The notes under the pieces are model-generated. The model was given only the letters and a program-made list of their open reading frames with translations. It did not search any database and was not told where the DNA came from. Of a stretch of DNA of 64,000 nt, positions 1-64,000 are shown one piece after another (positions within the stretch are counted from its first letter, which is position 1; each line of letters opens with the position of its first letter). The DNA is from Candidatus Hodarchaeota archaeon (GTDB lineage: Archaea; Asgardarchaeota; Heimdallarchaeia; Hodarchaeales; Hodarchaeaceae). A program made the position numbers and the translations under genes. The stretch lies in contig JAEOTC010000068.1 in assembly GCA_016840035.1 (NCBI GenBank), forward strand, positions 25,186-89,185, read 5' to 3'.

Positions 1-2620
1 CCAGAACCCAAGTTCCAGATTGTAAACCACTGCCATCTGCAGTTCTAAATACCTGTGCAGCATTACCGACACTGATCTGAGTCATGGTTGTATCTGCTTC
101 TCTTACCCAGACTTGAATGTACCAATACACAGTTTGTGAACCAGACCAGCGATCCCCTCTCTCATTAAGAGTCTGGAAACCAGTTGATTGAGTAGCTCCC
201 AGCTGTTGATCAGATCGCATAAATCTATCTTCAGTTACTGTTTGAAACGTTGTAATTGGGGTACTAAACTCTACTATCGGGTTATCAGTATCATCAGAGT
301 ATCCTGATGAAGTACCTGCTGCAAAAGTATATCCAAGGTTCACCGTAACATTCATATCATTAAGATTGAAATATCCTCCACTACTATTGGCATATGTTAA
401 CGTTAGAGTAGTTGTTTTACCAATATCAATACCAATGGTATTATCTAGGGCAGCTTGATAGCCACTGACTCCTTCAGAAGGACTTGATGTATTTATCCAT
501 CGTGGATCAATTCCTGTAATATCTGTACCATTAGCATCTATTTGGATTAATCTTGGACTTCCTATATATACACCTTTAGTATTGTCAGAGAGACTGGTAG
601 TTATGTTAGTAATAATAGCATTAGCCTCTGTATCCCCAGTGAACAGACTATGTATGTCAAATGACAGAATATGCGAAGAGCTTCCCCAAACACTCACTGA
701 ATCAGAAACATATTGGAAAGAAGGTTCATTTGCAGCTGAAACATCAACATTTCTGACAATTGTATTAATCTGTCCAGCATCATCAATAGCTTCAACACGA
801 ATTGACACAGTTGTTAGTTGTGAAAAGTTGCCTCCACTGATAATTTCTTCCCAAACACCCGTTTCACCTATTGATGAATCACCAACTGTATGAGTCATAT
901 CATAAGGAGAACTCCAACTTGCAACACCAATTTTATAACTTAATCTAACTGTACCTGTTTCAGAAATGAATCTCTCTGTACTGAATGACGGATCATTATC
1001 ATCAACAACCACTCGTACGGACACATCTTGACCGGGACCAGTGGGGGAAGATATTGTAGGATTAAAACTCACACTCGGTGCATATCGATCAAGAATAGTT
1101 ATATGATAAGGAGAGCTTGCTGACCCATCATTTGTGTTGCCAGAGGGATCTGTTGCATTAATATAATAATCTATACCATCTATTGTGACATTTGTAACTG
1201 GAATCGAAAATGTCCATGTATCTTCCGATTGCGAGACAAAATTTTCAACCTGCCATTGGTCAGGGATAAGTAATCCAGTATCATTTCCTTCTCGCCAAAC
1301 AAGATTTACTTGATCAACTGTATCCTCATCTTCCACTGTGACTGATAGAGAAATAACTGGGGGTTGATCGGAATTGTATTGTAATTCAGTTACTGGAGTA
1401 TGCGCAGTAATATCAGGCATTGTAGTATCTAAGACACCTGCATCATTCGTACCAGAAATTGCCAGGTTATCGTCATCATCAATTGCTGCAAGATAGTAAG
1501 TGAGATTATTTTCAAGTGCATCAGAATTTACAAATCCAGCTGGTATGTTACCGTGCCATACGTCTCCTGCAGATTCCGCCATTGCAATTGAAGAATATTC
1601 TAAGCTTGAATCATTTAATTTGTAATAGATGAAAGCGGCTGAGACACTGGATACATCAGATCCCGAATCTGTAATCGTAGCTGATACTTGGAACGATTGA
1701 CCCACTTCTGCAAGATCATCTCCGTTTTTAGTACTTGATCCAGCAACATCACTAATAATTGGCTCGACATAATCATTATCGATAATGAAGTTAAGATTGG
1801 TAGAATGAGTGGCAGATAAACCAGCATAGTCATAAACGGTCATACGTACTGAATACTGACCATTATCTCGTCCCTCCGCAGTATCATTAACTGTATTCCA
1901 TTGCCATCTCCAAGCCGGACTCGATATTGTCTTTGTAAGGTTAAGAGTGCCAAATTCATCAAAAATTTCATATGTAACATTCTTTATTTCAGAATAATCA
2001 AATACTGATTGTGGACCGAGTTGGAAGGTCCGTCGAATCTTTCCATTCGTTCCTATTGTGGAAGGGGGAGTAATTTCGGGCCGATCTTTAGGTATATCCA
2101 TTTCTTCTTCGTTGACAACCGTTTCACGTGTGGTGTCAAGAATAGTCCCATCATCGGCTGTTACCGTCATTCTGTAAAAAATTCTATCATCATAATTCTC
2201 TACTGGTATTTGAAATCTGATGGTGAATTCTTCATCAAATGTCATTGGGTCCATAACATAAGGATTACTTATGGAAACATCTTGAAGACTTACTGCATCT
2301 GTAATCTGAGTCCAAGGGCCTGCAGATGTAGCTCCATAGTAAATTGCTAATTCTGTTAATTCAATTTCTCCAGTTCCTCCGTTTTTTAGGAAAACTGATC
2401 CTTTTCCATATCCTACTCCTTCATCCAAGGTTTTTGTGTATGAATCATCATAGACGACAAAAGCATCAATTAATTCTAAATCACTCTTCGCTTCCATTAA
2501 GGGTAGTACAACAATAAAAATTGCCGCCACAGCAGCAACTGCAAGGCCAATTAATAGAATAACAGCTATAACTGGTGAGATAGCTCGTTTCTTTCGATTA
2601 TAATAACCATCAATTATCAA
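1..2620 (-). CDS. Large surface protein with class III (archaeal type IV pilin-like) signal peptide and tandem Ig-like repeats; runs off the window start (>=873 aa)
   Basis: Hand translation: TTG at 2620 after GGAGAG, then IIDGYYNRKKRA|ISPVIAVILLIGLAVAAVAAIFIVVLP. Repeats YYLAAIDDDDN, YYINATDPSGN, LDTTMPDI, LDRYAPSV. Absent from the ORF track because there is no stop in the window. Confidence 0.85.
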   Translation of the reverse strand, partial: MIIDGYYNRKKRAISPVIAVILLIGLAVAAVAAIFIVVLPLMEAKSDLELIDAFVVYDDSYTKTLDEGVGYGKGSVFLKNGGTGEIELTELAIYYGATSAGPWTQITDAVSLQDVSISNPYVMDPMTFDEEFTIRFQIPVENYDDRIFYRMTVTADDGTILDTTRETVVNEEEMDIPKDRPEITPPSTIGTNGKIRRTFQLGPQSVFDYSEIKNVTYEIFDEFGTLNLTKTISSPAWRWQWNTVNDTAEGRDNGQYSVRMTVYDYAGLSATHSTNLNFIIDNDYVEPIISDVAGSSTKNGDDLAEVGQSFQVSATITDSGSDVSSVSAAFIYYKLNDSSLEYSSIAMAESAGDVWHGNIPAGFVNSDALENNLTYYLAAIDDDDNLAISGTNDAGVLDTTMPDITAHTPVTELQYNSDQPPVISLSVTVEDEDTVDQVNLVWREGNDTGLLIPDQWQVENFVSQSEDTWTFSIPVTNVTIDGIDYYINATDPSGNTNDGSASSPYHITILDRYAPSVSFNPTISSPTGPGQDVSVRVVVDDNDPSFSTERFISETGTVRLSYKIGVASWSSPYDMTHTVGDSSIGETGVWEEIISGGNFSQLTTVSIRVEAIDDAGQINTIVRNVDVSAANEPSFQYVSDSVSVWGSSSHILSFDIHSLFTGDTEANAIITNITTSLSDNTKGVYIGSPRLIQIDANGTDITGIDPRWINTSSPSEGVSGYQAALDNTIGIDIGKTTTLTLTYANSSGGYFNLNDMNVTVNLGYTFAAGTSSGYSDDTDNPIVEFSTPITTFQTVTEDRFMRSDQQLGATQSTGFQTLNERGDRWSGSQTVYWYIQVWVREADTTMTQISVGNAAQVFRTADGSGLQSGTWVL

Positions 2621-2902
2621 TAATGAGTCTCTCCATTAGATTAATCATAAAGTGCAAAACTATAATTTCTGCTTATTTCTTATAAGTTTCCATAAGAATA
2701 AATTTGAATTAAATAATTGATAGTTAAACGCTATAAAAGAATTTTGAAACCCATTTTTGCTGGGAGACCTCTCACGGATTAGATTTTAGTTCTAGGGCTT
2801 TTTCAATTCAAAAAGTATCACAAGTGGTGAAAAGAAAAAGCAATTTGAAATAGTTATTCCAATCTTCCTTCCCTCGTTGGTATATTTAATTAACTTCTGA
2901 GA

Positions 2903-4588
2903 ATGATCATCTTGTCTTCAAACTTTAGCAATCTTCTTGAATTATATCGTTTAGCCGCCACTGGCAATCCGAATGAACTTACTCAAGAGTTCTGGGGAGA
3001 TATTCCCTCAACATATTTAGAATTAAGGAAAAAGACGGTAATTCGTCAACAAAATTTGAAGTTTACTGAATTTCTAGATAATGTAGAGGAATTTCGTAGA
3101 ATTGCCCTTGATCATAACCGTAAACTTGGAACCTTAACATCTTCTGTCAAAGAGTCCTTAGATAATCTTGGGTCAGGGATGATTGATGTAGGCCATCAAC
3201 CATTAATCTTTGGCGGGTCCTCATTTCTTATGAATAAAGTCTCTCTAGCAGAATGGATTGGGAAATTTCTTGGACTCAGTACTCTCTTTTATATTGGTGA
3301 TCACGATTCTATCCAGAATGAATTAACTGTTACACGTTTTCCCCAAGCAAATTCTTCCTCTGGTTTACTCATTACTCCCCTATCATGGAATGTGCCTGAT
3401 AATACTCCTATGCATACTGTACCAATACCTTCGGAAAAGTGGCGAATGGATAGCAAGATAAAGATTCAAGAAAATCTGCGGTTGCTTATGAAGTATGCTA
3501 AAATATTACCTCATAATAGGATTTTAATGTTAGAACGGTTTGAATCATGGTTTGATATTATAAATGATTCTGCACTCGCTGCAGAAGATTTCTCATTTTG
3601 GAGTCAAAAAATTTGGAGTACTCTTTTAGTAGTAAGAAATAATCTACAAATCTTCTTAACCCCCTCTAGCAATGAAAGATATAGAAAATTAATCAGACCT
3701 GCATTCGAATATTTATTAACAGAGGAGAATAGAAGAAAATATATTGATACTCTAAATTTAATATATGAAAAAATCATTAAGATGAACCTTTCTCCTGGTT
3801 TACCCCTCCGAGAAAGTGATTACGTTCCTTTCTTTTTGGAATGCTTGAAATGTAAAACTAAGACAAGGGTAGAACTAAAAGTTTCCCAGGTAGGTTCGCT
3901 TGAGGGACAGTGTTCATCGTGTAATGAGAATTATTCATTTTCTTACAATTCAAATCACCCAGACCTTACTGAAATTGAAACAAATCTTACTCCGCGTTCT
4001 GATTCTCGTGCGATGGTGAATAACATCACTTTTCCAATACTTGTTCATGTAGGTGGTGGGGGAGAAACACAGTACTATTCAGCTGTAATTCCTGCCATGA
4101 GAAGACTAAATATTGAACCACCCATTCTGATCAGGTCAAATAGATTATATTATTCTACACCCTGGGGACATAAATCAGCTTCTGATTCAGATAATTTACA
4201 GCGAAGGGAGAGAATATTCGATATATTCAAATCTTATAATGAAGGAGATAACATTTCTGTAAAACAAAAGGCTTTAGAAGCAATGAGAGTTCATTTGGAA
4301 GATGAATTTCAAGAGAATAATAAGATTTTAGAAGATTCCAATCGTGAATTAAGAGAAAATCAATTTGATAAAAACTTACGAAGAAAAATACGAAATTTGG
4401 AACTTATGCTGTCTCATAATTATGGTCGTTTCACTCAAGGCAAGAATATTCAAGAAGTATCTTGGAATTGGTTAGATCTTGCAATATTAACTGGTATTCA
4501 AAATCTAAGTAACACTTTTCAACGACAAATAAGTGAAAAGTCGTATCCTGGATTTACTTGGTATGTTAACACGGGAAAATTTACTTGA
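2903..4588 (+). CDS. bshC: BshC-like protein (bacillithiol cysteine-adding enzyme family)
   Basis: VGHQPLIFGG...NK, YIGDHD and VGGGGETQYY resemble the BshC motifs TGQQ, EDHD and GGPGE.AY; C-terminal coiled coil. Confidence 0.75.
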   Translation: MIILSSNFSNLLELYRLAATGNPNELTQEFWGDIPSTYLELRKKTVIRQQNLKFTEFLDNVEEFRRIALDHNRKLGTLTSSVKESLDNLGSGMIDVGHQPLIFGGSSFLMNKVSLAEWIGKFLGLSTLFYIGDHDSIQNELTVTRFPQANSSSGLLITPLSWNVPDNTPMHTVPIPSEKWRMDSKIKIQENLRLLMKYAKILPHNRILMLERFESWFDIINDSALAAEDFSFWSQKIWSTLLVVRNNLQIFLTPSSNERYRKLIRPAFEYLLTEENRRKYIDTLNLIYEKIIKMNLSPGLPLRESDYVPFFLECLKCKTKTRVELKVSQVGSLEGQCSSCNENYSFSYNSNHPDLTEIETNLTPRSDSRAMVNNITFPILVHVGGGGETQYYSAVIPAMRRLNIEPPILIRSNRLYYSTPWGHKSASDSDNLQRRERIFDIFKSYNEGDNISVKQKALEAMRVHLEDEFQENNKILEDSNRELRENQFDKNLRRKIRNLELMLSHNYGRFTQGKNIQEVSWNWLDLAILTGIQNLSNTFQRQISEKSYPGFTWYVNTGKFT

Positions 4589-4632
4589 ACACTCTTTATC
4601 CATTAGAGATCTTATACAAAGAGGACCAATTC

Positions 4633-5889
4633 TTATACTTCTTTCTGTAAAAGCTTTCCTAGAATTTCCATCCCTTCTAAGATCATCTGCGATGAGACAA
4701 AAGAGAAGCTGATTCGCATCCCATTGGTTTTAATTCTATTACCGTGTAGTTTTGAGTCTCCTGCATTGACAGAATATCCCTTAATCGGGTAAAAAGCGGC
4801 TCCTGGAACATATAAAACATTATTTGGAATAGCTTTTTCCTCCATGAACTTTCTCGAATCGAATGATTCTTTTTCCATCTGAAACCAGAAGAAAAATCCT
4901 CCTGTTGGGGTAGAGCTAAATCCATTTGATGGAAAATGCGCATCCATCATTTTTTTCATTGAATCTCTTCGCTTTTTATAAATTTTCAAATTGTCTCCGA
5001 GTACATTGTCAATATGATACTTGTAGTATATCTCGAGCATTTTCTGAGTAAACGAAGGAGTACAAAGATCAAGATAACCTTTATCCTTAATAACCGGAGT
5101 CATGATCTCTTTTGGAAGGATAGAATAGCCAAGTCTAAGAACAGCAGCTTCTTTACTGCTTGTACGAAGATAGGCAACCCATTTATTTTCTGGATCATAT
5201 TTTTTTATCGGAGGGGGGATTTTTCCAAATTGTATTTCTCTATATGCTGCGTCTTCAATTAGAAGGATCTCATGTTCCACAGCAAGATCAAAAAGAGCTT
5301 TTCGCCGCTTCTCTGGTAAAGTTGTACCTTTCGGATTGTCAGAATCGGAAACAACATAGATTGCTTTTGGTAACCGATTTAACTCTTTTTTACACACTTT
5401 AATTGCTTTTTCTACATGTTCAGGGATTACTCCATCCATATCAGAAGGAACGGTTAGAACACTTCCCCCAAGTTTAGTAACTGGGACAACAAATCCGAGG
5501 TAAGATGGTCTTGCCATTACAATTACATCTTTAGGACGAAGAAGAGTATCAAGGAGAGCATATAACATCTGTTGAGAACCAGTTGTAATTAGAATGTCAT
5601 CAGGACCCCGAGGTATATTTATTCCATCAATTCTCTTCATTCTCTCTCCAAGAACTTCTTTCAGAGATCGTAGTCCACTTGTTGGTCCATAATTTAAAAT
5701 ATCAATACCAGTTGTGTCAAGATTATCTGCAATCTGACGTAATATTGCTTTGAACGCATCAATAGGTAAACTTCCAGGTTTACCACCACCGAAGTAATAT
5801 TTTACATTATAGAGAAGGAGTCTACGGATTTCACTTTCAGGGACGATATCTGTCCATTCAGCTAAATTCTCATAATAAGGGGGAACCAT
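4633..5889 (-). CDS. PLP-dependent class I/II aminotransferase (LysN/Aro8-like)
   Basis: YGPTSG, ITTGSQQ, NPKG, EDAAY, TSSK...LRLG, GGFF motifs. Confidence 0.9.
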   Translation of the reverse strand: MVPPYYENLAEWTDIVPESEIRRLLLYNVKYYFGGGKPGSLPIDAFKAILRQIADNLDTTGIDILNYGPTSGLRSLKEVLGERMKRIDGINIPRGPDDILITTGSQQMLYALLDTLLRPKDVIVMARPSYLGFVVPVTKLGGSVLTVPSDMDGVIPEHVEKAIKVCKKELNRLPKAIYVVSDSDNPKGTTLPEKRRKALFDLAVEHEILLIEDAAYREIQFGKIPPPIKKYDPENKWVAYLRTSSKEAAVLRLGYSILPKEIMTPVIKDKGYLDLCTPSFTQKMLEIYYKYHIDNVLGDNLKIYKKRRDSMKKMMDAHFPSNGFSSTPTGGFFFWFQMEKESFDSRKFMEEKAIPNNVLYVPGAAFYPIKGYSVNAGDSKLHGNRIKTNGMRISFSFVSSQMILEGMEILGKLLQKEV

Positions 5890-6519
5890 ATAGATGTACT
5901 TCCTATTTACAGATAAGAACGCTTATTATCCTATTTTTCCTAGACATGTATCTTGGTTCTCCAAGAATACAACACTTTTTTGAGATGTTTGACGTAGAAT
6001 TAGATAATCTAACATGGATGGAGGATCATTATTATCTAAAATTTATAACCTTATCGAACATAGGGGTCGAGTTGAGATGGGAAATTCTCCTTTTCTGTGT
6101 AATTTCAGTGAATTACATCCTAGAAGAAGATAGAAAAACTCATTCACGTTGAAGAAGAGAAGTTTAAGCAATTCTGTTAAAATTAAATCGGGAAAGATGG
6201 TATGATTTGAAAAGACGAATCAATTTGAAGCCACACAAATTTACTTTTTCTTAAAATCGCAGAATGATAACGCTCCCCTTATATGAAAATTGATGCTTTT
6301 TTACTAATCTCTCATGGTTTAGTAGAAAAACTCGTCATTAATTTAATTCGAGTATCTATTGATGATCAAACCAGCAATAAGAATTTAAAATATATTTGAG
6401 ATCGAAGTGCATTGAACTCTACTAAGTTATTTGATCAACTGAATAACAAGCAATCATGAGGAGAAATTCACTCATTGTAGGTGAGATTCTTATCCTAGAT
6501 TGGATGGTTTTTGATAATA

Positions 6520-8433
6520 ATGGAAAAAACGATAGAAAAGCTACTAAAACAAGCGATTCAACAGCAAATGGAGATTGAACCAGACATTGGTGAGCTAATT
6601 CACTATTCAATAGAAATCCCTCCTACTTTTGATTTCGGGGAACGATCCACAAATATCGCGTTCAAATTAGCTAAAATCTTAAAGAAATCTCCAATGAAAA
6701 TAGCAGAGGAATTATCAAATGAAATTAACCAAAATATAGATAATAAATCGCTTATTGTAAAAACAGAATCAGTAAAAGGATATATTAATTTCTTTATCAA
6801 TTTTAAACCCTTCTTTCGCCAATTATACACTCGAATTAAAAAAGAGGGAGAGAAGTATGGAGAGAACACTGATGGGAATGGAAAAAGAATTATTGTTGAA
6901 CATACTTCAATTAATCCTGTTAAGCCTCTTCATATCGGTAATTTAAGAAACGCACTTCTTGGTGATTGTGTTGCTAGAATATATAAGCGTAACGGATGGG
7001 AGGTTGAAGTTCAAAATCTTATTGATGATTTTGGCCGTCAAGTAGCCACCTTAATTTGGGGAATTCTCAAAGGTCATCATCTCGAAGTTGTTCGTGAAAT
7101 CGATGACAAATATGATGTTTGGTTGGGAAAAGTTTATTCTCACTGCAATAAAATTCTCGATGAAGAGGATATGTGGGATGAAGTAGACAATGTAATGATA
7201 GAAATGCGTCATAATCCTGAAATGTACAGGTTTATGAGGAACATTTGTCAAACGTGTGTAGATAGCAATTTAGAAACTGCATGGAGATTTGGAGTTACAT
7301 ATAATTATTTAGTTTGGGAGTCCGATATTTCACGTTCTGGAATATGGGAGGAAACACTTCCATTATTAGAAAAAAGCCCATTTTTTCATTGGGAAAAGGA
7401 AGGACCAGATGCAGGTTGTTTTGTTGCCAATCTTGGAGTTTTAGATGAATTCAAAGACAAAAAAAATCCCAGCAAAGTATTCGTTCGCTCAAATGGAATC
7501 CCTACATACGTGGCCCATGATGTTGCTCTCCAATTATGGAAATTTGGGTTAGCAAAGGCTAATCTTACAAGTAGGAGTCTGATGAAACAAAGAAATGAGG
7601 CTGAAGAGTTAAGAGATTTATGGACTAGTACAGATTATGTTGTTTCAGGGGAGAAGGATAAGAAATTTGGAAAAACTGACCGAGTGTGTAACGTAATAGG
7701 GGTGGAACAGAATTTTCTGCAAGAAATTGTACGTTACTCGCTGAAACTCCTCTCATTAGAAAATGAGTTTGAAAATTCATATCATCTGTCGTATAAACAT
7801 GTATCTGCTCCTCATGCACGATTTTCAGGGAGAACTGGAAATTGGCTTCAAGAAAGAGCATGGGCTGATGCTGTATTTGAAGATACATATGCTGTAGCCT
7901 TCAAAGCTATTACCAAAAAAAGGCCAGATTTAGATGAGAATCCAATTAAGAGAGAAAAGATTGTAAATAGTATTACATCCGCAGCAATACGATATTGGTT
8001 AATTAAATTCTCGAAGGAAACTGAGATAAAATTTCGTATTGAAGATGCTACATCTCTTGAAGGGGACACAGGCCCCTTTTTGATGTATTCAACCGTCCGA
8101 GCTTCAAAGATTATGTCAAAACTTCCAAAAATCAAGTCTTCTTCATATCATGGTACTTTTAAGATTACCAAAAATGAAAAGAATCTCATCTTACAGCTAT
8201 ACCGTTGTCCAGAGATAGTTCGAAGCTCTGCAGAGTCATTTCAACCGTTAATAATAGCAAAATATGCCTATGATCTTGCTTCATCTTTCAATCGATTTTA
8301 TGAAACTTCTCGAGTTATTAATGCAGAATCTACGAGCTTGAAACATTTTCGTGGCTCCCTAGTTCAAATTTTTCTCATCACCATGCAAAATTTACTCCAT
8401 ATCTTAGGAATACCAATTGTAGATGAAATGTGA
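6520..8433 (+). CDS. argS: Arginine--tRNA ligase
   Basis: VEHTSINPVKPLHIGNLRN (HIGH-type), FSGRTG, EGDTGPFLMY, DALR-type C-terminus. ATG 6520 preferred over TTG 6511. Confidence 0.95.
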   Translation: MEKTIEKLLKQAIQQQMEIEPDIGELIHYSIEIPPTFDFGERSTNIAFKLAKILKKSPMKIAEELSNEINQNIDNKSLIVKTESVKGYINFFINFKPFFRQLYTRIKKEGEKYGENTDGNGKRIIVEHTSINPVKPLHIGNLRNALLGDCVARIYKRNGWEVEVQNLIDDFGRQVATLIWGILKGHHLEVVREIDDKYDVWLGKVYSHCNKILDEEDMWDEVDNVMIEMRHNPEMYRFMRNICQTCVDSNLETAWRFGVTYNYLVWESDISRSGIWEETLPLLEKSPFFHWEKEGPDAGCFVANLGVLDEFKDKKNPSKVFVRSNGIPTYVAHDVALQLWKFGLAKANLTSRSLMKQRNEAEELRDLWTSTDYVVSGEKDKKFGKTDRVCNVIGVEQNFLQEIVRYSLKLLSLENEFENSYHLSYKHVSAPHARFSGRTGNWLQERAWADAVFEDTYAVAFKAITKKRPDLDENPIKREKIVNSITSAAIRYWLIKFSKETEIKFRIEDATSLEGDTGPFLMYSTVRASKIMSKLPKIKSSSYHGTFKITKNEKNLILQLYRCPEIVRSSAESFQPLIIAKYAYDLASSFNRFYETSRVINAESTSLKHFRGSLVQIFLITMQNLLHILGIPIVDEM

Positions 8434-9509
8434 TCTTATTAAAAGGAGAAAAGACAATGATAGAAATAAGAAAATCCTCCATTATTCTATATGGTGCAAC
8501 TCTTCTCGTTTTACTTATCATAGTGGTTTTCATTAACCCAACGAATCTTATCAATAGTTTTTTCCAAATAGGATTCTGGGGCGCTGTTCTATTAAGTCTT
8601 CTTTATGCTTTTGACTTAATTGTGCGTACATATAGATGGAAATTGCTTTTAATAGCACAAGGAGTTCATTTACCTCTGTCTTCATTAATTATGCCCGTTT
8701 GTTCAGCATTGGCAATTAATCTTTTTACAATTGCTCGTGCAGGGGAAACTGTTAGAATTGTGTCATTAAAACGGAATAATGATGTAAAATACTCCGATTC
8801 AATATCCTCCATTGTTATTGAGCAGGTTTTAAGCATAATAGGATTACTTATTGTTGTAACGGCAAGTTTATTTCTAATAAATTTCTCTTCTCAAGCAGAA
8901 GAGAGTTCCAAACTAATAAATCAGTTAATTCTTCTACTTTTCGTCGTTTCAGGAGGAGGGCTTTTACTTATTATTATAATTCTTGTGAAACCAAATTTTG
9001 TGTACAGGATACTTGATTTCTTTCCCGAATTTCTTAGAGATAAATTAACTTCAGCATTTGAGGCCTTTACTCGTGGTCTTACCGATTTACGAACTCAACC
9101 ATCCCTCCTTATCCAAGCAATTATCACTTCATCTGCAATTTGGGCAATCGAAGGTGTGATGCTTTACATTATTGCTTTATCAGTTTTTCCAACCTTTAAT
9201 CTGATTGATCTTCCTTGGGTAATTGCCGCATCATGTGTTGGTAACATAACTTTCATAATTCCTATTCTTCCAGGAGCTATGGGGGAATATGAGGTTGTAA
9301 TTGGCTTAGTCCTGATAAATTCACCTCATTTTGTTGGAATTAACGTAACTGATGCTGCTGCTCCAGCGTTTATAGATCGTATTGTAAAATCACTATTCCT
9401 TGGAATAGTAGGAGGATATGCAACTTTACAGCTTGGTGGTACAGAGCTCTTAAAATATAGAAAAAAATATACAGAACTCGAAAGATATAAGGAAATAGAA
9501 CAGACCTAG
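8430..9509 (+). CDS. Flippase-like / lysylphosphatidylglycerol synthase TM-domain protein (UPF0104)
   Basis: RTYRW, ARAGETVR, PGAMGEYE motifs; multiple TM helices. Confidence 0.85.
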   Translation: MILLKGEKTMIEIRKSSIILYGATLLVLLIIVVFINPTNLINSFFQIGFWGAVLLSLLYAFDLIVRTYRWKLLLIAQGVHLPLSSLIMPVCSALAINLFTIARAGETVRIVSLKRNNDVKYSDSISSIVIEQVLSIIGLLIVVTASLFLINFSSQAEESSKLINQLILLLFVVSGGGLLLIIIILVKPNFVYRILDFFPEFLRDKLTSAFEAFTRGLTDLRTQPSLLIQAIITSSAIWAIEGVMLYIIALSVFPTFNLIDLPWVIAASCVGNITFIIPILPGAMGEYEVVIGLVLINSPHFVGINVTDAAAPAFIDRIVKSLFLGIVGGYATLQLGGTELLKYRKKYTELERYKEIEQT

Positions 9510-9617
9510 ATAATACAAAATTCAGAATTCAAAATATTGACTAACCATGATTTATTTGAAGAAATTCAATTTGATATACTGGATGAATAAACACTGAGCC
9601 CAATTCAAGAAATAAAT

Positions 9618-10682
9618 GTGTCAAGAAGAGTTGCTTTTGGAGTAAATGCAATTGAAAGATTAGCGACAATTTTTGAGGATTTAGGTATAAATAAATTACA
9701 TATATTCAGTGGATGTACTAAAACAAAGGAAATTACCGAGAAATTAGTGATACCACAGATTTCTGAGGGTATTGAATTTGATTTTACACCTTTACCACAT
9801 AACGCTGACCTATCTTATTTAAAAAAAATTGCGAATAGAATCGACCCTTTACAGACTTATCTCATTGCAGTTGGAGGAGGCACAGTAATAGACTTCGTTA
9901 AACTACTTGCTAACATGTCAAATACAGAATACATTGCTGTTCCTACAAACGCAAGCCATGATGGCTTCTCTAGCCCTTATATTAACTTTTTATTAAGAAC
10001 TCAAGTTGATCAATTCTTCAAAAAAGAACTTTCACAAATATACAAACCCATTTCACCATTAGCAATAGTAGGAGACACTACAATGATTAGTAAAGCTCCT
10101 AGAGATTCTTTAAAGGCCGGTGTTGGAGATATATTATCTAAATGGGTTGCAGTTGAGGATTGGAAGCTAGCGAACAGGTTAAAAGGCGAAGATTACGATA
10201 TCTATGCCGCATCATTTTCAGAAATGACTGCTACCATGGTAGAGGAACGAATAAATGCGTTGGGGAAGAATTTTTTTGGCGAAAAGGGTGTTAGAGCATT
10301 AATTAAAGCTCTAGGAAGTAGTGGAGTTGCGATGTGTATTGCAGGATCCTCCCGTCCCGCAAGCGGATCAGAGCACCTCGTAAGTCACGCATTGGATATG
10401 CTATCTTCTGAGTACGATTTCCATGTATTACATGGTCATCAAACTGGGATCAGCTCGATTTTGATGATGTATTTACACGGAGGAGATTGGAAACGCATTC
10501 AAGAATCACTAAAGAAAGTTTCTGCTCCCTTAACATTACGTGAATTAGGGATAGATAGGGATATAATGTTATTAGCGTTACAAAAAGCGCAAAACATACG
10601 TCCTGAAAGATATACGGTTCTCTCGGAAGGCTTAACAAAATCTGCTGCTGAAAATGCCATCGAGATGACCGGAATTGATTAA
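9618..10682 (+). CDS. egsA: sn-glycerol-1-phosphate dehydrogenase
   Basis: GGGTVID, PTNASHDG, DW.LA, SSRPASGSEHLVSH, HG, RPERYT. Confidence 0.9.
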   Translation: MSRRVAFGVNAIERLATIFEDLGINKLHIFSGCTKTKEITEKLVIPQISEGIEFDFTPLPHNADLSYLKKIANRIDPLQTYLIAVGGGTVIDFVKLLANMSNTEYIAVPTNASHDGFSSPYINFLLRTQVDQFFKKELSQIYKPISPLAIVGDTTMISKAPRDSLKAGVGDILSKWVAVEDWKLANRLKGEDYDIYAASFSEMTATMVEERINALGKNFFGEKGVRALIKALGSSGVAMCIAGSSRPASGSEHLVSHALDMLSSEYDFHVLHGHQTGISSILMMYLHGGDWKRIQESLKKVSAPLTLRELGIDRDIMLLALQKAQNIRPERYTVLSEGLTKSAAENAIEMTGID

Positions 10683-10684
10683 AT

Positions 10685-11464
10685 TTGACTATTCATATTT
10701 CGGGGATAGATGAAACAGGAAGAGGAAGTGTAGTAGGACCTTTAATCATTGTAGGCTTGTCAATTGAAAAACAACAAAGCATTATTCTCAAAGATATGGG
10801 TGTTAAGGATTCGAAGTTGTTCTCTGGATTAACAGGAAGGAAAAAAAGAAGTAAACTCGCAGAAAAGATACAGCAAATCGCGCAAGAAGTTATAGTAGTG
10901 GAAGTTCCCTCTTCAGAAATTGACATTGTATTGGGAAATAGACCTAAAGATAATTTAAATTTATTAGAACTAAGAAATTTTAGTAAGCTTCTACTAGAGT
11001 TGAATGCTGAAGAAATCTTTATTGATACGATATCTTCACCTCAATACTCTCTAACACAGATAAAGACAATAATTCACTCTAATGACTCGAGGTATCACTT
11101 CAAACGGATTGATTCAGATAAAGACAAAATTGAATCGGTTTTAAGAAGGGGAAAATCATCAAAGAGGATTATAATTGAGAAAAAAGCCGATTCTAAACAC
11201 ATGGTCGTTGCAGCAGCTTCATGTGTCGCTAAACACTTGAGGGATGAAAGGTTACGCGATATTGAGAAGGTTTGGGGCCTTCCAGACCTAATTCTTGGTC
11301 AGGGATATCCTAATATAAAAGATCATAATTTAATTCGATTCCTTCAAGAATATAAAACCGAAATTCGAAAGAAAACGTTCCCCTTTATTAGGTATCAATG
11401 GGATTGGGAATGTTTACAACAAATTTTAAAACAACCGAGAAAAAAACTAGATCGATTTCTTTAA
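10685..11464 (+). CDS. rnhB: Ribonuclease HII
   Basis: GIDETGRGSVVGPL, GVKDSK, KAD, AAASCVAK, GY. Confidence 0.92.
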   Translation: MTIHISGIDETGRGSVVGPLIIVGLSIEKQQSIILKDMGVKDSKLFSGLTGRKKRSKLAEKIQQIAQEVIVVEVPSSEIDIVLGNRPKDNLNLLELRNFSKLLLELNAEEIFIDTISSPQYSLTQIKTIIHSNDSRYHFKRIDSDKDKIESVLRRGKSSKRIIIEKKADSKHMVVAAASCVAKHLRDERLRDIEKVWGLPDLILGQGYPNIKDHNLIRFLQEYKTEIRKKTFPFIRYQWDWECLQQILKQPRKKLDRFL

Positions 11465-11520
11465 CAAAAATTGAAACTAATCCTATTAATTTATATAATT
11501 AATAATTTGGATGGATAGAA

Positions 11521-12897
11521 ATGATTGAAAGTATCTTTCGTACCTATGATATTCGTGGGAAATTCCCTAAGGAAATATCATTGGAAACAGTGGTAAAAAT
11601 TGGAAAAGCCTTCGGAACAAAGTTCGGAATGAATAAAAACGTAATTATTGGAGGCGATGTTCGCCTTTCTACACCGATCATTAAAACTGCACTTTCGATG
11701 GGTTTATTAGAGGTTGGGTGCAACGTGAAAGATATCGGAATTTGTACTACTCCCACAATATACTATTTATCCGTAGAAAATTCTTCTGTGGACTTCGGGA
11801 TAATGATAACAGCAAGTCATAATCCCATCAACTATAATGGAATAAAGGTTTGTGACGAAAATGGTGTTTCTTTTCATATCAGAAATTTCTTTAGTGAAAT
11901 AAAAGACATAATAATCCAGAATGGTTATAGGGTGACTAATCCTTTTGCTTTTGGACAGACTTCAATTTTAGATCAAGTAAGCTCGGATCAGTATTGGAAA
12001 TATCAGAATACCCATTTTTCTCCAAGTAAACCTGTAAAAATCGTTGTAGATATTGGAAATGGGACTTGTTACCCAATTCTTCAACTTCTAAAGAAAAATG
12101 AGATGCAGGTTAACGCATTGCATTCAGAACCTGATGGCAATTTCCCTGTTATGATCCCTGATCCTGCTAAACCAAAGTGCTTGAAATATATAATTGAGAC
12201 CATAAATCAAACTTCTTACGATATAGGTATCGGTTATGATGCAGATGGAGATCGCGTGGGATTCGTCGATGAAAAAGGTACCATAGTTAAACCTGATCAG
12301 ATAATAATGCTATTTGGAAGGAGTTTATTGGAAAGTGTACCAGGTGGGAAAATTTTAATTGATATTAAAACTTCAAAAGCTACCTACGAATATTTAAAAG
12401 AACTAGGTGCAAAGGTAGAATATACACGTGTTGGTCATTCTTGGATTCATGAAAAACTTGTAAAAGAAGGTGCAATTTTTGCTGGAGAGTTGAGTGGTCA
12501 CTATTATTTCGGAGAGGAGTACTTTGGCTTCGATGATGCAATTTATTCCTCGTTAAAAATGATTGAAATTGTTTCTTCCTTGGAAAATTCATTCTCTGAA
12601 GAAATCGTCCGTCTACCTATGTTTCATACATCAGATGAAGTTAGAATACCCTGTGGTGATGATATTAAGACTAGTGTAGTTAAGAAAGTCAAAGAACGAT
12701 TATTAAAAGAAGCTCAGAAGTGCATCACCATTGATGGTGTACGTGCTGAATTTGACGATGGTTGGGTATTAGCTCGAGAGAGTGGAACTGAACCAGTCAT
12801 ATCTGTTCGTGCAGAGGCTGATACGAAGCAAAAACTTGAGTATTACTCAAAATATATTGAGGAAATTGTTTCCTCTGAAATCGATAAATTTACCTAA
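11521..12897 (+). CDS. Phosphomannomutase/phosphoglucomutase
   Basis: FRTYDIRG, TASHNP, DADGDR, GELSGH, SGTEP. Confidence 0.95.
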   Translation: MIESIFRTYDIRGKFPKEISLETVVKIGKAFGTKFGMNKNVIIGGDVRLSTPIIKTALSMGLLEVGCNVKDIGICTTPTIYYLSVENSSVDFGIMITASHNPINYNGIKVCDENGVSFHIRNFFSEIKDIIIQNGYRVTNPFAFGQTSILDQVSSDQYWKYQNTHFSPSKPVKIVVDIGNGTCYPILQLLKKNEMQVNALHSEPDGNFPVMIPDPAKPKCLKYIIETINQTSYDIGIGYDADGDRVGFVDEKGTIVKPDQIIMLFGRSLLESVPGGKILIDIKTSKATYEYLKELGAKVEYTRVGHSWIHEKLVKEGAIFAGELSGHYYFGEEYFGFDDAIYSSLKMIEIVSSLENSFSEEIVRLPMFHTSDEVRIPCGDDIKTSVVKKVKERLLKEAQKCITIDGVRAEFDDGWVLARESGTEPVISVRAEADTKQKLEYYSKYIEEIVSSEIDKFT

Positions 12898-12923
12898 AAA
12901 TTCTTTTAGGAAAAGAGACTATT

Positions 12924-13145
12924 TTGGGAATATATCTTTTTTACGAATTAAAAGAGGTTAATAAATTGTATGACCTATTAATTGGCTCTTTGCTCATCAT
13001 TATCGGATTATTAATAGCAGTAGGTTTGGGAGGCACAATGAGTGATGCAACGGCTGCATTTTACTACATTATTGGATTCCTTATTGCTTTCGCAGGTTTA
13101 GGTTTGTTATTGAAATATCGAAAATCCACTCAAGGAAGAGAATAA
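12924..13145 (+). CDS. Small two-TM membrane protein (true start possibly TTG 12966 after GAGGT)
   Basis: Two hydrophobic Gly-rich helices and a basic tail. Confidence 0.6.
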   Translation: MGIYLFYELKEVNKLYDLLIGSLLIIIGLLIAVGLGGTMSDATAAFYYIIGFLIAFAGLGLLLKYRKSTQGRE

Positions 13146-13165
13146 GAAATATTACCATCGGAGAG

Positions 13166-15772
13166 CTACTTAGGAATTTCTAACTTATCTATTAAGAGAG
13201 TAATTTTATTTTCACTTTTTTTCTCATTTATAGCTTTCATTATCCTCTGGATTCCCTCAAGCTCATGGATTATTCCATTCAAAAACGAAAGAATATCCCC
13301 TGGATAAACGAGAAGTTCAAAATAAGAAAAACTCCTCGAAATCTGTACTATATTTTTTCCCTCAAGTCGTTTGTTAACAATATATCTGCCAATCTGCTCT
13401 GATCCATGTTGACAAAATGGATTTTCTGGGCATGCACAGGTGAAGAAATTCTGAGTCCATTTTGCAAAGGTTGACAAACACCATTTATTTAGCTCTGTTG
13501 CCTCCTTTCCTTTAAGAGTAGCGCTCATCACATCTAAAACAGGACTATTGATCAAGCGTGTAGAGAACCTCATATGATATGTTTTCTCAAGATAAGAATG
13601 AAGCTTCTTTGACAAATAGACATTCTGAGGTTGGTTCATTTCTAGGGCAATTGATAGAAAATGTTCTTTTCTTCTAATTAATGAAACAATGTTGATTATT
13701 TTTTCGGGGGAAAAGAAAGAAAGAGTCCCAGCCTTTCCTAGAGGAGTAACTTCCAAATATCGTTGTTTATCCTCGAAAACTATAGAAATCAACGATTTCC
13801 GAATTAGGTTGTTCGTAATTTGCATGAAATTATGATTTGCAGTTCCTATCATATTCTCATATATCTTTTTAACCTCAGAAGGCAGTATCCTAGGCTTAAT
13901 TGAGCATAATGATATTATTTGCTCTGCACAAGCGTTTTCATCGTAATCAGGGGAAATTGGGGTAAGATCCGAATTTACTAACTCCAATGCAATTTCAACT
14001 TCAGATTTGGAATCCATTGTAGAAACAGACTCCCCTAAACAGAGAAAAACAGCATATCCACGATCGTGTTTTCCCAGTCTTCCTGCTCTTCCAATCATCT
14101 GTGTGAAAGTATTCGGATCCAGTATTTGATTCCCCATCAACATTGATTCAAATATGACTTGAGAAGCAGGAAAATCTACACCTGCTCCTAATGCATATGT
14201 TGCAACAATTGCTGTACATTTTCCTGAAGAGAAATCAGTCTCGATTTGTTTCCGAAGTGTATAAGACAGACCTGAGTGGTAAGCTTGAGCATTTTTTAAA
14301 CCAGATTCACGTAAATATTCTGATATTTCATTTGTTTTTCTTCTTGAATTTGTAAAAACGATCGTTTGCCCTTTATAACCGAATCTTGATTTTCTTTTTA
14401 GCTCTGTTTGAATTAAAATGGTTATTTGTCGAAGTTTTTCATGTGTACTTCTGGATATTAATAAATGTTGTTCTAACGGAATTGGTCTATGATCTACCGT
14501 TACTAATTTTAATGAAAGATCATTTGCAAATTGGATAGGATTTCCAATAGTTGCAGAAAGGCCTATAATTTGAACGTTCTTTGAATAAGACCGAATTTTT
14601 GCCTGTAAGCAATCTAACATTGGTCCCCTATCTGGATCGGCTAATGTTTGAATTTCATCAATTACGATACAACCAATGTCATTGAAATTAATTTGTCCTC
14701 CACGAATTAAGAGGTCTAATCCTTCATACGTTGCAATAACAATATCTGATTTATGAATGGAAAATCGAGTTTGATAAAACGTTTTTTTTTCTTTTATAGT
14801 GTTAAATATGCGAGATCTTCCAGTACGAATTCCTACTTGATACTTGTCCCCATAGCTTTTCTTAAACTCCTCATATTTTGTATTCGCTAAAGCGACCAGA
14901 GGTACAACAAAGATGAATTTCTTTTTCTTTTTTACTGTTGAAATTCCAGCAATTTCTCCTATTAGAGTTTTTCCCGCGCTGGTATTCGCAATAATTAGTA
15001 TATCCCTATTTCTGAGTAATCCATTCTTTAAAGCTTCGTTTTGAATAGGAAGTAGGTCCTTTATTCCCCTTTTTAGGAAATTTTTCTTTAAGTCATTATC
15101 AATTTGAGAACTTTTTACTGATTGTGGATCAGAAGCTGGACTTCGTGTATCTGCTCTCTTTATTAATGTTAGATCACTCAGATTCGCATTTCCTTGCGTT
15201 AATGTCTCCGTGACTGGATGTATGTCATGAAAGCGATCCAAAATTGACACTGCATATTTTCTAAATCCAGGATTACCTAGTAAGTTAATTTTTTTCGATT
15301 CTAATTCTTTCTCTAATTCTTGTAGTGCACAATTTTTGCATATTTCGCGATCATATGCTTTGTAGTTTCCTTTAGGTTTTAACAATGATATTTTTTCTGT
15401 AAACAAGCAGAAAGGGCAGAAATTTCGTTCAGAAAATTTAACTGAAAGATTAAAATCATTGCTAAACTGAATTAATCCATCTTTTTCCTTTTTAGGAAGA
15501 TCTTTGGTTAGAAAAACATATTTTGATTTTGAAAGAATCTCTTGAATAGTATTTTCAGGAGGGGATGCTTTCCATTTACCATGTTCCTCCCAAAAAATTT
15601 GCTGTGGACGCCATAGTTTCTCTCTTTTGTAATAATATTTAATTTTTCCTTTAAGGCGAGGTTTCCTTTGAATGAGCTTACCTTTTGAAAATCCTAAGAT
15701 CTGGAGGGTATTTTCTTGCTTGGATGGAGCGAATATGACTGTATAAAATAATGAATTCGGAAACATGTTCAT
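13166..15772 (-). CDS. Archaeal Ski2-like DExD/H helicase (ASH-Ski2/DUF5814-type)
   Basis: TSAGKT, DEIQ, SAT, GVDFP, QMIGRAGR; N-terminal Cys cluster and C-terminal CACPENPFC. Confidence 0.88.
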   Translation of the reverse strand: MNMFPNSLFYTVIFAPSKQENTLQILGFSKGKLIQRKPRLKGKIKYYYKREKLWRPQQIFWEEHGKWKASPPENTIQEILSKSKYVFLTKDLPKKEKDGLIQFSNDFNLSVKFSERNFCPFCLFTEKISLLKPKGNYKAYDREICKNCALQELEKELESKKINLLGNPGFRKYAVSILDRFHDIHPVTETLTQGNANLSDLTLIKRADTRSPASDPQSVKSSQIDNDLKKNFLKRGIKDLLPIQNEALKNGLLRNRDILIIANTSAGKTLIGEIAGISTVKKKKKFIFVVPLVALANTKYEEFKKSYGDKYQVGIRTGRSRIFNTIKEKKTFYQTRFSIHKSDIVIATYEGLDLLIRGGQINFNDIGCIVIDEIQTLADPDRGPMLDCLQAKIRSYSKNVQIIGLSATIGNPIQFANDLSLKLVTVDHRPIPLEQHLLISRSTHEKLRQITILIQTELKRKSRFGYKGQTIVFTNSRRKTNEISEYLRESGLKNAQAYHSGLSYTLRKQIETDFSSGKCTAIVATYALGAGVDFPASQVIFESMLMGNQILDPNTFTQMIGRAGRLGKHDRGYAVFLCLGESVSTMDSKSEVEIALELVNSDLTPISPDYDENACAEQIISLCSIKPRILPSEVKKIYENMIGTANHNFMQITNNLIRKSLISIVFEDKQRYLEVTPLGKAGTLSFFSPEKIINIVSLIRRKEHFLSIALEMNQPQNVYLSKKLHSYLEKTYHMRFSTRLINSPVLDVMSATLKGKEATELNKWCLSTFAKWTQNFFTCACPENPFCQHGSEQIGRYIVNKRLEGKNIVQISRSFSYFELLVYPGDILSFLNGIIHELEGIQRIMKAINEKKSENKITLLIDKLEIPK

Positions 15773-15865
15773 TAGAATGAGTATTGTTGCTAGTAAAAAA
15801 GCAAAGTGTTAAAAAATATGAGTTCTTCCTTATGTTCAAAGATACATCAGAATGAGGAGATAAAC

Positions 15866-16339
15866 TTGCCAATTTGTTCTAAATGTGGATCTTATTATAG
15901 CGAAGCTTCATGCACATTCTGTACGCCTGATGATTCCCCTAAATCCCCTGTATCAACAGTAAATGTCGAAGAAAAGAGTTCAGTGAGATTGATAGACCCA
16001 CTTGAGTTGCTTGATTCAATCGAAAAAACTGAAGCTGAATTTAACGAATTAAATGAAGTTAAAACCGCGGAACTAAAGGAATTAGAAACTGAGGTCTCTA
16101 CACTTCAAGAGAGAGAGAAAGAGATATTATTAGAAATAGAACCCCTGAACTCACAAATTTCACAACTTGAATCTTCTCTTAAGGAGAAAGAGGAAGAAAT
16201 CGTTACTCTAACTGGTAATAGTCAGAGTCTGCTAGAAGAAACAAATGCACTTAAAGCAAGAATTCTTAGTCTTGAGACTAATAAGGTTGCATTGAATGAA
16301 GAAGTTAATGAGTTAAAAAACACCCTTGGAGTGGAATAG
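15866..16339 (+). CDS. Zn-ribbon plus coiled-coil protein, paralogue 1
   Basis: TTG 15866 after GAGGAG gives PICSKCGSYYSEASCTFC, matching the next gene's N-terminus; long heptad E/K/L region. Confidence 0.75.
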   Translation: MPICSKCGSYYSEASCTFCTPDDSPKSPVSTVNVEEKSSVRLIDPLELLDSIEKTEAEFNELNEVKTAELKELETEVSTLQEREKEILLEIEPLNSQISQLESSLKEKEEEIVTLTGNSQSLLEETNALKARILSLETNKVALNEEVNELKNTLGVE

Positions 16340-16341
16340 AA

Positions 16342-16830
16342 GTGCCCAAATGTCTGAAATGTGGTTCATATTATATTCGTGCGCCGTGTCCTGTTTGTTC
16401 CCCACCTGGAGTGGGACAACTAATTGAAGATTCAAAGGAAGCTAAAGGAAAATCAGTTGAGGAACTCCAGACAGAGCTAGAAACTCTTTCCGCAAAATTC
16501 AAGAGTCAAGAAACCGAATACGATCAGAAAATAAGAGATGTGAAGACGCAAATACACTCATTAGAGGATCAGAATCAAAGCCACGAAGTTAGTAAAATCA
16601 ATTTGAATGAGAAGATTTCAAATTTACAAAAAGAAATCGAAATGAAAGGAGTAAAAGTGGAGGAAGTTAAGAAAAATATTGAAAACCTATACTCTGAAAA
16701 ATCAACGGCTTCAGGAAAAATTGCTACATTGGAAACAGAAATAGTAAACGTAAAATCGACAATTCAGTCCTTAAACGAGAGAATTCAAGAAAAAAAGAAA
16801 CTGGACGAAGAGCAAATAGGTACCGAGTAG
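16342..16830 (+). CDS. Zn-ribbon plus coiled-coil protein, paralogue 2
   Basis: PKCLKCGSYYIRAPCPVC followed by a heptad region; starts 2 nt after paralogue 1. Confidence 0.8.
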   Translation: MPKCLKCGSYYIRAPCPVCSPPGVGQLIEDSKEAKGKSVEELQTELETLSAKFKSQETEYDQKIRDVKTQIHSLEDQNQSHEVSKINLNEKISNLQKEIEMKGVKVEEVKKNIENLYSEKSTASGKIATLETEIVNVKSTIQSLNERIQEKKKLDEEQIGTE

Positions 16831-16913
16831 AGAATAGCTTTGAATTATAAGCTCTAAGGCAAGAGATAATTTTCTTTCTACAGAGAGAACTAATGATGGT
16901 AATGGGAAGATAG

Positions 16914-17300
16914 ATGGAAAAGCTAGCTCAATTCGAGAGATCTTTTGCCTCTTATGACATAACTACAATCATCTATTCAAAAAAAAATGGATTGGTTGTT
17001 GATATCCTAACTCCGAATGAACATTTGGGTGGTGTTGGAGTCGGAATTCCGTATACACGAAAAAATGGCGCTAAATCAGCAAATTTTCATTGTATTGCGT
17101 TTCCAGCTCATCGTGATTCCGAACTAGCTGGACGATTAGCCCAGACCATGGCTAAATACACAGAACTACCTGTAATAGTTCTTCTTGGGATTCACATTCC
17201 TGACATCACAGAAGCAGAAATTACTGATCTAACAGAATTTTTCTTAGGTTGGTTCAAAGAAATTGGTTCTAATTTGAATGAGAATTTCTCCTCAAATTGA
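16914..17300 (+). CDS. LpdD / proteasome assembly chaperone (PAC4)-like small protein
   Basis: HLGGVGVG.P...PAHRD..LA...A.....PV.V..GIH pattern. Confidence 0.6.
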   Translation: MEKLAQFERSFASYDITTIIYSKKNGLVVDILTPNEHLGGVGVGIPYTRKNGAKSANFHCIAFPAHRDSELAGRLAQTMAKYTELPVIVLLGIHIPDITEAEITDLTEFFLGWFKEIGSNLNENFSSN

Positions 17301-20300
17301 AATACAGCAGGGTAACGAAAGTAACCGTCATAATCAGTATTAACGCTTCATGAAGCTCAATGATAGGATCGGGAGTAAGAGTAGATACAATCTTAAATCC
17401 AGGATCCAAATCACCAATTTTTAGATTCGGGGAAATACCAGTTGAGGTATATACAGAGATTGTATAGGTATTAGGAGTTAAACTTGCAGGAGGAATTGAT
17501 AACACATAGATATGGGTATTGTTCTCCTTAATTGCTGATGTGATACTCGGAAGAGATTGATTAAGTCTTCCAATCTTTCCTTTAATATCTAATATGCCGT
17601 AAAGATTGATATTTGGGACTGGAATATTGGAGAACTCTGAATTAACTACCTCAAAGGAGATTGAGATAACAGAGGCGGTATCAATTGCATAGACTGGCAA
17701 TCCATCCGAATTGTTGAGGCTATAATATTCTACATTAGTAATGGCATAATTTCCAGAGAGAGTAAGATTGAAGCTCATTTGTTTTAAAGGATCAGATGGA
17801 TCTCGTAAATCGACATATGAGTTGTTCCATTTGGTTTTAATCTTAAATCGTGTTCTAAAAGTTGTTTCAGGAAGGTTCGGATTAATAGATGCACTCATGT
17901 AGACAGATTCATTTACTTGTCTAATTTTAAAGAGTTGTATAAATTTTAAATCCTCAGATACATTCACAAGTCCTCCAATTATATCTATATTTGCATCAGT
18001 AATATTGTAGATTCCTGAAGGTGTGGAGATCCCTACTACGGTAGTAGTATTGAGAGTTTCACCGTAATATATAGTATAGCCCTCTGACACAGAGATATCT
18101 TTTCGTTGATCTGTTTCAATAGTTGTCTGGTATAAGACTGGAGTTCCTCCTATCTGAATTTGAGAAAGTGTACTGTTCGAAATCTTGTCAATCTGATAGG
18201 AGGAGGAAGTATTCCAGCTTAATTTTACAGTCAGATTATAATGACCTGTAAGATACTGGATTGGACAGATTTCATTGATACTTGTATAAGTATTTCCAGA
18301 TACATAAGATAAGTTAACATTGAAGGTTTCTGTCTGAGTTTCATTGCTGATAAAAAGCAGTGATGCGTTCGCATTGGATGTGAAAAAACCATTTGTATAT
18401 TCCAGTGAAACATTAAGATTCATCGGTAAACCTGGATAGTATATAGGTAATTTAGATATATTTACTAGTCTTACATTACCAGATACATCTAAAAGAAAAT
18501 TTGTCTCTAAAACTGTGAAAGAATTATTGAATCTTAATTCTAAGTCCCATGTGCCTAGAAGTGAATCATTTGCAAAGGGAATTTCAAATTTAAAGGAGGT
18601 AGTTGTTTGGTTCAACGGTTCATAAACGAGTAAAATGCTAGTTTCACTATTTGGTGAAGTAATATTTGCAGATAAGCTTCCTGTGGTAATATTCAATGTT
18701 TCATAAGTGATTACAGATCTATTTTGATAGTACACTGTTGCATTCAATGTTACACCTGGTTTAATCAATGTAGTGCCAAAATCATACCTTGGTGCATAAC
18801 CTACCATAACAGTAGAGTTCTTTAGATAGACCGGAGAACGAATAACAGGTAAATTTCGAATAGAAAGATGATTAACAACTTTGTGAGACCCCAAAGTCCA
18901 GTTGAAAACTCCATTACTATCATTTTCTATATCGACCGTGTATTTAGCACTAGACTCTCTCGTGAATACTTCATTATTTTCTGAATAGGAGGGATGTGTT
19001 ATTTCCCAATTATCTATCGTTGTTGTTAAACTTAGGGAACCATGAGATTTGAAATCAAAAAGCTTCATCCCTAGATCGAATGATGAAATCTCTCCTTGAA
19101 TAAGATAGTTGGATTGATTAATTCTCTGGTTTGATTGATAATATCCTGTTGTTAAATCAAGATCGATTGACTCAAATACTGAAAGGGATAGTAGATATAC
19201 TAACGAAGCATAATAAGTGTCATGAATGTTTATACGATTATTGCTATTTGGATCTGAATATGTGACGTTATTTGGCCCAAATCCACCAATATCCAATGTT
19301 TCAGATGTAATATACGTTCTATTTTCTCGTTTCAAGAATTGAGAAGAATTGACGAAATTTAATGCCTCTGTATGGTCAATGTCATCTGTTAAGTTAAGTA
19401 AATGACTAATTGCATAAACTATACCCGTTTCTTTTATTGTAGCATCTTCGTCGAAACCATACCCTCCTTTGGTCATCCCTGAATCTTTAAGTAACGTGGG
19501 TAACCAAGATTGTATCGGGATTTGGTAATCAATCAAGGTTTCTGGTAAAACAATTCCCAATATCTTTGAAAAATTTTCAAGAACTTCAATTGCTTTAAGA
19601 GCATACCAAGTTTCTTCTATCGGAGTCTGAAAGCTTGTATTATCATGAAAATATGTAGTATCAATCAAAAAACTGTTAATAAAATTAAAAATATTCAATG
19701 AATAATTTGTCATAAAGTCTAGAATGGTTTGATTTACTACAGGTGTGATTGCGGGGGCTTTCACTTCGTGAATGACATTGTAAATCAGATTTAAAATCGA
19801 TAATGCCTGAGATGTTGTTTTTAGACTTGGCTTTTGGTTTTTCTCAAAGAATCCATATTCGTCTAAGTTAAATGCATTCAAGATTGTGTAATTCATAATA
19901 TCAGGTGTAATCGGATTTAATTGAAGTGTCAATTCGTCCATTAACCAAAGAGTATTAACAACTCCGAATGTTCCTTCAATAGACGGATTGGAAACAATAG
20001 GACTAAGTCGATATCCTCCTGATCCACTCTCATCTTTTAAATCAATAGTTAGTTTGTTAGCTATAGCTACTTCATAATCTTGCCATTTTGAGAAAAATTG
20101 ATAATAATCTAAACCGAAAATTCGTAATACTGCCAAAGCTTCATAGGTAGCGATAGATGTTGAGAACCCGTCGACTGACTCAAAGAAGATTGCTTCAGTA
20201 GTATCGTAGAGACTGTTAATATAATCTGCTAATGATTCCACATCAAATGAATAGTTGCCAATAAAATTTTTTTCAGCTAACACACTATACGAAATCTCTG

Positions 20301-20463
20301 AGGGAAATGATTCTTCTAATTTTTCGTTTGATGTTTGTTGGTATTCGTTCAATGAAGCGGTGGGACTGGATAGAATAGTTAAAGGACCGATCATTAAAAT
20401 AATGATAAATGCTCCTTCTACCATTTTCCGATATCTATTAAATTTGATTCTACGGATATGCAT
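17269..20463 (-). CDS. Large secreted, C-terminally anchored protein: prenyltransferase/squalene-oxidase-type alpha/alpha barrel followed by beta-sandwich domains
   Basis: Signal peptide from Met 20463; about six GG[YF]...T..A repeats; many N-x-S/T sequons; C-terminal TM helix and basic tail. Confidence 0.75.
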   Translation of the reverse strand: MHIRRIKFNRYRKMVEGAFIIILMIGPLTILSSPTASLNEYQQTSNEKLEESFPSEISYSVLAEKNFIGNYSFDVESLADYINSLYDTTEAIFFESVDGFSTSIATYEALAVLRIFGLDYYQFFSKWQDYEVAIANKLTIDLKDESGSGGYRLSPIVSNPSIEGTFGVVNTLWLMDELTLQLNPITPDIMNYTILNAFNLDEYGFFEKNQKPSLKTTSQALSILNLIYNVIHEVKAPAITPVVNQTILDFMTNYSLNIFNFINSFLIDTTYFHDNTSFQTPIEETWYALKAIEVLENFSKILGIVLPETLIDYQIPIQSWLPTLLKDSGMTKGGYGFDEDATIKETGIVYAISHLLNLTDDIDHTEALNFVNSSQFLKRENRTYITSETLDIGGFGPNNVTYSDPNSNNRINIHDTYYASLVYLLSLSVFESIDLDLTTGYYQSNQRINQSNYLIQGEISSFDLGMKLFDFKSHGSLSLTTTIDNWEITHPSYSENNEVFTRESSAKYTVDIENDSNGVFNWTLGSHKVVNHLSIRNLPVIRSPVYLKNSTVMVGYAPRYDFGTTLIKPGVTLNATVYYQNRSVITYETLNITTGSLSANITSPNSETSILLVYEPLNQTTTSFKFEIPFANDSLLGTWDLELRFNNSFTVLETNFLLDVSGNVRLVNISKLPIYYPGLPMNLNVSLEYTNGFFTSNANASLLFISNETQTETFNVNLSYVSGNTYTSINEICPIQYLTGHYNLTVKLSWNTSSSYQIDKISNSTLSQIQIGGTPVLYQTTIETDQRKDISVSEGYTIYYGETLNTTTVVGISTPSGIYNITDANIDIIGGLVNVSEDLKFIQLFKIRQVNESVYMSASINPNLPETTFRTRFKIKTKWNNSYVDLRDPSDPLKQMSFNLTLSGNYAITNVEYYSLNNSDGLPVYAIDTASVISISFEVVNSEFSNIPVPNINLYGILDIKGKIGRLNQSLPSITSAIKENNTHIYVLSIPPASLTPNTYTISVYTSTGISPNLKIGDLDPGFKIVSTLTPDPIIELHEALILIMTVTFVTLLYFNLRRNSHSN

Positions 20464-20642
20464 TTCTCTTTCACGCCGAGTAATGACTTGAATACTGAAA
20501 CTTAGACAGAAGGAGAAGGATTTCTTTGAAAATATTATCCTTTCGGAAAATACGTTTACATGACTCAATATTTTCAAAAGAAGCCATTAAAGCGAAAATT
20601 CTAAATGAGAATTCTCACCTCGTTTGAATGACGAATTACGCA

Positions 20643-21052
20643 TATTTAGGTTGAAATTTACGATGGGTAGAAATCTAGAGGATCAAATGCGATTATCAAT
20701 GAGAGGGATATTGTCGAAACAAATGATAGCAGGAGGAGAAAAAAACAGGGTTATTGCATCATTTGTAAGTGATGATAATGGCTTTCCTTTAACGGGAATG
20801 AAAAAATCTGGAGATTCCATTATTGATATGGATTCGAAAGAATTTGAGCAAATATCTGCATTAATTCCTCAAATTTGGGGTGCAACTGATGGCTCTACTA
20901 GAGATTTAGAATTATTAAGTTTGAAAGATAGTTCAATAAATCACATAACAGTGGGTTTTAAAGATGAAAACGATTCCACTCCAAACTTCGAGTTATTGAT
21001 TGCACGTCTAGATGAATTATACATATCTTCCCTCTTTAAATCAAGAAAATAG
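20643..21052 (+). CDS. Roadblock/LC7-like domain protein
   Basis: Helix, VIASFVSDDNGFPL, helix (EQISALIPQIW), then beta strands. Confidence 0.6.
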
Positions 21053-21060
21053 GTGTCTAC

Positions 21061-22311
21061 ATGTCAAAAGCAGAAGTAGCGGCTAAAATTGTAGAAATTC
21101 AAAAACACAAGAAAAAAACCATAAACGTTGCATTCGATAAAAGTCAGAAAATAAGGAGTGCAATTAAAAAACATAGAAAGAAAATTCTTGAGGATACGCA
21201 AAAGCTAATTACAGAAACAGATCCTCAACTCACAGAGGAGGGGGTTCAAAAAATCACGAAAAAGGGGAAAATTTATTTTAGATCTCTCAAAGCATTTAAT
21301 CCCTTCCTTCATTTCATTGATTCGGAATTATCGAAACTAAAGATTCCAAAAGTGAAGAAAAAATTAACATCTTCAGAACTAAATCAGTTTGTAAGAAATC
21401 TATCAAGAATGGTGAATGACATCAATAAGGAAAAAGCACAGGTAGATGCGGTTATGGGGCTTGATTTCATGCTGAAAAAGCGAGGAATTTATGCTGCCTT
21501 CTCAAAAATAACTTCTGAGCTGAATAATATTCGTGATTTACAAAAAGAAGAGTATTCCGTTGTCAAAGCAATTGAAGATTTGGAATCGATTATTCGAGAC
21601 ATAGAAAATATACAGGAGAAAACTGAACAGCTAGAGGGGGAGAAATCTGACCTGGAGGCAGAGCTTAAATTAGTTGAAGAAGCCCTTAGTAAAAAAGAAG
21701 AAATAAGAACAGCTCTAGTTACAAATCCATTAATTAGTAATTCTCGACAACGGGGAATCAGGATGACTGAACTCGAAATCGAAATGGGTACGCATTTGAA
21801 CTCCTTTAAGAAAATTTTTAAGAAATATGCTCGTGAGGTACAAAGAGGAAGCATTTCAGGAGAATTTGGTCTTGTAAATACTGCTTTGAGTTATCAAGAA
21901 AATCCAGTCCAGAAGTTCCTAGAAGAACCAGACAACAACCCCGAAATTTCTGCACTAATGGAAGAGCTCATCACAGTCGGAGAAAAAAATTTACACCTTA
22001 AACAAAAGAATATTAGTAATCTGAGTAAGGCCTTAAAAAAGATTCAAGAAGGAAAGTTGAATATTCAAAAGAATGAATGGCATGACTTGAAGCAGAAAAA
22101 AAACCGAGATGATGAATCTGCTGACTTTAAAAAAATAAATGGGGAGCTTATTGAGTGTGAGGATGAGATAAATAGTATAGAGGAAAAAATATCGGGAATA
22201 AACGAGACTGTTTCTCTGAAGTTACGCGAACTCGCAAACCTTTCGGAATCTTTAGAAAGTAGACAAAATCGCTCTCTGGAGATTACTGAAGAAGTTATGA
22301 ATCAACCATAA
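21061..22311 (+). CDS. Uncharacterised coiled-coil protein
   Basis: 416 aa, K/E-rich with two long heptad segments; AGGTG SD; adjacent to the roadblock gene. Confidence 0.75.
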   Translation: MSKAEVAAKIVEIQKHKKKTINVAFDKSQKIRSAIKKHRKKILEDTQKLITETDPQLTEEGVQKITKKGKIYFRSLKAFNPFLHFIDSELSKLKIPKVKKKLTSSELNQFVRNLSRMVNDINKEKAQVDAVMGLDFMLKKRGIYAAFSKITSELNNIRDLQKEEYSVVKAIEDLESIIRDIENIQEKTEQLEGEKSDLEAELKLVEEALSKKEEIRTALVTNPLISNSRQRGIRMTELEIEMGTHLNSFKKIFKKYAREVQRGSISGEFGLVNTALSYQENPVQKFLEEPDNNPEISALMEELITVGEKNLHLKQKNISNLSKALKKIQEGKLNIQKNEWHDLKQKKNRDDESADFKKINGELIECEDEINSIEEKISGINETVSLKLRELANLSESLESRQNRSLEITEEVMNQP

Positions 22312-22389
22312 CCTAAATTGAGTAATCTTCTCCCTCATATATTTGGTTTTTATTTGCGTTTTTTCTCCTTACTCAATTCTCAAGTAGGT

Positions 22390-24786
22390 TTATAATCCTA
22401 TATAGCTGTTTTGTTCTCCTCTATTGAATAATTTTAAAGAGAGAATGTTTCCGATTCCCATCTCACTTCTGAGGTTGAAGAAGTAAAATGGATAATTGAA
22501 AACTAGGGCATCGATTTTATTGGGTGTTAAGCTCTTTGAGGTGCGTCCCTCTTGAAATTCAATTAAATCATCATTAATAGACAGGATTTTTGCTGGCGAA
22601 CCGATATCAAAATCTTCTTTGTCATAGAGCGTAAACGACTCATTTAGCTGCTGTAACCTTGAAAAGAAATGTCGTTCAATCTCCCAAGAACGAGTCTTTA
22701 TCATCTGAATCTGTGGGGGTAAGTCAATAATGAGATCGCTACCTTTTAATTCATATTCAACGTGTTTTTCATCAGTCATCAAAAATGTCGAAGTTTGAAA
22801 ACTATCAAGAAGATTTGCTTCTTTTAAGATCCAGGGTTGTACACTTCCTTTTTTATATAAAAACCAGTAGCTAGAATTCTCAAAAGCTGTTAAGTTTAGG
22901 CCAATTGACTTAGAAGTGACTTTCTTACTGTTTAAGGCGAAGATATACTTTTTAAACTTTCCATTTTTAATATCGACTCCTTTAAGAACAACTCTCTTCC
23001 CAGATTTTAGAAAATACTCTTGATTGGGATCAGCGAGAACGAAATCAAAATCACTTTTGTTAATATTGATTCTAGAACTAGATTCATCAGAAAATTCCAC
23101 TTCAAACTCAATGGGTGATACAATATTCTCAGTTATCTTATAACCAACAATCTTTCCCCAGAATGCCTCGTGCTTCTTTAATTTTGGTTTAGCTAAGACA
23201 AAATGATTTAGGTATTTTTTTGCAGATTCTTCTTCATATGTAATTTCTAAGTAGTCGTCAATTGATCCAAAGTCTCGTATATACTTCGTTGACAAGAGTC
23301 GAGCCATTTCTGAATGAGATTCCTGTAATTTCTTAATGGATCGCCCTCTGAATCCAGGAAGTAATAAAGTCCAAATCATAAGACCTGCTCTAATCGCTCC
23401 AATGGAATGATCAACCTGCATGGCTATTCTAATCGATGTAAGGGGATGTGAAGCTATCAAATTCATAAAGCAAGTCATTCGACTTGGTGATAAATTATGA
23501 TACAAGTAGTAAGCCTGATCGCCCATAAATCGGATATTCTCATCTCTTGATCGTTTTTTCCCAGTCATCAACTGTGTGTTAAAACCGATTTCCCCTGCGA
23601 TACCATAATAAAATCCTTCGAGACGATATAAGGACTCTGCTAATTCAATTCCATAACCCTTTTCTCGCGTTATTCTGTCAGCTTGTCCCTCTAGCATCTT
23701 TACAAATGTCAACAAGAAGGCAAAAAGACCAATGTTTAGTAACCAGAATGATAAGAAATCCCATGTTTGTTCTCCTAGAAAGACATATTCCCAATAAGTT
23801 GATGGTGCCTTGATAATGAGCTTAAAGATTAGTTCAAATGCTGTGATACCCAATAATATCAATGTATGCTTTCTTTGGACGTGAGCAAGTTCATGTGCAG
23901 TTATCCCTCGGATTTCTGCATCTGTGAATTGGTCCAAATCGGAGGCAATATAAGCGATCCGCTGATCAAACCATGGGCCGAAGGCAAAAGCATTTAATAT
24001 TGGTGCCTGAACAATCCCAATACTGCGTATCGGTGTATCTATTTTTGATTGTACCTCTGTCACAATCTTCTGTACTCTTTCATCATTTAATGGCTTGATT
24101 CCGTATAGGAAAGTCAATAGGTAACCTGAAATTAAGTAAATAAAACAATTAACCAGGAAGATTGCTGGGTACTTTACAATATCTGGAAGATCCAATTGGG
24201 TAAGTACGAGAATTGCTACCAAGTATAAGACAACATATGTCATCTGGGGACTAATAAAGCGCGTTACTACAATGAATTTCCTACCAAAGAGAAGAAATGC
24301 TGTAAAAACCATGACCCAGATAATTAAATTATATCCAATTCCTATAAAGAATTGCTGAATCTCAATTGCACTACTAAATCCGATTGAAACAAGAAAATTT
24401 TTAATTGATACACCTAAAGTTGGTAAACCTTTTGTTGTTATAAATCCGATAGCAACCATGATAAAGAAGAATCCGTAGCTTACCGTAAAGGTCGCCATCA
24501 TTCGTACCCATATTGGATTCTCACGAACTTCAAAAGTACCAATGACCATTAAACCCATGATACCAGCTAACCCTGATAATAACATATCTCCTGTAAGAGC
24601 AAATAATCCAGTCCCTAGAAATCCAATTGCGGATAATTCCATGATATCGGGATAAGATCGATATTTCATGTATTTCCGTAATTCTAAAAGGAAAACTATG
24701 AGAAGTACAACTGAAATAACACCAAATATAATTCGTTCTGTTGAAAAAGAGTCTAATAGACTCATTAGATCCATTTGTGATAACAC
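22390..24786 (-). CDS. M48 (HtpX/Ste24-like) membrane zinc protease with N-terminal TM extension and about 300-aa C-terminal soluble region
   Basis: NAFAFG, HELAH, EGQAD, SHP..SIRI. Start probably GTG 24786 or ATG 24774. Confidence 0.85.
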   Translation of the reverse strand: MLSQMDLMSLLDSFSTERIIFGVISVVLLIVFLLELRKYMKYRSYPDIMELSAIGFLGTGLFALTGDMLLSGLAGIMGLMVIGTFEVRENPIWVRMMATFTVSYGFFFIMVAIGFITTKGLPTLGVSIKNFLVSIGFSSAIEIQQFFIGIGYNLIIWVMVFTAFLLFGRKFIVVTRFISPQMTYVVLYLVAILVLTQLDLPDIVKYPAIFLVNCFIYLISGYLLTFLYGIKPLNDERVQKIVTEVQSKIDTPIRSIGIVQAPILNAFAFGPWFDQRIAYIASDLDQFTDAEIRGITAHELAHVQRKHTLILLGITAFELIFKLIIKAPSTYWEYVFLGEQTWDFLSFWLLNIGLFAFLLTFVKMLEGQADRITREKGYGIELAESLYRLEGFYYGIAGEIGFNTQLMTGKKRSRDENIRFMGDQAYYLYHNLSPSRMTCFMNLIASHPLTSIRIAMQVDHSIGAIRAGLMIWTLLLPGFRGRSIKKLQESHSEMARLLSTKYIRDFGSIDDYLEITYEEESAKKYLNHFVLAKPKLKKHEAFWGKIVGYKITENIVSPIEFEVEFSDESSSRININKSDFDFVLADPNQEYFLKSGKRVVLKGVDIKNGKFKKYIFALNSKKVTSKSIGLNLTAFENSSYWFLYKKGSVQPWILKEANLLDSFQTSTFLMTDEKHVEYELKGSDLIIDLPPQIQMIKTRSWEIERHFFSRLQQLNESFTLYDKEDFDIGSPAKILSINDDLIEFQEGRTSKSLTPNKIDALVFNYPFYFFNLRSEMGIGNILSLKLFNRGEQNSYIGL

Positions 24787-24970
24787 TATCGCTTTCACCT
24801 TAGTAGAAAAGCCCAGCAGGGAGTTTGGATGTAAATATGCCATTAATCCTACAATATAAATGCCTACTGAACAGTTCTTCACACTACAACCTTGACACGA
24901 AATTATAAATAATGTCATTTTTCTCCTTGAATGCAGTTAGATATTCAAAAAGTTGCTGTGTGATGTATAA

Positions 24971-25852
24971 GTGAAAGGTTCCTCCAAACCTGAATGGATT
25001 CGAGCGAAGCTTCCAACGGAGACGAAATTTAAAGAAGTAAATAAGCTAATCGACGGTCAAGGGCTTCATACTGTTTGTAAAGAAGCGTTTTGTCCGAATA
25101 GAACAGAATGCTGGGAATCTGGAACCGCAACATTCTTGTTAATGGGTTCTTATTGCACCAGAGCCTGTAAATTTTGTGATGTGGAAACAAGAAATCCTCA
25201 CCAATTTCTAGATGAAGAAGAACCAAGGAAATTGGCTGAAGCGGTTAACGAACTTAATCTCAAATTCACTGTTCTTACATCTGTTACAAGGGATGATCTC
25301 CCAGATGGGGGTGCTGAACATCTTGCGAAGTGTATTAGGATGATAAAGCGGAAAAATCCTACAACATTAGTGGAAATTCTTATACCAGATTTTAAGGGGA
25401 ATATTCTTTCATTAAAGAAAATAATCGAGGCTAAACCAGAAGTAATAGGCCATAATATTGAAACCACAGAAATTTTGACACCAAAAATACGCGATCGAAG
25501 AGCAAAATATCAACAATCATTATTTGTCCTGAAGACAATTAAAGAAATAGACTCCACAATTTTAACAAAATCTTCATTAATGTTAGGCTTTGGAGAAACT
25601 GATGAACAAATTTTCTCTTCACTCAATGACCTAAAACGAGCCAATGTGGATATAGTTACTTTAGGTCAATACCTTCAACCTTCCAGAAAAGCTCTTCCAG
25701 TTCAAGAGTATGTGGAACCAAGTGAGTTTGTATATTGGGAAAAAATCGCTCAAAAAATCGGATTTTCGGCCGTTGTATCTGGACCTCTAGTAAGAAGTTC
25801 CTATCAAGCAGGAATACAATATTCTAAAGTCAAACAACTCTCGAAGGAATGA
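24971..25852 (+). CDS. lipA: Lipoyl synthase
   Basis: CKEAFCPNRTEC plus radical SAM CTRACKFC; GQYLQP; RSSY. Confidence 0.97.
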   Translation: MKGSSKPEWIRAKLPTETKFKEVNKLIDGQGLHTVCKEAFCPNRTECWESGTATFLLMGSYCTRACKFCDVETRNPHQFLDEEEPRKLAEAVNELNLKFTVLTSVTRDDLPDGGAEHLAKCIRMIKRKNPTTLVEILIPDFKGNILSLKKIIEAKPEVIGHNIETTEILTPKIRDRRAKYQQSLFVLKTIKEIDSTILTKSSLMLGFGETDEQIFSSLNDLKRANVDIVTLGQYLQPSRKALPVQEYVEPSEFVYWEKIAQKIGFSAVVSGPLVRSSYQAGIQYSKVKQLSKE

Positions 25853-26179
25853 ATCAAAACGAGATCGAAAAATACTATGAATACAATATGAAAGATTTTT
25901 GAGCTCTTTCATTAATTGGAATAGACTAAGACTGTTTCTGCGGATTCACTAGTAAAACCTTCCTTAAATCGAATATTCTAACTAGATATAAAAAGTCGCA
26001 TCTCGATTTTCATATCGACATTTAAAAGAAAGATATGTCTGGAATCTGAAAATGGGAATATTACGAAAACTATTCAGAGTATTTGTCATGCTTGTACAAG
26101 ATTAAATAGAATTAAAATGATCGGAACATTTCTCTAGATAGGCATTAAAATCTAAAATTGGGTGTTGGTTCGATTAGGA

Positions 26180-27181
26180 ATGAGTCAGGGAAATCATGTT
26201 AACCATCAAAAATGTCCAGAGTGCGGAGCAGTCGATAATATAGTTTCTGATCCTAGATCGGGTCAATGGATTTGTGCGTGTTGTGGGGTTGTGGTAGACT
26301 CTTTAATGTTTGATCAAGGTCCTGAATGGAGAGCTTATGATTACCAAGAGGAACAGGATCGTTCTAGAGGAGGCTCACCATTATCACTACTTCAACCTGA
26401 TTTTGGAATAAAAACTCAGATTAGTAAATCAAGAAAAGACGGGAAAGGGAGAAAACTATCATCAAATAAGAGATTAGCGTACAATCGATTAACAAATGTC
26501 GATAATCATGCCCATGAAAGCGAGATTCGAAACTTAAGAATAGCTCTGAGAGAACTTAAAAGACTAAGAAGCCAGATGGAGTTACCAGAAAGAACAGCTC
26601 AAATGGCAAGTTCATATTATAGGCAATGTCTTAAGAAAAATTTGATTCGTGGCCGTTCGATTGATGGAATGATAGCAGCAAGTCTCTATCTTGCTTGTCG
26701 AAAAACTAAAATTCCCCTCACACTTAAGGATGTCTCCATCAATGCAAATGTATCTGCAAAAGAGCTAGGTCGATGTGTTAGGACAATTATCCAACACCTA
26801 AGAACAAAACCTGACTCTGGAAGACACGAAGCTCTAATTCATCGCTTGGGAGAAGAATTATCACTTTCCATGCCCACCCGTATGATTGCGGTGAAAATTG
26901 CTGTAAAAACACGAGAATGTGGGATAACAGTAGGTAAAAACCCAATGTCGATCGCTGCAGCGTGCCTCTATATTGCTGGTGTTAAAACAGGGGAACGCCG
27001 AACTCAACAACAGATTGCTCGTGCGGCTAAAACGACTCCAGTTACTATTAGAAATCGGTTCAAAGAAATTGTACGAATTCTAGGAATGGATGATATTGAA
27101 GTGAAACGTGGAGCTGCTGCAATTCCTGTTTTTATTGAAGATCCGCGGGCGTTGTTAAGCTCGACTCAAAATGCGTTTTAA
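26180..27181 (+). CDS. tfb: Transcription initiation factor IIB
   Basis: CPEC...CACC ribbon, GPEWRAY, LIRGRS, GKNP..IAAA, VTIRNR. Confidence 0.93.
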   Translation: MSQGNHVNHQKCPECGAVDNIVSDPRSGQWICACCGVVVDSLMFDQGPEWRAYDYQEEQDRSRGGSPLSLLQPDFGIKTQISKSRKDGKGRKLSSNKRLAYNRLTNVDNHAHESEIRNLRIALRELKRLRSQMELPERTAQMASSYYRQCLKKNLIRGRSIDGMIAASLYLACRKTKIPLTLKDVSINANVSAKELGRCVRTIIQHLRTKPDSGRHEALIHRLGEELSLSMPTRMIAVKIAVKTRECGITVGKNPMSIAAACLYIAGVKTGERRTQQQIARAAKTTPVTIRNRFKEIVRILGMDDIEVKRGAAAIPVFIEDPRALLSSTQNAF

Positions 27182-27238
27182 AATATCCCTCTACTCTTTT
27201 TCTCTCGGTAAATCAAGTACTGTTCTCAATTCAGTATT

Positions 27239-28510
27239 TTATGTTGAAATCCTGTTCGTTGTTTTTGTCTTATGTTCGAAAATTAAAAATCCAAGTACTA
27301 ATCCAATCGTGTGAAATACGAGAAGAAAAATCCCCATTAAAGCATTATCTGAAGCTAAAAGTAGCAGATATGCATTTAAAAACTCAAAAACAAGAATGAG
27401 TATCGTATTCCGAATAAGGGGGTTTCTATATTCCGTGATGTTAAGGTGAATGTTTAAATTCAAATTTTTATTCCCTTTAATGATAATTCCAGCCAATCGT
27501 CCAAGAATAATTATTGATATTATTATAAGAAGGAGGAAAGCAATTATTAGTAAAATATCCAGAAATTTCATTATTTCTGGGGTAGAAATTCCCAATTGGG
27601 CTAAAAGCGAAAATATATTCCACAGAGAATGGAGAAGAAAAGAAAAGAATAATCCATATCTGTAATATATGAGTGCAAGGATAATTCCAAGGAAGAATAC
27701 CACAAAAAGATGCTCAATAGTATACCTGAGCGACCCATTCTGTAAATCTGCTGGTAAGTGATTAAGACTAAAGATAACACTACTCAGAAATACAACTGGA
27801 TATTTCGAGGGAATCCTCTCTTCTAGAAATGAAATCACATGTTGACGGAATACGATTTCTTCAAATAAGGGGCCAATAATTATCACTAGAAGAGAAAATA
27901 AGAGTTTTATAAGATTATTTGCGAAATAATCATCATATGGAGTTGAATATGCTGGTGGAACAGAGAAGAAATCAAGGAAATGTTCAAGAAGCGTGAGAAA
28001 GATCTCTAAAAGCCCTAGTGAAGTAAGAAAGATAATCCCCGTCAATAATACTATCCTTTGTTTATTTTTCACAGGCCTAATCTTCTTAACAGTAAATGGA
28101 ACTATTTTAACCAAAAGAATAACGAAGACTAAATCTGATATAATTGTAATAATGAGGGTGAGTAAATTTAATAATTCGGCATCACTAGATATCTTGAAAG
28201 GTAAGAAAAGAATAATGACAATACTCGTGATAGATTGAATAATAAAGTAAGAAGAAAAGATGAATATTATCAATAAGCTTGAATCGAATGGAAGAAGACG
28301 TGTAATAAACCAAGGTGTTGAATTATGTGGTGAAAGTTGTGCATCAAATGCATGAGGAGTGTGACAAGTTGGACATGCTAATAAATCATAATTATACCTA
28401 TTATTACAATTCTCACAGGAAATAGTCCTTTCTATCTTCCCCCCACAAAAGATACAATAATTTTTATAAGGAATTTCATTACCACAATGAGGACATAAAA
28501 CCTTAGACAT
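27239..28510 (-). CDS. CPBP (CAAX protease/Abi) intramembrane protease with N-terminal double zinc ribbon
   Basis: Four CxxC pairs; EEIVFR, FSLNH, H...N motifs; many TM helices. Confidence 0.85.
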   Translation of the reverse strand: MSKVLCPHCGNEIPYKNYCIFCGGKIERTISCENCNNRYNYDLLACPTCHTPHAFDAQLSPHNSTPWFITRLLPFDSSLLIIFIFSSYFIIQSITSIVIILFLPFKISSDAELLNLLTLIITIISDLVFVILLVKIVPFTVKKIRPVKNKQRIVLLTGIIFLTSLGLLEIFLTLLEHFLDFFSVPPAYSTPYDDYFANNLIKLLFSLLVIIIGPLFEEIVFRQHVISFLEERIPSKYPVVFLSSVIFSLNHLPADLQNGSLRYTIEHLFVVFFLGIILALIYYRYGLFFSFLLHSLWNIFSLLAQLGISTPEIMKFLDILLIIAFLLLIIISIIILGRLAGIIIKGNKNLNLNIHLNITEYRNPLIRNTILILVFEFLNAYLLLLASDNALMGIFLLVFHTIGLVLGFLIFEHKTKTTNRIST

Positions 28511-28663
28511 AGAAGGATCAACTAATGTTATATAAAGAGAGTTCCGCTATAAAGGTATTGGTTTAGGAAACGTATTAAATATAACGCTTAAAATTGAGAT
28601 CGAAAGGTTCATTCTTCTACACGTCCGAAGACTTCGTATTACTTAAACGAAGAGGGTATTTCA

Positions 28664-29671
28664 GTGCTACAACAATTTATTGACGAAGAAATAATGGAAA
28701 ATTTGTCTAATCAGCTCAATTCAGCAATTGAGGGACTTGAAAGTCCGACGAAAGATCGGATTCGAGAATTCATTCTTTCTACAAAGGGTAAACAATTGCG
28801 TCCTGCTCTTATCGCAGTTACTACAAAACTTCTATCTCAAAATACAGATTCAGAGGAATCACGATTAGCTCGGGCTTATAGATTTGCTGTTGTGATTGAA
28901 CTATTACATAACATGACTCTGATTCATGATGATTTAATCGATAATGCTCCCATACGTCGTGGAAAAGATGCTTTTCATATCCGGCATGGCGCTGATCGGG
29001 CTTTACATGATGGCGATGTACTTCATGCCTATGCCTTAACCTTAATCAAAGATGATCCTGCAGGTCTTAAGCTAGTTGTTGATTATGCATATCAGGTTGG
29101 TTTAGGTAATGCAATAGAACTTGAAGATAGGCTTGATCAGAATTTTGAATTTGATATGTCGCGTATCATAAAAATCATGGAATACAAAACTGCTGTAGTA
29201 TTCGCTGGATGCGTAAGATTGGGGTGTTTAGCTGCAAACCGGGAAGACCTTTTTACTGAAGAATTGAACAAAGCTATATGTGCAGCTGGAATTGCATTTC
29301 AGATTCAAGATGATTATTTAGATATCCTCGGCAATCCTGAGGAATTTGGGAAGATACAATTCTGGGACATTCAGGAATCAAAACGAAACCTTTTCCTATA
29401 TTTCTCGATGAAAACGCCCTCCTCCTCAAAGATCAAAGAAATTTTTAACAAAGATATCGGAAAGAAGAGCGAGGAAGATATTAAAATCGTTTTAGAAGCG
29501 TTTGGTAAAATTCAAGATAAGGTAAAGGAAGTACGCGACCAATATGCAAAAATTGCCATCGATGGTTTAAAAGCGATTCAGACCAACATCAATGAAGATG
29601 ATTATCAAGCTGAAGAATTAATAGAGTTCTTATTAATCCTAACGAAATATCTAATTGAACGCAGTAAATAA
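28664..29671 (+). CDS. trans-Polyprenyl diphosphate synthase (GGPP synthase family)
   Basis: GKQLRP, HDDLIDNAPIRRG, KT, FQIQDDYLD. Confidence 0.92.
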   Translation: MLQQFIDEEIMENLSNQLNSAIEGLESPTKDRIREFILSTKGKQLRPALIAVTTKLLSQNTDSEESRLARAYRFAVVIELLHNMTLIHDDLIDNAPIRRGKDAFHIRHGADRALHDGDVLHAYALTLIKDDPAGLKLVVDYAYQVGLGNAIELEDRLDQNFEFDMSRIIKIMEYKTAVVFAGCVRLGCLAANREDLFTEELNKAICAAGIAFQIQDDYLDILGNPEEFGKIQFWDIQESKRNLFLYFSMKTPSSSKIKEIFNKDIGKKSEEDIKIVLEAFGKIQDKVKEVRDQYAKIAIDGLKAIQTNINEDDYQAEELIEFLLILTKYLIERSK

Positions 29672-29697
29672 CCGCGAATATTTATCCAACAAACGGA

Positions 29698-30555
29698 TTG
29701 GCTCAAATGAGCAAACATAAGGATATTCATAAGTATACAATAGAATTTACGGAAAATTTCTGGATAAATTTGTTAGAAGTTGCTGGACATGGAAACGTAA
29801 AACAATTTATTATCCAAGCTCTTAAAGTAGCGTTAGAAGCTAGAACAATAAAATCATTAATCCTCTGTGGAGGAAAAGGAACGGGATTTCGACCTTTATC
29901 TGTTGCAACTCCCGCTGTTATGCTTCCAATTGGATATAAACCGATTCTCGAATATTCTATTGATCTTTTAAGGAAACATGCACTAACTGAAGTATTTCTG
30001 TCCGTTGGTTACAGAAAAGACCACATACAACACCTTTTTTCGGAGAAAGAGTTCCCAGGTGTTAATATTGGGTTCATTTCGGAGGAAGATCCATTAGATA
30101 CTGCAGGTGCAGTACTAAATGCAAAAAAACAATTCAAATCTACATTTTTAGTTATGAATGGAGATCTAATTACAAATATTGATTTGAACAAACTACTCGA
30201 ATTTCACCGTAGTGTGGTAAAAAAGGGGGGGATAGCTACTATGTTCGTGTTAGAACAGGAAAACAGTCAAGTGGAAATTGATTCCGATAGTAATCAGATA
30301 ACAACATTTGTTAATAGTAGGAAGAAGGGTTTTAATTTTGTGAATGCAGGTGTATATATATTTGAGCCTGAACTTTTTCCTTATATCGATAAAGAAGTCT
30401 CCTCACTAGAGAAAGACATTTTTCCAGTATTAAGTAATGAAGGATTGATATATGGTTATCTTCCTGAAACGCAAGTTTATTGGAAACATATCAATTCACC
30501 AGAAAAATACCAAGAGGGATGGGCTGATTTTCTTTCTGGAAAACTAGATTTTTAA
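29698..30555 (+). CDS. Degenerate NDP-sugar nucleotidyltransferase-like protein with N-terminal RHH-like extension
   Basis: LCGGKGTGFRP, LDTAGA, MNGD, VNAGVYIF, SLEKDIFP; key catalytic residues substituted. Confidence 0.75.
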   Translation: MAQMSKHKDIHKYTIEFTENFWINLLEVAGHGNVKQFIIQALKVALEARTIKSLILCGGKGTGFRPLSVATPAVMLPIGYKPILEYSIDLLRKHALTEVFLSVGYRKDHIQHLFSEKEFPGVNIGFISEEDPLDTAGAVLNAKKQFKSTFLVMNGDLITNIDLNKLLEFHRSVVKKGGIATMFVLEQENSQVEIDSDSNQITTFVNSRKKGFNFVNAGVYIFEPELFPYIDKEVSSLEKDIFPVLSNEGLIYGYLPETQVYWKHINSPEKYQEGWADFLSGKLDF

Positions 30556-30606
30556 CTTTACATCGAGTTACTCTCCCAAACCAGTATTATTCAGGGAAAT
30601 TGCTCA

Positions 30607-32133
30607 ATGCTAATATTAAGAAGGGTTACTTTTGTTTTAGACTTTCTAGCATATACTGTACTTGTTTTTATACCCTTTTATGTGATGATATGCGTTATCG
30701 AAATTTTTAATACATCAAACATCTCTATAATTCTCTTTAATATGTTATTACTAATTATAGAAGTAATAGGATTAACATTTTCATATTATCTTATTAGTAT
30801 GATTTCAGGATCGATTTTCTTTAGAACCTCAGGACGAACGTTTGAGAAGAACGCGAAAGAGGAGCCTTTTTTCAGTGTTATTGTGCCTTCACACGGAACT
30901 CCTTATTCAATCCTAGAACAGACTCTCATTGGGGTTCTTAACTTTGATTATGGAAATTATGAGTTGATAGTTAGCGATAATGGAAAGCTCCCAGATGTGA
31001 CAAAAAAACTCAGAAAGTTCTGCGTCCAAAATAATATTGACTATTATCACAAAAAAGATGAGAGGGGATTTAAAGCTGGGAATATTAATGCAGTATTCAC
31101 CTATACGAAGGGAGATTATATTGTTATTCTTGATTCAGATCATATCCCAGTTTCGAACCTGCTCCGAAAATTTGTATCAGTAATAAAAGATCCTAATATT
31201 GGTTTCGTCCAAGCAAAGGTTTCTTATCGAAATGTAAATCGAATGTATCAAAAAGCAAACTCATTTTTATATTCTCAATTCTATGAAGTTATCGAAGCAG
31301 CGAAAGATAGACACGGTATGGTACTATTCAACGGTACAACAGGATGTTTTCGAAGATCGGTATTAGAAGAGATAGGAGGATTTGCTGAAGATACTCTGAT
31401 TGAAGATATCGATACTTCAATGCAAATAATTGCGCGTGGGTATGAAGGCCGATTCATTAATTTTATTGGATCTTATGGACTCGTTCCAGCATCAGCTAAA
31501 GCTCAAATCTCCCAACTATGGAGATGGACTCATGGAGCATGTAACATCCTTCGGATCAGATTAAATCTAATACTCTCGACTCCACACATTGGATTTTTGA
31601 AGAAATTTGAATTGATATTGAATGCTATGGCTTTTTTTTCGGGAATAAGTATAGTGTTCTTCTTTAGCTTACTGGCTCTCATGATTTATCTTGATGTCCC
31701 AATTCTCCGACCCTCTTTCTTTTTGATGAACGCTTTGTATTTGATGCCACTTCTTGTTAGCACTTCTTTTTCAATAATTACAATACTTACTATTATATGG
31801 GAAGACAAAAAAGACCATTTTGTAATTAGAATGCTCCATCTAATTCCTTATTACCTATTTTCTTTGGGTTCATTTCTTTTTCTTATATCTGGAGTAATTG
31901 AGGGATTATTACTTTATAATACTCCCAAGAGCGAATCTAGTGTCTGGGATAGGCAGTTTAATATCCTGAGAAATTCACTTCTGGCTATATTGTATACAGG
32001 ACTGATAGTGTTGCTTACACTATACTCCCTACCCAATGAATTCTCATTCTTCATTCTTGGAGGAACTATTTCCTGGGTGTTTGCACCTATAATGTTAATT
32101 TGGGAGGAATTTTTTCCCCCAGATAAGGAATAA
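30607..32133 (+). CDS. Processive GT2 glycosyltransferase (cellulose-synthase-like)
   Basis: KAGNIN, DSDH, EDID, QLWRW; TM helices at both ends. Confidence 0.9.
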   Translation: MLILRRVTFVLDFLAYTVLVFIPFYVMICVIEIFNTSNISIILFNMLLLIIEVIGLTFSYYLISMISGSIFFRTSGRTFEKNAKEEPFFSVIVPSHGTPYSILEQTLIGVLNFDYGNYELIVSDNGKLPDVTKKLRKFCVQNNIDYYHKKDERGFKAGNINAVFTYTKGDYIVILDSDHIPVSNLLRKFVSVIKDPNIGFVQAKVSYRNVNRMYQKANSFLYSQFYEVIEAAKDRHGMVLFNGTTGCFRRSVLEEIGGFAEDTLIEDIDTSMQIIARGYEGRFINFIGSYGLVPASAKAQISQLWRWTHGACNILRIRLNLILSTPHIGFLKKFELILNAMAFFSGISIVFFFSLLALMIYLDVPILRPSFFLMNALYLMPLLVSTSFSIITILTIIWEDKKDHFVIRMLHLIPYYLFSLGSFLFLISGVIEGLLLYNTPKSESSVWDRQFNILRNSLLAILYTGLIVLLTLYSLPNEFSFFILGGTISWVFAPIMLIWEEFFPPDKE

Positions 32134-32142
32134 AACAAATTT

Positions 32143-32745
32143 TTACTCGGTCAAAAATCTATACCGACTTGCACCAATGAAATGAGCAATTCTAATCGCT
32201 TCAGGTATAGTTCCAACCGCAGTACATTTTTTTATGAGTTGGTAAGCATTTGTTAATGTTATACCAGCCATTTGTAAGTATAAACGCGGTTTTATTTGGA
32301 CTTCTTGTGGCTCTCCTGCCCTTTTCATTGAATCCCAACGGACTTGACTATCGCTGAAAACTTTCTCAAGTGCAGAATGGATTTTTTCAAAATTTGGAAA
32401 TCTCCTAAGGACAACAATGACTGGTATCTGTGTCATTTTCCAAAGAAGGTGTATGTCAATGACTCCAAAGCCTGCAATAGTGATTCCCTGAAGTAGAATG
32501 GCTCTGATTTGGTCTTTATGTGAGCTGTCTAAGATCATATCTGACAGAACATTTGTCGCCTGTGGATCGTCTCTTTCAAGCTCATTTTGAATGATACCAT
32601 CTACATAAGCCGCCCCTTTCATTACAACTCCAAAGACAGGTATTTTTTCATTATTTGTCGAGAAACGGTCAAATCCCCCGTCATCAATTCCGATGATAGG
32701 GGTTTTTGACTTAATGCTTCGCCATTGTCTGATGGATTCAAACAC
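32143..32745 (-). CDS. DUF99 / UPF0215 (endonuclease V-like) protein
   Basis: GIDDGGF, GITIAGFGVID, PEAIRIAH. Confidence 0.88.
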   Translation of the reverse strand: MFESIRQWRSIKSKTPIIGIDDGGFDRFSTNNEKIPVFGVVMKGAAYVDGIIQNELERDDPQATNVLSDMILDSSHKDQIRAILLQGITIAGFGVIDIHLLWKMTQIPVIVVLRRFPNFEKIHSALEKVFSDSQVRWDSMKRAGEPQEVQIKPRLYLQMAGITLTNAYQLIKKCTAVGTIPEAIRIAHFIGASRYRFLTE

Positions 32746-32777
32746 TTTTTCCCGTGCAACCTCAATTCAAAATATAT

Positions 32778-32963
32778 TCAATATGAATCTCGAGATTGGG
32801 CAATAAATGCGTTTCCACGAAGACTCCAAAGCTCATCTTTCAGCATGTCACGGATAGCAAATCTTATGGCTTCACTTCGATTTGGATATCTACCCGTCCT
32901 TACTAGCTCATCAAGGCCACTAACCTGATCGTTTGGTAGATGCACTGTGATTAATTTCATCAT
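32778..32963 (-). CDS. Small ribbon-helix-helix regulator (CopG/CdrS-like)
   Basis: ITVHLP...LDELV..GRYPNRSEAIR.AIR; GAGG SD. Confidence 0.88.
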   Translation of the reverse strand: MMKLITVHLPNDQVSGLDELVRTGRYPNRSEAIRFAIRDMLKDELWSLRGNAFIAQSRDSY

Positions 32964-33563
32964 TATTCATTCAACCTCTTTCAATGTTATACACTTAATC
33001 AGGTCTTTTCGCTTTAAAAGAGACATAATTCTGGGGTAATATCCCCGTCATTCGCAGGTAGTACAGCGAGCTGGTACACGATTTTGTCCAGAATTATTGG
33101 GATTCAAAGATTAATCTCATTCGATTCCTGTTATGAATCAAATTTGATCGAATTACCCTTATTTCCACATGAAAGACTACGTTTAAGAATAAATCTATTT
33201 TAGATAAATCGAATGTCGAAGTAATCTATTTATTATACTTCTGTTGCTGTTTAATTTGTTTTAAAAGGATTTGAATCAATCTTTCACTTAATCATAAATT
33301 GCTTTAGTTCTACAACCGTATCGACTCATTAGTACTTTCCCGAATGCTTTTATGAGAGGTGCACCAATTCCTAGTACATCGTTAATCGTGAAGAATCTGA
33401 AGGGATATCGAATAATTTTCATGTTTTTAAATTAAAAACTCAATTCCTCTAGTGGTGATGAAATACAGCTTCTTATGGAAAGTTCACTGGTTCATTTACT
33501 CCTAGAATAATTATTCGTGCCCCAGATTTTAATTTGACTTAGTTGTTTACAATGTGATATTCT

Positions 33564-36500
33564 ATGACTCTAGTTTCTAACGTCCAAAAAGATGAAATAG
33601 ATAGAAAAGCACCGTTCCTAACCCCTAACGCCATGACTGTCTTAGAAAAACGATATTTGCTTCAAAATGATAGAGGGGAAATCATAGAAACTCCCATACA
33701 GCTATTTTCACGTGTAGCAAAATCAATTGCCGCTAATGAGTCACGATATGGGCTTGATTCCTCTGAAATAGAGAAAAAGTTCTATGATATGATGGTTAAC
33801 TTTGAATTTTTACCTAATAGTCCTACACTAATGAATGCAGGGACAAAAATTAATCAATTATCTGCATGTTTTGTATTGCCTGTAGAAGATGATATGACAT
33901 CTATTTTTCAAGCAATAAAAAATGCTGCAGTAATTCATAAGTCAGGCGGAGGTTGTGTTGCAAAGGGAACACGAGTTTTCACTTCATTTTGTGGTGTCGA
34001 AAAAATCGATACAATTTACAATCATTTTTCAAAAAAAATTGACCCAATTTTTGAGGAGAATGCTGAGATAATTGATATATCAAATAAACAAGTGACAACT
34101 TTATCATTTGATCCACAAAGCGGTGAGATCATTTCAAAACCCATTTCAAAACTATGGAAATATAGAATCGATGCTAAATCAACTGTTAAGATAACTACAG
34201 AAGGGAAAAATTACATTTCAACTAGCAATTGGCATCCCTTTTTTGTCTGGAATGGAAGAGAGATTAGTGAAAAAAGAGCTGATGAGTTAAAAATAGGAGA
34301 ATATTTGATAACCCCTAATAAAAGTGGGATCAAGAATTGGCCCTATAAAGCTTATCAAGTAATAAATGGGATCAAGTTAGATGAGAAATTTGCTTATCTA
34401 ATCGGATTGTTTCAGACAGATGGATCGTTAAATCGTTTTAAGAATACCGTGACAGGGTGGGAGGGGCTTCGTCTTCGTTTTTTCTCTACTGATAATAAAC
34501 TGCTTGAAGAATATAATACAATTCTAGAACAGATTACTGGTAATAAATACTCTATTCAGACTGATAAGAGAACTCTGCAGGGAAGTCGTATCCCTTTAAA
34601 ATCTATAACTTGTTATGATTCAAAATTAAATGGAGCGATTGAAATAGCTAATAGAGGATTGGTTGGGAGTAAATCAAAGAGAGTACGCATACCAGAGCAA
34701 ATTTTTAAATCACCCATTACCGTAATTTATGCATATATTGCAGCTGTTTTAGATGGGGATGGTCATGTCACCAAAAAAGAGAAAAAGATCCAATTTTCAA
34801 CTGGTAGTAAAGAATTTAGTGAAGATCTAAGATCATTACTATCAGCGTTGGGAATTAAATCAAGATTTCGTGAGAGATTGGAGACAAGAATTAAACGACA
34901 GAGCCTTACTTATGAAATAACTATTAGCGGGATAGGGAATTTTCATTCGATATCTGAGAAAATACTCAAATATCTTATTGTAGATGAAAAAAGAGAACGG
35001 ATTGAATCGTATCTGAAGAGACAGCATTCTTCCGAATCATGCCCGATCTCTTTTGTGATAATTGAACCATTTCTTAATAAAGCGGGGATTGAAACAGTTA
35101 ATACAGAAATTTGGAGAAAATCTATTCAAATAGGGAAGAATAAATTCTTTTTAGGACGATGGAAAGAAAAGAATAGGATTAATGTAGTGAAAGTTGTAGA
35201 GTTAATAAAGGAACTTCTCATCGGATATAAAGATTCATTCAATGAAACGGAAATTAAATTTTTATACAAATTAACCAGAATACTTCCCTCACTTACCTCT
35301 ATTATTGATATTTCTTCTGGAGAGGAGGTAGAATTCTACGATTTTACAGTTAAAGATACAAATAATTACCTCGCAGGAAATGGATTATTCTACATTGTTC
35401 ATAATACAGGATTCGCTTTTTCTCGACTCAGACCTACTAATGACAAAGTTCAAACAACTGGAGGAGTGGCATCTGGGCCAATTTCTTTTATGACCGTTTT
35501 TAACTCTGCAACTGAAATAATTAAGCAAGGAGGAAGAAGGCGTGGAGCAAACATGGGTGTATTGCGAGTCGATCATCCTGATATACTTGAGTTCATTGAA
35601 TGTAAACAGGATCTAGAGACTTTAAATAATTTTAATATTTCAGTAGGATTAACGGAAGACTTTATGCAAGCTGTTTTATCAAATTCCGATTACCCTCTCA
35701 TAAATCCTAGAAATAACGAGACTACTGGTAAATTAAATGCCCGAACTGTCTTTGACAGAATCGTCCAAATGGCACATAATTCTGGTGAACCAGGAATATT
35801 ATTTTTAGATCGAATCAATGCCGCAAATCCTACTCCTAAAATCAGTAAAATCGAAGCAACCAATCCTTGCCTTACTGGCAACACGTTAATAGCTACAGCC
35901 GATGGAAGGACTTCAGTTCCCATAAAAATTCTTGCTGAAGAATCAAAAGACGTTCCTGTATTTACTGAAGATAATCAGGGGAAAATTGCCATTAGATATA
36001 TGAGAAGACCGAGATTAACAAGAAAAAATGTACCTGTGTACAAAATAACACTAGATTCAGGAGAGAATATTAAAACCACTGCTAACCATCGGTTTTATTT
36101 GAGAGATGGCACTCAGAAGAGAACGGATGAATTAAATCCCGGAGATAGTTTGCATGTTTTGACTAAAGTGTATCAGTACCAAAGAGGTAAATATTCTGTT
36201 AATCCTCATAAGAAATATGTACGAATGTACAACCGAGGGCATTCAGATAAATCAGAACATACAGTTCTAGCCAAATTTTTCCATAATAATGATATAGAAA
36301 TACCTGAAGGTTATGTTGTTCATCATATTGATTTTAATTCTGAAAATAATCATCCTTCAAATCTAGAAATCATGACTTCAGAGGAACATAATTCATTACA
36401 CAACTTATCTAAAAAAGGAAATAGAAATCCAATTTTTAAAATAAAATCAGATCCAGATAAATGGGAAGAATACAAGGCAAAAAATCCGTTTTATCACCCT

Positions 36501-38726
36501 ACTGGAGAGAACAATCCAAGATACGGTGTGAAAGTAACAGAAGAAACAAAGAAGAGAATCGGAAAATCACGGAAGAAGTCATACGAAGATAATCCAGTAC
36601 AAATCCAAGTTCTTTCCGAAATCGCACGAAAGAATTGGAATGATCCTGATTATGTTGATAAAACGCAAAAAGGTTTTCTACGAAAAGCACAAGTAAAATT
36701 GAAAGAATGTCAGCAACAAACAGATCTGAAATGCTCTTTAAATGGAAACAGCGTTATGGTTGAGAAGACCTGTGAGTATTGTGGGAAAAACTTTCATATT
36801 AGCTTCAGTAAGAGAGAGATTAGTTCGTGTAGAAAAGAGTGTTTTATGGATTTCTTCAATGAGAATGAGGAAATGATTCAGAAACGGACACGAGGAGTAA
36901 GACGTACCTACCAGATACAATCTAAGGAAAAACGTGAAAACCAGCTACAGTGTTTTATTGATTTAAAGAGAAAATTAAACCGTGATCCCTTGAAAAAGGA
37001 ATGGGAGAACCAATGCAAAAAATCTTCAATACCCTATAGATTAGGAACAGAATTCGGCTTTAAAACTTATACTGAACTCAAAAATTCAGCCCTCATGTAC
37101 AATCATACAGTTCTCGCTGTAGAATTATGTGGGGATGAGGATGTATACAATGGGACAGTTGATGATTTTCATAATTTTTTCATAGGTGGGTTTAAAGAAG
37201 AAAAAACAGGAAAAGAAAGAATAAAATTCGTCAAAACTCAGAACTGCGGTGAGCAACCCTTATTACCATATGAATCGTGCAATTTGGGCTCAATAAACCT
37301 TGGAAAGATGGTTAAAACTGATTCCACTCAGACTTATGGATATAGCATAGATTTTGAGAGGTTAGAACAGATTACTCGACTTTCAGTGAAATTTTTAGAC
37401 AATGTGATTGATCTTTCCACTTTTCCACTACCAGAAATAGAAGAAATGACAAAATCTAACCGTAAAATTGGACTTGGAGTGATGGGTTTCGCAGATCTAC
37501 TAATCAAATTAGGAATCTCCTATGATTCACTGGAGGGTCTCGGAATCGCGAAAAAAGTGATGAAATTTATTCATCAAACTGCACTTCAAGCATCACAAGA
37601 TTTGGCAAAAGAAAGAGGTTCATTTCCAAATTTTCCAGAAAGTACGTTGGCCGATCACTACACGATGATGAGGAATGCAACATTAACTACTTTAGCGCCT
37701 ACAGGGACTATTTCAATTATTGCGGGATGTTCCAGTGGAATAGAACCTTTATTCATGTTAACCTATGAAAGACGAGTTCTTGATGATGATATTCTGGTTG
37801 AAGGATATCCATTTTTTGTGGAGAAAGCAAAACGATTGGGCTTTTACTCACAGGACCTGATGAAACAGGTGGCATTGACTGGTTCAATCTCAGAAATTGA
37901 AGAAATACCCGAGGATATCAAAAAAGTCTTCGTCACGGCACATGATATAACGCCCGAGGCCCATGTGAGAATGCAGGCTGTTTTTCAAGGATCTGGTGTA
38001 GATAATGCTGTCTCGAAGACAATTAATTTTCCTCACGAGGCCTCTTTAGAAGATATACAACAAGCCTACCTCCTTGCATATGAATTGGGGTGTAAGGGCA
38101 TAACCGTTTATCGTTCAGGTTCCCGCGCTTATGATGTACTGTCAAAGAAAGGAACGAATGAAGAATCCAGTGTTGTTGCTGAACCAATTAAAATTAAAAA
38201 ACCGCGACAAAGACCCAATGTCACTCAAGGAATTACTGAACGAATAAGAGTTGGTTGTGGGACAAATTTATTTATTACAATCAACGAAGATGAAGAAGGT
38301 CTAACAGAACTGTTTTTATCCTTGGGTAAATCAGGAGGATGTGTAGCTTCTCATATTGAGGCGATGGGAAGGCTCATTTCATTGACACTACGTAGTAGAA
38401 TTGATCCTGAAGAAATTATTTTACAATTAAAAGCGATCAGATGTCCTTCACCGACTTTCGGACCAGAAGGACCAGTCCTTTCATGTGCTGATGCAGTTGC
38501 TAAATCCGTCGAAAGGTTTATCGAACAATATAGTCAAAATGGGAACGAAAAAAATTCTGTCAATGAGGGACAAAAAGATGTTAAAGAGTATGGTGACCCA
38601 GAAACGCTTTATTTAACTCATACAACATCAGGATTACGACCAGAATGTCCAGAGTGTGGTAATATTGTGGAACATAGTGAAGGGTGCATTCTTTGTCGGG
38701 TTTGTGGATATTCCAAGTGTGGATAA
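33564..38726 (+). CDS. nrdJ: Adenosylcobalamin-dependent (class II) ribonucleotide reductase, about 777 aa after removal of two inteins; C-terminal TSCPD and Zn-ribbon domains
   Basis: PNSPTLMN, QLSACF, GG|TG, RRGANM, NP|CGEQPL, APTGTIS, KGITVYR. Confidence 0.95.
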   Translation: MTLVSNVQKDEIDRKAPFLTPNAMTVLEKRYLLQNDRGEIIETPIQLFSRVAKSIAANESRYGLDSSEIEKKFYDMMVNFEFLPNSPTLMNAGTKINQLSACFVLPVEDDMTSIFQAIKNAAVIHKSGGGCVAKGTRVFTSFCGVEKIDTIYNHFSKKIDPIFEENAEIIDISNKQVTTLSFDPQSGEIISKPISKLWKYRIDAKSTVKITTEGKNYISTSNWHPFFVWNGREISEKRADELKIGEYLITPNKSGIKNWPYKAYQVINGIKLDEKFAYLIGLFQTDGSLNRFKNTVTGWEGLRLRFFSTDNKLLEEYNTILEQITGNKYSIQTDKRTLQGSRIPLKSITCYDSKLNGAIEIANRGLVGSKSKRVRIPEQIFKSPITVIYAYIAAVLDGDGHVTKKEKKIQFSTGSKEFSEDLRSLLSALGIKSRFRERLETRIKRQSLTYEITISGIGNFHSISEKILKYLIVDEKRERIESYLKRQHSSESCPISFVIIEPFLNKAGIETVNTEIWRKSIQIGKNKFFLGRWKEKNRINVVKVVELIKELLIGYKDSFNETEIKFLYKLTRILPSLTSIIDISSGEEVEFYDFTVKDTNNYLAGNGLFYIVHNTGFAFSRLRPTNDKVQTTGGVASGPISFMTVFNSATEIIKQGGRRRGANMGVLRVDHPDILEFIECKQDLETLNNFNISVGLTEDFMQAVLSNSDYPLINPRNNETTGKLNARTVFDRIVQMAHNSGEPGILFLDRINAANPTPKISKIEATNPCLTGNTLIATADGRTSVPIKILAEESKDVPVFTEDNQGKIAIRYMRRPRLTRKNVPVYKITLDSGENIKTTANHRFYLRDGTQKRTDELNPGDSLHVLTKVYQYQRGKYSVNPHKKYVRMYNRGHSDKSEHTVLAKFFHNNDIEIPEGYVVHHIDFNSENNHPSNLEIMTSEEHNSLHNLSKKGNRNPIFKIKSDPDKWEEYKAKNPFYHPTGENNPRYGVKVTEETKKRIGKSRKKSYEDNPVQIQVLSEIARKNWNDPDYVDKTQKGFLRKAQVKLKECQQQTDLKCSLNGNSVMVEKTCEYCGKNFHISFSKREISSCRKECFMDFFNENEEMIQKRTRGVRRTYQIQSKEKRENQLQCFIDLKRKLNRDPLKKEWENQCKKSSIPYRLGTEFGFKTYTELKNSALMYNHTVLAVELCGDEDVYNGTVDDFHNFFIGGFKEEKTGKERIKFVKTQNCGEQPLLPYESCNLGSINLGKMVKTDSTQTYGYSIDFERLEQITRLSVKFLDNVIDLSTFPLPEIEEMTKSNRKIGLGVMGFADLLIKLGISYDSLEGLGIAKKVMKFIHQTALQASQDLAKERGSFPNFPESTLADHYTMMRNATLTTLAPTGTISIIAGCSSGIEPLFMLTYERRVLDDDILVEGYPFFVEKAKRLGFYSQDLMKQVALTGSISEIEEIPEDIKKVFVTAHDITPEAHVRMQAVFQGSGVDNAVSKTINFPHEASLEDIQQAYLLAYELGCKGITVYRSGSRAYDVLSKKGTNEESSVVAEPIKIKKPRQRPNVTQGITERIRVGCGTNLFITINEDEEGLTELFLSLGKSGGCVASHIEAMGRLISLTLRSRIDPEEIILQLKAIRCPSPTFGPEGPVLSCADAVAKSVERFIEQYSQNGNEKNSVNEGQKDVKEYGDPETLYLTHTTSGLRPECPECGNIVEHSEGCILCRVCGYSKCG
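33954..35405 (+). mobile_element. Intein 1 (484 aa) with LAGLIDADG homing endonuclease
   Basis: GGG|CVAKGT...IVHN|TGF; block B TSNWHPF; LIGLFQTDG and YIAAVLDGDG. Confidence 0.93.
35868..37244 (+). mobile_element. Intein 2 (459 aa) with HNH endonuclease, NUMOD3-like and Cys-rich modules
   Basis: NP|CLTGNT...KTQN|CGE; TANHRF; VVHHIDFNSENNHPSNL. Confidence 0.92.
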
Positions 38727-39140
38727 GTTGTTAAAACTCAGGATCCTCTAATGTAATGTCATAAAGGCTTTTATCGTCAAATTGCATGCTTTTTCTTCTG
38801 GTGATGCTTTATTTTAGTACATAGACGCACTAATGTATTCTATATTATTTCTATGAAATAAAATGTGTGATAAAGACAATTTATCTAAGTTTTATGTATA
38901 AGATTACACATCAAAGCGTTTTATCGGAATCTAGTGTAACAATATGCATAGTTAAATTAATAGGATAAAGTAATTGCTTATATGACTCTGCTTACTCGCT
39001 AAACAGAATGAACTATCAAATGTGAGTGATATAAGTAAGAAAGAGTATGTCGGAACTTCCTTTCAGGAAGAAGATTCAATATAGACAACGAAAAATTAAG
39101 TTAGAATATGTTACCAACTACCCAGATGTAAAAGGATTGT

Positions 39141-40055
39141 ATGAAAATGAAATGGACAGATCTCGAAGCACCTAAATCTGCAATGGCCACTTTGAATCGT
39201 GTTTCGGGAATCACATTATGGGAAGAAATGGTACGAGACCGTAGAGATTTCTGTTTGTCTAAATGTCAAAACAACAAAGTTGTCAATATGTTAAGACCAA
39301 AATGCACGGATCGTCGCTATTTGGATGTCTTACTGCTAAAACGTGAAACTAAAAAAAATATGCCTATGTTTTGCTACTCTCAAAGGATAAAGGGTTTATT
39401 ACGTTCATTTCAAGAAGGGGAATTTTTATTACCTGACGTTTATATTTATTTAGACGATTATTGGAAGATCATTCATGAAAAACAGGCAAAAGCTAGAAGA
39501 ACAGCATCTGATTTTCTGAAACGAACAATTATCAAGGGAAAAGAAGTCTTACCAATGGGAAATGTGGATCAACTCATTGAAACGCATTTTGTAAGAGGGC
39601 AAATCTTCTGTCTATGGCCTAAACTTGATCTATGTCTTGTAAATGCACAAGAAACAAGTATTCATAGTTTAAAAATGCTCAGTTCCATCGTAGAGACCCT
39701 TGCTGAATCGTATGGTTTAGATATCGATCTTATGATAGAGGGTAATTTTGCCGAACTTCGGTTCCAAAACTTAGTGATTGGGGATCCCAGTCTAGTAGAA
39801 GCTGAATTAGAGAAATCCACATCTTTTACTGGATATTCTGAAGATGAAATTTGGGCTGAGATCAATTTACCTTCAGATTTTGAAGAAGAAGGATCTGACT
39901 TTAAAGTAAAGGACCTTCATCTAATTTTCCAAACAGTGGACCGGGTAGTTGAATTAGGAGAGCAGGATGCATCACAAAAAACAGAAGAAGTAGAGGTTCA
40001 AGTTGACGATATACCTATTGAAGTAAATAAGGAATCAAAAATTAGAAAAACTTGA
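39141..40055 (+). CDS. Hypothetical protein with N-terminal Cys motif and acidic C-terminus
   Basis: 304-aa ORF; AAGGA SD; no family recognised. Confidence 0.7.
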   Translation: MKMKWTDLEAPKSAMATLNRVSGITLWEEMVRDRRDFCLSKCQNNKVVNMLRPKCTDRRYLDVLLLKRETKKNMPMFCYSQRIKGLLRSFQEGEFLLPDVYIYLDDYWKIIHEKQAKARRTASDFLKRTIIKGKEVLPMGNVDQLIETHFVRGQIFCLWPKLDLCLVNAQETSIHSLKMLSSIVETLAESYGLDIDLMIEGNFAELRFQNLVIGDPSLVEAELEKSTSFTGYSEDEIWAEINLPSDFEEEGSDFKVKDLHLIFQTVDRVVELGEQDASQKTEEVEVQVDDIPIEVNKESKIRKT

Positions 40056-40162
40056 CGATATCCAGATTCCTTTCTTCTGAATTTTTATCTTATAGGAGAA
40101 TTAGGTTTTAAATAAGAGAAAAAATTAGTTTCTCTGAACCTCCTTAAAAGGGTCTGAAGTTA

Positions 40163-42088
40163 ATGTTTGCTATCCAAAAGAAAGACGGTTTAGGGCGTAT
40201 AGGTACTCTCATAACAACCCATGGGAAAATTTCCACTCCTGTTTTATTACCTGTTGTTAATCCAAACAAGCAAGAGATTACTCCGTCTGATATGGTCAAA
40301 TGTGGGGCTGAGGCATTCATTACGAATTCATATTTATTATATCGAAACCTTACAAATAGAGAATTTGCACTAAAACAAGGATTACATAGATTAATTGATT
40401 TTAATGGCCCCATAATGACTGATTCAGGTGCATTTCAGCTCATGGAGTATGGGGAAGTATCAATCACTAATCCATTGATTACGACGTTTCAAGAACAGAT
40501 CCATAGTGATATAGGAGTGTTTTTGGATATACCAACAAAACAGGTAGAGTATGAGAAAGTCAAGTCTACGTTGAAAACAACACTAATCAGAGCTGATGAA
40601 CATATTCAATGTCGAGATCCCTCGAGTAAAATTTTATGGGCGGGACCTATTCAAGGTGGAGAATTCTTAGACTTAGTTGAAGAATCGAGCAAGGAAATGG
40701 CGCAAAAAGCTTTTTCTGTCCATCCGCTTGGCTCTGTCGTCCCTTATTTAGAACGTTATAATTTTGATATCGTAATAAAGATGATATTGACGGCAAAACA
40801 GCATCTCCCTCTAAATCGCCCTATCCATCTTTTCGGTGCTGGACATCCGATGTTTTTTGCCATCTCCGTTTTTCTTGGAATTGATATGTTCGATTCTGCA
40901 GCGTACTTCCTATATGCAAGAAAGGGGCGGTATTTAACTCCATTTGGTACTCATTATTTGAGTGATCTTCAGTACTTTCCTTGTTCCTGTAGTGTATGCT
41001 TATCTTATAAAGTAAAAGAGTTACAGCAACTTGATCATACGACTAAAACCCACTTATTGGCAAAACACAATCTGAATGTCAGCTTCGAGGAAATTCAAAG
41101 AGTTAAACAAGCTATAATTGAGGGAAGATTAACTGAACTGGTTTTATCTCGGACAATGAATCATCCCTCTCTAGCTCGGTTGATACCTATTCTATTTGAT
41201 CATTCTACTTCCACGTTTATTGAACCATTTACCCCAATCTCCTCAAATAGAGCAAAATTGTTTACCCATCCAGTGTCTAAGATACATCCACAAATTATAC
41301 GATATAAACATAGAGTTCTCGAGAGGTTTTTTACCTGGAGTTCTCAACTGGTTTTGGCACGTGACTATCGTAAGATACGATCAACCAGGGATTTTCAAGT
41401 AGTAAAAATTTCCCCGTTATTTGGGGTAATTCCAGATGAATTACAAGGAGTTTTTCCACTTGTTCAGCATGAAAGAATACCTATGGATTTTACTGAACAG
41501 GATATAAGATTTATAGAGAATTTTATTGAGAAATATAAGCTAAAGTTTCAAGAAATACGTCTTCATTCAGATTTGGGAATTCAGAGTGAGATCCTTAAAT
41601 CATTTGAAATTAAGGACAAGGAAAAGAAATCTTCCAAACCTTCAGACCTGATAAAGCTTAAGGCCTTGATAGATTTCCAATTTGGATCTGGAGCTCACAA
41701 TGTTTTTGATGAAATGCCTGTTTCTGTTAATCGTTCACCAAAAACCGGAATTTTAAGAAATTTCATGCATAATGACAAAATAATTGGCACAATTAGACCA
41801 ACAGATTTTTCGATTGTTCCCTCAAAGATGTTTGCTGCAAAACTATTAGAGTTTATCCCCTCCCCAAAGTTACGAGTAATTGCAACTAATGATAGTATTC
41901 CTTTTATCGCTAAGAATAAGGATCTTTTGGCAAAGTTCGTAACATCTGCAGATCCAAACATCAAAAGTGGTGAGGAAGTTTTCATTATGGATGAGAAAAA
42001 TAATTTTATCAATTCTGGTCGAGCCCATTTATCTGCAGCTGAAATGATTCAGTTTGACCATGGAATTGCTGTGAGAGTTCGAAGATAA
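40163..42088 (+). CDS. tgtA: Archaeosine tRNA-guanine(15) transglycosylase with PUA domain
   Basis: TDSGAFQ, GPIQGG, HLFGAGHP, FDSAAY, CSCSVC...H, C-terminal PUA. Confidence 0.95.
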   Translation: MFAIQKKDGLGRIGTLITTHGKISTPVLLPVVNPNKQEITPSDMVKCGAEAFITNSYLLYRNLTNREFALKQGLHRLIDFNGPIMTDSGAFQLMEYGEVSITNPLITTFQEQIHSDIGVFLDIPTKQVEYEKVKSTLKTTLIRADEHIQCRDPSSKILWAGPIQGGEFLDLVEESSKEMAQKAFSVHPLGSVVPYLERYNFDIVIKMILTAKQHLPLNRPIHLFGAGHPMFFAISVFLGIDMFDSAAYFLYARKGRYLTPFGTHYLSDLQYFPCSCSVCLSYKVKELQQLDHTTKTHLLAKHNLNVSFEEIQRVKQAIIEGRLTELVLSRTMNHPSLARLIPILFDHSTSTFIEPFTPISSNRAKLFTHPVSKIHPQIIRYKHRVLERFFTWSSQLVLARDYRKIRSTRDFQVVKISPLFGVIPDELQGVFPLVQHERIPMDFTEQDIRFIENFIEKYKLKFQEIRLHSDLGIQSEILKSFEIKDKEKKSSKPSDLIKLKALIDFQFGSGAHNVFDEMPVSVNRSPKTGILRNFMHNDKIIGTIRPTDFSIVPSKMFAAKLLEFIPSPKLRVIATNDSIPFIAKNKDLLAKFVTSADPNIKSGEEVFIMDEKNNFINSGRAHLSAAEMIQFDHGIAVRVRR

Positions 42089-42208
42089 ATTGGATTAATT
42101 TAGGGTAAAGTGTGAATAATTTTTTGATTACAGTCCTGAAGGAGGAAAATGGCAAAATGTTAGCTTTTATATTACCACTCGGAATGTTGCTTAAAGGAGG
42201 AAAAACCT

Positions 42209-43138
42209 TTGCCCCAAAGAACCAGAAGGAAAAATTTGCTGGAAATTTCAAACCAGCCCGAACTCTGGATATTCAGTAATTCATTATCAGAAAAATGGAT
42301 AACTGAAGATGATCTCAAAAATCCGTTCTTTGAACGACAAGTAACAATGCCTATCTCGCTCCCTTCTGGCACTGCCATATTTAAGATTGAATCTGATGGG
42401 ACTCAGGGTGATGTCATCTCTTTTTCAGTAGCTCATTCTTCCGAAATTCATCTCTTCCAGCTTTTGGATCTCTCTCAAGCATCAGAATTTAAACAAAGAG
42501 TCTTATCATTTGTAAACACTGTTTATAATGAGAATTTCGATTTTTTTAGTTATTTGCAGCCGTATTTTTTACCAAAATTAAGGGAATTTGGAGTAATGGA
42601 CATTCTTGGAGAATCATCAATCCAGGATTTAGCAAATTACGGGGTAAAATCGAGAATTCTGCAACGGATATCAGATCCTATTCAGGGTTATGAAGTCCCC
42701 CAATATTGGCGTGTGAATAGAAGTCTCATAACTTTAGTAAAAACTGATATACATAATGAAAAGAGAATTAACTCCCTTCGATCCACTATCTGTGACCGGT
42801 TAGCAAAGCATGCAGTAATAGAAAGTCTCCGGTGCTCTGTTATTGCATTAAAACATTATGCCGATCTACTTGATGGAATGACCTCTGAATCGAAGATAGA
42901 ATATGCAGATGAATACTTGGAGCTTGCAGAGGGTTTATATCAGTTAGGAGAATATCAAGATTCGGCTGTGTTTTATTCCAAATGCCTTTCTCATTCAAAC
43001 TTTGAAAATAAATCAGAAGACGTTAGGAACAACATTTTAGCTGCTCTAAAATCTTCTATAGAACAATTAGAACCCCAAGAGTTCCTTGAATATGCATTAT
43101 TTGCAGCTCGAGTAGCCCGTGGATATGAGGAGAAATAA
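42209..43138 (+). CDS. Hypothetical protein with TPR-like helical C-terminus
   Basis: GGAGG SD before TTG; YLELAEGLYQLGEYQDSAVFYSKC resembles a TPR. Confidence 0.65.
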   Translation: MPQRTRRKNLLEISNQPELWIFSNSLSEKWITEDDLKNPFFERQVTMPISLPSGTAIFKIESDGTQGDVISFSVAHSSEIHLFQLLDLSQASEFKQRVLSFVNTVYNENFDFFSYLQPYFLPKLREFGVMDILGESSIQDLANYGVKSRILQRISDPIQGYEVPQYWRVNRSLITLVKTDIHNEKRINSLRSTICDRLAKHAVIESLRCSVIALKHYADLLDGMTSESKIEYADEYLELAEGLYQLGEYQDSAVFYSKCLSHSNFENKSEDVRNNILAALKSSIEQLEPQEFLEYALFAARVARGYEEK

Positions 43139-43162
43139 TTTTCAATAATTCATTGAAAGCTA

Positions 43163-43882
43163 TCATTTGAGGATTTGATCGAATAAATTCAACTCAAGAA
43201 TCTTAGAACCGTAGAAGATTTCAGCATACGTGCATCCAACAAGGGAACCGAAATATCGCCCCATGCCTTCGATCCATGCTATTATTGGTGGATTATAAGA
43301 TGGATGGGCTCTAAATTGCGATTCATAAGCGAGTAAGGCCTTTTTCTTAGTTTCAAAATGTTTACTAATATCAACTGTAAATTGTAGTGGTTGAGTTTGA
43401 GAAAATAATTCACGAGCTGTATAATAGTAAAACACGTTTTCTATACGCCATGGCTCTAATCCATCAAATGAATGCTCCCATTTTGATAATCTACTATAAA
43501 AAATAGCTGCGTCGAATATCAGTTGACTCTGATAATGATCAGGAGATGCCCCTGGAGTCATACCCTGCATTCCAATGACAATTTTTGGTTTCATTTTGCG
43601 AAATACTTTAGCAAGTTTCATACGTGCTTCAATATTGTCTAGGAGTGTTCTATTTGGTAGATCAAGAGTAACTCGTTCTATTCCCAAAATCTTTGCCGCT
43701 TTTAAGGATTCATCAATACGAACTTGTGGATCATCGTTAAAAGGAGTTGGTTCACCGTTTGTTAGGTCTATAATTGCTATTTGATAGCCCATTTCCGATA
43801 GTAATGCCAGTGTACCCCCACAACCAATTTCTGCATCATCAGGATGAGGTGAAACTGCAATTAAATCAAAATTATTGCTCAT
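43163..43882 (-). CDS. PIG-L family N-acetylglucosamine deacetylase (BshB1-like)
   Basis: HPDDAEIGCGGT, DLTNGE, PDH, VDIS..FETK...L.AYESQF. Confidence 0.85.
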   Translation of the reverse strand: MSNNFDLIAVSPHPDDAEIGCGGTLALLSEMGYQIAIIDLTNGEPTPFNDDPQVRIDESLKAAKILGIERVTLDLPNRTLLDNIEARMKLAKVFRKMKPKIVIGMQGMTPGASPDHYQSQLIFDAAIFYSRLSKWEHSFDGLEPWRIENVFYYYTARELFSQTQPLQFTVDISKHFETKKKALLAYESQFRAHPSYNPPIIAWIEGMGRYFGSLVGCTYAEIFYGSKILELNLFDQILK

Positions 43883-44138
43883 AAGACCATTCTATCCTTG
43901 GATTCCTACAAGATTGACTAAAGTAAAAAACTACTCTACATCAATTATGGCTTTCACATAAAAATCGTGTAATATGATATACGCTAAAAATAACATCTGA
44001 ATATCATTTAATATAGAAAGATAAGATCCTTCCAGAATTTAGCATTCCTTTTTAAGTAGAAGGATAATAAGAAAATCGACCGACAAGTGAGATAAGTGTT
44101 AGGAATTTGGTACCTTTCCCAGCAATTTATCGTTCTAA

Positions 44139-44891
44139 GTGATTCTTAGTCTTTATTTCAAAGTAAAAATTTTCGAGGAACATTCATTGAGTCAAGAAGA
44201 AGAACTAGTGTTTGAAGAGTCGCAACAAGGGATCAAAATTGTTATCTGGGGACCAACGTTGGCAGGGAAAACCACAGCTTTAAGTTTATTCCATGCAATC
44301 AAGAAAAAAGAAGATCCTGAGAGTGTTTATAACTTTTTAAAACTTGAAGATAAAGCTACAGAAAGAACTATTGGCTTTGACCAAGCTACGTTCGGTTTAG
44401 GAGGAGGTCCAGGTAAGGGATTCAAGTACCATCTTTTTACAACACCTGGGCAAGACAGATTTAAATCTATGAGGAAGATTGTCATTAATGGACTTCATGG
44501 ATTAATTGTTGTTATTGATTCGGAAAAAGCCCGATGGGAAGAGAATAGGGACAGCTTAAAAGAACTTTTTGAAGTCTCTGGAGATAAAATATACTCCGGA
44601 GATATAAAAATTGCCATAATGCTAAATAAAATGGATTTACCTGTTGAATCTCGTATCAGTGCTGCAGATGTTGGTAGATTAATGATCGAGGCAGGTGTCT
44701 CTGATAAATTACGGGATACTTTCGCAAGTACGTTTGAAGTAAGCTGCTTAGATGCCTTGAGCGCTTTACGTGATGCATGGAATAAGGGAGAATGGAATCC
44801 CAAGCAACGCCCTCAGGCGGTACAGAGAATTATTCAACCTATTCAAATGGTAATTCGTGATATCCTAATTTCAGAACTCCAAAAACGTTGA
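44139..44891 (+). CDS. MglA-like small GTPase (start may be TTG 44187)
   Basis: IVIWGPTLAGKTT, RTIGFD, TTPGQ, NKMD. Confidence 0.85.
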   Translation: MILSLYFKVKIFEEHSLSQEEELVFEESQQGIKIVIWGPTLAGKTTALSLFHAIKKKEDPESVYNFLKLEDKATERTIGFDQATFGLGGGPGKGFKYHLFTTPGQDRFKSMRKIVINGLHGLIVVIDSEKARWEENRDSLKELFEVSGDKIYSGDIKIAIMLNKMDLPVESRISAADVGRLMIEAGVSDKLRDTFASTFEVSCLDALSALRDAWNKGEWNPKQRPQAVQRIIQPIQMVIRDILISELQKR

Positions 44892-45093
44892 ATAAATTAT
44901 CTGGAGTGCTACTGGAACTTATTTTTGAATTTCTTGAGAACTTCCTCGACAAAAATAATATTATACCGTTTTTATCATTTAGGAATAATACATTTTTAGG
45001 TTGAATTTGTGAAGTTTGCAATAGATTCAGATTCGATATCAATTTTGACGACTTACACTTAATTAATATCTAAGTATCTCTTGAGGACTAATA

Positions 45094-46980
45094 ATGAAGA
45101 AAAATAGACTACAGGAAATTATTGAGGGTCGCCATAAACTTGAAGAAAAGGAGAGATTACGGTTAGACCTCAAACCTTCTGAAATTCCTAGTTTACTAAA
45201 AGGAGAGGCCGCTTTATCCCCTACTACAAAAGCGGGGTGGCAAACCGAGGGTATTATACGCGCAATTATTTCAAACCTCCATAATGGAAAAAATTGGGAA
45301 GAGCTTTTCATTTATGGGGGTAGTGGAAAAGCGATGAGGAATTGGAAGGCCTTTTACGAAACCATCGACATGCTAAAATCTTTGGAGACAAATGAAACCC
45401 TTTTTATGCAATCTGGAGTACCTTATGGAAAAACCATAACTCACGAATTTGCCCCACGGTGTGTTGTGACAAATTCAGTCATTGTTCCGAACTGGACACA
45501 GTCCTTTCAAGAAATGGTTGACGCAGGACTGACAGTTTATGGTCAAATGACTGCAGGAAGTTGGATTTTTATTGGATTACAAGGGATAATCCAGGGGACA
45601 TATGAAACAATGATTGAAGCAATAAAATCCGCTGAAACAGCAGTTAACTTTAGTAAATTAAATTCATTTGAACAAAAAATCATCGTTACCGCGGGCCTTG
45701 GTCTAATGGGAGGAGCTCAAGCCTTAGCCATTAAAATGACTGGAAAAATCGCGCTTATTGCCGAGATTGACCCCTCAAATCTAGATCGGATGTACAACGA
45801 AGGCCGAGAAAAAGGAATCCCATATCTAGATATCAAGGTTACTTCTATCGAAGAGGGTGTAAAACTTGCACAGAAGTATGCGGAAAAAGATGAACCAACC
45901 TCTATTGGAATATTATGTAATGCCGTGGATTTGCTTGACTATTTACTAAAGTATGAAATTACTCCTCATGTTCTTACTGACCAAACTTCAGCACATGATA
46001 TGTTAAATGGATATGTTCCCTCTGGTATGTCTTTTGCAGAAGCAGTGGCCCTTAGAAAATCTAATCCTCAAAACTATAAAAAATTAGCCTTTAAAACAGT
46101 AAAAAAGCATGTAGAACTAATGGTAGAGCTACAGAAAAGAGGATCGGAAACATTTGATTATGGAAATAATATTCGGACACAAGCGTTTAAGGGGGGCTAT
46201 GGTAATGCTTACGATTTTTCAGGCTTTGTTCCAAATTATATAAGGCCATTGTTTTGTGAAGGAAAAGGACCATTTAGATGGGCCGCTTTATCTAACAATC
46301 CAGAAGACATTTTGACAACTGATAAATATGCTAAAATGCTTTTTCATGACGATTCAATGCTAGTTAAATGGATCAACCTCGCGTCAGAGTATATTCCTTT
46401 TGAGAAAGGCCTACCCGCACGAGTATTTTGGGCAGGTTACAAAGGTAGAGCAGCATTTGGTATGTTGTTAAATAAACTGTATGCCGATAAACTGATAGAT
46501 GCACCCGTAATAATAGGTAGAGATCATTTAGATGGAGGATCTGTAGCAAGTCCTTTTAGAGAAACTGAAGGGATGAAGGATGGATCAGATGCGATAGGTG
46601 ATTATCCAGTACTGAACCTTTTGGGAAATTCTCTTTCTGGTGCAACATGGGTGAGCTATCATGGAGGAGGAGGAGTCGGGGTCGGATATTCCCTTCATGC
46701 TGGACAGGTATGTGTTGCTGATGGTACTCAAATTTCACAGGAACGATTATTTAGAGTACTTACTTGGGATCCTATGTCAGCAATATTGCGTCATGCGGCT
46801 GCAGGGTACGATAAATCTATTCAGATTGCAAGAACAAACGGAATCATCGTTCCTGGAATCACCGAAACAAAATTTGTTGATTATAGACAATTATATGAAG
46901 AATTGATTTCAAAAGTCAAGGAACGTACTGGAATAAGTTTATTTCCCCCCTCAGACAACATCAATTTTCAGATCCTTTAG
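45094..46980 (+). CDS. hutU: Urocanate hydratase
   Basis: YGQMTAGSW, DQTSAHD, FDYGN, GPFRW, GRDHLD, HGGGGVG. Confidence 0.96.
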   Translation: MKKNRLQEIIEGRHKLEEKERLRLDLKPSEIPSLLKGEAALSPTTKAGWQTEGIIRAIISNLHNGKNWEELFIYGGSGKAMRNWKAFYETIDMLKSLETNETLFMQSGVPYGKTITHEFAPRCVVTNSVIVPNWTQSFQEMVDAGLTVYGQMTAGSWIFIGLQGIIQGTYETMIEAIKSAETAVNFSKLNSFEQKIIVTAGLGLMGGAQALAIKMTGKIALIAEIDPSNLDRMYNEGREKGIPYLDIKVTSIEEGVKLAQKYAEKDEPTSIGILCNAVDLLDYLLKYEITPHVLTDQTSAHDMLNGYVPSGMSFAEAVALRKSNPQNYKKLAFKTVKKHVELMVELQKRGSETFDYGNNIRTQAFKGGYGNAYDFSGFVPNYIRPLFCEGKGPFRWAALSNNPEDILTTDKYAKMLFHDDSMLVKWINLASEYIPFEKGLPARVFWAGYKGRAAFGMLLNKLYADKLIDAPVIIGRDHLDGGSVASPFRETEGMKDGSDAIGDYPVLNLLGNSLSGATWVSYHGGGGVGVGYSLHAGQVCVADGTQISQERLFRVLTWDPMSAILRHAAAGYDKSIQIARTNGIIVPGITETKFVDYRQLYEELISKVKERTGISLFPPSDNINFQIL

Positions 46981-47046
46981 AATTGCATCCAACTAAAGAA
47001 TTAATTACTACAAATTACTTGAAATATTTAATCAGAAGGGTTCACA

Positions 47047-47511
47047 ATGGACAATCTAACACAAGAATCACCGTCAATCTCTCAGTGGATATCAAAGCAC
47101 AAAGGAATTACTTTCTCATTAGGATTTGGTATAATATTCACAGGTATAGAAGTACTCTCAATTTTTGGATTCGACATAACCACTAGTGGCCCAATGTTGG
47201 TTATGATGCAAACTATTCTGTTAATAATCATCTTCTTTGGGATGATGATTTTTATCTATAATTTTGGATACTTAGTAATCATGTTGACCGTTGATGAGGG
47301 TTTAAATGATGAGGAAGTAATTTTACTTAAGTGGATATTACGTAGAGCTGCATTGATATCGGTAGGATGGTTTGTTGGTGTTATTGTATTGATGTTAACC
47401 TTGAGTGATCAACCGTATTTATTAGCTGGAATGAATTGTCTTCTATTAGCCTTATTATTCATTATTCTTAGGAAAGGTGAGAATCCTTTAGTTGAAGGAG
47501 TCTCAATTTAA
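47047..47511 (+). CDS. Four-TM membrane protein
   Basis: Four hydrophobic segments; 32 nt upstream of the ChlD-like gene. Confidence 0.7.
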   Translation: MDNLTQESPSISQWISKHKGITFSLGFGIIFTGIEVLSIFGFDITTSGPMLVMMQTILLIIIFFGMMIFIYNFGYLVIMLTVDEGLNDEEVILLKWILRRAALISVGWFVGVIVLMLTLSDQPYLLAGMNCLLLALLFIILRKGENPLVEGVSI

Positions 47512-47543
47512 CTTTCCCTCCTCTATTGTTGGAAATGTAATGT

Positions 47544-50501
47544 ATGGTTGATCCTAAAGGAAAATCACAGGAAATTTTTGAAGTACAACTATCATTTTCA
47601 GATTTTATAGGAAATCATTCATTGAAACTTCTCCTCATTCTTCTAGCAATCGACCCATCCTTGAGTGGAATGATTATTAAGGGGAATACAGGGACTGGTA
47701 AATCATTAATTCTTAAATTATTCAGGCAACTCAAAATACCCGCTGTTTTTCATAGGGATTGTGATTTTAACTGCTCTCCTAATAGTGAAACTTTGTGTGA
47801 AGAATGTAGTAGCGAAATTTTATTATCCCATACTAATAATATCAAGAGTTCTCATGTTCCCATTATTAAGATGCCTGTTTATACCTCACTCGATAATTTA
47901 ATTGGGAATCTCGATTTGCAATTCGATTTCCGTCCTGGTATGCTTGGGAAGGCTAATAATGGATATTTAATTGTTGACGATTTTCATTTACTTACAGAAG
48001 AAACAAAAGCTGTTCTTTTGAATATATGGCAAAGAAAAGTAAACTCTGTTCAGAGGAATACTGTCTCCTTAGAACACCCCAGTAATTTTTGTTTGATATC
48101 TACATACAATCCAGTATTCTATGATAAAGAACCCAGCTGGATGGATAGGTTTGCTTTTTCTTTCCCCCTACATTATGACCAGACTGTTGAGACTCATCTT
48201 GATATCATGAATCAAAACCTATACAAAGAAGATGCACAAGAGATTGCACACATAGAGGAAATATATGACGAAAATTCTTCCCTTATAAAGGAAATCATCC
48301 GTTCTCGTAAGCTATTGGGTAAAGTATCGATTTCTTCTGATCTTGTTTTGTTTATCGCGAAAATTTGCAGTTTCAAAGGTCTAGATGGCGTAAGAGCCGA
48401 TATTTCGTTTGTAAAAGGAGCAAAAGCTCTAGCTAGCTTTCACAATCGGACCTATGTGACTAAGGAAGACATTTTATTTCTTATCGCGCCTGTTTTATCC
48501 CATCGTTTGTCAACTAGGGGCCTTAATGAATTGATGGAATCATTAGATGGCATGCAGGCTAGTGAAAGAGTTGAATCTAGGAAGAAAGGTTTGAAGCAGG
48601 AATTGACAAGTGATTTTCCTCAAAAAAAGGGTAAAACATTCTCTTTTTTCTCAATAGTAGAAAAAATAATTCCATTTATTAGTATACTTTTCATTTCTTT
48701 TGTTATTAGTGCTTTACTCGTTAGATTTTTTTTTACACCTAGAGTGTTCATGTTTATTTTTGGTATTTTATCTTTATGGGGTTTTGGCTCCTTTTTGCTT
48801 TACATTTTGGTACGGAGACGCAAAAAATTGTTACTCCAATACAGAAAGAAAGAAGATCAGCAAGATCAACCCCCTGATGTAAGTTCCTTTTCAAAAGTAA
48901 AATCTCTACGTTTAACAGAAACGACAAAAGAAGAAACTCGAGAGTTCAAGAAGAAACCTGAGCTTGATATTGAGGAAGATAAATCTACTCGTGGAAAAAT
49001 TTTTCGATTTATAGGACTTCAAAAACGAAGAGGGATGATTACTTTATCACAGAACCAAAGATATTGGATTTATATTTATGGAATCTTCATGATTTTCATT
49101 AGTATCATTCTTTACACAATTTTGATAATATACCTACCTGCAGAAATATGGGTTGCTATTTTATTCCTACTTCTCTGCCTTTTAACAATAGGATTCCTCC
49201 AACAATACAATCAGGAAAAATGGAGAATCAGACGAGTGGCAGATGTTGGGGCATCAGCTGAAGAAACTAGTACCATGATAGATGGAGAGGGAATTGGCTC
49301 TCATATATCTCCAACAAAGAATCAAAATCGAGATTACAATTTAATGGAAGAATATGGGAGAAATATATGGCGAAAATTATCTAATTTAAACATGGTTCAT
49401 CCTGAAACGGAAAAAAATGTGAAAAATCGACTGTTATTAGATACCAAGTCAGAAGGTACACACAAATCAATATCGAGAATAACTGGTGAAAGATTACCAC
49501 AGGAAAGAGGACTAATCGATACGAAATTTCGATATCAGGCTGGTAAACGAGCTTTAAGTCTAAGTTCATCTCAAACAGGACGAATTGTCGGAAGTAAACC
49601 TTTCAAGGAATCTCCTAAGAATATTCATATAATGGCAACTATAATGAATGCCTTAAGACATCAGAAACGCAGAAAATTAAGGGATTCAACAAAAAAGATT
49701 GAGATTAAGCTAGCAGATGTTCATGAAAAAGTGTACTGTGCACGAGTGTCAGCTACAATAATTTTCGTGCTTGATCTATCTGAATCTATTATGAATGTAA
49801 TCAATACTGTTTCAGCTTCAGTAAATTGGCTAAGTAGACAAGCGTATTTATATCGTGATAGGGTAGGCCTTGTAGTTTTACAAAAAACACAGGCAAAGGT
49901 GATACAGGCTCCAACTTCAAACCTAAATTTAGTGAAGCGAAAATTACAAGAATTAGAAGTATCCGGATCCACTCCTTTACCCTCAGGTATACAAAAATCG
50001 TTAGATTTAATCCGGATTGATCGTATCAGAAGCAATGATGAAACTATTCCGATGATAGTACTAATAACTGATGGTGCTTCAAATATCCCACTTTTAACAG
50101 ATCCTATAACAGGAATTAAACGAGATAAACCAATTTCATCCCTTGGTATCGATTTGGCTATCAAAATGTCCATAAATGATTGTCTTATACTTGGACAACA
50201 GATAAAAAAAGACAAGATATCATTGGTAATTTTCAGCACGAATACTCAAGGAATGTATTTATTACAAAAATATCCTGGGAGGGGACAACAAACCCCTTCA
50301 CAATTTTTGGATACACTTATGAAAACATCAGACTTTTTCCAAGGAAAACAATTTATTCACCTTTGGTCTTACACATTACTAAAAACGATGCAAAATATCA
50401 CAGGAGGGCATTTATTTTTTCTAACAAAAGAATTTATAGATAATAATTTTGAAACGTTAAGAATAGCACGATCTAAAATTATAGCTAGTATAAACGGGTG
50501 A
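47544..50501 (+). CDS. ChlD-like AAA+/vWA protein with four internal TM helices
   Basis: GNTGTGKS, degenerate Walker B IVDDF, PGMLGKAN, DGVRAD; TM helices at about aa 375-552; MIDAS DLSES...TP...ITDG. Confidence 0.85.
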   Translation: MVDPKGKSQEIFEVQLSFSDFIGNHSLKLLLILLAIDPSLSGMIIKGNTGTGKSLILKLFRQLKIPAVFHRDCDFNCSPNSETLCEECSSEILLSHTNNIKSSHVPIIKMPVYTSLDNLIGNLDLQFDFRPGMLGKANNGYLIVDDFHLLTEETKAVLLNIWQRKVNSVQRNTVSLEHPSNFCLISTYNPVFYDKEPSWMDRFAFSFPLHYDQTVETHLDIMNQNLYKEDAQEIAHIEEIYDENSSLIKEIIRSRKLLGKVSISSDLVLFIAKICSFKGLDGVRADISFVKGAKALASFHNRTYVTKEDILFLIAPVLSHRLSTRGLNELMESLDGMQASERVESRKKGLKQELTSDFPQKKGKTFSFFSIVEKIIPFISILFISFVISALLVRFFFTPRVFMFIFGILSLWGFGSFLLYILVRRRKKLLLQYRKKEDQQDQPPDVSSFSKVKSLRLTETTKEETREFKKKPELDIEEDKSTRGKIFRFIGLQKRRGMITLSQNQRYWIYIYGIFMIFISIILYTILIIYLPAEIWVAILFLLLCLLTIGFLQQYNQEKWRIRRVADVGASAEETSTMIDGEGIGSHISPTKNQNRDYNLMEEYGRNIWRKLSNLNMVHPETEKNVKNRLLLDTKSEGTHKSISRITGERLPQERGLIDTKFRYQAGKRALSLSSSQTGRIVGSKPFKESPKNIHIMATIMNALRHQKRRKLRDSTKKIEIKLADVHEKVYCARVSATIIFVLDLSESIMNVINTVSASVNWLSRQAYLYRDRVGLVVLQKTQAKVIQAPTSNLNLVKRKLQELEVSGSTPLPSGIQKSLDLIRIDRIRSNDETIPMIVLITDGASNIPLLTDPITGIKRDKPISSLGIDLAIKMSINDCLILGQQIKKDKISLVIFSTNTQGMYLLQKYPGRGQQTPSQFLDTLMKTSDFFQGKQFIHLWSYTLLKTMQNITGGHLFFLTKEFIDNNFETLRIARSKIIASING

Positions 50502-50508
50502 ACTTTGA

Positions 50509-51360
50509 TTGGGAAAACAGATAATAAGCCTTCCTAAGCAACTTTATCGACAAGGAGAACTCATTCAAGTAAGAATCCAATACTCACCGTCAGATTTTCC
50601 TATCCAGAAATGTGATATCAAATTAATTGGAAAAGAGAAAGTAGAATTCACCTTCCAATCTTTTACAGGTAAAAAAGGATTTCAACCAATTTGGGGTCTA
50701 TTACTTCCGAGTAAACATTTTTATCAGGAAACCATTTTTTTAGATGAGCCCGTTGAGCTCGAGATATCGGGAAAAAGTCATGATGTAGCTGAAATCGAAA
50801 TCCCCCTCAATGCCATACCTTCGTATTACGGAGAAAATGGAAAAGTAACATATTTTGTTCAAGTACGGTATGAAAGTATGACAAGAGTTGAAAAGAAAGG
50901 TGAAGTCCAAATTCTGATCGACTCAGACTATCAAACCAAAAAACAACGAGATACAGTTAATATAGGGTCAGGAAGTATAGTAATTGACCATCTAAGTCCC
51001 TTACTTATTAATCAGGAAAACCGCATTTTAATCAATACAGAGGAAATAAAGACCCCTATTCGATTGATGTTGACAGGACAAGAAACGGTGACAGCATCAG
51101 GTGTTACAATTAATAATCCAGTTAAAGAAGTTCCACTTGGGCAATTTTTTTCAAAGGAAGACATTACTGACTTTCAAATGAAGTTTATCATCCCATCAGG
51201 ATATCAACAGAGTTTCGAGGGGCTGCATACACGACTTGAATACTCAATAGAGGTTCAGTCGGTACATTTGCTATCTCGATTTGGGATTAAACGCGAAAAA
51301 ATTCGGACAATCTCCCGAATACCAGTCCGTGTAGAAGAAGGAACGCAAATTAATCAATAG
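50509..51360 (+). CDS. Arrestin/Vps26/SpoOM-fold protein (two beta-sandwich repeats)
   Basis: Y..GE.I.V...IKLIGKE...IP...IPSYYG..GKVTY.V.V, repeated as L.GQE...FIIP....QSFEG....LEY.IEV. Confidence 0.65.
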   Translation: MGKQIISLPKQLYRQGELIQVRIQYSPSDFPIQKCDIKLIGKEKVEFTFQSFTGKKGFQPIWGLLLPSKHFYQETIFLDEPVELEISGKSHDVAEIEIPLNAIPSYYGENGKVTYFVQVRYESMTRVEKKGEVQILIDSDYQTKKQRDTVNIGSGSIVIDHLSPLLINQENRILINTEEIKTPIRLMLTGQETVTASGVTINNPVKEVPLGQFFSKEDITDFQMKFIIPSGYQQSFEGLHTRLEYSIEVQSVHLLSRFGIKREKIRTISRIPVRVEEGTQINQ

Positions 51361-51406
51361 ATTCGATTCCTTGCGTAGTCCAAACGCTAAGTGAAAAAAA
51401 TGACTC

Positions 51407-51895
51407 TTGCGACACATTAAAAATAGAAATGCAAAGATATTGGTTTACATGTTACGACGAGAATTAGAACCTATCTTAGATGACATCATTAATTGGAGCA
51501 TAAGAATAATTGGAATTAGTGTCGTAATCTCAATTTTAAGTATTTTTATCACTGTAGATTTATCGGAATCCAGTACCTCATTTATTGAGATTTTTATCCT
51601 ATCTGTCAGTAATTTTTCATTTTTTCTTGGCATGCTCGCAATCTGTGCTGGATTGTTAATAGTATTTTTCAAAAGACCTGAAGGATCAGGTTCTTCCATA
51701 AGAAACAAAGAGGAGTTTATACCAATATATAAGAAAGGACGAAGAAAAACTCCTGTTTCTCAATTAGAGAAGAAAATTCATTCAAACTCTAAAACATCTT
51801 CCAAGCGTGATCTAAAATTAATACTTAGTGGTATTATCTCAGTTGCATTTGCAATAATTATATGGATTGGCTACTCGGTTATTATTCTGATCTGA
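51407..51895 (+). CDS. Three-TM membrane protein with basic cytoplasmic loop
   Basis: Hydrophobicity pattern. Confidence 0.65.
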   Translation: MRHIKNRNAKILVYMLRRELEPILDDIINWSIRIIGISVVISILSIFITVDLSESSTSFIEIFILSVSNFSFFLGMLAICAGLLIVFFKRPEGSGSSIRNKEEFIPIYKKGRRKTPVSQLEKKIHSNSKTSSKRDLKLILSGIISVAFAIIIWIGYSVIILI

Positions 51896-51905
51896 TTCCT
51901 TGTGT

Positions 51906-52655
51906 TTAAGGTTGGAATAACGAAAAGGCAATCAATACTGGAAGAGGAGCAAGGCATAAGGCAATGAGAATCGCATAGGCGTTTCTAAGATCTTTATTCC
52001 TGTTGAAAAATAAATAAATAGATACAATTGACTTTTCCAAAAATAAAATCAAAAGGTAATTGTGAAGAACAGAATCTAATAAAGTAATTGCACGCAATTC
52101 TAGTTCTTCACCATTAAATCTAGTATGCCAAGGTGAGATAGGTTCAAGACCAGAATCTAGAATTGATAATACACTTCCATCATCGAACTCGACTTCTACC
52201 CAAGCATGCCATTTACCGATAAGTACATAACTATCGTACCCTCTTAAAATAAGAAGTGAACATGCTACAATTGCTAGTCCATCACAATCATCTGATCCGC
52301 TTTTTAAAACCTCTGAAATACTTGGCCGGTAATCCCAGGACAAATAATTTATGATATCTTCGTTATATGTTATTCGTTGGCGTATAAACCTGCCTACAGC
52401 GTAAACTTCTAATGCCTCAGGATCAGTTGGGTATGAAGACAGAGCTAAGAAATCATTCGCAAAGTAGTATTCAAACTCATAATTTAAAACCTGAATTTGA
52501 GGATCTTGGGGTTGAATTGAATCTGTAAGAGCAATTCGATGATTTACCTGATCAGACCAAGCAAGGGGATTGGGTGTAAACCCTGTGAATAGATAAATTA
52601 TAGTAAGGAGTCCTGCAACAAGTAGTTCTTTATGTGAAATAATTCGAGGACTCAT
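51906..52655 (-). CDS. Membrane-anchored transglutaminase-like (Cys-His) domain protein
   Basis: GSDDCDGLA...SLL...G, HAWVEV; N- and C-terminal hydrophobic helices. Confidence 0.8.
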   Translation of the reverse strand: MSPRIISHKELLVAGLLTIIYLFTGFTPNPLAWSDQVNHRIALTDSIQPQDPQIQVLNYEFEYYFANDFLALSSYPTDPEALEVYAVGRFIRQRITYNEDIINYLSWDYRPSISEVLKSGSDDCDGLAIVACSLLILRGYDSYVLIGKWHAWVEVEFDDGSVLSILDSGLEPISPWHTRFNGEELELRAITLLDSVLHNYLLILFLEKSIVSIYLFFNRNKDLRNAYAILIALCLAPLPVLIAFSLFQP

Positions 52656-52877
52656 TGTTAATACTTCTTAGGATTAAAATTATTAAAATCTTCTTAAGCG
52701 AAATAATGATCTTTTTGTCTAAATGTCTGTCATTTCATCTAATAGCTTAGAAATCTATATCAATCTTTATCTTAGTGCAATCTGTTCGGAAAGGAAACTA
52801 TTTCCATATAATTTATATTAATTTCTTCGTTTGTGAAGTAAACGGAATATTCCTATTTGGAACAACCAATAATAATG

Positions 52878-54881
52878 CTATTGAACACGGTTACCCTTTT
52901 CATCCTCGGAGTTGTCTTTCTCAAGAATTTGGGTCACATTTTCAGCTGCTTTTTTCCTTGATGCGATAAATCGATCTTTGGAAATTTGATCTAATCGATC
53001 AACCATAGGTTGTGTCAATAAAGTCCTTGAAGGTATACTCTCCTGTAGAGTGTGAACTTTTCCCTGATAATAAACTGTTGTGAGGAAAAAGAAAAGCATT
53101 CCGATAAAAAATAATGGGAGAATATCATAATGTTCTGGTTTACTTTGAAAGCGGTTTAAACTACTATCAAAACTCAAGAGATCTATGTAAAAATCTTTTG
53201 TTAAAGAATATGCAGCCCTATAATTCATCTTATTGTACTCATTGAGGATGTCGTTATATGAAGCGTTCAAATACAGGAGATAGGTTTGAAGATTAGGATT
53301 ATAGGTTATGGAGTCAATTCTCTGATATGCATTATTAATTTTGAATAAAGATGCTTGAAGTAATGTATCGATTTGTCCACGTTGGATATTATCCTTTGCA
53401 AAAATACTAAACTTCGAAGCATGAGTATAATAAGTCATAGGATCATTTACGAAATTTCCAATCATCCCAAATTGAAACGGATGCATTAAAGCAATTTGAT
53501 GTCCAAGCTCATGAATTATAGTTTGGGTTAATCCTTGTAAGGGTTGAGGATTCGATCGATTATTTCCATATGTCAAACCATAGTCGTGACTGATGATGGT
53601 TAATGGAATATCATTTGTACCTCTTAATGCGATTCCTAAAAGGCCTGGTTCCATCTTCGCCTTTTCTGGAATAGCGAAAGTCGCATTGTCAAACAAAAAA
53701 GCGAATGTTTGAAAATGAGAGGTATAAAACGCTTTATATTCCTGTTCAAAATAACGAGAAGATTCTGTATAAAGTTTATAGTACATTGGTAAGAGATCTA
53801 CAGAATATTCCCAACGTGAATTTTTATTAAATTCTCCCCAATGGACTGTTGAATCTTGAACTTCATTGTAAAGATCTGGTATATCAGAAAGGTTAACAAA
53901 TCTGACTGAAGCTTCAATATTATACCATGGAAGTATATCTCTAAACACTTCTTCAATGAGGGTGGTGTTAACAGTCCAATCAAGATCTGATGTTGGAATT
54001 CCAGTTAAGTTGTTGAGGACTAGAATGTCGAATGCATAGTGAAGTCCTGTATCGAAGTCACCCATAGGGGTTAAAGGTTTATAAACAAAATCCTGAACCC
54101 AGAGGTTTCTCTCAATTTCATATATCCATTCAGCGAGATATTCTGCTAGTCTATTTCGTCCATATGGAGTATTAAGATTATATAATGATGTCAACTCTTG
54201 AATGGTACTATTCTGTCCACTATCTCGTAGGACATAAGAATCTGCTGATAGATCAAGGTAATACAATCTTTCTTGATTCCCATATCCGATCATATAGTTC
54301 CGCCCAAAAGGAGCACCAGAATCTGGATCGATATATGTCTCATTATACCAATGCTGTTTGTATTCTGTATCATCGAGATTAGAGAAATTTCCTATTATTA
54401 GGCTATATCCAGGGATAGGAACTTCCCCCGTCAGTTGACCATAATTATCAGCTAACCATTCAAGAGTATCACTGGCCGAGATATATTTTCCTGTGTCGCT
54501 AGTGCCATCAGAATGGTTTATAGTGTCTGGTATAGCAGTGGCATTCAAGAATGTAAAAAATGAGGTGTCAAAATTAGTGGGAGCGAGTTCATAAGTATGA
54601 TTTACAAAGAATAGTTTTTCAGTGTAGTCTTGATCGAAATAACTATACACATTTTGTTCAAGCAGTGATTCAGCAAGAGGATTTTGAGGAGTACCAAGAA
54701 TGGAGCTCATAATGGCGTGATCGAATCCTGTGAATATAATTCTCGATCTTATTGTACTTGATTGGTAAGGAAAATTAGGTATAGTATAATAATCAGCTGC
54801 AACTGGGGTAATATCGATTGTAGCATTAATCAATATTAGAAGAAGGCCTATAAATACAATTTTTTTTCGATTTGAATTCAT
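52878..54881 (-). CDS. Secreted, membrane-anchored zinc metalloprotease (metzincin-like)
   Basis: Signal peptide from Met 54881; HELGHQIALMHP; Met-turn DPMTY; C-terminal TM helix. Confidence 0.8.
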   Translation of the reverse strand: MNSNRKKIVFIGLLLILINATIDITPVAADYYTIPNFPYQSSTIRSRIIFTGFDHAIMSSILGTPQNPLAESLLEQNVYSYFDQDYTEKLFFVNHTYELAPTNFDTSFFTFLNATAIPDTINHSDGTSDTGKYISASDTLEWLADNYGQLTGEVPIPGYSLIIGNFSNLDDTEYKQHWYNETYIDPDSGAPFGRNYMIGYGNQERLYYLDLSADSYVLRDSGQNSTIQELTSLYNLNTPYGRNRLAEYLAEWIYEIERNLWVQDFVYKPLTPMGDFDTGLHYAFDILVLNNLTGIPTSDLDWTVNTTLIEEVFRDILPWYNIEASVRFVNLSDIPDLYNEVQDSTVHWGEFNKNSRWEYSVDLLPMYYKLYTESSRYFEQEYKAFYTSHFQTFAFLFDNATFAIPEKAKMEPGLLGIALRGTNDIPLTIISHDYGLTYGNNRSNPQPLQGLTQTIIHELGHQIALMHPFQFGMIGNFVNDPMTYYTHASKFSIFAKDNIQRGQIDTLLQASLFKINNAYQRIDSITYNPNLQTYLLYLNASYNDILNEYNKMNYRAAYSLTKDFYIDLLSFDSSLNRFQSKPEHYDILPLFFIGMLFFFLTTVYYQGKVHTLQESIPSRTLLTQPMVDRLDQISKDRFIASRKKAAENVTQILEKDNSEDEKGNRVQ

Positions 54882-55110
54882 TTTGGGTACACACCAATTC
54901 TTGGTGAATAAATTTTCTCTTTTATCTGAATCTGAGATACCATGAAGGTTGTTACAGAAAATCTTTGGAATATGAAAAGTTTCACTGATCTGGCAGGATA
55001 ATCTTAGCTCGATGACTGCTTCAACTAGTACCAATGTTCACCAAAAAAGGAGTGAAAGAAAAACTCGTGTGAGTTAAAGAGTTTTCTAAGGTTTTTATCC
55101 TGACATTTCA

Positions 55111-56115
55111 CTAGTAGCTGTAGTCTGAACCTCCTAATGGGAAGTGACATGCAATGAAGTGATCTGGAGCAATTTCTTCCAATGGAGGGTCTTCTCGTGA
55201 ACAAATACCCTTCGCATACATGCATCTAGGAGAGAACCGACATCCAGGGGGTGGGAAGATAGGACTAGGGACATCTCCACGGAGAACAAGTCGATCCATC
55301 TTTCTCTGAAGATCTAAACTTGGAACAGCTGAAATTAATGCTTCGGTATACGGATGGGCAAAATTACGGAAGAGTTCCTCAGTTGGAGCTTTTTCGACAA
55401 TTTTTCCAACATACATTACAGCAACTTCTTGTGTTAAATGCCGAACAACTCCCAGATCGTGCGCCACAACTAGATAGGTTAGACTAAATTCCTTCTGAAG
55501 ATCTTGAAGGAGATTCAGTATTTGTGCTTGAATTGATACATCTAGCGCTGATACAGGTTCATCGGCAACAACAAATTTTGGATTCAGTGCTAGGGCGCGA
55601 GCGACTCCAATTCTTTGACGCTGTCCCCCGGAAAACTCATGGGGAAAACGATAGTAATGGTCAGGAGCAAGTCCTACTGTCTTAAGGAGGTTAAACACGA
55701 TTTCTGACCGTTCAGTTGCATTTGCAACTCCATGAACCTCTAGAGGTTCACCGATTATGTCTCCTACACTCATTCGTGGGTCTAAAGAGGAATAGGGGTC
55801 TTGGAAAATAATCTGCATATCTTTTCTTAATCGTCTAAGTTTTCGTCCTCGAAGCCGAGTTATATCCTGTTCTTCAAATATGATTTGACCTTCAGTAGCA
55901 TTATATAACCTTAAAATACATCGTGCAGTAGTAGTTTTACCACAACCTGATTCTCCTACAAGACCAAGGGTGCTTCCTCTTTTGATTTTAAAGCTTACAT
56001 CATCCACAGCTCTTAGTGTGAGAGTATCAGAAGAAAAGAGGCCTTTTGATACTTCAAAGTACATTTTTAAGTTATTTACTTCAAGTATTGTTTCTGGTTC
56101 CATAGTTGTTTTCAC
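55111..56115 (-). CDS. Oligo/dipeptide ABC transporter ATPase (OppF/DppF)
   Basis: GESGCGKT, FSGGQRQR, DEPVSALD, C-terminal Cys motif. Confidence 0.95.
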   Translation of the reverse strand: MKTTMEPETILEVNNLKMYFEVSKGLFSSDTLTLRAVDDVSFKIKRGSTLGLVGESGCGKTTTARCILRLYNATEGQIIFEEQDITRLRGRKLRRLRKDMQIIFQDPYSSLDPRMSVGDIIGEPLEVHGVANATERSEIVFNLLKTVGLAPDHYYRFPHEFSGGQRQRIGVARALALNPKFVVADEPVSALDVSIQAQILNLLQDLQKEFSLTYLVVAHDLGVVRHLTQEVAVMYVGKIVEKAPTEELFRNFAHPYTEALISAVPSLDLQRKMDRLVLRGDVPSPIFPPPGCRFSPRCMYAKGICSREDPPLEEIAPDHFIACHFPLGGSDYSY

Positions 56116-56117
56116 TC

Positions 56118-57098
56118 CTAGCTATATAGATGACATGATACAAGATGTCCTGGTTCAAATTCGAATGTTTCTGGATATGCTTCTCGACATTTGGACATTG
56201 CTTTTGAGCAACGAGGATGAAAAGGACAACCTGTGGGAGGATTGATTAAGTCAGGTACATCTCCTGGAATTGGTACAAGACGCTCGCGTCTCTGTGAGAT
56301 TTTCGGTATTGATGCATGTAGTCCAAGAGTGTAAGGATGCTTTGGATTCTCAAAAATGTGTTCAACCAGGCCGAACTCGACAATTCTCCCTGCGTACATA
56401 ACTGCGACTTTTTGACACAGCTCTACAACTAATCCTAAATTGTGAGTAATTAGGATGAGTGATGTCTGAATCTCTTCCATCAAGTTTGCCATGATTTCTA
56501 AAATCTGGGCTTGAATGGTAACATCTAAAGCTGTGGTCGGTTCATCGGCAATCAGTAGGCTTGGATTGCAGGAAAGTGCCATCGCAATTCCAACTCGTTG
56601 GCGCATTCCACCACTGAGCTGATGAGGGTAGTTTTCAACTCGATCTCGTGGATTAGGGAGACTCACCAAACTGAAATAGTCAATGACTTTTTCTAATATT
56701 TCATGTTTTGTTAGATTTTGATGTAGCGCAATTGCCTCAGAAACCTGCTCTCCAACAGTTAGAACTGGATTGAGAGAGGTCATAGGATCTTGGAAAATCA
56801 TTGAAATTCGATTTCCACGAATTGCACGCATTTCAGCAGTTGAAATCTGATTAGAACCTAAGAGTTCAATTCCATCAAACTCAACAACCCCGCTCTCAAT
56901 CTTCCCCGGGGGTGAAGGTATCAATCGCATTAGTGAGAGAGCAGAGACACTTTTTCCACAGCCTGATTCACCGACAAGACCTAGGCTTTCACTACGATTT
57001 ATCGAGTAAGTTACTCCATTAACCGCTTTTACTACACCTTTCTTAGTATAGAAATATGTTCTAAGATCATTGACATCAAGTAAAGTTCCAGTTGCCAT
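56118..57098 (-). CDS. Oligo/dipeptide ABC transporter ATPase (OppD/DppD)
   Basis: [24 protein letters not shown]. Confidence 0.95.
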
Positions 57099-57103
57099 AG
57101 TGA

Positions 57104-58087
57104 TTACACATCCGTTGTTCGTGGATCTAAAACGTCACGAAGCCAATCTCCAATCAGATTAAATCCTAAAACGACAATAAATATTGCGAATCCAGGCCAA
57201 AACATAACATGAGGAGCATGGAAGAAGTATAAACGAGCACTGTTCATATCACCACCCCAGTCTGGCTGTCCTGGGCGTGCACCCAAACCAATAAAACTAA
57301 GGCCAGCTGTACTCATTATTGCTCCACCAATCCCCATTGTTGCATAAACCAGAACAATAGGGAATACATTTGGAAGGATATGTTTCCGAATAATCCGTAC
57401 CTCGTTCGAACCTGTTGCTCGTGCTGCTTCAATGAAATCCATTTCTCTAACAGAAAGGACCGATCCACGAAGGATTCGCGCATAACCTGGGATGCCCATA
57501 AAACCTACAAAAAACATGGCTATAAACAAGGTATACCTTCCTGCAGGGTTCCAAGGTTGATCGCTGAGCGCAGCCACAATTATAAGCAGCATGAAGAAAC
57601 TTGGAATTGACATCCACGCATCAACTACTCGCATTAGGATATTATCTACTGTTCCACCAAGATATCCAGAAACAGAGCCTAACAATATCCCTCCAAACAA
57701 GCCCACAGTTATTGATAACACACCCGCAAATAATGCACTCCGTGCTCCATAGATAATTCTTGATAAAATATCTTCTCCAGCCCAATTAGTTCCAAGGATT
57801 AAAGGAAAAGTTTTATTGTCCGCAAACGTTTGATCGCCTGTTACCGTTGTCAAGGGTTCGGCAAATTGGGGCATTCCGTCCCAATAATCATCCTGGGTTG
57901 GATGATAAGGAGCGATCACTTCTCCAAATACTGCTGTGATTAGAAAGAGTACGACAATAATGAAACCAATTGTAGCAGTCCAGTTACCTAATAAAGACCG
58001 AAAATATGCCCAGAGACGATTACGAAATCGTCTGTCACGTTTTACTTGCCTTACCAGTTCGTCTTGTGTTTTTGTACTGATTTCCAT
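57104..58087 (-). CDS. Oligo/dipeptide ABC permease (OppC/DppC)
   Basis: LGT...G.DI.SR..YGAR, EAARATG, LSFIGLG. Confidence 0.95.
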   Translation of the reverse strand: MEISTKTQDELVRQVKRDRRFRNRLWAYFRSLLGNWTATIGFIIVVLFLITAVFGEVIAPYHPTQDDYWDGMPQFAEPLTTVTGDQTFADNKTFPLILGTNWAGEDILSRIIYGARSALFAGVLSITVGLFGGILLGSVSGYLGGTVDNILMRVVDAWMSIPSFFMLLIIVAALSDQPWNPAGRYTLFIAMFFVGFMGIPGYARILRGSVLSVREMDFIEAARATGSNEVRIIRKHILPNVFPIVLVYATMGIGGAIMSTAGLSFIGLGARPGQPDWGGDMNSARLYFFHAPHVMFWPGFAIFIVVLGFNLIGDWLRDVLDPRTTDV

Positions 58088-58105
58088 GCTAAGAACCTCG
58101 TTAGT

Positions 58106-59110
58106 TTAACCATATCGAATTCGGGGATCAAGAAATGCATAAGCCACATCTACAACAATGTTCATAATAATTAGTAAGGCCGAGCTAAAGAGAACTACAG
58201 CCATAATGACTGGATAATTACGTGCGACTAGGGCGTCATAACCATACCTTCCCATACCAGGCCACATGAATATCGTTTCCATTATGACCGCTCCGCCGAA
58301 TAACCCAGCTAAGCTTAACCCAATAACGGTCACAACGGGTATTAATGCATTTTTTAGAGCATGTTTGTAGATGACTACTTTTTCTGCTAAACCTTTTGAA
58401 CGTGCTGTAACAATGTAGTCTTGTCGGATAACCTCGAGCATACTAGATCGGGTAATTCGTGCATAGAATCCAGCAGACGAAATCCCCATTGCCACTCCAG
58501 GAATTATTAGCCTACCAATTGGATTTGCATTCGGTCGCCACCCCGGAGTAATAAATCCTCCATGAAGTGATAGCATATCGATTGCAATTATTTGTATCAA
58601 TATAAAAGCGAGCCAATAACCCGGAGTTGAGTATAGGGTTAAAGTGACAAATACTAAGAAACGATCCGTTTTTTGATTATGCTTAATTGCAGAAATTATC
58701 CCTACAATAATCCCTGTAGCTGTGGCAAACAATAGACCTGTTATCGAAAGCTGGAGCGTTGCGGGAAATCTTGCCACCATCTCTTCTACAATAGGGTTTC
58801 CAGTAACCCAATTCGTTCCAAAATCACCTACTGCCAAATGAGCTAGCCAGATTAAGTATTGAATCCAAATAGGTTTGTCTAAACCTAGTTCTCTCCTTAT
58901 CCGTAAGTAATTTTCTTCTCTTTCTTCGAAGTCTTCTTGTGATTGCTCTCGACCCCTTTCAAAACTTGGGTTCAGCTGCCCACCGAAAATTAGAACAGCG
59001 GGATCACCAACTGCTAAGGTAGCAGAAGAGTAAGTAATCATTGTTATAACAATTAAAAGTATAGGTGCAAGCAACAATCGTTTTAGAATATATCCTTTAA
59101 GTCCTGCCAT
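58106..59110 (-). CDS. Oligo/dipeptide ABC permease (OppB/DppB)
   Basis: LGLDKP..QY, TARSKGL, ETIF.WPG.G, LDPRIR. Confidence 0.95.
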   Translation of the reverse strand: MAGLKGYILKRLLLAPILLIVITMITYSSATLAVGDPAVLIFGGQLNPSFERGREQSQEDFEEREENYLRIRRELGLDKPIWIQYLIWLAHLAVGDFGTNWVTGNPIVEEMVARFPATLQLSITGLLFATATGIIVGIISAIKHNQKTDRFLVFVTLTLYSTPGYWLAFILIQIIAIDMLSLHGGFITPGWRPNANPIGRLIIPGVAMGISSAGFYARITRSSMLEVIRQDYIVTARSKGLAEKVVIYKHALKNALIPVVTVIGLSLAGLFGGAVIMETIFMWPGMGRYGYDALVARNYPVIMAVVLFSSALLIIMNIVVDVAYAFLDPRIRYG

Positions 59111-59382
59111 TTGATTCTCATTCCTTTAAATGGTTGGTAGCCCACCTACCATTAGCTTGAAGTTCCTCTCAATCTTATACCTTGAAAGACAACGACGCGG
59201 TGCTTTCTGTTAATTGATGTGGAACGTGGACTGGTTGGTTATTGCCACTAACCAAAAATATTTAACAACCCATTGATAATTAGAAAAAAGCTCTACATAG
59301 TGATTTTTTATATCTCGCTTATCAGAAAATTGATAGTGATAACTAGCGAAAATATACTAGGTCTTAATTTAATATCAACATG

Positions 59383-59400
59383 AAAAAAAAAGAAAGGGGG
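59383..59400 (-). terminator. Probable U-rich archaeal terminator after the substrate-binding gene
   Basis: Minus-strand CCCCCTTTCTTTTTTTTT 11 nt after the stop codon. Confidence 0.55.
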
Positions 59401-59411
59401 ATGGGTTTGAA

Positions 59412-61376
59412 TTATGCCCAATAAGAATACGCTGCGTGATAATGTCCGCCCATTGAACCAATGAAGTTATTCAGCTTCTCATTCATAAGGTACACGTCTG
59501 AAGCTGACATTAACGGTATTCGTGGTAAATATTCATGAACGAGCCATCCGGCATCTTCAACTGCTTCGACGTACTGGTCATTATCTGGCTTGTACTCTGG
59601 AACAGGATACGGCCAATCACTAGGTCCACCGGGCCACCCCATCCAAAGGAATCCTTCACCATCACTGAATTTTGCATAAGCAATTTCGTAGTCGATATTA
59701 AACCAGCTGGTTTCAGAATATCCGTAATACATGTAATAGACATAGGAAAAGAAGCCGACATCTTGATGGGGTACATCTAACCAACCACCAGATGCACCAA
59801 TAGAAAAGTCCCAATCGGGTCCTGTGAAATCTGGATCAGGGACTCCCACATACGTATCGTTATAATCGAACCCAGTATCTGGTTCGGTTCTTATGGCTGA
59901 TAAAAATGAGCCCCATTCCAAAATTTCGACATCCATCATAATTCCTATCTGTGCTAGGTCTTTCTTGATTGCAAGAGCCATATTTACACGTTCAGCTCGA
60001 TCATCAGTAACTGCTGTGAAGCGACGACCCTTGGTTTGGTTTACTCCATCAATTTGGGTTTCGTTGGCGTACACTCCGAATCCGAAACGGTTGGTAGGGT
60101 CAGCTGAGAATTTTCCTGGGACATATCCCATTGCATCTAGGATAGCTTCGGCTTCCTCGAGTCCTTGATCGTAGTCGTAGTAATCTGAAGTATCTATCCC
60201 TGGGAAATCTTGTAAGCTTTTGTCAGAAAAGATATTAGTTTTTGCTTTTGCGAGTCCTAGTTTTACATTGTTAACCATATTAGTACGGTTTACTACGTGA
60301 GAAACAGCTCTTCGGAACCATGTTTCTGAAAGCGGGAAGTTTCCAGGTCCACCAAAGAACGTTGGCCAATCGCCTTCTATATTCATAGTTATTGCATAGT
60401 TAGTTAATGTATCCGTAAGCCATCCTTTAAAGCCGTCTGTATTATTGGTTTCTATTAGAGCATCTTTGCTAAGGAAAAATCCGGCAATAGCATCAATACC
60501 ACCAGTACGGAGTTCTACAAGTGCCATTGCATTATCTTCAATAACACGGTATCTTACAGTCTTAAATGCATCCGAAAGTGCGGGGAATGTGTAGCTTTTA
60601 CCCATAGATGAGGTAAACGTTTCACCCCAACCATACCATTCATCAAAGCGTTCAAGTAGAACATAGTCTTCCTCAGCACGATCTGAGTATTTTAATGGTC
60701 CTACAGAGATTGGTGCTTCTAACCATTGCTCATATTTGTCAAGACAGGTATCATTATCGTCAGTGTATAATCCGTGTGAACCGTAGGGAACTAACATTTC
60801 ATTTCCCCAGTACTGCCCAGCGTGGCCGTATGCAAAGGTAGGATCAGGGAACCATGCACCTGAGAAAGTAACGACTTTACCTTCACCGTTTGGATCACCT
60901 GCAGGAAAAGTGACATTATAACCATCACCTTCATAGTCTGCTTTTGCTTCACTCACATTGTCATATGCCCACGTGATGTACCTATCTGCCCACATGCTAT
61001 ATGCTACATCTTTCGCTTTGATTTCGGTACCATCATGGAATTTGGCATCATCTCGGATGGTAAAAGTCCATGTTTCATTTTCAGTGGCAGGGTTGGTAAC
61101 TTCCCAACTCTCTGCTACACCAGGCATAACGGCAGTATCTGCACCTGGAGCTAGTTGCATTAGATATCCAGACCACTGATGGAATACCTCAACATCATAT
61201 CCGGATGCGGCATTGGGATCACGAATATCAAGAAAGACTACATCTGTGTCTAATTGGATGATTAATTCTTCGTGTTTTTCGCTTTCGCCAACACAACCAC
61301 TAAAAACTGAAATTGCGAATATCACCACTAGAGATAAGGCTATTCTGTAATTTTTATTCATTTTTTTATTCTCCAT
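59412..61376 (-). CDS. Family 5 ABC substrate-binding lipoprotein (OppA/DppA)
   Basis: Lipobox-like FSGC; PGVAESWE, FHDG....AKDV, FRRAVS. Confidence 0.9.
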   Translation of the reverse strand: MENKKMNKNYRIALSLVVIFAISVFSGCVGESEKHEELIIQLDTDVVFLDIRDPNAASGYDVEVFHQWSGYLMQLAPGADTAVMPGVAESWEVTNPATENETWTFTIRDDAKFHDGTEIKAKDVAYSMWADRYITWAYDNVSEAKADYEGDGYNVTFPAGDPNGEGKVVTFSGAWFPDPTFAYGHAGQYWGNEMLVPYGSHGLYTDDNDTCLDKYEQWLEAPISVGPLKYSDRAEEDYVLLERFDEWYGWGETFTSSMGKSYTFPALSDAFKTVRYRVIEDNAMALVELRTGGIDAIAGFFLSKDALIETNNTDGFKGWLTDTLTNYAITMNIEGDWPTFFGGPGNFPLSETWFRRAVSHVVNRTNMVNNVKLGLAKAKTNIFSDKSLQDFPGIDTSDYYDYDQGLEEAEAILDAMGYVPGKFSADPTNRFGFGVYANETQIDGVNQTKGRRFTAVTDDRAERVNMALAIKKDLAQIGIMMDVEILEWGSFLSAIRTEPDTGFDYNDTYVGVPDPDFTGPDWDFSIGASGGWLDVPHQDVGFFSYVYYMYYGYSETSWFNIDYEIAYAKFSDGEGFLWMGWPGGPSDWPYPVPEYKPDNDQYVEAVEDAGWLVHEYLPRIPLMSASDVYLMNEKLNNFIGSMGGHYHAAYSYWA

Positions 61377-61931
61377 AACACAACTTTTTCTAATCTGCTC
61401 ACATTGAAGAATCGTTGAAAGTCAGGTAAATATGTATATATCTAAACTGATATAGGATTATCTTTGAGGGAACTCTGTAAAATTTTGCAGAGCAGCTAGA
61501 GTTTTGTGCGAGATTTTGAGCTTTGGACGGGATTTATAAGTTTACCCTCAAACCAATACTCGATTTTTCCACATTTTTTATGGTAAATTTGTCTGTGTAA
61601 AAACTAGGGGAGCTTTGAATGACGAAGCACTATTAGAATTGAAATACTATGACTTTCACAGAACTAATCATAATTTTCTACATGATAGAATGGTTCACGT
61701 CTAGAAAACAATAAAACATATTCACTGGAAAGAATATATTAAGATTTTGAATACTATACTTCAATAAACTATCTATTGAATTATAAGGCTATTTTATAAC
61801 GATTTTTGGCGTGATAAATGTTTTAATGATGAGGTATTTGGAATCTAGATCCTCACAAATCACACAAAATTCTTATAATGGAACTAGATTCACAGAAAGT
61901 ATTATCAGATTCTGAATCCTAAATTTTTTGT

Positions 61932-62468
61932 ATGAAACATAAGCCATTTAATAGGAATTCGATAGCACTATTTATTGATCTAAAAATGACCATTCCTGAA
62001 AAGAGGTTCTTTTTAACCCAGATTCTTCTAGCTGGGTTACTTTATGTAAGTATTTACACTTTACTTGCATATTTTGTTTTCCCTGTAGACTTAATCGAAG
62101 GATCCAATGTTATATCCCGTGTCCTAGGATCAGCTTTCTTTTTCGGCGTTTTCAGCGGATTATTCTCAGGTCTTTTTGCAGGAATGCGTATTAATAGATT
62201 GAATCTTAGTTCTCCGATAACTTCTGGTTTAATCGCAGGGGCAATTTCTGTTCTTGTTGGTTCGCTTTTATTTCCTGTAGTAGGAGCTTTAGTTAGAGTA
62301 AGCGTTTTTGGTGAAAACCCAGCAGATTTTAATCTCATCTATAGGTACTTAATTAACCTGAGTTTAATAGGTGTATGGCCTGGTACCTTCGTCAGTTTGT
62401 TTTCAGGGTCATTTGGTGGAGTTTTATCCAGTGGAATTGCGCCTGCTGCCCGAGAAAGCCAAAGCTAA
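61932..62468 (+). CDS. Gly-rich four-TM membrane protein
   Basis: GxxxG-rich hydrophobic helices. Confidence 0.65.
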   Translation: MKHKPFNRNSIALFIDLKMTIPEKRFFLTQILLAGLLYVSIYTLLAYFVFPVDLIEGSNVISRVLGSAFFFGVFSGLFSGLFAGMRINRLNLSSPITSGLIAGAISVLVGSLLFPVVGALVRVSVFGENPADFNLIYRYLINLSLIGVWPGTFVSLFSGSFGGVLSSGIAPAARESQS

Positions 62469-62484
62469 ATTGATCACATCAGAT

Positions 62485-63537
62485 TTATTTTTTATTGTTC
62501 TTTTCCAGAATCCTGATAAATTTTTTCTTAATTTCAATCCGATTTGGAGGTTCTCGTAAGCCTCCTTCTCGTGTACGGTGTAATAAAGTTAGATATGCAC
62601 ATCTAAGGATATCATCGTTTTGAATGGTATTTCGCCCCTCAAATGCTGCAAAAGCCCTACTCGCTCTTGCTAAGACGATATCACTTCGGAATCCATCTAC
62701 CTCTAATGCAATACATAACTTCGAAATCAGAAGCTTATTCTCTTCACTTAATTGGATTGAAGAAAGATTATTTCGAGCCTGAATGATCTTATTTCGAATC
62801 TTTTGATCTTCTTGAACATGATGAGTTAATTTTTCAGATTTACTCTCCTCTAAGGCTAAATTTATTTCAATAATCCTCATTCGTTCTTGGAGGTCTTTAA
62901 CGTTTCCCGCCTGTGCGAAAAGACTTAACCGATCGAGTAATTGAGGTCTCAATTCTCCCTCTTCGGGGTTCATGGTTCCAATTAAGATAAAATTACTTGG
63001 ATGCTGAACTGAGATATTCTCTCTTTCAATGATATTAACTCCAGATGCAGCACAATCTAGTATGGTGTCAACTAAATGGTCTGGGAGGAGATTGATTTCG
63101 TCTATATATAAAATGTCTTGATTAACACTTGCTAATATGCCAGGAGATAGTGCTTCAATACCTAGATCAATTATTTTTTCAATATCTAGGGAACCAATTA
63201 CTCTATCCTCAGTAGCACCTAACGGCATAGTAATCACACGCATTGGTCTTTCTGTATAGTCCATAGAAGATTTATTTTGAGAATATCTTGTGCGACATGC
63301 CTCACACATAAGCCTCGGGTCTACAGGTGAGCATTGAAATGGACATTTCATTACTTCAATGGAAGGTAATATAGAACTCAAAGATCGAACTAATGAACTT
63401 TTTCCTGTACCTTTTGGTCCAGAAATCAGTACTCCACCAATTTTTGGGTCAATGATGGATAAAATCAGTGCGATTTTTGGATCTGCTAACCCAAGAAGCG
63501 CAGAGAAAGGTAAGGATAGACCGCTATATTGTTTCAT
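62485..63537 (-). CDS. ChlI-like AAA+ ATPase (chelatase subunit I family)
   Basis: GPKGTGKS, ATEDRVIGSLD, YIDEINLL, GTMNPEEGELRPQLLDR. Confidence 0.92.
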   Translation of the reverse strand: MKQYSGLSLPFSALLGLADPKIALILSIIDPKIGGVLISGPKGTGKSSLVRSLSSILPSIEVMKCPFQCSPVDPRLMCEACRTRYSQNKSSMDYTERPMRVITMPLGATEDRVIGSLDIEKIIDLGIEALSPGILASVNQDILYIDEINLLPDHLVDTILDCAASGVNIIERENISVQHPSNFILIGTMNPEEGELRPQLLDRLSLFAQAGNVKDLQERMRIIEINLALEESKSEKLTHHVQEDQKIRNKIIQARNNLSSIQLSEENKLLISKLCIALEVDGFRSDIVLARASRAFAAFEGRNTIQNDDILRCAYLTLLHRTREGGLREPPNRIEIKKKFIRILEKNNKK

Positions 63538-63647
63538 CCGACATCAAAGATGGCTTTTTTGTAGGGGAAAAAAACATTATGGATGATTCTATTAAGAGCA
63601 GAATTTTTTTTAAGTGCCAATAAAACGCTTATTAAAAGGGAAAAAAA

Positions 63648-64000
63648 ATGCACGACGACTTTATTGCACTTAATGGCGATAACCTTACTTTAAATAATTT
63701 TAAATCAATTGCTAAATTAAATTCAAATGTTGAATTGACTGTAAGTGCCAAAGAGAGAATTGAAAAATCTTCTGATATCGTTCGGGAGATTCTAAAGAAA
63801 AAAAAGAAAATCTACGGAATTACAACTGGTTTTGGATACTTACAAGAAGTTAACATACCTTTAAGTGATGTAGAAGCATTACAAGAGAATTTAATAAGGA
63901 GTCACTCTGCAGGAGTTGGGCCCAATTTTTCAAAGGAAATAGTGCGTGGGATAATGGCATTGCAAATAAATAAATTTGCCAAAGGCCATTCTGGTATTCG
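63648..64000 (+). CDS. hutH: Histidine ammonia-lyase (5' part, truncated by window end)
   Basis: Hand translation: MHDDFIALNG...IYGITTGFG...LQENLIRSHSAGVG...KGHSGI; SH is typical of His-specific enzymes. Confidence 0.9.
   Translation, partial: MHDDFIALNGDNLTLNNFKSIAKLNSNVELTVSAKERIEKSSDIVREILKKKKKIYGITTGFGYLQEVNIPLSDVEALQENLIRSHSAGVGPNFSKEIVRGIMALQINKFAKGHSGI

Follow-up and report, generated by a model that had tools for sequence, protein, structure and literature searches.

Between a polyprenyl diphosphate synthase gene and a processive glycosyltransferase gene of an Asgard archaeon lies a gene whose orthologs are annotated in public databases as "nucleotidyltransferase family protein" or "NDP-sugar synthase", and the question raised by this locus is whether the product is indeed an enzyme or, as originally predicted, a regulator. 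The gene was analyzed within a window of 64,000 nucleotides from Candidatus Hodarchaeota archaeon (contig JAEOTC010000068.1, positions 25,186 to 89,185), in which an open reading frame is present at positions 29698-30555 of the forward strand. The frame itself is real, but its start had been placed too far upstream: homologs begin at the Met encoded by the ATG at 29707, three codons past the TTG at 29698, so that the whole gene spans 29707..30555 (+) and encodes 282 aa plus a stop codon. The homolog P0001, also of 282 aa, is 100% identical to the product read from this ATG. A decaying pseudogene was ruled out as an explanation by the dN/dS of ≤0.05 and by an intact frame at each of the 19 genome loci.

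Most of the protein (29851..30516, +) corresponds to a catalytically degenerate sugar-1-phosphate nucleotidylyltransferase (NT) fold. The Pfam NTP_transferase profile (PF00483) matches residues 52-273 of the 285-aa reading with an E-value of 3.7e-26, covering profile positions 1-237 of 245, and in Foldseek searches the AlphaFold2 model (pLDDT 88.7) matches GMPPB at 2.4e-20 with a TM score of 0.73, with GMPPB, VTC1, and RmlA spanning 1e-15 to 1e-20. Both profile and structure comparisons place the protein within this Rossmann-like α/β/α fold, and the closest solved relatives in sequence are GMPPB-type proteins (7d72 and 7whr, 1e-31), the PDB matches including the GMPPA and KONJAC precedents (7d72, 8yre). 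The chain ends nine residues past the NT domain, with neither a hexapeptide match in Pfam nor a β-helix in the AlphaFold2 model, as originally noted; this feature is uninformative with respect to activity because many active short-form relatives are tailless as well. Membership among proteins of the eIF2B-γ/ε or GMPPA type is ruled out by the absence of the C-terminal left-handed β-helix. In fold, length of the NT domain, and sequence (33-40% identity), the protein resembles the short-form archaeal sugar-1-phosphate nucleotidylyltransferases (PF00483), which, in contrast, have intact GxGTRLRP, PKP, EKP, and WxDxG motifs and no N-terminal extension; these carry database annotations as NDP-sugar synthase or mannose-1-phosphate guanylyltransferase.

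To assign roles to individual residues, the protein (282-aa numbering) was aligned to the Leishmania GDP-mannose pyrophosphorylase (LdGDP-MP; 7whr), in which R21 anchors phosphate, K31 belongs to the PK motif, K170 lies in the F(V)EKP catalytic loop, and D118 and D226 bind Mg (PMC9424295). The Arg of the P-loop, the Lys of PK, the Lys of EKP, and the second Mg-binding Asp are described as absolutely conserved or directly catalytic (PMC9424295), and all four are replaced in the archaeal protein. In the signature loop GGKGTGFRP (29869..29895, +), R21 corresponds to Gly60 (29884-29886); K31, the conserved Lys of the PKP(M/L) motif, corresponds to Ala70 of TPAVML (29914..29916, +); and D226 corresponds to His261 (30487-30489) of YWKHIN, where WKHIN (30481..30495, +) takes the place of WxDxG. 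These three losses, of an Arg, a Lys, and an Asp, had been read correctly from the sequence in the original prediction, which overlooked a fourth: the loop Lys K170 is aligned with Ser204 in FVNSRKK (30307..30327, +), the segment that replaces F(V)EKP, although a Lys-Lys pair two to three residues further downstream leaves some doubt about this position. The first Mg-binding Asp, D118, is retained as the invariant Asp153 of NGD (30163..30165, +).

The substitutions are a property of the clade. Every one of the clade's 53 clusters at 90% identity with readable motifs (P0001-P0053) shows the changes in the P-loop, PK, and WxD motifs, which thus cannot be attributed to chance or sequencing error. 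The Arg position of the active-enzyme signature G-x-G-T-R-x-x-P is Gly or Ser in every readable cluster, the Lys position of P-K-P/A-(L/M) is occupied by Ala, Ser, or Pro in the whole clade, and the His-bearing motif at the WxD site is given as WNHIN, invariant in the clade (WKHIN in this protein); the EKP position was checked on the nine clade members of alignment A1. The three scanned substitutions are fixed across the clade under strong purifying selection, with protein identity among loci of 62-91% vs. 50-72% for the flanking glycosyltransferase. The base-binding motifs of the NT domain are retained, and active and inactive clades alike have invariant pocket residues (L53, G55, G56, E126, T132, G134, and D153). 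Judging from the replacement of four catalytic residues, the NT domain most likely is no longer catalytic.

One objection is that the protein is still an enzyme, fused to a putative DNA-binding domain and endowed with a remodeled active site, which would supply an activated sugar to the adjacent glycosyltransferase and possibly autoregulate its own expression in the manner of PutA. Residual or altered catalysis could involve His261, given that His can bind metals, or the Lys-Lys pair, which is conserved in nearly the whole clade; the retention of D153, the GGxG loop, and the base-binding motif, the canonical catalytic residues in sister clades of the same fusion, and a position between a polyprenyl synthase and a glycosyltransferase that is classic for an NDP-sugar-forming enzyme all speak in its favor. 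We nevertheless consider this explanation unlikely. The four residues are replaced together, whereas the P-loop and PK motifs are kept in nearly all readable nonfused relatives (~20 nonfused clusters being unreadable), and NCBIfam scores fall 3-4 fold under every equivalog cut-off. In addition, the genome encodes six other PF00483 paralogs, in three of which the P-loop and PK motifs read as canonical, so that NDP-sugar synthesis can proceed independently of this gene.

Preceding the NT domain is an extension of 48 residues (29707..29850, +), for which a strand-helix-helix pattern of the ribbon-helix-helix (RHH) type had been predicted. The AlphaFold2 monomer model reproduces this pattern, with an extended segment at residues 7-14 followed by two helices (pLDDT 84-92); in detail, a basic arm precedes the strand HKYTIEF (8-14), a helix (16-26), the turn GHGN, and a second helix (31-47). 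When this model was compared with 48,161 PDB chains using VIA-align, the top ~50 matches were almost exclusively RHH proteins, with Z-scores from 5.7 to 3.6 and 40-48 of the 48 residues aligned, the extended strand at the N-terminus among them. The best match was the RHH-DNA complex of PutA (2rbf; Z 5.7, rmsd 1.8 Å over 42 residues), and the predicted model thus shows the β-α-α topology of ~45 residues superposable on solved RHH domains. The Z-scores are modest because the domain comprises only 48 residues, and values of about 5 fall in the range that the tool warns can be nonspecific. The extension is translated and constrained, with 67-100% identity and dN of 0.01-0.23 (dS being saturated) across the clade, its dN being lower than that of the NT domain.

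Sequence and structure searches with this segment alone yielded weaker signals. No family was matched in a Pfam scan of 18 N-termini, even at an E-value of 10; profile searches of the PDB gave nothing significant, the best sensible match being the MazE/EndoAI RHH (E 0.2); an ESM Atlas feature search with residues 1-50 gave no usable match; and Foldseek matches of the 48-aa model to Arc, NikR, and ParD all had E >1. The extension might instead be a helical appendage particular to this lineage that plays no DNA-related role, the matches reflecting a common two-helix arrangement, and the lack of a significant RHH family match in the sequence searches, together with the Foldseek values and the possible nonspecificity of the VIA-align scores, favors this alternative. 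We consider it improbable, however, because the list of structural matches is almost purely RHH, with 41-48 of the 48 residues superposed and the N-terminal strand included. Furthermore, whereas a first hhalign comparison of a narrow N-terminal profile with five Bathyarchaeia N-termini gave a probability of 0.2%, broader profiles aligned in the RHH register with Pfam-positive RHH N-termini of related RHH-NT fusions (P 2.9e-4, probability 40%). Stand-alone proteins of 45-70 aa with the same motif also exist, an RHH-like size, and two of these homologs have marginal matches to RHH_1 or RHH_5 (E 0.005-0.02). Two Heimdallarchaeia families with only ~33% identity in their NT domains have the same strand, HK[YF]T[IV]EF. 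The N-terminal extension is therefore most likely an RHH-type domain, as modeled.

In a phylogeny of the NT domain alone, N-extended clades from several archaeal phyla, among them this protein and the N-extended fusions of Bathyarchaeia, are united with an SH-aLRT support of 95, and a long stem leads to the Hodarchaeales clade; fusions positive for Pfam RHH_1 (group D) branch just outside the united group. This placement likewise argues against an unrelated appendage. Because catalytic residues are kept in most N-extended lineages outside Hodarchaeales, including sister clades with canonical residues, the Hodarchaeales form appears to be a derived pseudoenzyme, its catalytic residues having been lost, as far as can be reconstructed from the sequences, on the stem of the clade. 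By the same token, the relatives that keep these residues are candidate moonlighting enzymes in the manner of PutA. The relatives form a graded series, from fully catalytic forms through those lacking just the Lys or having an eroded P-loop to completely dead ones.

The genomic neighborhood bears on what such a protein might control. Upstream, at a distance of 35 nt, is a short-chain polyprenyl (GGPP-type) diphosphate synthase (28664..29671, +; Pfam PF00348, 5.8e-52), for which the best NCBIfam model is GGPP_syn, under its cut-off, and which is syntenic in 19 loci. Downstream, after 51 nt, is a BcsA-like processive GT2 synthase (30607..32133, +; Pfam GT2 families, TIGR03030 CelA domain) with the QxxRW motif, no PilZ domain, and a PDB match to the cellulose synthase BcsA at 1.8e-27. 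The gene adjoins the GT2 in 19 of 19 loci, with a spacing of 30-260 nt. Since the whole 9-kb neighborhood is conserved within Hodarchaeales loci, that is, within one order, this synteny is weak evidence of a functional link. A coupling to the GT2 is therefore proposed tentatively, from synteny within this order; coupling to the prenyl synthase gains some extra support from the sister clade, which is also found behind a polyprenyl synthase. Each clade has its own conserved neighbor, a polyprenyl synthase here and PGK/GAPDH or an aminotransferase elsewhere, often in divergent orientation, an arrangement typical of local regulators.

Searches for an operator yielded no candidate. When 17 orthologous promoter regions were aligned, only a BRE/TATA block lying ~100 nt ahead of the start of the synthase was conserved; upstream and intergenic regions contained one weak inverted repeat, alongside one in-gene direct repeat, and no conserved operator-like repeat; and k-mers shared across 10 diverged loci did not exceed shuffled controls except for TATTAAA. 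Palindromes spotted on visual inspection of the long spacers in loci L015/L017 and L018 are not common to the loci.

These negative results, along with an invariant Glu at the third DNA-facing position of the strand, unusual for a DNA-contacting ribbon, are compatible with a regulatory or scaffold subunit that does not bind DNA, in which the dead NT domain would sense a nucleotide sugar and act on the PilZ-less GT2 or on a catalytic NT paralog, the RHH-like part serving only for dimerization. The invariable proximity to a GT2 that is devoid of the PilZ gate present in bacterial BcsA fits such a role, and GMPPA, which acts on GMPPB, and KONJAC provide examples of dead NT paralogs with an allosteric role. 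Yet GMPPA-type assembly employs the C-terminal β-helix that is absent here, the N-terminal domain is the same as in stand-alone proteins of 45-50 aa, a size typical of RHH DNA binders, and the occurrence of related clades beside unrelated genes, often in divergent orientation, is a better fit to a transcription factor. We therefore view the scaffold role as possible but somewhat unlikely.

The loss of four catalytic residues combined with an RHH-type N-terminus thus most likely points to a previously undescribed metabolite-sensing regulator. For its more specific form, a two-domain one-component regulator in which an RHH head and a dead NT sensor tune the local synthase-regulator-GT2 module, we see an even chance. 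In such a regulator, the RHH domains would dimerize and bind DNA through the two-stranded ribbon built from the invariant HKYTIEF strand; the NT fold, although no longer catalytic, would still bind a ligand, either a nucleotide or an NDP-sugar and probably one of the GDP-hexose or GTP type; and ligand occupancy would alter DNA binding, thereby tuning transcription of the polyprenyl synthase, the regulator itself, and the BcsA-like GT2. The protein would have descended from RHH-fused nucleotidyltransferases of several archaeal phyla, with catalysis lost on the Hodarchaeales stem. Both structural components of the original prediction, the dead NT domain and the RHH-like N-terminus, are upheld, whereas the coupling of NDP-sugar status to the adjacent genes, like dimerization, DNA binding, the ligand, and the set of regulated genes, is what we infer from them.

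The component parts are of known kinds, RHH regulators of the NikR/PutA type and pseudoenzymes of the GMPPA type. As in PutA of Escherichia coli, an N-terminal RHH of ~45 aa, with the PutA-operator complex as the best structural match, shares one chain with an enzyme fold, and the catalytic archaeal relatives could similarly be enzymes and autoregulators; however, the enzymatic domains of PutA (PRODH/P5CDH) are active and unrelated to the GT-A NT fold with its lost catalytic residues, and sequence identity is 14%. NikR, chains of which are among the structural matches (1q5v, Z 5.0; 2bj1, 2ca9), likewise joins an RHH head to a noncatalytic domain binding a small molecule, but its sensor is an ACT-like nickel-binding tetramerization domain, and there is no sequence kinship beyond the RHH fold. 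Human GMPPA and Arabidopsis KONJAC are noncatalytic GDP-mannose pyrophosphorylase paralogs with the same NT fold, a preserved nucleotide-sugar pocket, and a sensor role. GMPPA retains the P-loop Arg and PK Lys; it binds GMPPB via its C-terminal left-handed β-helix and contains no DNA-binding domain, whereas the archaeal protein has an RHH-like domain and no β-helix, so that the comparison with GMPPA and eIF2B holds by analogy only. Literature searches combining "ribbon-helix-helix" with "sugar nucleotidyltransferase" found no paper, and related searches returned nothing relevant.

More tentatively, archaea may have preserved in stages a transition from enzyme to transcription factor: a single fusion of an RHH domain to an active nucleotidyltransferase, followed by moonlighting enzymes resembling PutA (in Aenigmatarchaeota, Bathyarchaeia, and one family of Heimdallarchaeia), and then by the dead sensor of Hodarchaeales, whose target would be an isoprenoid-carrier and cellulose-synthase-like glycan module and which would represent a new class of one-component regulators, an independent parallel to GMPPA. 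The graded relatives offer a natural series for the conversion of an enzyme into a sensor. Among known archaea, Hodarchaeales are the closest relatives of eukaryotes. If the regulator interpretation is correct, a conserved gene of this order is misannotated in public databases as an NDP-sugar synthase. Under the same interpretation, a dead sugar-nucleotidyltransferase would be a new type of sensor domain for RHH transcription factors and would provide a tractable entry point for studying the control of lipid-carrier and cell-surface glycan synthesis in Asgard archaea. The gene should not be counted as a source of activated sugar in metabolic reconstructions of Hodarchaeales.

The open reading frame predicted at 29698-30555 (+) exists, but its start had been placed too early: all homologues begin three codons later, at ATG 29707, so that the product (hereafter the RHH-NT protein) has 282 aa. 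By the names of their source organisms, its closest homologues point to the Asgard order Hodarchaeales (class Heimdallarchaeia). Its sole Pfam domain is the nucleotidyltransferase (NT) domain NTP_transferase (PF00483; E 3.7e-26), which sets in ~50 residues from the N-terminus, and a Pfam scan confirmed that a hexapeptide-repeat tail is absent. Among solved structures, eukaryotic GDP-mannose pyrophosphorylases come closest (7whr, 9.5e-32; GMPPB 7d72, 4e-31), and the AlphaFold2 model (pLDDT 88.7) aligns onto them with a TM of 0.73. NCBIfam matches to mannose-1-phosphate guanylyltransferase, archaeal GlmU, HddC and RmlA each reach at most one third of the equivalog cut-off, and the orthologues are publicly named 'nucleotidyltransferase family protein' or 'NDP-sugar synthase'. 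The genome encodes six further PF00483 paralogues, in three of which the P-loop and PK motifs were read as canonical.

No Pfam family was found for 18 N-termini of this type, and PDB searches with the N-terminus returned nothing significant. AlphaFold2 nevertheless reproduced the strand-helix-helix pattern originally proposed for the first 48 residues (7-14 extended, helices 16-26 and 31-47, pLDDT 84-92), with agreement between the full-length model and the 48-aa segment alone. When the 48-aa model was aligned to each of 48,161 PDB representatives, nearly all listed matches were ribbon-helix-helix (RHH) proteins, the best being the PutA RHH on operator DNA (Z 5.7, rmsd 1.8 A, 42 residues), with further matches to TacA, AmrZ, HP0222, CopA, NikR, ORF56, Arc, VapB, omega, ParG and others; Foldseek recovered the same RHH families, with non-significant E-values. 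Searched against 1.84 billion representatives, the N-terminal profile retrieves fused proteins and stand-alone proteins of 45-70 aa, the latter sharing the pattern x-H-x-x-x-I-x-F-P-x-x-L-W ... G-N-x-x-x-F-I-x-x-A-I-x-E-K-L-E and including two with a marginal RHH_1 or RHH_5 match. Related fusions include two whose N-termini Pfam RHH_1 recognises (clusters P0072, E 4e-6, and P0089, E 1.4e-3); compared with the N-termini of this related set, a profile of 25 sequences of the present type aligned in the RHH register across 38 columns (P 2.9e-4). We conclude from these models and profiles that the N-terminus is most probably a divergent RHH domain, which, given its predicted fold, would dimerise and bind DNA; that it is not an RHH at all appears improbable.

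Catalytic residues were mapped, in the 282-aa numbering, by HMMER alignment to the chain of LdGDP-MP, the Leishmania GDP-mannose pyrophosphorylase (7whr), in which R21 in the signature motif, described as 'absolutely conserved', anchors phosphates and K170, on the F(V)EKP loop, reaches into the catalytic centre (PMC9424295). R21 corresponds to Gly60, K31 of the PKP motif to Ala70 and the Mg-coordinating D226 to His261, so that the alignment bears out the three altered positions of the original prediction (Arg, PK Lys, WxD Asp); the other Mg-coordinating residue, D118, is kept as Asp153. That observation can be extended in two respects. Loss of the EKP lysine is a fourth alteration, K170 being replaced by Ser204 within FVNSRKK, and the three substitutions first proposed are fixed in every readable 90%-identity cluster of the Hodarchaeales clade (P0001-P0053), with Gly or Ser at the Arg position, Ala, Ser or Pro at the PK Lys position, and WNHIN in place of WxDxG. 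Non-fused relatives from the same hit list retain, where motifs are readable, GTRL and PK in nearly all cases and WxDxG in most.

The residues framing the base and ribose (GG loop, E-x-x-P-L-x-T-A-G block, NGD and NAG) are invariant in active and inactive clades alike. Saturation of synonymous sites extends even to comparisons with the nearest genomes, whereas dN stays at 0.06-0.27 in the NT domain and 0.01-0.23 in the N-terminus, which puts dN/dS at or below about 0.05; protein identity over 19 genomes is 62-91%, compared with a lower 50-72% for the adjoining GT2. Because catalytic residues are lost, pocket residues invariant and dN/dS low, the NT domain is, as far as sequence comparison tells, maintained for a role that depends on the pocket and not on the chemistry. 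Some altered catalysis is still conceivable, since histidine is a possible metal ligand, so that position 261 could hold a metal, and a Lys-Lys pair, itself conserved, follows the lost EKP-loop lysine at a distance of 2-3 residues; we regard a still-active enzyme with a remodelled site as unlikely.

Nucleotidyltransferases with an N-terminal extension fall into several groups. Catalytic motifs are dead in the Hodarchaeales clade (group A), whereas its metagenomic sisters P0055 and P0057 (group Ai) have lost only the PK Lys, and a second Heimdallarchaeia family (f3) keeps R, K and D (GGEGARLKP, IPKAMIP, WIDVA). The motifs are mostly intact in Aenigmatarchaeota (group B); Bathyarchaeia (group C) keep PK and WxD, with the P-loop Thr-Arg changed to Val-Lys or Val-Asn in most; and the Pfam RHH_1-positive set (group D) is intact in most, P0072 being without Arg and Lys. 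In a maximum-likelihood tree that uses only the NT domain, A, Ai, B and C group together (SH-aLRT 95), with D branching alongside, and the stem of group A measures 0.5 substitutions per site. This union of fused groups and the long stem fit one ancient RHH-NT fusion, with catalysis later lost on the Hodarchaeales stem. The P-loop is eroded independently also in other fused lineages (among them P0058 with P0129, P0122, P0072, P0059-P0064 and the GV(K/N)L forms of Bathyarchaeia; for example, GGQEREVAG, GGEASDLYP, GGPGVGMGP, GGKGIGNRP and GGLGVKLRP), but in almost no non-fused relatives with a readable motif, nearly all of which keep GTRL, suggesting relaxed constraint on catalysis once an RHH is attached.

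Across 301 sampled Asgard genomes, the N-terminal domain was detected in the window's family (18 of 20 genomes) and in f3 (26 of 29); the remaining four matches are weak (E 6e-5 to 8e-4) and concern ~175-aa ORFs of families f18 and f23, and the domain was not found in the other Asgard families searched, two of which contribute 76 and 68 genomes. The window's family and f3 share an identical strand, HK[YF]T[IV]EF, despite an NT-domain identity of only about 33%, a constraint of the kind that would be expected of a recognition surface.

The 19 Hodarchaeales-type loci all share one gene order: lipoyl synthase, TFB, Rce1-like protease (-), polyprenyl synthase, RHH-NT gene, GT2, endonuclease dU (-) and RHH (-). 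With the entire 9 kb syntenic, adjacency alone is weak functional evidence. The spacer between the polyprenyl synthase (28664-29671, +) and the RHH-NT gene is 36-50 nt in most loci and 149-264 nt in five, so that the latter gene can have its own promoter. Upstream of the synthase (28511-28663), the sole conserved block, BRE/TATA-like AAAC-TATTAAATA, lies some 100 nt ahead of the GTG start codon, a position that implies a 5' leader unusually long for an archaeal gene; a GAGG Shine-Dalgarno-like element follows this leader. No conserved operator emerged from the synthase promoter alignment or the k-mer comparison of diverged loci, in which no common k-mer apart from TATA exceeded shuffled controls. 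The downstream gene (30607-32133, +; 508 aa) encodes a BcsA-like processive GT2 with the D, D, D, QLWRW motif and matches to PDB cellulose synthase (1.8e-27) and TIGR03030; it has no PilZ domain, the c-di-GMP gate of bacterial cellulose synthases. The RHH-NT protein could tentatively be seen as a non-DNA-binding sensor or scaffold subunit, either of this GT2 or of an NT paralogue.

Elsewhere in the region, a polytopic Rce1/CPBP-type intramembrane protease with an N-terminal double zinc ribbon (27239-28510, -) is divergent to the synthase and, though syntenic in the order, merely 31-63% identical. A stand-alone CopG-type RHH gene (32778-32963, -; Pfam RHH_1 2e-8) lies 32 nt upstream of the same-strand endonuclease dU gene (PF01949; 32143-32745, -) and is conserved far beyond it (78-98% identity across the order). 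A 1720-aa ribonucleotide reductase ORF (33564-38726, +) seems to be split by large insertions, one LAGLIDADG-like and one HNH-like, that look like inteins.

The neighbours of fusions outside the order are more informative than Hodarchaeales synteny. A group Ai sister lies downstream of polyprenyl synthase and UbiA prenyltransferase genes. The three Aenigmatarchaeota loci with enough flank (L023-L025) have PGK and GAPDH upstream, divergent to the fusion; one Bathyarchaeia locus (L020:3589-6708) is an overlapping GAPDH-PGK-fusion operon; and the P0058-type fusion is preceded by a GAPDH-like gene; L090:1-1843 is likewise among the loci where a fusion adjoins gluconeogenic genes (PGK and archaeal GAPDH). 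Such fusions may moonlight in regulating central carbon genes. In all four f3 loci examined (L093-L096; genomes G026, G086, G157 and G003), a class I/II aminotransferase adjoins the fusion, in tandem in two and divergently in two, so that the adjacency has outlived rearrangement. Lasting clade-specific partners, often divergent, are typical of local transcription factors and less so of a housekeeping NDP-sugar enzyme.

Of known systems, PutA and NikR come nearest in architecture (an RHH plus an enzyme or sensor), and GMPPA/KONJAC as examples of a dead NT sensor; the RHH-NT protein belongs to neither set of families, and our literature search found no description of an RHH-sugar-nucleotidyltransferase fusion. 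The original interpretation is upheld in part: computation gives good support to an RHH plus pseudo-nucleotidyltransferase architecture, and the proposed regulatory mechanism is plausible. We give roughly an even chance to the protein being a ligand-responsive RHH transcription regulator, and the retained E-E-D-P-L-D-T-A-G block, together with the GDP-mannose pyrophosphorylase relatives, hints that its ligand may be a guanine nucleotide or GDP-hexose.

Follow-up and report, generated by a model that had tools for sequence, protein, structure and literature searches.

The window, the whole 64,000 nt stretch of DNA that was analysed (contig JAEOTC010000068.1 of a Candidatus Hodarchaeota archaeon), contains a cluster of four co-directional genes with spacers of 7–46 nt, the second of which encodes a 985-residue ChlD-like protein with four predicted transmembrane (TM) helices between its AAA+ and vWA domains, hereafter the 4-TM protein. 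Its features, and those of the genes discussed with it, are as follows in window coordinates:

47047–47511, + strand: 154-residue protein with four hydrophobic segments, 32 nt upstream of the 4-TM gene (hydropathy, synteny)
47544–50501, + strand: ChlD-like AAA+/4-TM/vWA gene, 985 residues (single open frame, Pfam, 13 full-length orthologues)
47586–48563, + strand: ChlI-type AAA+ module and lid, residues ~15–340, catalytically degenerate (Pfam, structure matches, motif table, AAA+ tree)
47760–47810, + strand: four-Cys insert in the AAA+ module, C73-x3-C77-x8-C86-x2-C89 (motif reading)
about 48642–48806, + strand: TM hairpin 1, TM1 ~375–393 and TM2 ~401–421 (hydropathy, alignment, AlphaFold2)
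48807–49061, + strand: predicted cytoplasmic loop of ~85 residues between the hairpins (alignment, hydropathy, AlphaFold2)
about 49062–49211, + strand: TM hairpin 2, TM3 ~507–529 and TM4 ~535–555 (hydropathy, alignment, AlphaFold2)
49212–49535, + strand: predicted cytoplasmic linker following TM4 (alignment, insert search, AlphaFold2)
49536–50243, + strand: pre-vWA strand region and vWA domain with complete MIDAS (Pfam, structure matches, motif table, vWA tree)
50244–50501, + strand: C-terminal helical extension past the vWA domain (alignment, AlphaFold2 model)
50509–51360, + strand: 283-residue arrestin-like protein, 7 nt downstream of the 4-TM gene (Pfam, synteny)
51407–51895, + strand: 162-residue protein with three hydrophobic segments, last of the co-directional cluster (hydropathy, synteny)
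62485–63537, − strand: stand-alone ChlI, 350 residues, presumed motor partner (all catalytic motifs intact)

Solved ChlI and BchI structures align with the N-terminal 330 residues of the 4-TM protein (8osf, 7.5e-43; 1g8p, 8.7e-42), the Foldseek target TM-score of its AAA+ module is ~0.8, and the vWA domain matches the BchD structure 2x31 at 4e-11. Pfam searches placed Mg_chelatase (PF01078) at residues 43–190, AAA_lid_2 (PF17863) at 273–324 and VWA_2 (PF13519) at 739–844. The Walker A motif reads GNTGTGKS, with its Lys kept, and Walker B reads LIVDDFHLL, where ChlI has VDE instead; the four-Cys insert is found in 11 of 14 orthologues and also in the stand-alone ChlI. The MIDAS comprises D744-x-S746-x-S748, T810 and D843, its DxSxS, T and D being invariant among the 4-TM orthologues. 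A first-pass annotation of the locus had described an AAA+ domain with intact Walker A, a Walker B Glu changed to Asp and a retained Cys insert, a vWA domain with intact MIDAS, and two hydrophobic helical hairpins with basic flanks between them. The domain assignments hold; so do the hairpins, whose hydrophobic segments span nt 48666–48806 and 49062–49208, in agreement with the first-pass coordinates.

The four hydrophobic segments (residues ~375–393, 401–421, 507–529 and 535–555) reach Kyte-Doolittle 19-residue maxima of 2.1–2.8, with peaks at the same positions in 14 of 14 orthologues, and a hydropathy comparison with ~100 soluble ChlD-like relatives revealed no hydrophobic peaks in their linkers. 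AlphaFold2 models the segments within helices at 367–397, 400–439, 503–530 and 533–568 (pLDDT ~80). The outer loops are very short, of seven residues between TM1 and TM2 and five between TM3 and TM4, and contain the invariant Pro399 and Pro532, respectively, while the ~85-residue loop joining the hairpins is basic at either end, carries conserved SFSKVK and LDIEED-x-S motifs and is disordered in the model. The linker beyond TM4 has conserved RRVADIGAS and GIGSH motifs that are specific to the 4-TM family. The flanks contain four Lys and Arg residues before TM1, eight after TM2, five before TM3 and four after TM4. Hydropathy, the positive-inside rule and the AlphaFold model thus support a predicted topology in which the AAA+ and vWA domains are both cytoplasmic, as had also been proposed from the even TM count; the strongly basic N-terminal, middle and C-terminal flanks and the outer loops of 5–7 residues point the same way. 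An extracellular, adhesin-like vWA domain was considered and rejected: the TM count is even, the flanks are basic and the N-terminal module is ATP-dependent. Separately, an origin of the two hairpins by internal duplication was rejected (hhalign probability 1%).

A search for the AAA-4TM-vWA architecture identified 13 full-length orthologues (38–68% identity), every one named Hodarchaeales or Heimdallarchaeota and all retaining the four helices. Searching with the insert region recovered only eight clusters among 1.84 billion representatives, with no relatives beyond these at E < 1e-10, and the ESM Atlas yielded nothing but generic ChlI/ChlD clusters. The window derives from a MAG, and the architecture could in principle be an artefact of chimeric assembly, or the hydrophobic segments might not form genuine TM helices; however, we give this a negligible probability, as the 13 independent orthologues come from different assemblies with the same collinear architecture, GC content is uniform along the gene, and the hydropathy peaks coincide with confidently modelled helices. 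Because all 13 keep the four helices an assembly chimera is excluded, and the orthologues effectively refute the artefact reading as a whole. Conservation is uneven along the protein: mean pairwise identity is 75% in the vWA domain, its most conserved part, against 49% in the AAA+ module, and in trees the 4-TM branches are very long for AAA+ and short for vWA. In our motif table every member of the 4-TM family has DD at Walker B and has lost the NPEE sensor-I motif, and 12 of 15 rows have Lys for the Arg finger, whereas DE, NPEE and LLDRF are retained by all 2-TM, soluble and classical forms.

The 4-TM protein is not alone in being anchored to the membrane, as TM-anchored relatives bearing a single hairpin are widespread among further Asgard lineages. 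Thorarchaeota, Baldrarchaeum and others encode single-gene ChlI-2TM-vWA proteins of 850–890 residues, which are annotated but without description in the literature we searched, and in Thorarchaeota these are often split into an AAA+ protein (~400 residues) and a TM-vWA protein (~490 residues). The 2-TM proteins share with the 4-TM protein the domain order, a TM hairpin at the same linker position, a predicted cytoplasmic vWA domain with MIDAS and genomes without CobN, but they have one hairpin and a fully intact ChlI-type AAA+ (~50% identical to ChlI), and a separate ChlI was not found in their genomes; the only ChlI-type frames in genomes of 2-TM and soluble forms were fusions or, in two genomes, frames of ~372–385 residues. 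No homology was detectable between the 4-TM and 2-TM hairpins, or among those of the 2-TM groups (best probability 26%). In the vWA tree the 4-TM proteins group with archaeal ChlI-vWA fusions and not with the classical soluble ChlD of ~640–760 residues, and so the I/D split here may be an independent duplication. A likely origin would be duplication of an Asgard single-gene ChlI-TM-vWA ancestor, likely followed by subfunctionalisation into a motor (ChlI) and an anchor or adaptor (the 4-TM protein), which would make the Hodarchaeales form a natural case of subfunctionalisation parallel to that of ChlI/ChlD.

In the source genome ChlI and the ChlD-like gene are each present exactly once, and a single intact stand-alone ChlI was found in every 4-TM genome checked. 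In the six 4-TM genomes checked for this the two genes always share a contig; they are directly adjacent in one (G262) and 12 kb apart, with ChlI outside the operon, in the other five. This intact ChlI is the sole other ChlI/D gene, and in the 4-TM family the Walker B Glu and the sensor-I motif are gone, as is the Arg finger in most members, which together favour the first-pass proposal of an adaptor and not a motor. We consider it reasonably probable that the 4-TM protein is a membrane-anchored, catalytically inactive adaptor of ChlD type that couples the soluble ChlI ATPase to a client through its MIDAS, and that it is not a tetrapyrrole chelatase. Nucleotide binding by the AAA+ module is probably retained since the Walker A Lys is kept, with hydrolysis lost, although slow hydrolysis could persist with Asp in place of the Walker B Glu. 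The module would serve as a docking ring for ChlI, by analogy with the docking of BchI/ChlI by BchD/ChlD, while the two hairpins would fix the inter-domain linker in the membrane with both domains and the conserved loops on its cytoplasmic side. The conserved vWA/MIDAS might then grip an acidic residue of the client through a bound metal ion, and ATP hydrolysis by ChlI would remodel this client, presumably something other than the porphyrin-binding subunit CobN/ChlH, at the membrane surface. The client may be a membrane protein that undergoes remodelling or extraction, as the first-pass annotation proposed. In ChlD the client subunit is bound by the integrin-I/MIDAS domain, which links it to ChlI (PMC6604950). 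The 4-TM protein further resembles ChlD/BchD, the bridging subunit of class I Mg-chelatase, in its impaired N-terminal ChlI-like AAA+, long linker, C-terminal integrin-I/vWA domain with MIDAS and separately encoded active ChlI partner; unlike ChlD/BchD, whose linker is a soluble Pro/acidic stretch, it has four TM helices and family-specific conserved loops in this position, and the 4-TM genomes examined lack an H subunit and HemB/HemC.

The main alternatives concern what such a protein would act upon. It might be the D subunit of a class I chelatase, inserting metal into a salvaged tetrapyrrole or corrinoid with an unrecognised H-like subunit at the membrane, and in keeping with this its best NCBIfam matches are chelatase models, the ChlI partner is ~50% identical to genuine ChlI (5e-93 against that of Synechocystis, 6l8d) and three of five 4-TM genomes contain CbiX-domain ORFs. 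The model scores, however, fall far below the equivalog cut-offs (TIGR02442, 339 against 779.45 bits; TIGR02031, 253 against 499.55 bits). CobN/ChlH (PF02514) was found neither in the source genome, nor in five other 4-TM genomes, nor in any of 79 genomes of the TM-bearing families (f1, f11 and f17), though CobN adjoins the classical ~670-residue ChlD in other Asgard families, and neither HemB (PF00490) nor HemC (PF01379) was found in the five 4-TM genomes tested; these genomes are MAGs, 83–94% complete, and the absences are accordingly not absolute. On these grounds we judge a chelatase role improbable, as the first-pass annotation had done. A conflict or defence system, comparable to vWA-AAA+ NTP-dependent systems, would explain a fast-evolving AAA+ module and a patchy distribution, and the gene is indeed present in just 7 of 22 genomes of its group, has accelerated AAA+ evolution and lies close to transglutaminase-like and metzincin-like genes. 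We nevertheless regard this as very improbable: PADLOC models matched none of eight neighbourhood proteins, apart from a weak generic AAA match on ChlI, the gene sits within a stable syntenic block of housekeeping genes, its vWA domain is strongly conserved and not diversifying, and 274 of the 301 Asgard genomes have a match for ChlI/vWA-related genes.

The remaining alternative takes the co-operonic genes as part of the machine, namely a membrane module for cargo selection or extraction in which the 4-TM protein would be the core, the arrestin-like protein and both small membrane proteins would act with it, and the arrestin would bring membrane clients to the MIDAS/AAA+ motor. The tight spacing of the cluster is consistent with this, as is the junction with the arrestin-like gene, which is kept in five genomes (0–18 nt after the ChlD-like gene, or a 4-nt overlap) at just 38–49% identity; likewise the arrestin-like and 154-residue genes occur in six of seven 4-TM genomes and in none of the 15 other genomes of the group. 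In genome G262 (83% complete), however, the 4-TM gene is paired with ChlI, the arrestin-like and 154-residue genes were not found and neither was the 162-residue gene in the contig examined, the genomes in which they co-occur are closely related and broadly syntenic (urocanase and TGT included), such that the linkage is perhaps merely inherited, and the 2-TM and soluble forms have no conserved functional neighbours, only unrelated housekeeping genes. A cargo module of this kind is thus possible but doubtful. A broader speculation, which we likewise offer only tentatively and think unlikely as it stands, is of an Asgard membrane-embedded AAA+/MIDAS machine (a ChlI motor and a TM-anchored vWA adaptor) that selects, extracts or remodels membrane proteins with no tetrapyrrole role, and which in one Hodarchaeales lineage became coupled to arrestin-fold and small membrane proteins; if true, this would give prokaryotes a counterpart to MIDAS mechanoenzymes (midasin, for example) and to cargo handling guided by arrestins. 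The tight operon would in addition provide an experimental handle on archaeal arrestin function.

Returning to the favoured adaptor reading, in the literature searched we found no description of a TM-containing ChlD or of links between Asgard ChlD, vWA and arrestin-AAA proteins, and the 4-TM architecture looks like an undescribed membrane-bound protein-remodelling motor because the genome lacks both the catalytic partner of a chelatase and the porphyrin pathway. Genome annotations routinely label ChlI and ChlD proteins magnesium or cobalt chelatase, and chlorophyll or B12 metabolism has been inferred from them for archaeal MAGs (e.g., PMC7110647). Whole Asgard lineages possess membrane-anchored ChlI/vWA motors without CobN/ChlH and, with HemB and HemC not found in the five 4-TM genomes, the chelatase annotation is misleading for these lineages, which would instead harbour an unstudied membrane-associated AAA+/MIDAS system in the closest archaeal relatives of eukaryotes. 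Such a system has parallels. CobS/CobT of aerobic cobaltochelatase also form an AAA+/vWA motor unit, in which ATP binding repositions the vWA domain to the AAA+ pore (bioRxiv 10.64898/2026.10.09.757910), but this unit requires CobN and CobT is soluble. The MoxR/vWA pairs NorQ/NorD, CbbQ/CbbO and RavA/ViaA follow the scheme proposed here for ChlI and the 4-TM protein, of an AAA+ protein and a MIDAS-bearing vWA partner, through which the hexameric AAA+ remodels clients that include the membrane enzyme cNOR (PMC9976466), and inner-membrane proteins occur among the vWA partners (PMC5700661, PMC3557215). Bat and BB0172-BB0173 are membrane-anchored vWA proteins beside MoxR, whereas the 4-TM gene has no DUF58 or Bat-type neighbours and, unlike MoxR/Bat, its product carries TM segments between the AAA+-like module and the vWA domain within one polypeptide. 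Its AAA+ module also differs from those of the MoxR pairs in being of ChlI type (PF01078): the best AAA+ families are Mg_chelatase/ChlI, and the CHU_0153 ATPase (2r44), which we take to be MoxR-like, is a weak match only (4e-06).

The ChlD-like gene at window positions 47544-50501(+) is one unbroken ORF of 985 residues, in sequence of uniform GC content (0.32–0.36). Pfam searches bore out the first-pass annotation, which had read a ChlI/D-type AAA+ module and a vWA domain in a single ORF.

Pfam domains of the protein with four transmembrane helices (4-TM protein)
Residues 43-190, Mg_chelatase
Residues 273-324, AAA_lid_2
Residues 739-844, VWA_2

Solved ChlI/BchI structures were matched end to end by residues 1 to ~330 (8osf, 7.5e-43; 1g8p, 8.7e-42; 6l8d, 5.7e-41), and the BchD integrin-I domain (2x31) aligned with residues 738-850. 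The stretch that separates the two domains contains four hydrophobic segments (~375-393, 401-421, 507-529 and 535-555), whose Kyte-Doolittle maxima over 19 residues reach 2.1–2.8; the outer loops of the resulting hairpins are 7 and 5 residues, and all three flanks on the cytoplasmic side are strongly basic (K+R of 4 before TM1, 8 after TM2, 5 before TM3 and 4 after TM4). An AlphaFold2 model (49-sequence alignment, mean pLDDT 73.8) gave confident AAA+ and vWA domains and four long helices (367-397, 400-439, 503-530 and 533-568; pLDDT ~80) joined by disordered loops, and its best Foldseek matches were BchI and ChlI (target TM-score ~0.8). The positions that the annotation had given for the two hairpins, about nt 48666-48812 and 49062-49199, proved right.

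A search of 5.8 billion clusters identified 13 full-length orthologues (945–987 residues, 38–68% identity), and all those with a named source were from Hodarchaeales, Hodarchaeota or Heimdallarchaeota; the next matches were ordinary soluble ChlD proteins of 640–760 residues covering only one third of the query. The four hydropathy peaks occupy identical alignment positions in 14 of 14 family proteins, and no linker peaks were seen in ~100 soluble relatives. Searched alone against 1.84 billion representatives, the insert (residues 340-664) matched only 8 clusters at E < 1e-30. The 4-TM proteins, encoded in seven of the 22 genomes of the window's genome group, are therefore a real conserved family, and an assembly chimera, raised earlier as a possible explanation, is effectively ruled out by the orthologues and their shared peaks. 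We found no description of a TM-anchored ChlD-like protein in the literature.

Within this family the two domains have fared differently. Our motif table showed Walker A (G-x-T-G-x-G-K-S/T) retained in every 4-TM protein, and the change of the Walker B Glu to Asp, first noted in the window's protein, proved common to all members as D-D rather than D-E. The family has lost the ChlI sensor-I block MNPEEGELRPQ and retains the sensor-II Arg, and the Arg finger is Lys in 12 of 15 rows of the table, the window's protein keeping Arg. The MIDAS, described earlier as intact, is invariant (DLSES, T810, D843).

Mean pairwise identity within the 4-TM family
vWA, 75%
Pre-vWA strands, 55%
AAA+, 49%
TM hairpins, 31-41%

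Trees gave a matching picture: for the 4-TM AAA+ modules the stem is very long and the tips are long, and for the 4-TM vWA domains the tips are short. By these comparisons the AAA+ module is degenerate and the vWA domain is the conserved working part. The four-Cys insert, which the first-pass annotation saw kept in the window's protein, occurs in 11 of 14 members as well as in the partner ChlI; it is a usual feature of this group of archaeal ChlI and, in the three members that lack it, dispensable.

A tblastn search of the whole 4.3-Mb assembly identified exactly one other ChlI/ChlD-type gene, the presumed partner ChlI.

62485-63537(-), stand-alone ChlI-type ATPase, 350 residues
61932-62468(+), Gly-rich protein of 178 residues with three hydrophobic segments, adjoining ChlI, its position kept in four related genomes

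The partner matches Synechocystis ChlI at 5e-93 and retains all catalytic motifs. A stand-alone ChlI lies 12–14 kb from the 4-TM gene on the same contig in four other genomes (G119, G130, G292 and G238), and in a fifth (G262), where the genes between them are missing, the two are direct neighbours in convergent orientation.

Gene content and profile scores argue that this system is not a tetrapyrrole chelatase, in line with the earlier view that metal chelation was the less likely role. The porphyrin-binding subunit CobN/ChlH (PF02514) is absent from the window's own genome, from five other 4-TM genomes and five genomes with two-helix (2-TM) forms, and from all 79 genomes of ≥85% completeness in f1, f11 and f17, the genome families bearing TM forms; control genomes were positive as expected. 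Of 268 Asgard genomes, 49 have it, and in several of these CobN is no more than a few kb from classical ~670-residue soluble ChlD genes. Five 4-TM genomes (87–94% completeness) lack both HemB and HemC, three of the five have CbiX-domain ORFs, and NCBIfam scores of the 4-TM protein fall far under equivalog cut-offs. A published survey noted chlI/chlD in Bathyarchaeota MAGs without cobalamin genes (PMC7110647).

CbiX-domain ORFs (167-182 residues)
G119:C31:30866-31093
G292:C86:8127-8372
G238:C182:9511-9756

The decayed AAA+ module, intact partner ChlI and four TM helices support the reading of the 4-TM protein as a membrane-tethered AAA-vWA adaptor. The client subunit of Mg-chelatase is bound by the integrin-I/MIDAS domain of ChlD, and ChlD connects this subunit with the motor, ChlI (PMC6604950). 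MoxR/vWA pairs, whose vWA docks at the pore of the AAA+ partner, remodel clients that include the membrane enzyme cNOR (PMC9976466; for CobST see also bioRxiv 10.64898/2026.10.09.757910). By analogy, soluble ChlI would dock onto the inactive AAA+ ring of the anchored protein, the MIDAS would grip an acidic residue of a putative client on the cytoplasmic side of the membrane, and that client would be remodelled as ChlI hydrolyses ATP. Clients are possibly membrane proteins, operon partners among them, and we speculate that the conserved acidic loop motif LDIEED might be an internal MIDAS ligand.

Among Asgard archaea, membrane anchoring of ChlI/vWA proteins proved to be wider than the first-pass annotation knew. 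Other Asgard families encode the 2-TM forms, single-gene ChlI-2TM-vWA proteins of 850–890 residues with one hairpin (one is from Candidatus Baldrarchaeum yapensis), whose fully intact ChlI-type AAA+ is ~50% identical to the window's ChlI; no separate ChlI was found in these genomes. Thorarchaeota often have two adjacent genes in its place, an AAA+ gene (~400 residues) followed by a TM-vWA gene (~475–495 residues), a split seen at loci L010-L019 of family f11 (proteins P0038-P0050 and P0157-P0266), and 175 TM-vWA proteins of this type matched at E < 1e-10, nearly all named Thorarchaeota. Bathyarchaeia have soluble ChlI-vWA fusions of ~800 residues, and so do some members of the window's genome group, with a ~795-residue fusion in place of the 4-TM/ChlI pair in G256, G136 and G139 (L030, L031 and L032); the AAA+ of these own-group fusions nests within the Bathyarchaeia clade (SH-aLRT 97–99), which suggests lateral transfer.

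The stand-alone ChlI of 4-TM genomes clusters with Baldr-type 2-TM fusions (SH-aLRT 84), and the vWA tree places the 4-TM vWA within the clade of archaeal fusions and outside the classical soluble ChlD forms. As the simplest reading, we infer that a fused ancestor was duplicated, one copy being reduced to the motor ChlI and the other keeping anchor and vWA while its ATPase decayed, a split of roles that would run parallel to that between ChlI and ChlD. Neither duplication of one 4-TM hairpin from the other nor homology of these hairpins to the 2-TM hairpins was detectable.

The 4-TM gene belongs to a cluster of four co-directional genes and stands second, after a 154-residue protein (four hydrophobic segments) and before an arrestin-like and a 162-residue protein (three hydrophobic segments), with spacers of 32, 7 and 46 nt. 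In four other genomes the arrestin-like gene follows by 0–18 nt or overlaps by 4 nt, and the arrestin-like and 154-residue genes were found in six of seven 4-TM genomes and none of 15 others. The close kinship and broad synteny of these genomes, and the absence of both genes from G262, leave the ChlI and 4-TM pair as the only invariant module and the arrestin link as a lead. Defence-system models gave no match. Other genes in the window include the following.

51906-52655(-), 249 residues, weak match to the transglutaminase core (E 0.003) and hydrophobic ends; converges on the ChlD operon and is conserved in four syntenic genomes
52878-55034(-), 718 residues, hydrophobic N- and C-terminal segments and a zinc-protease-like motif (HELGHQIALMH); no Pfam match, conserved across syntenic loci
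44139-44891(+), small Arf/Ras-like GTPase just upstream, 88-95% identical across related genomes
45094-46980(+), stand-alone urocanase just upstream, like the GTPase conserved much more strongly than the 4-TM gene
33564-38726(+), very long ORF of 1720 residues
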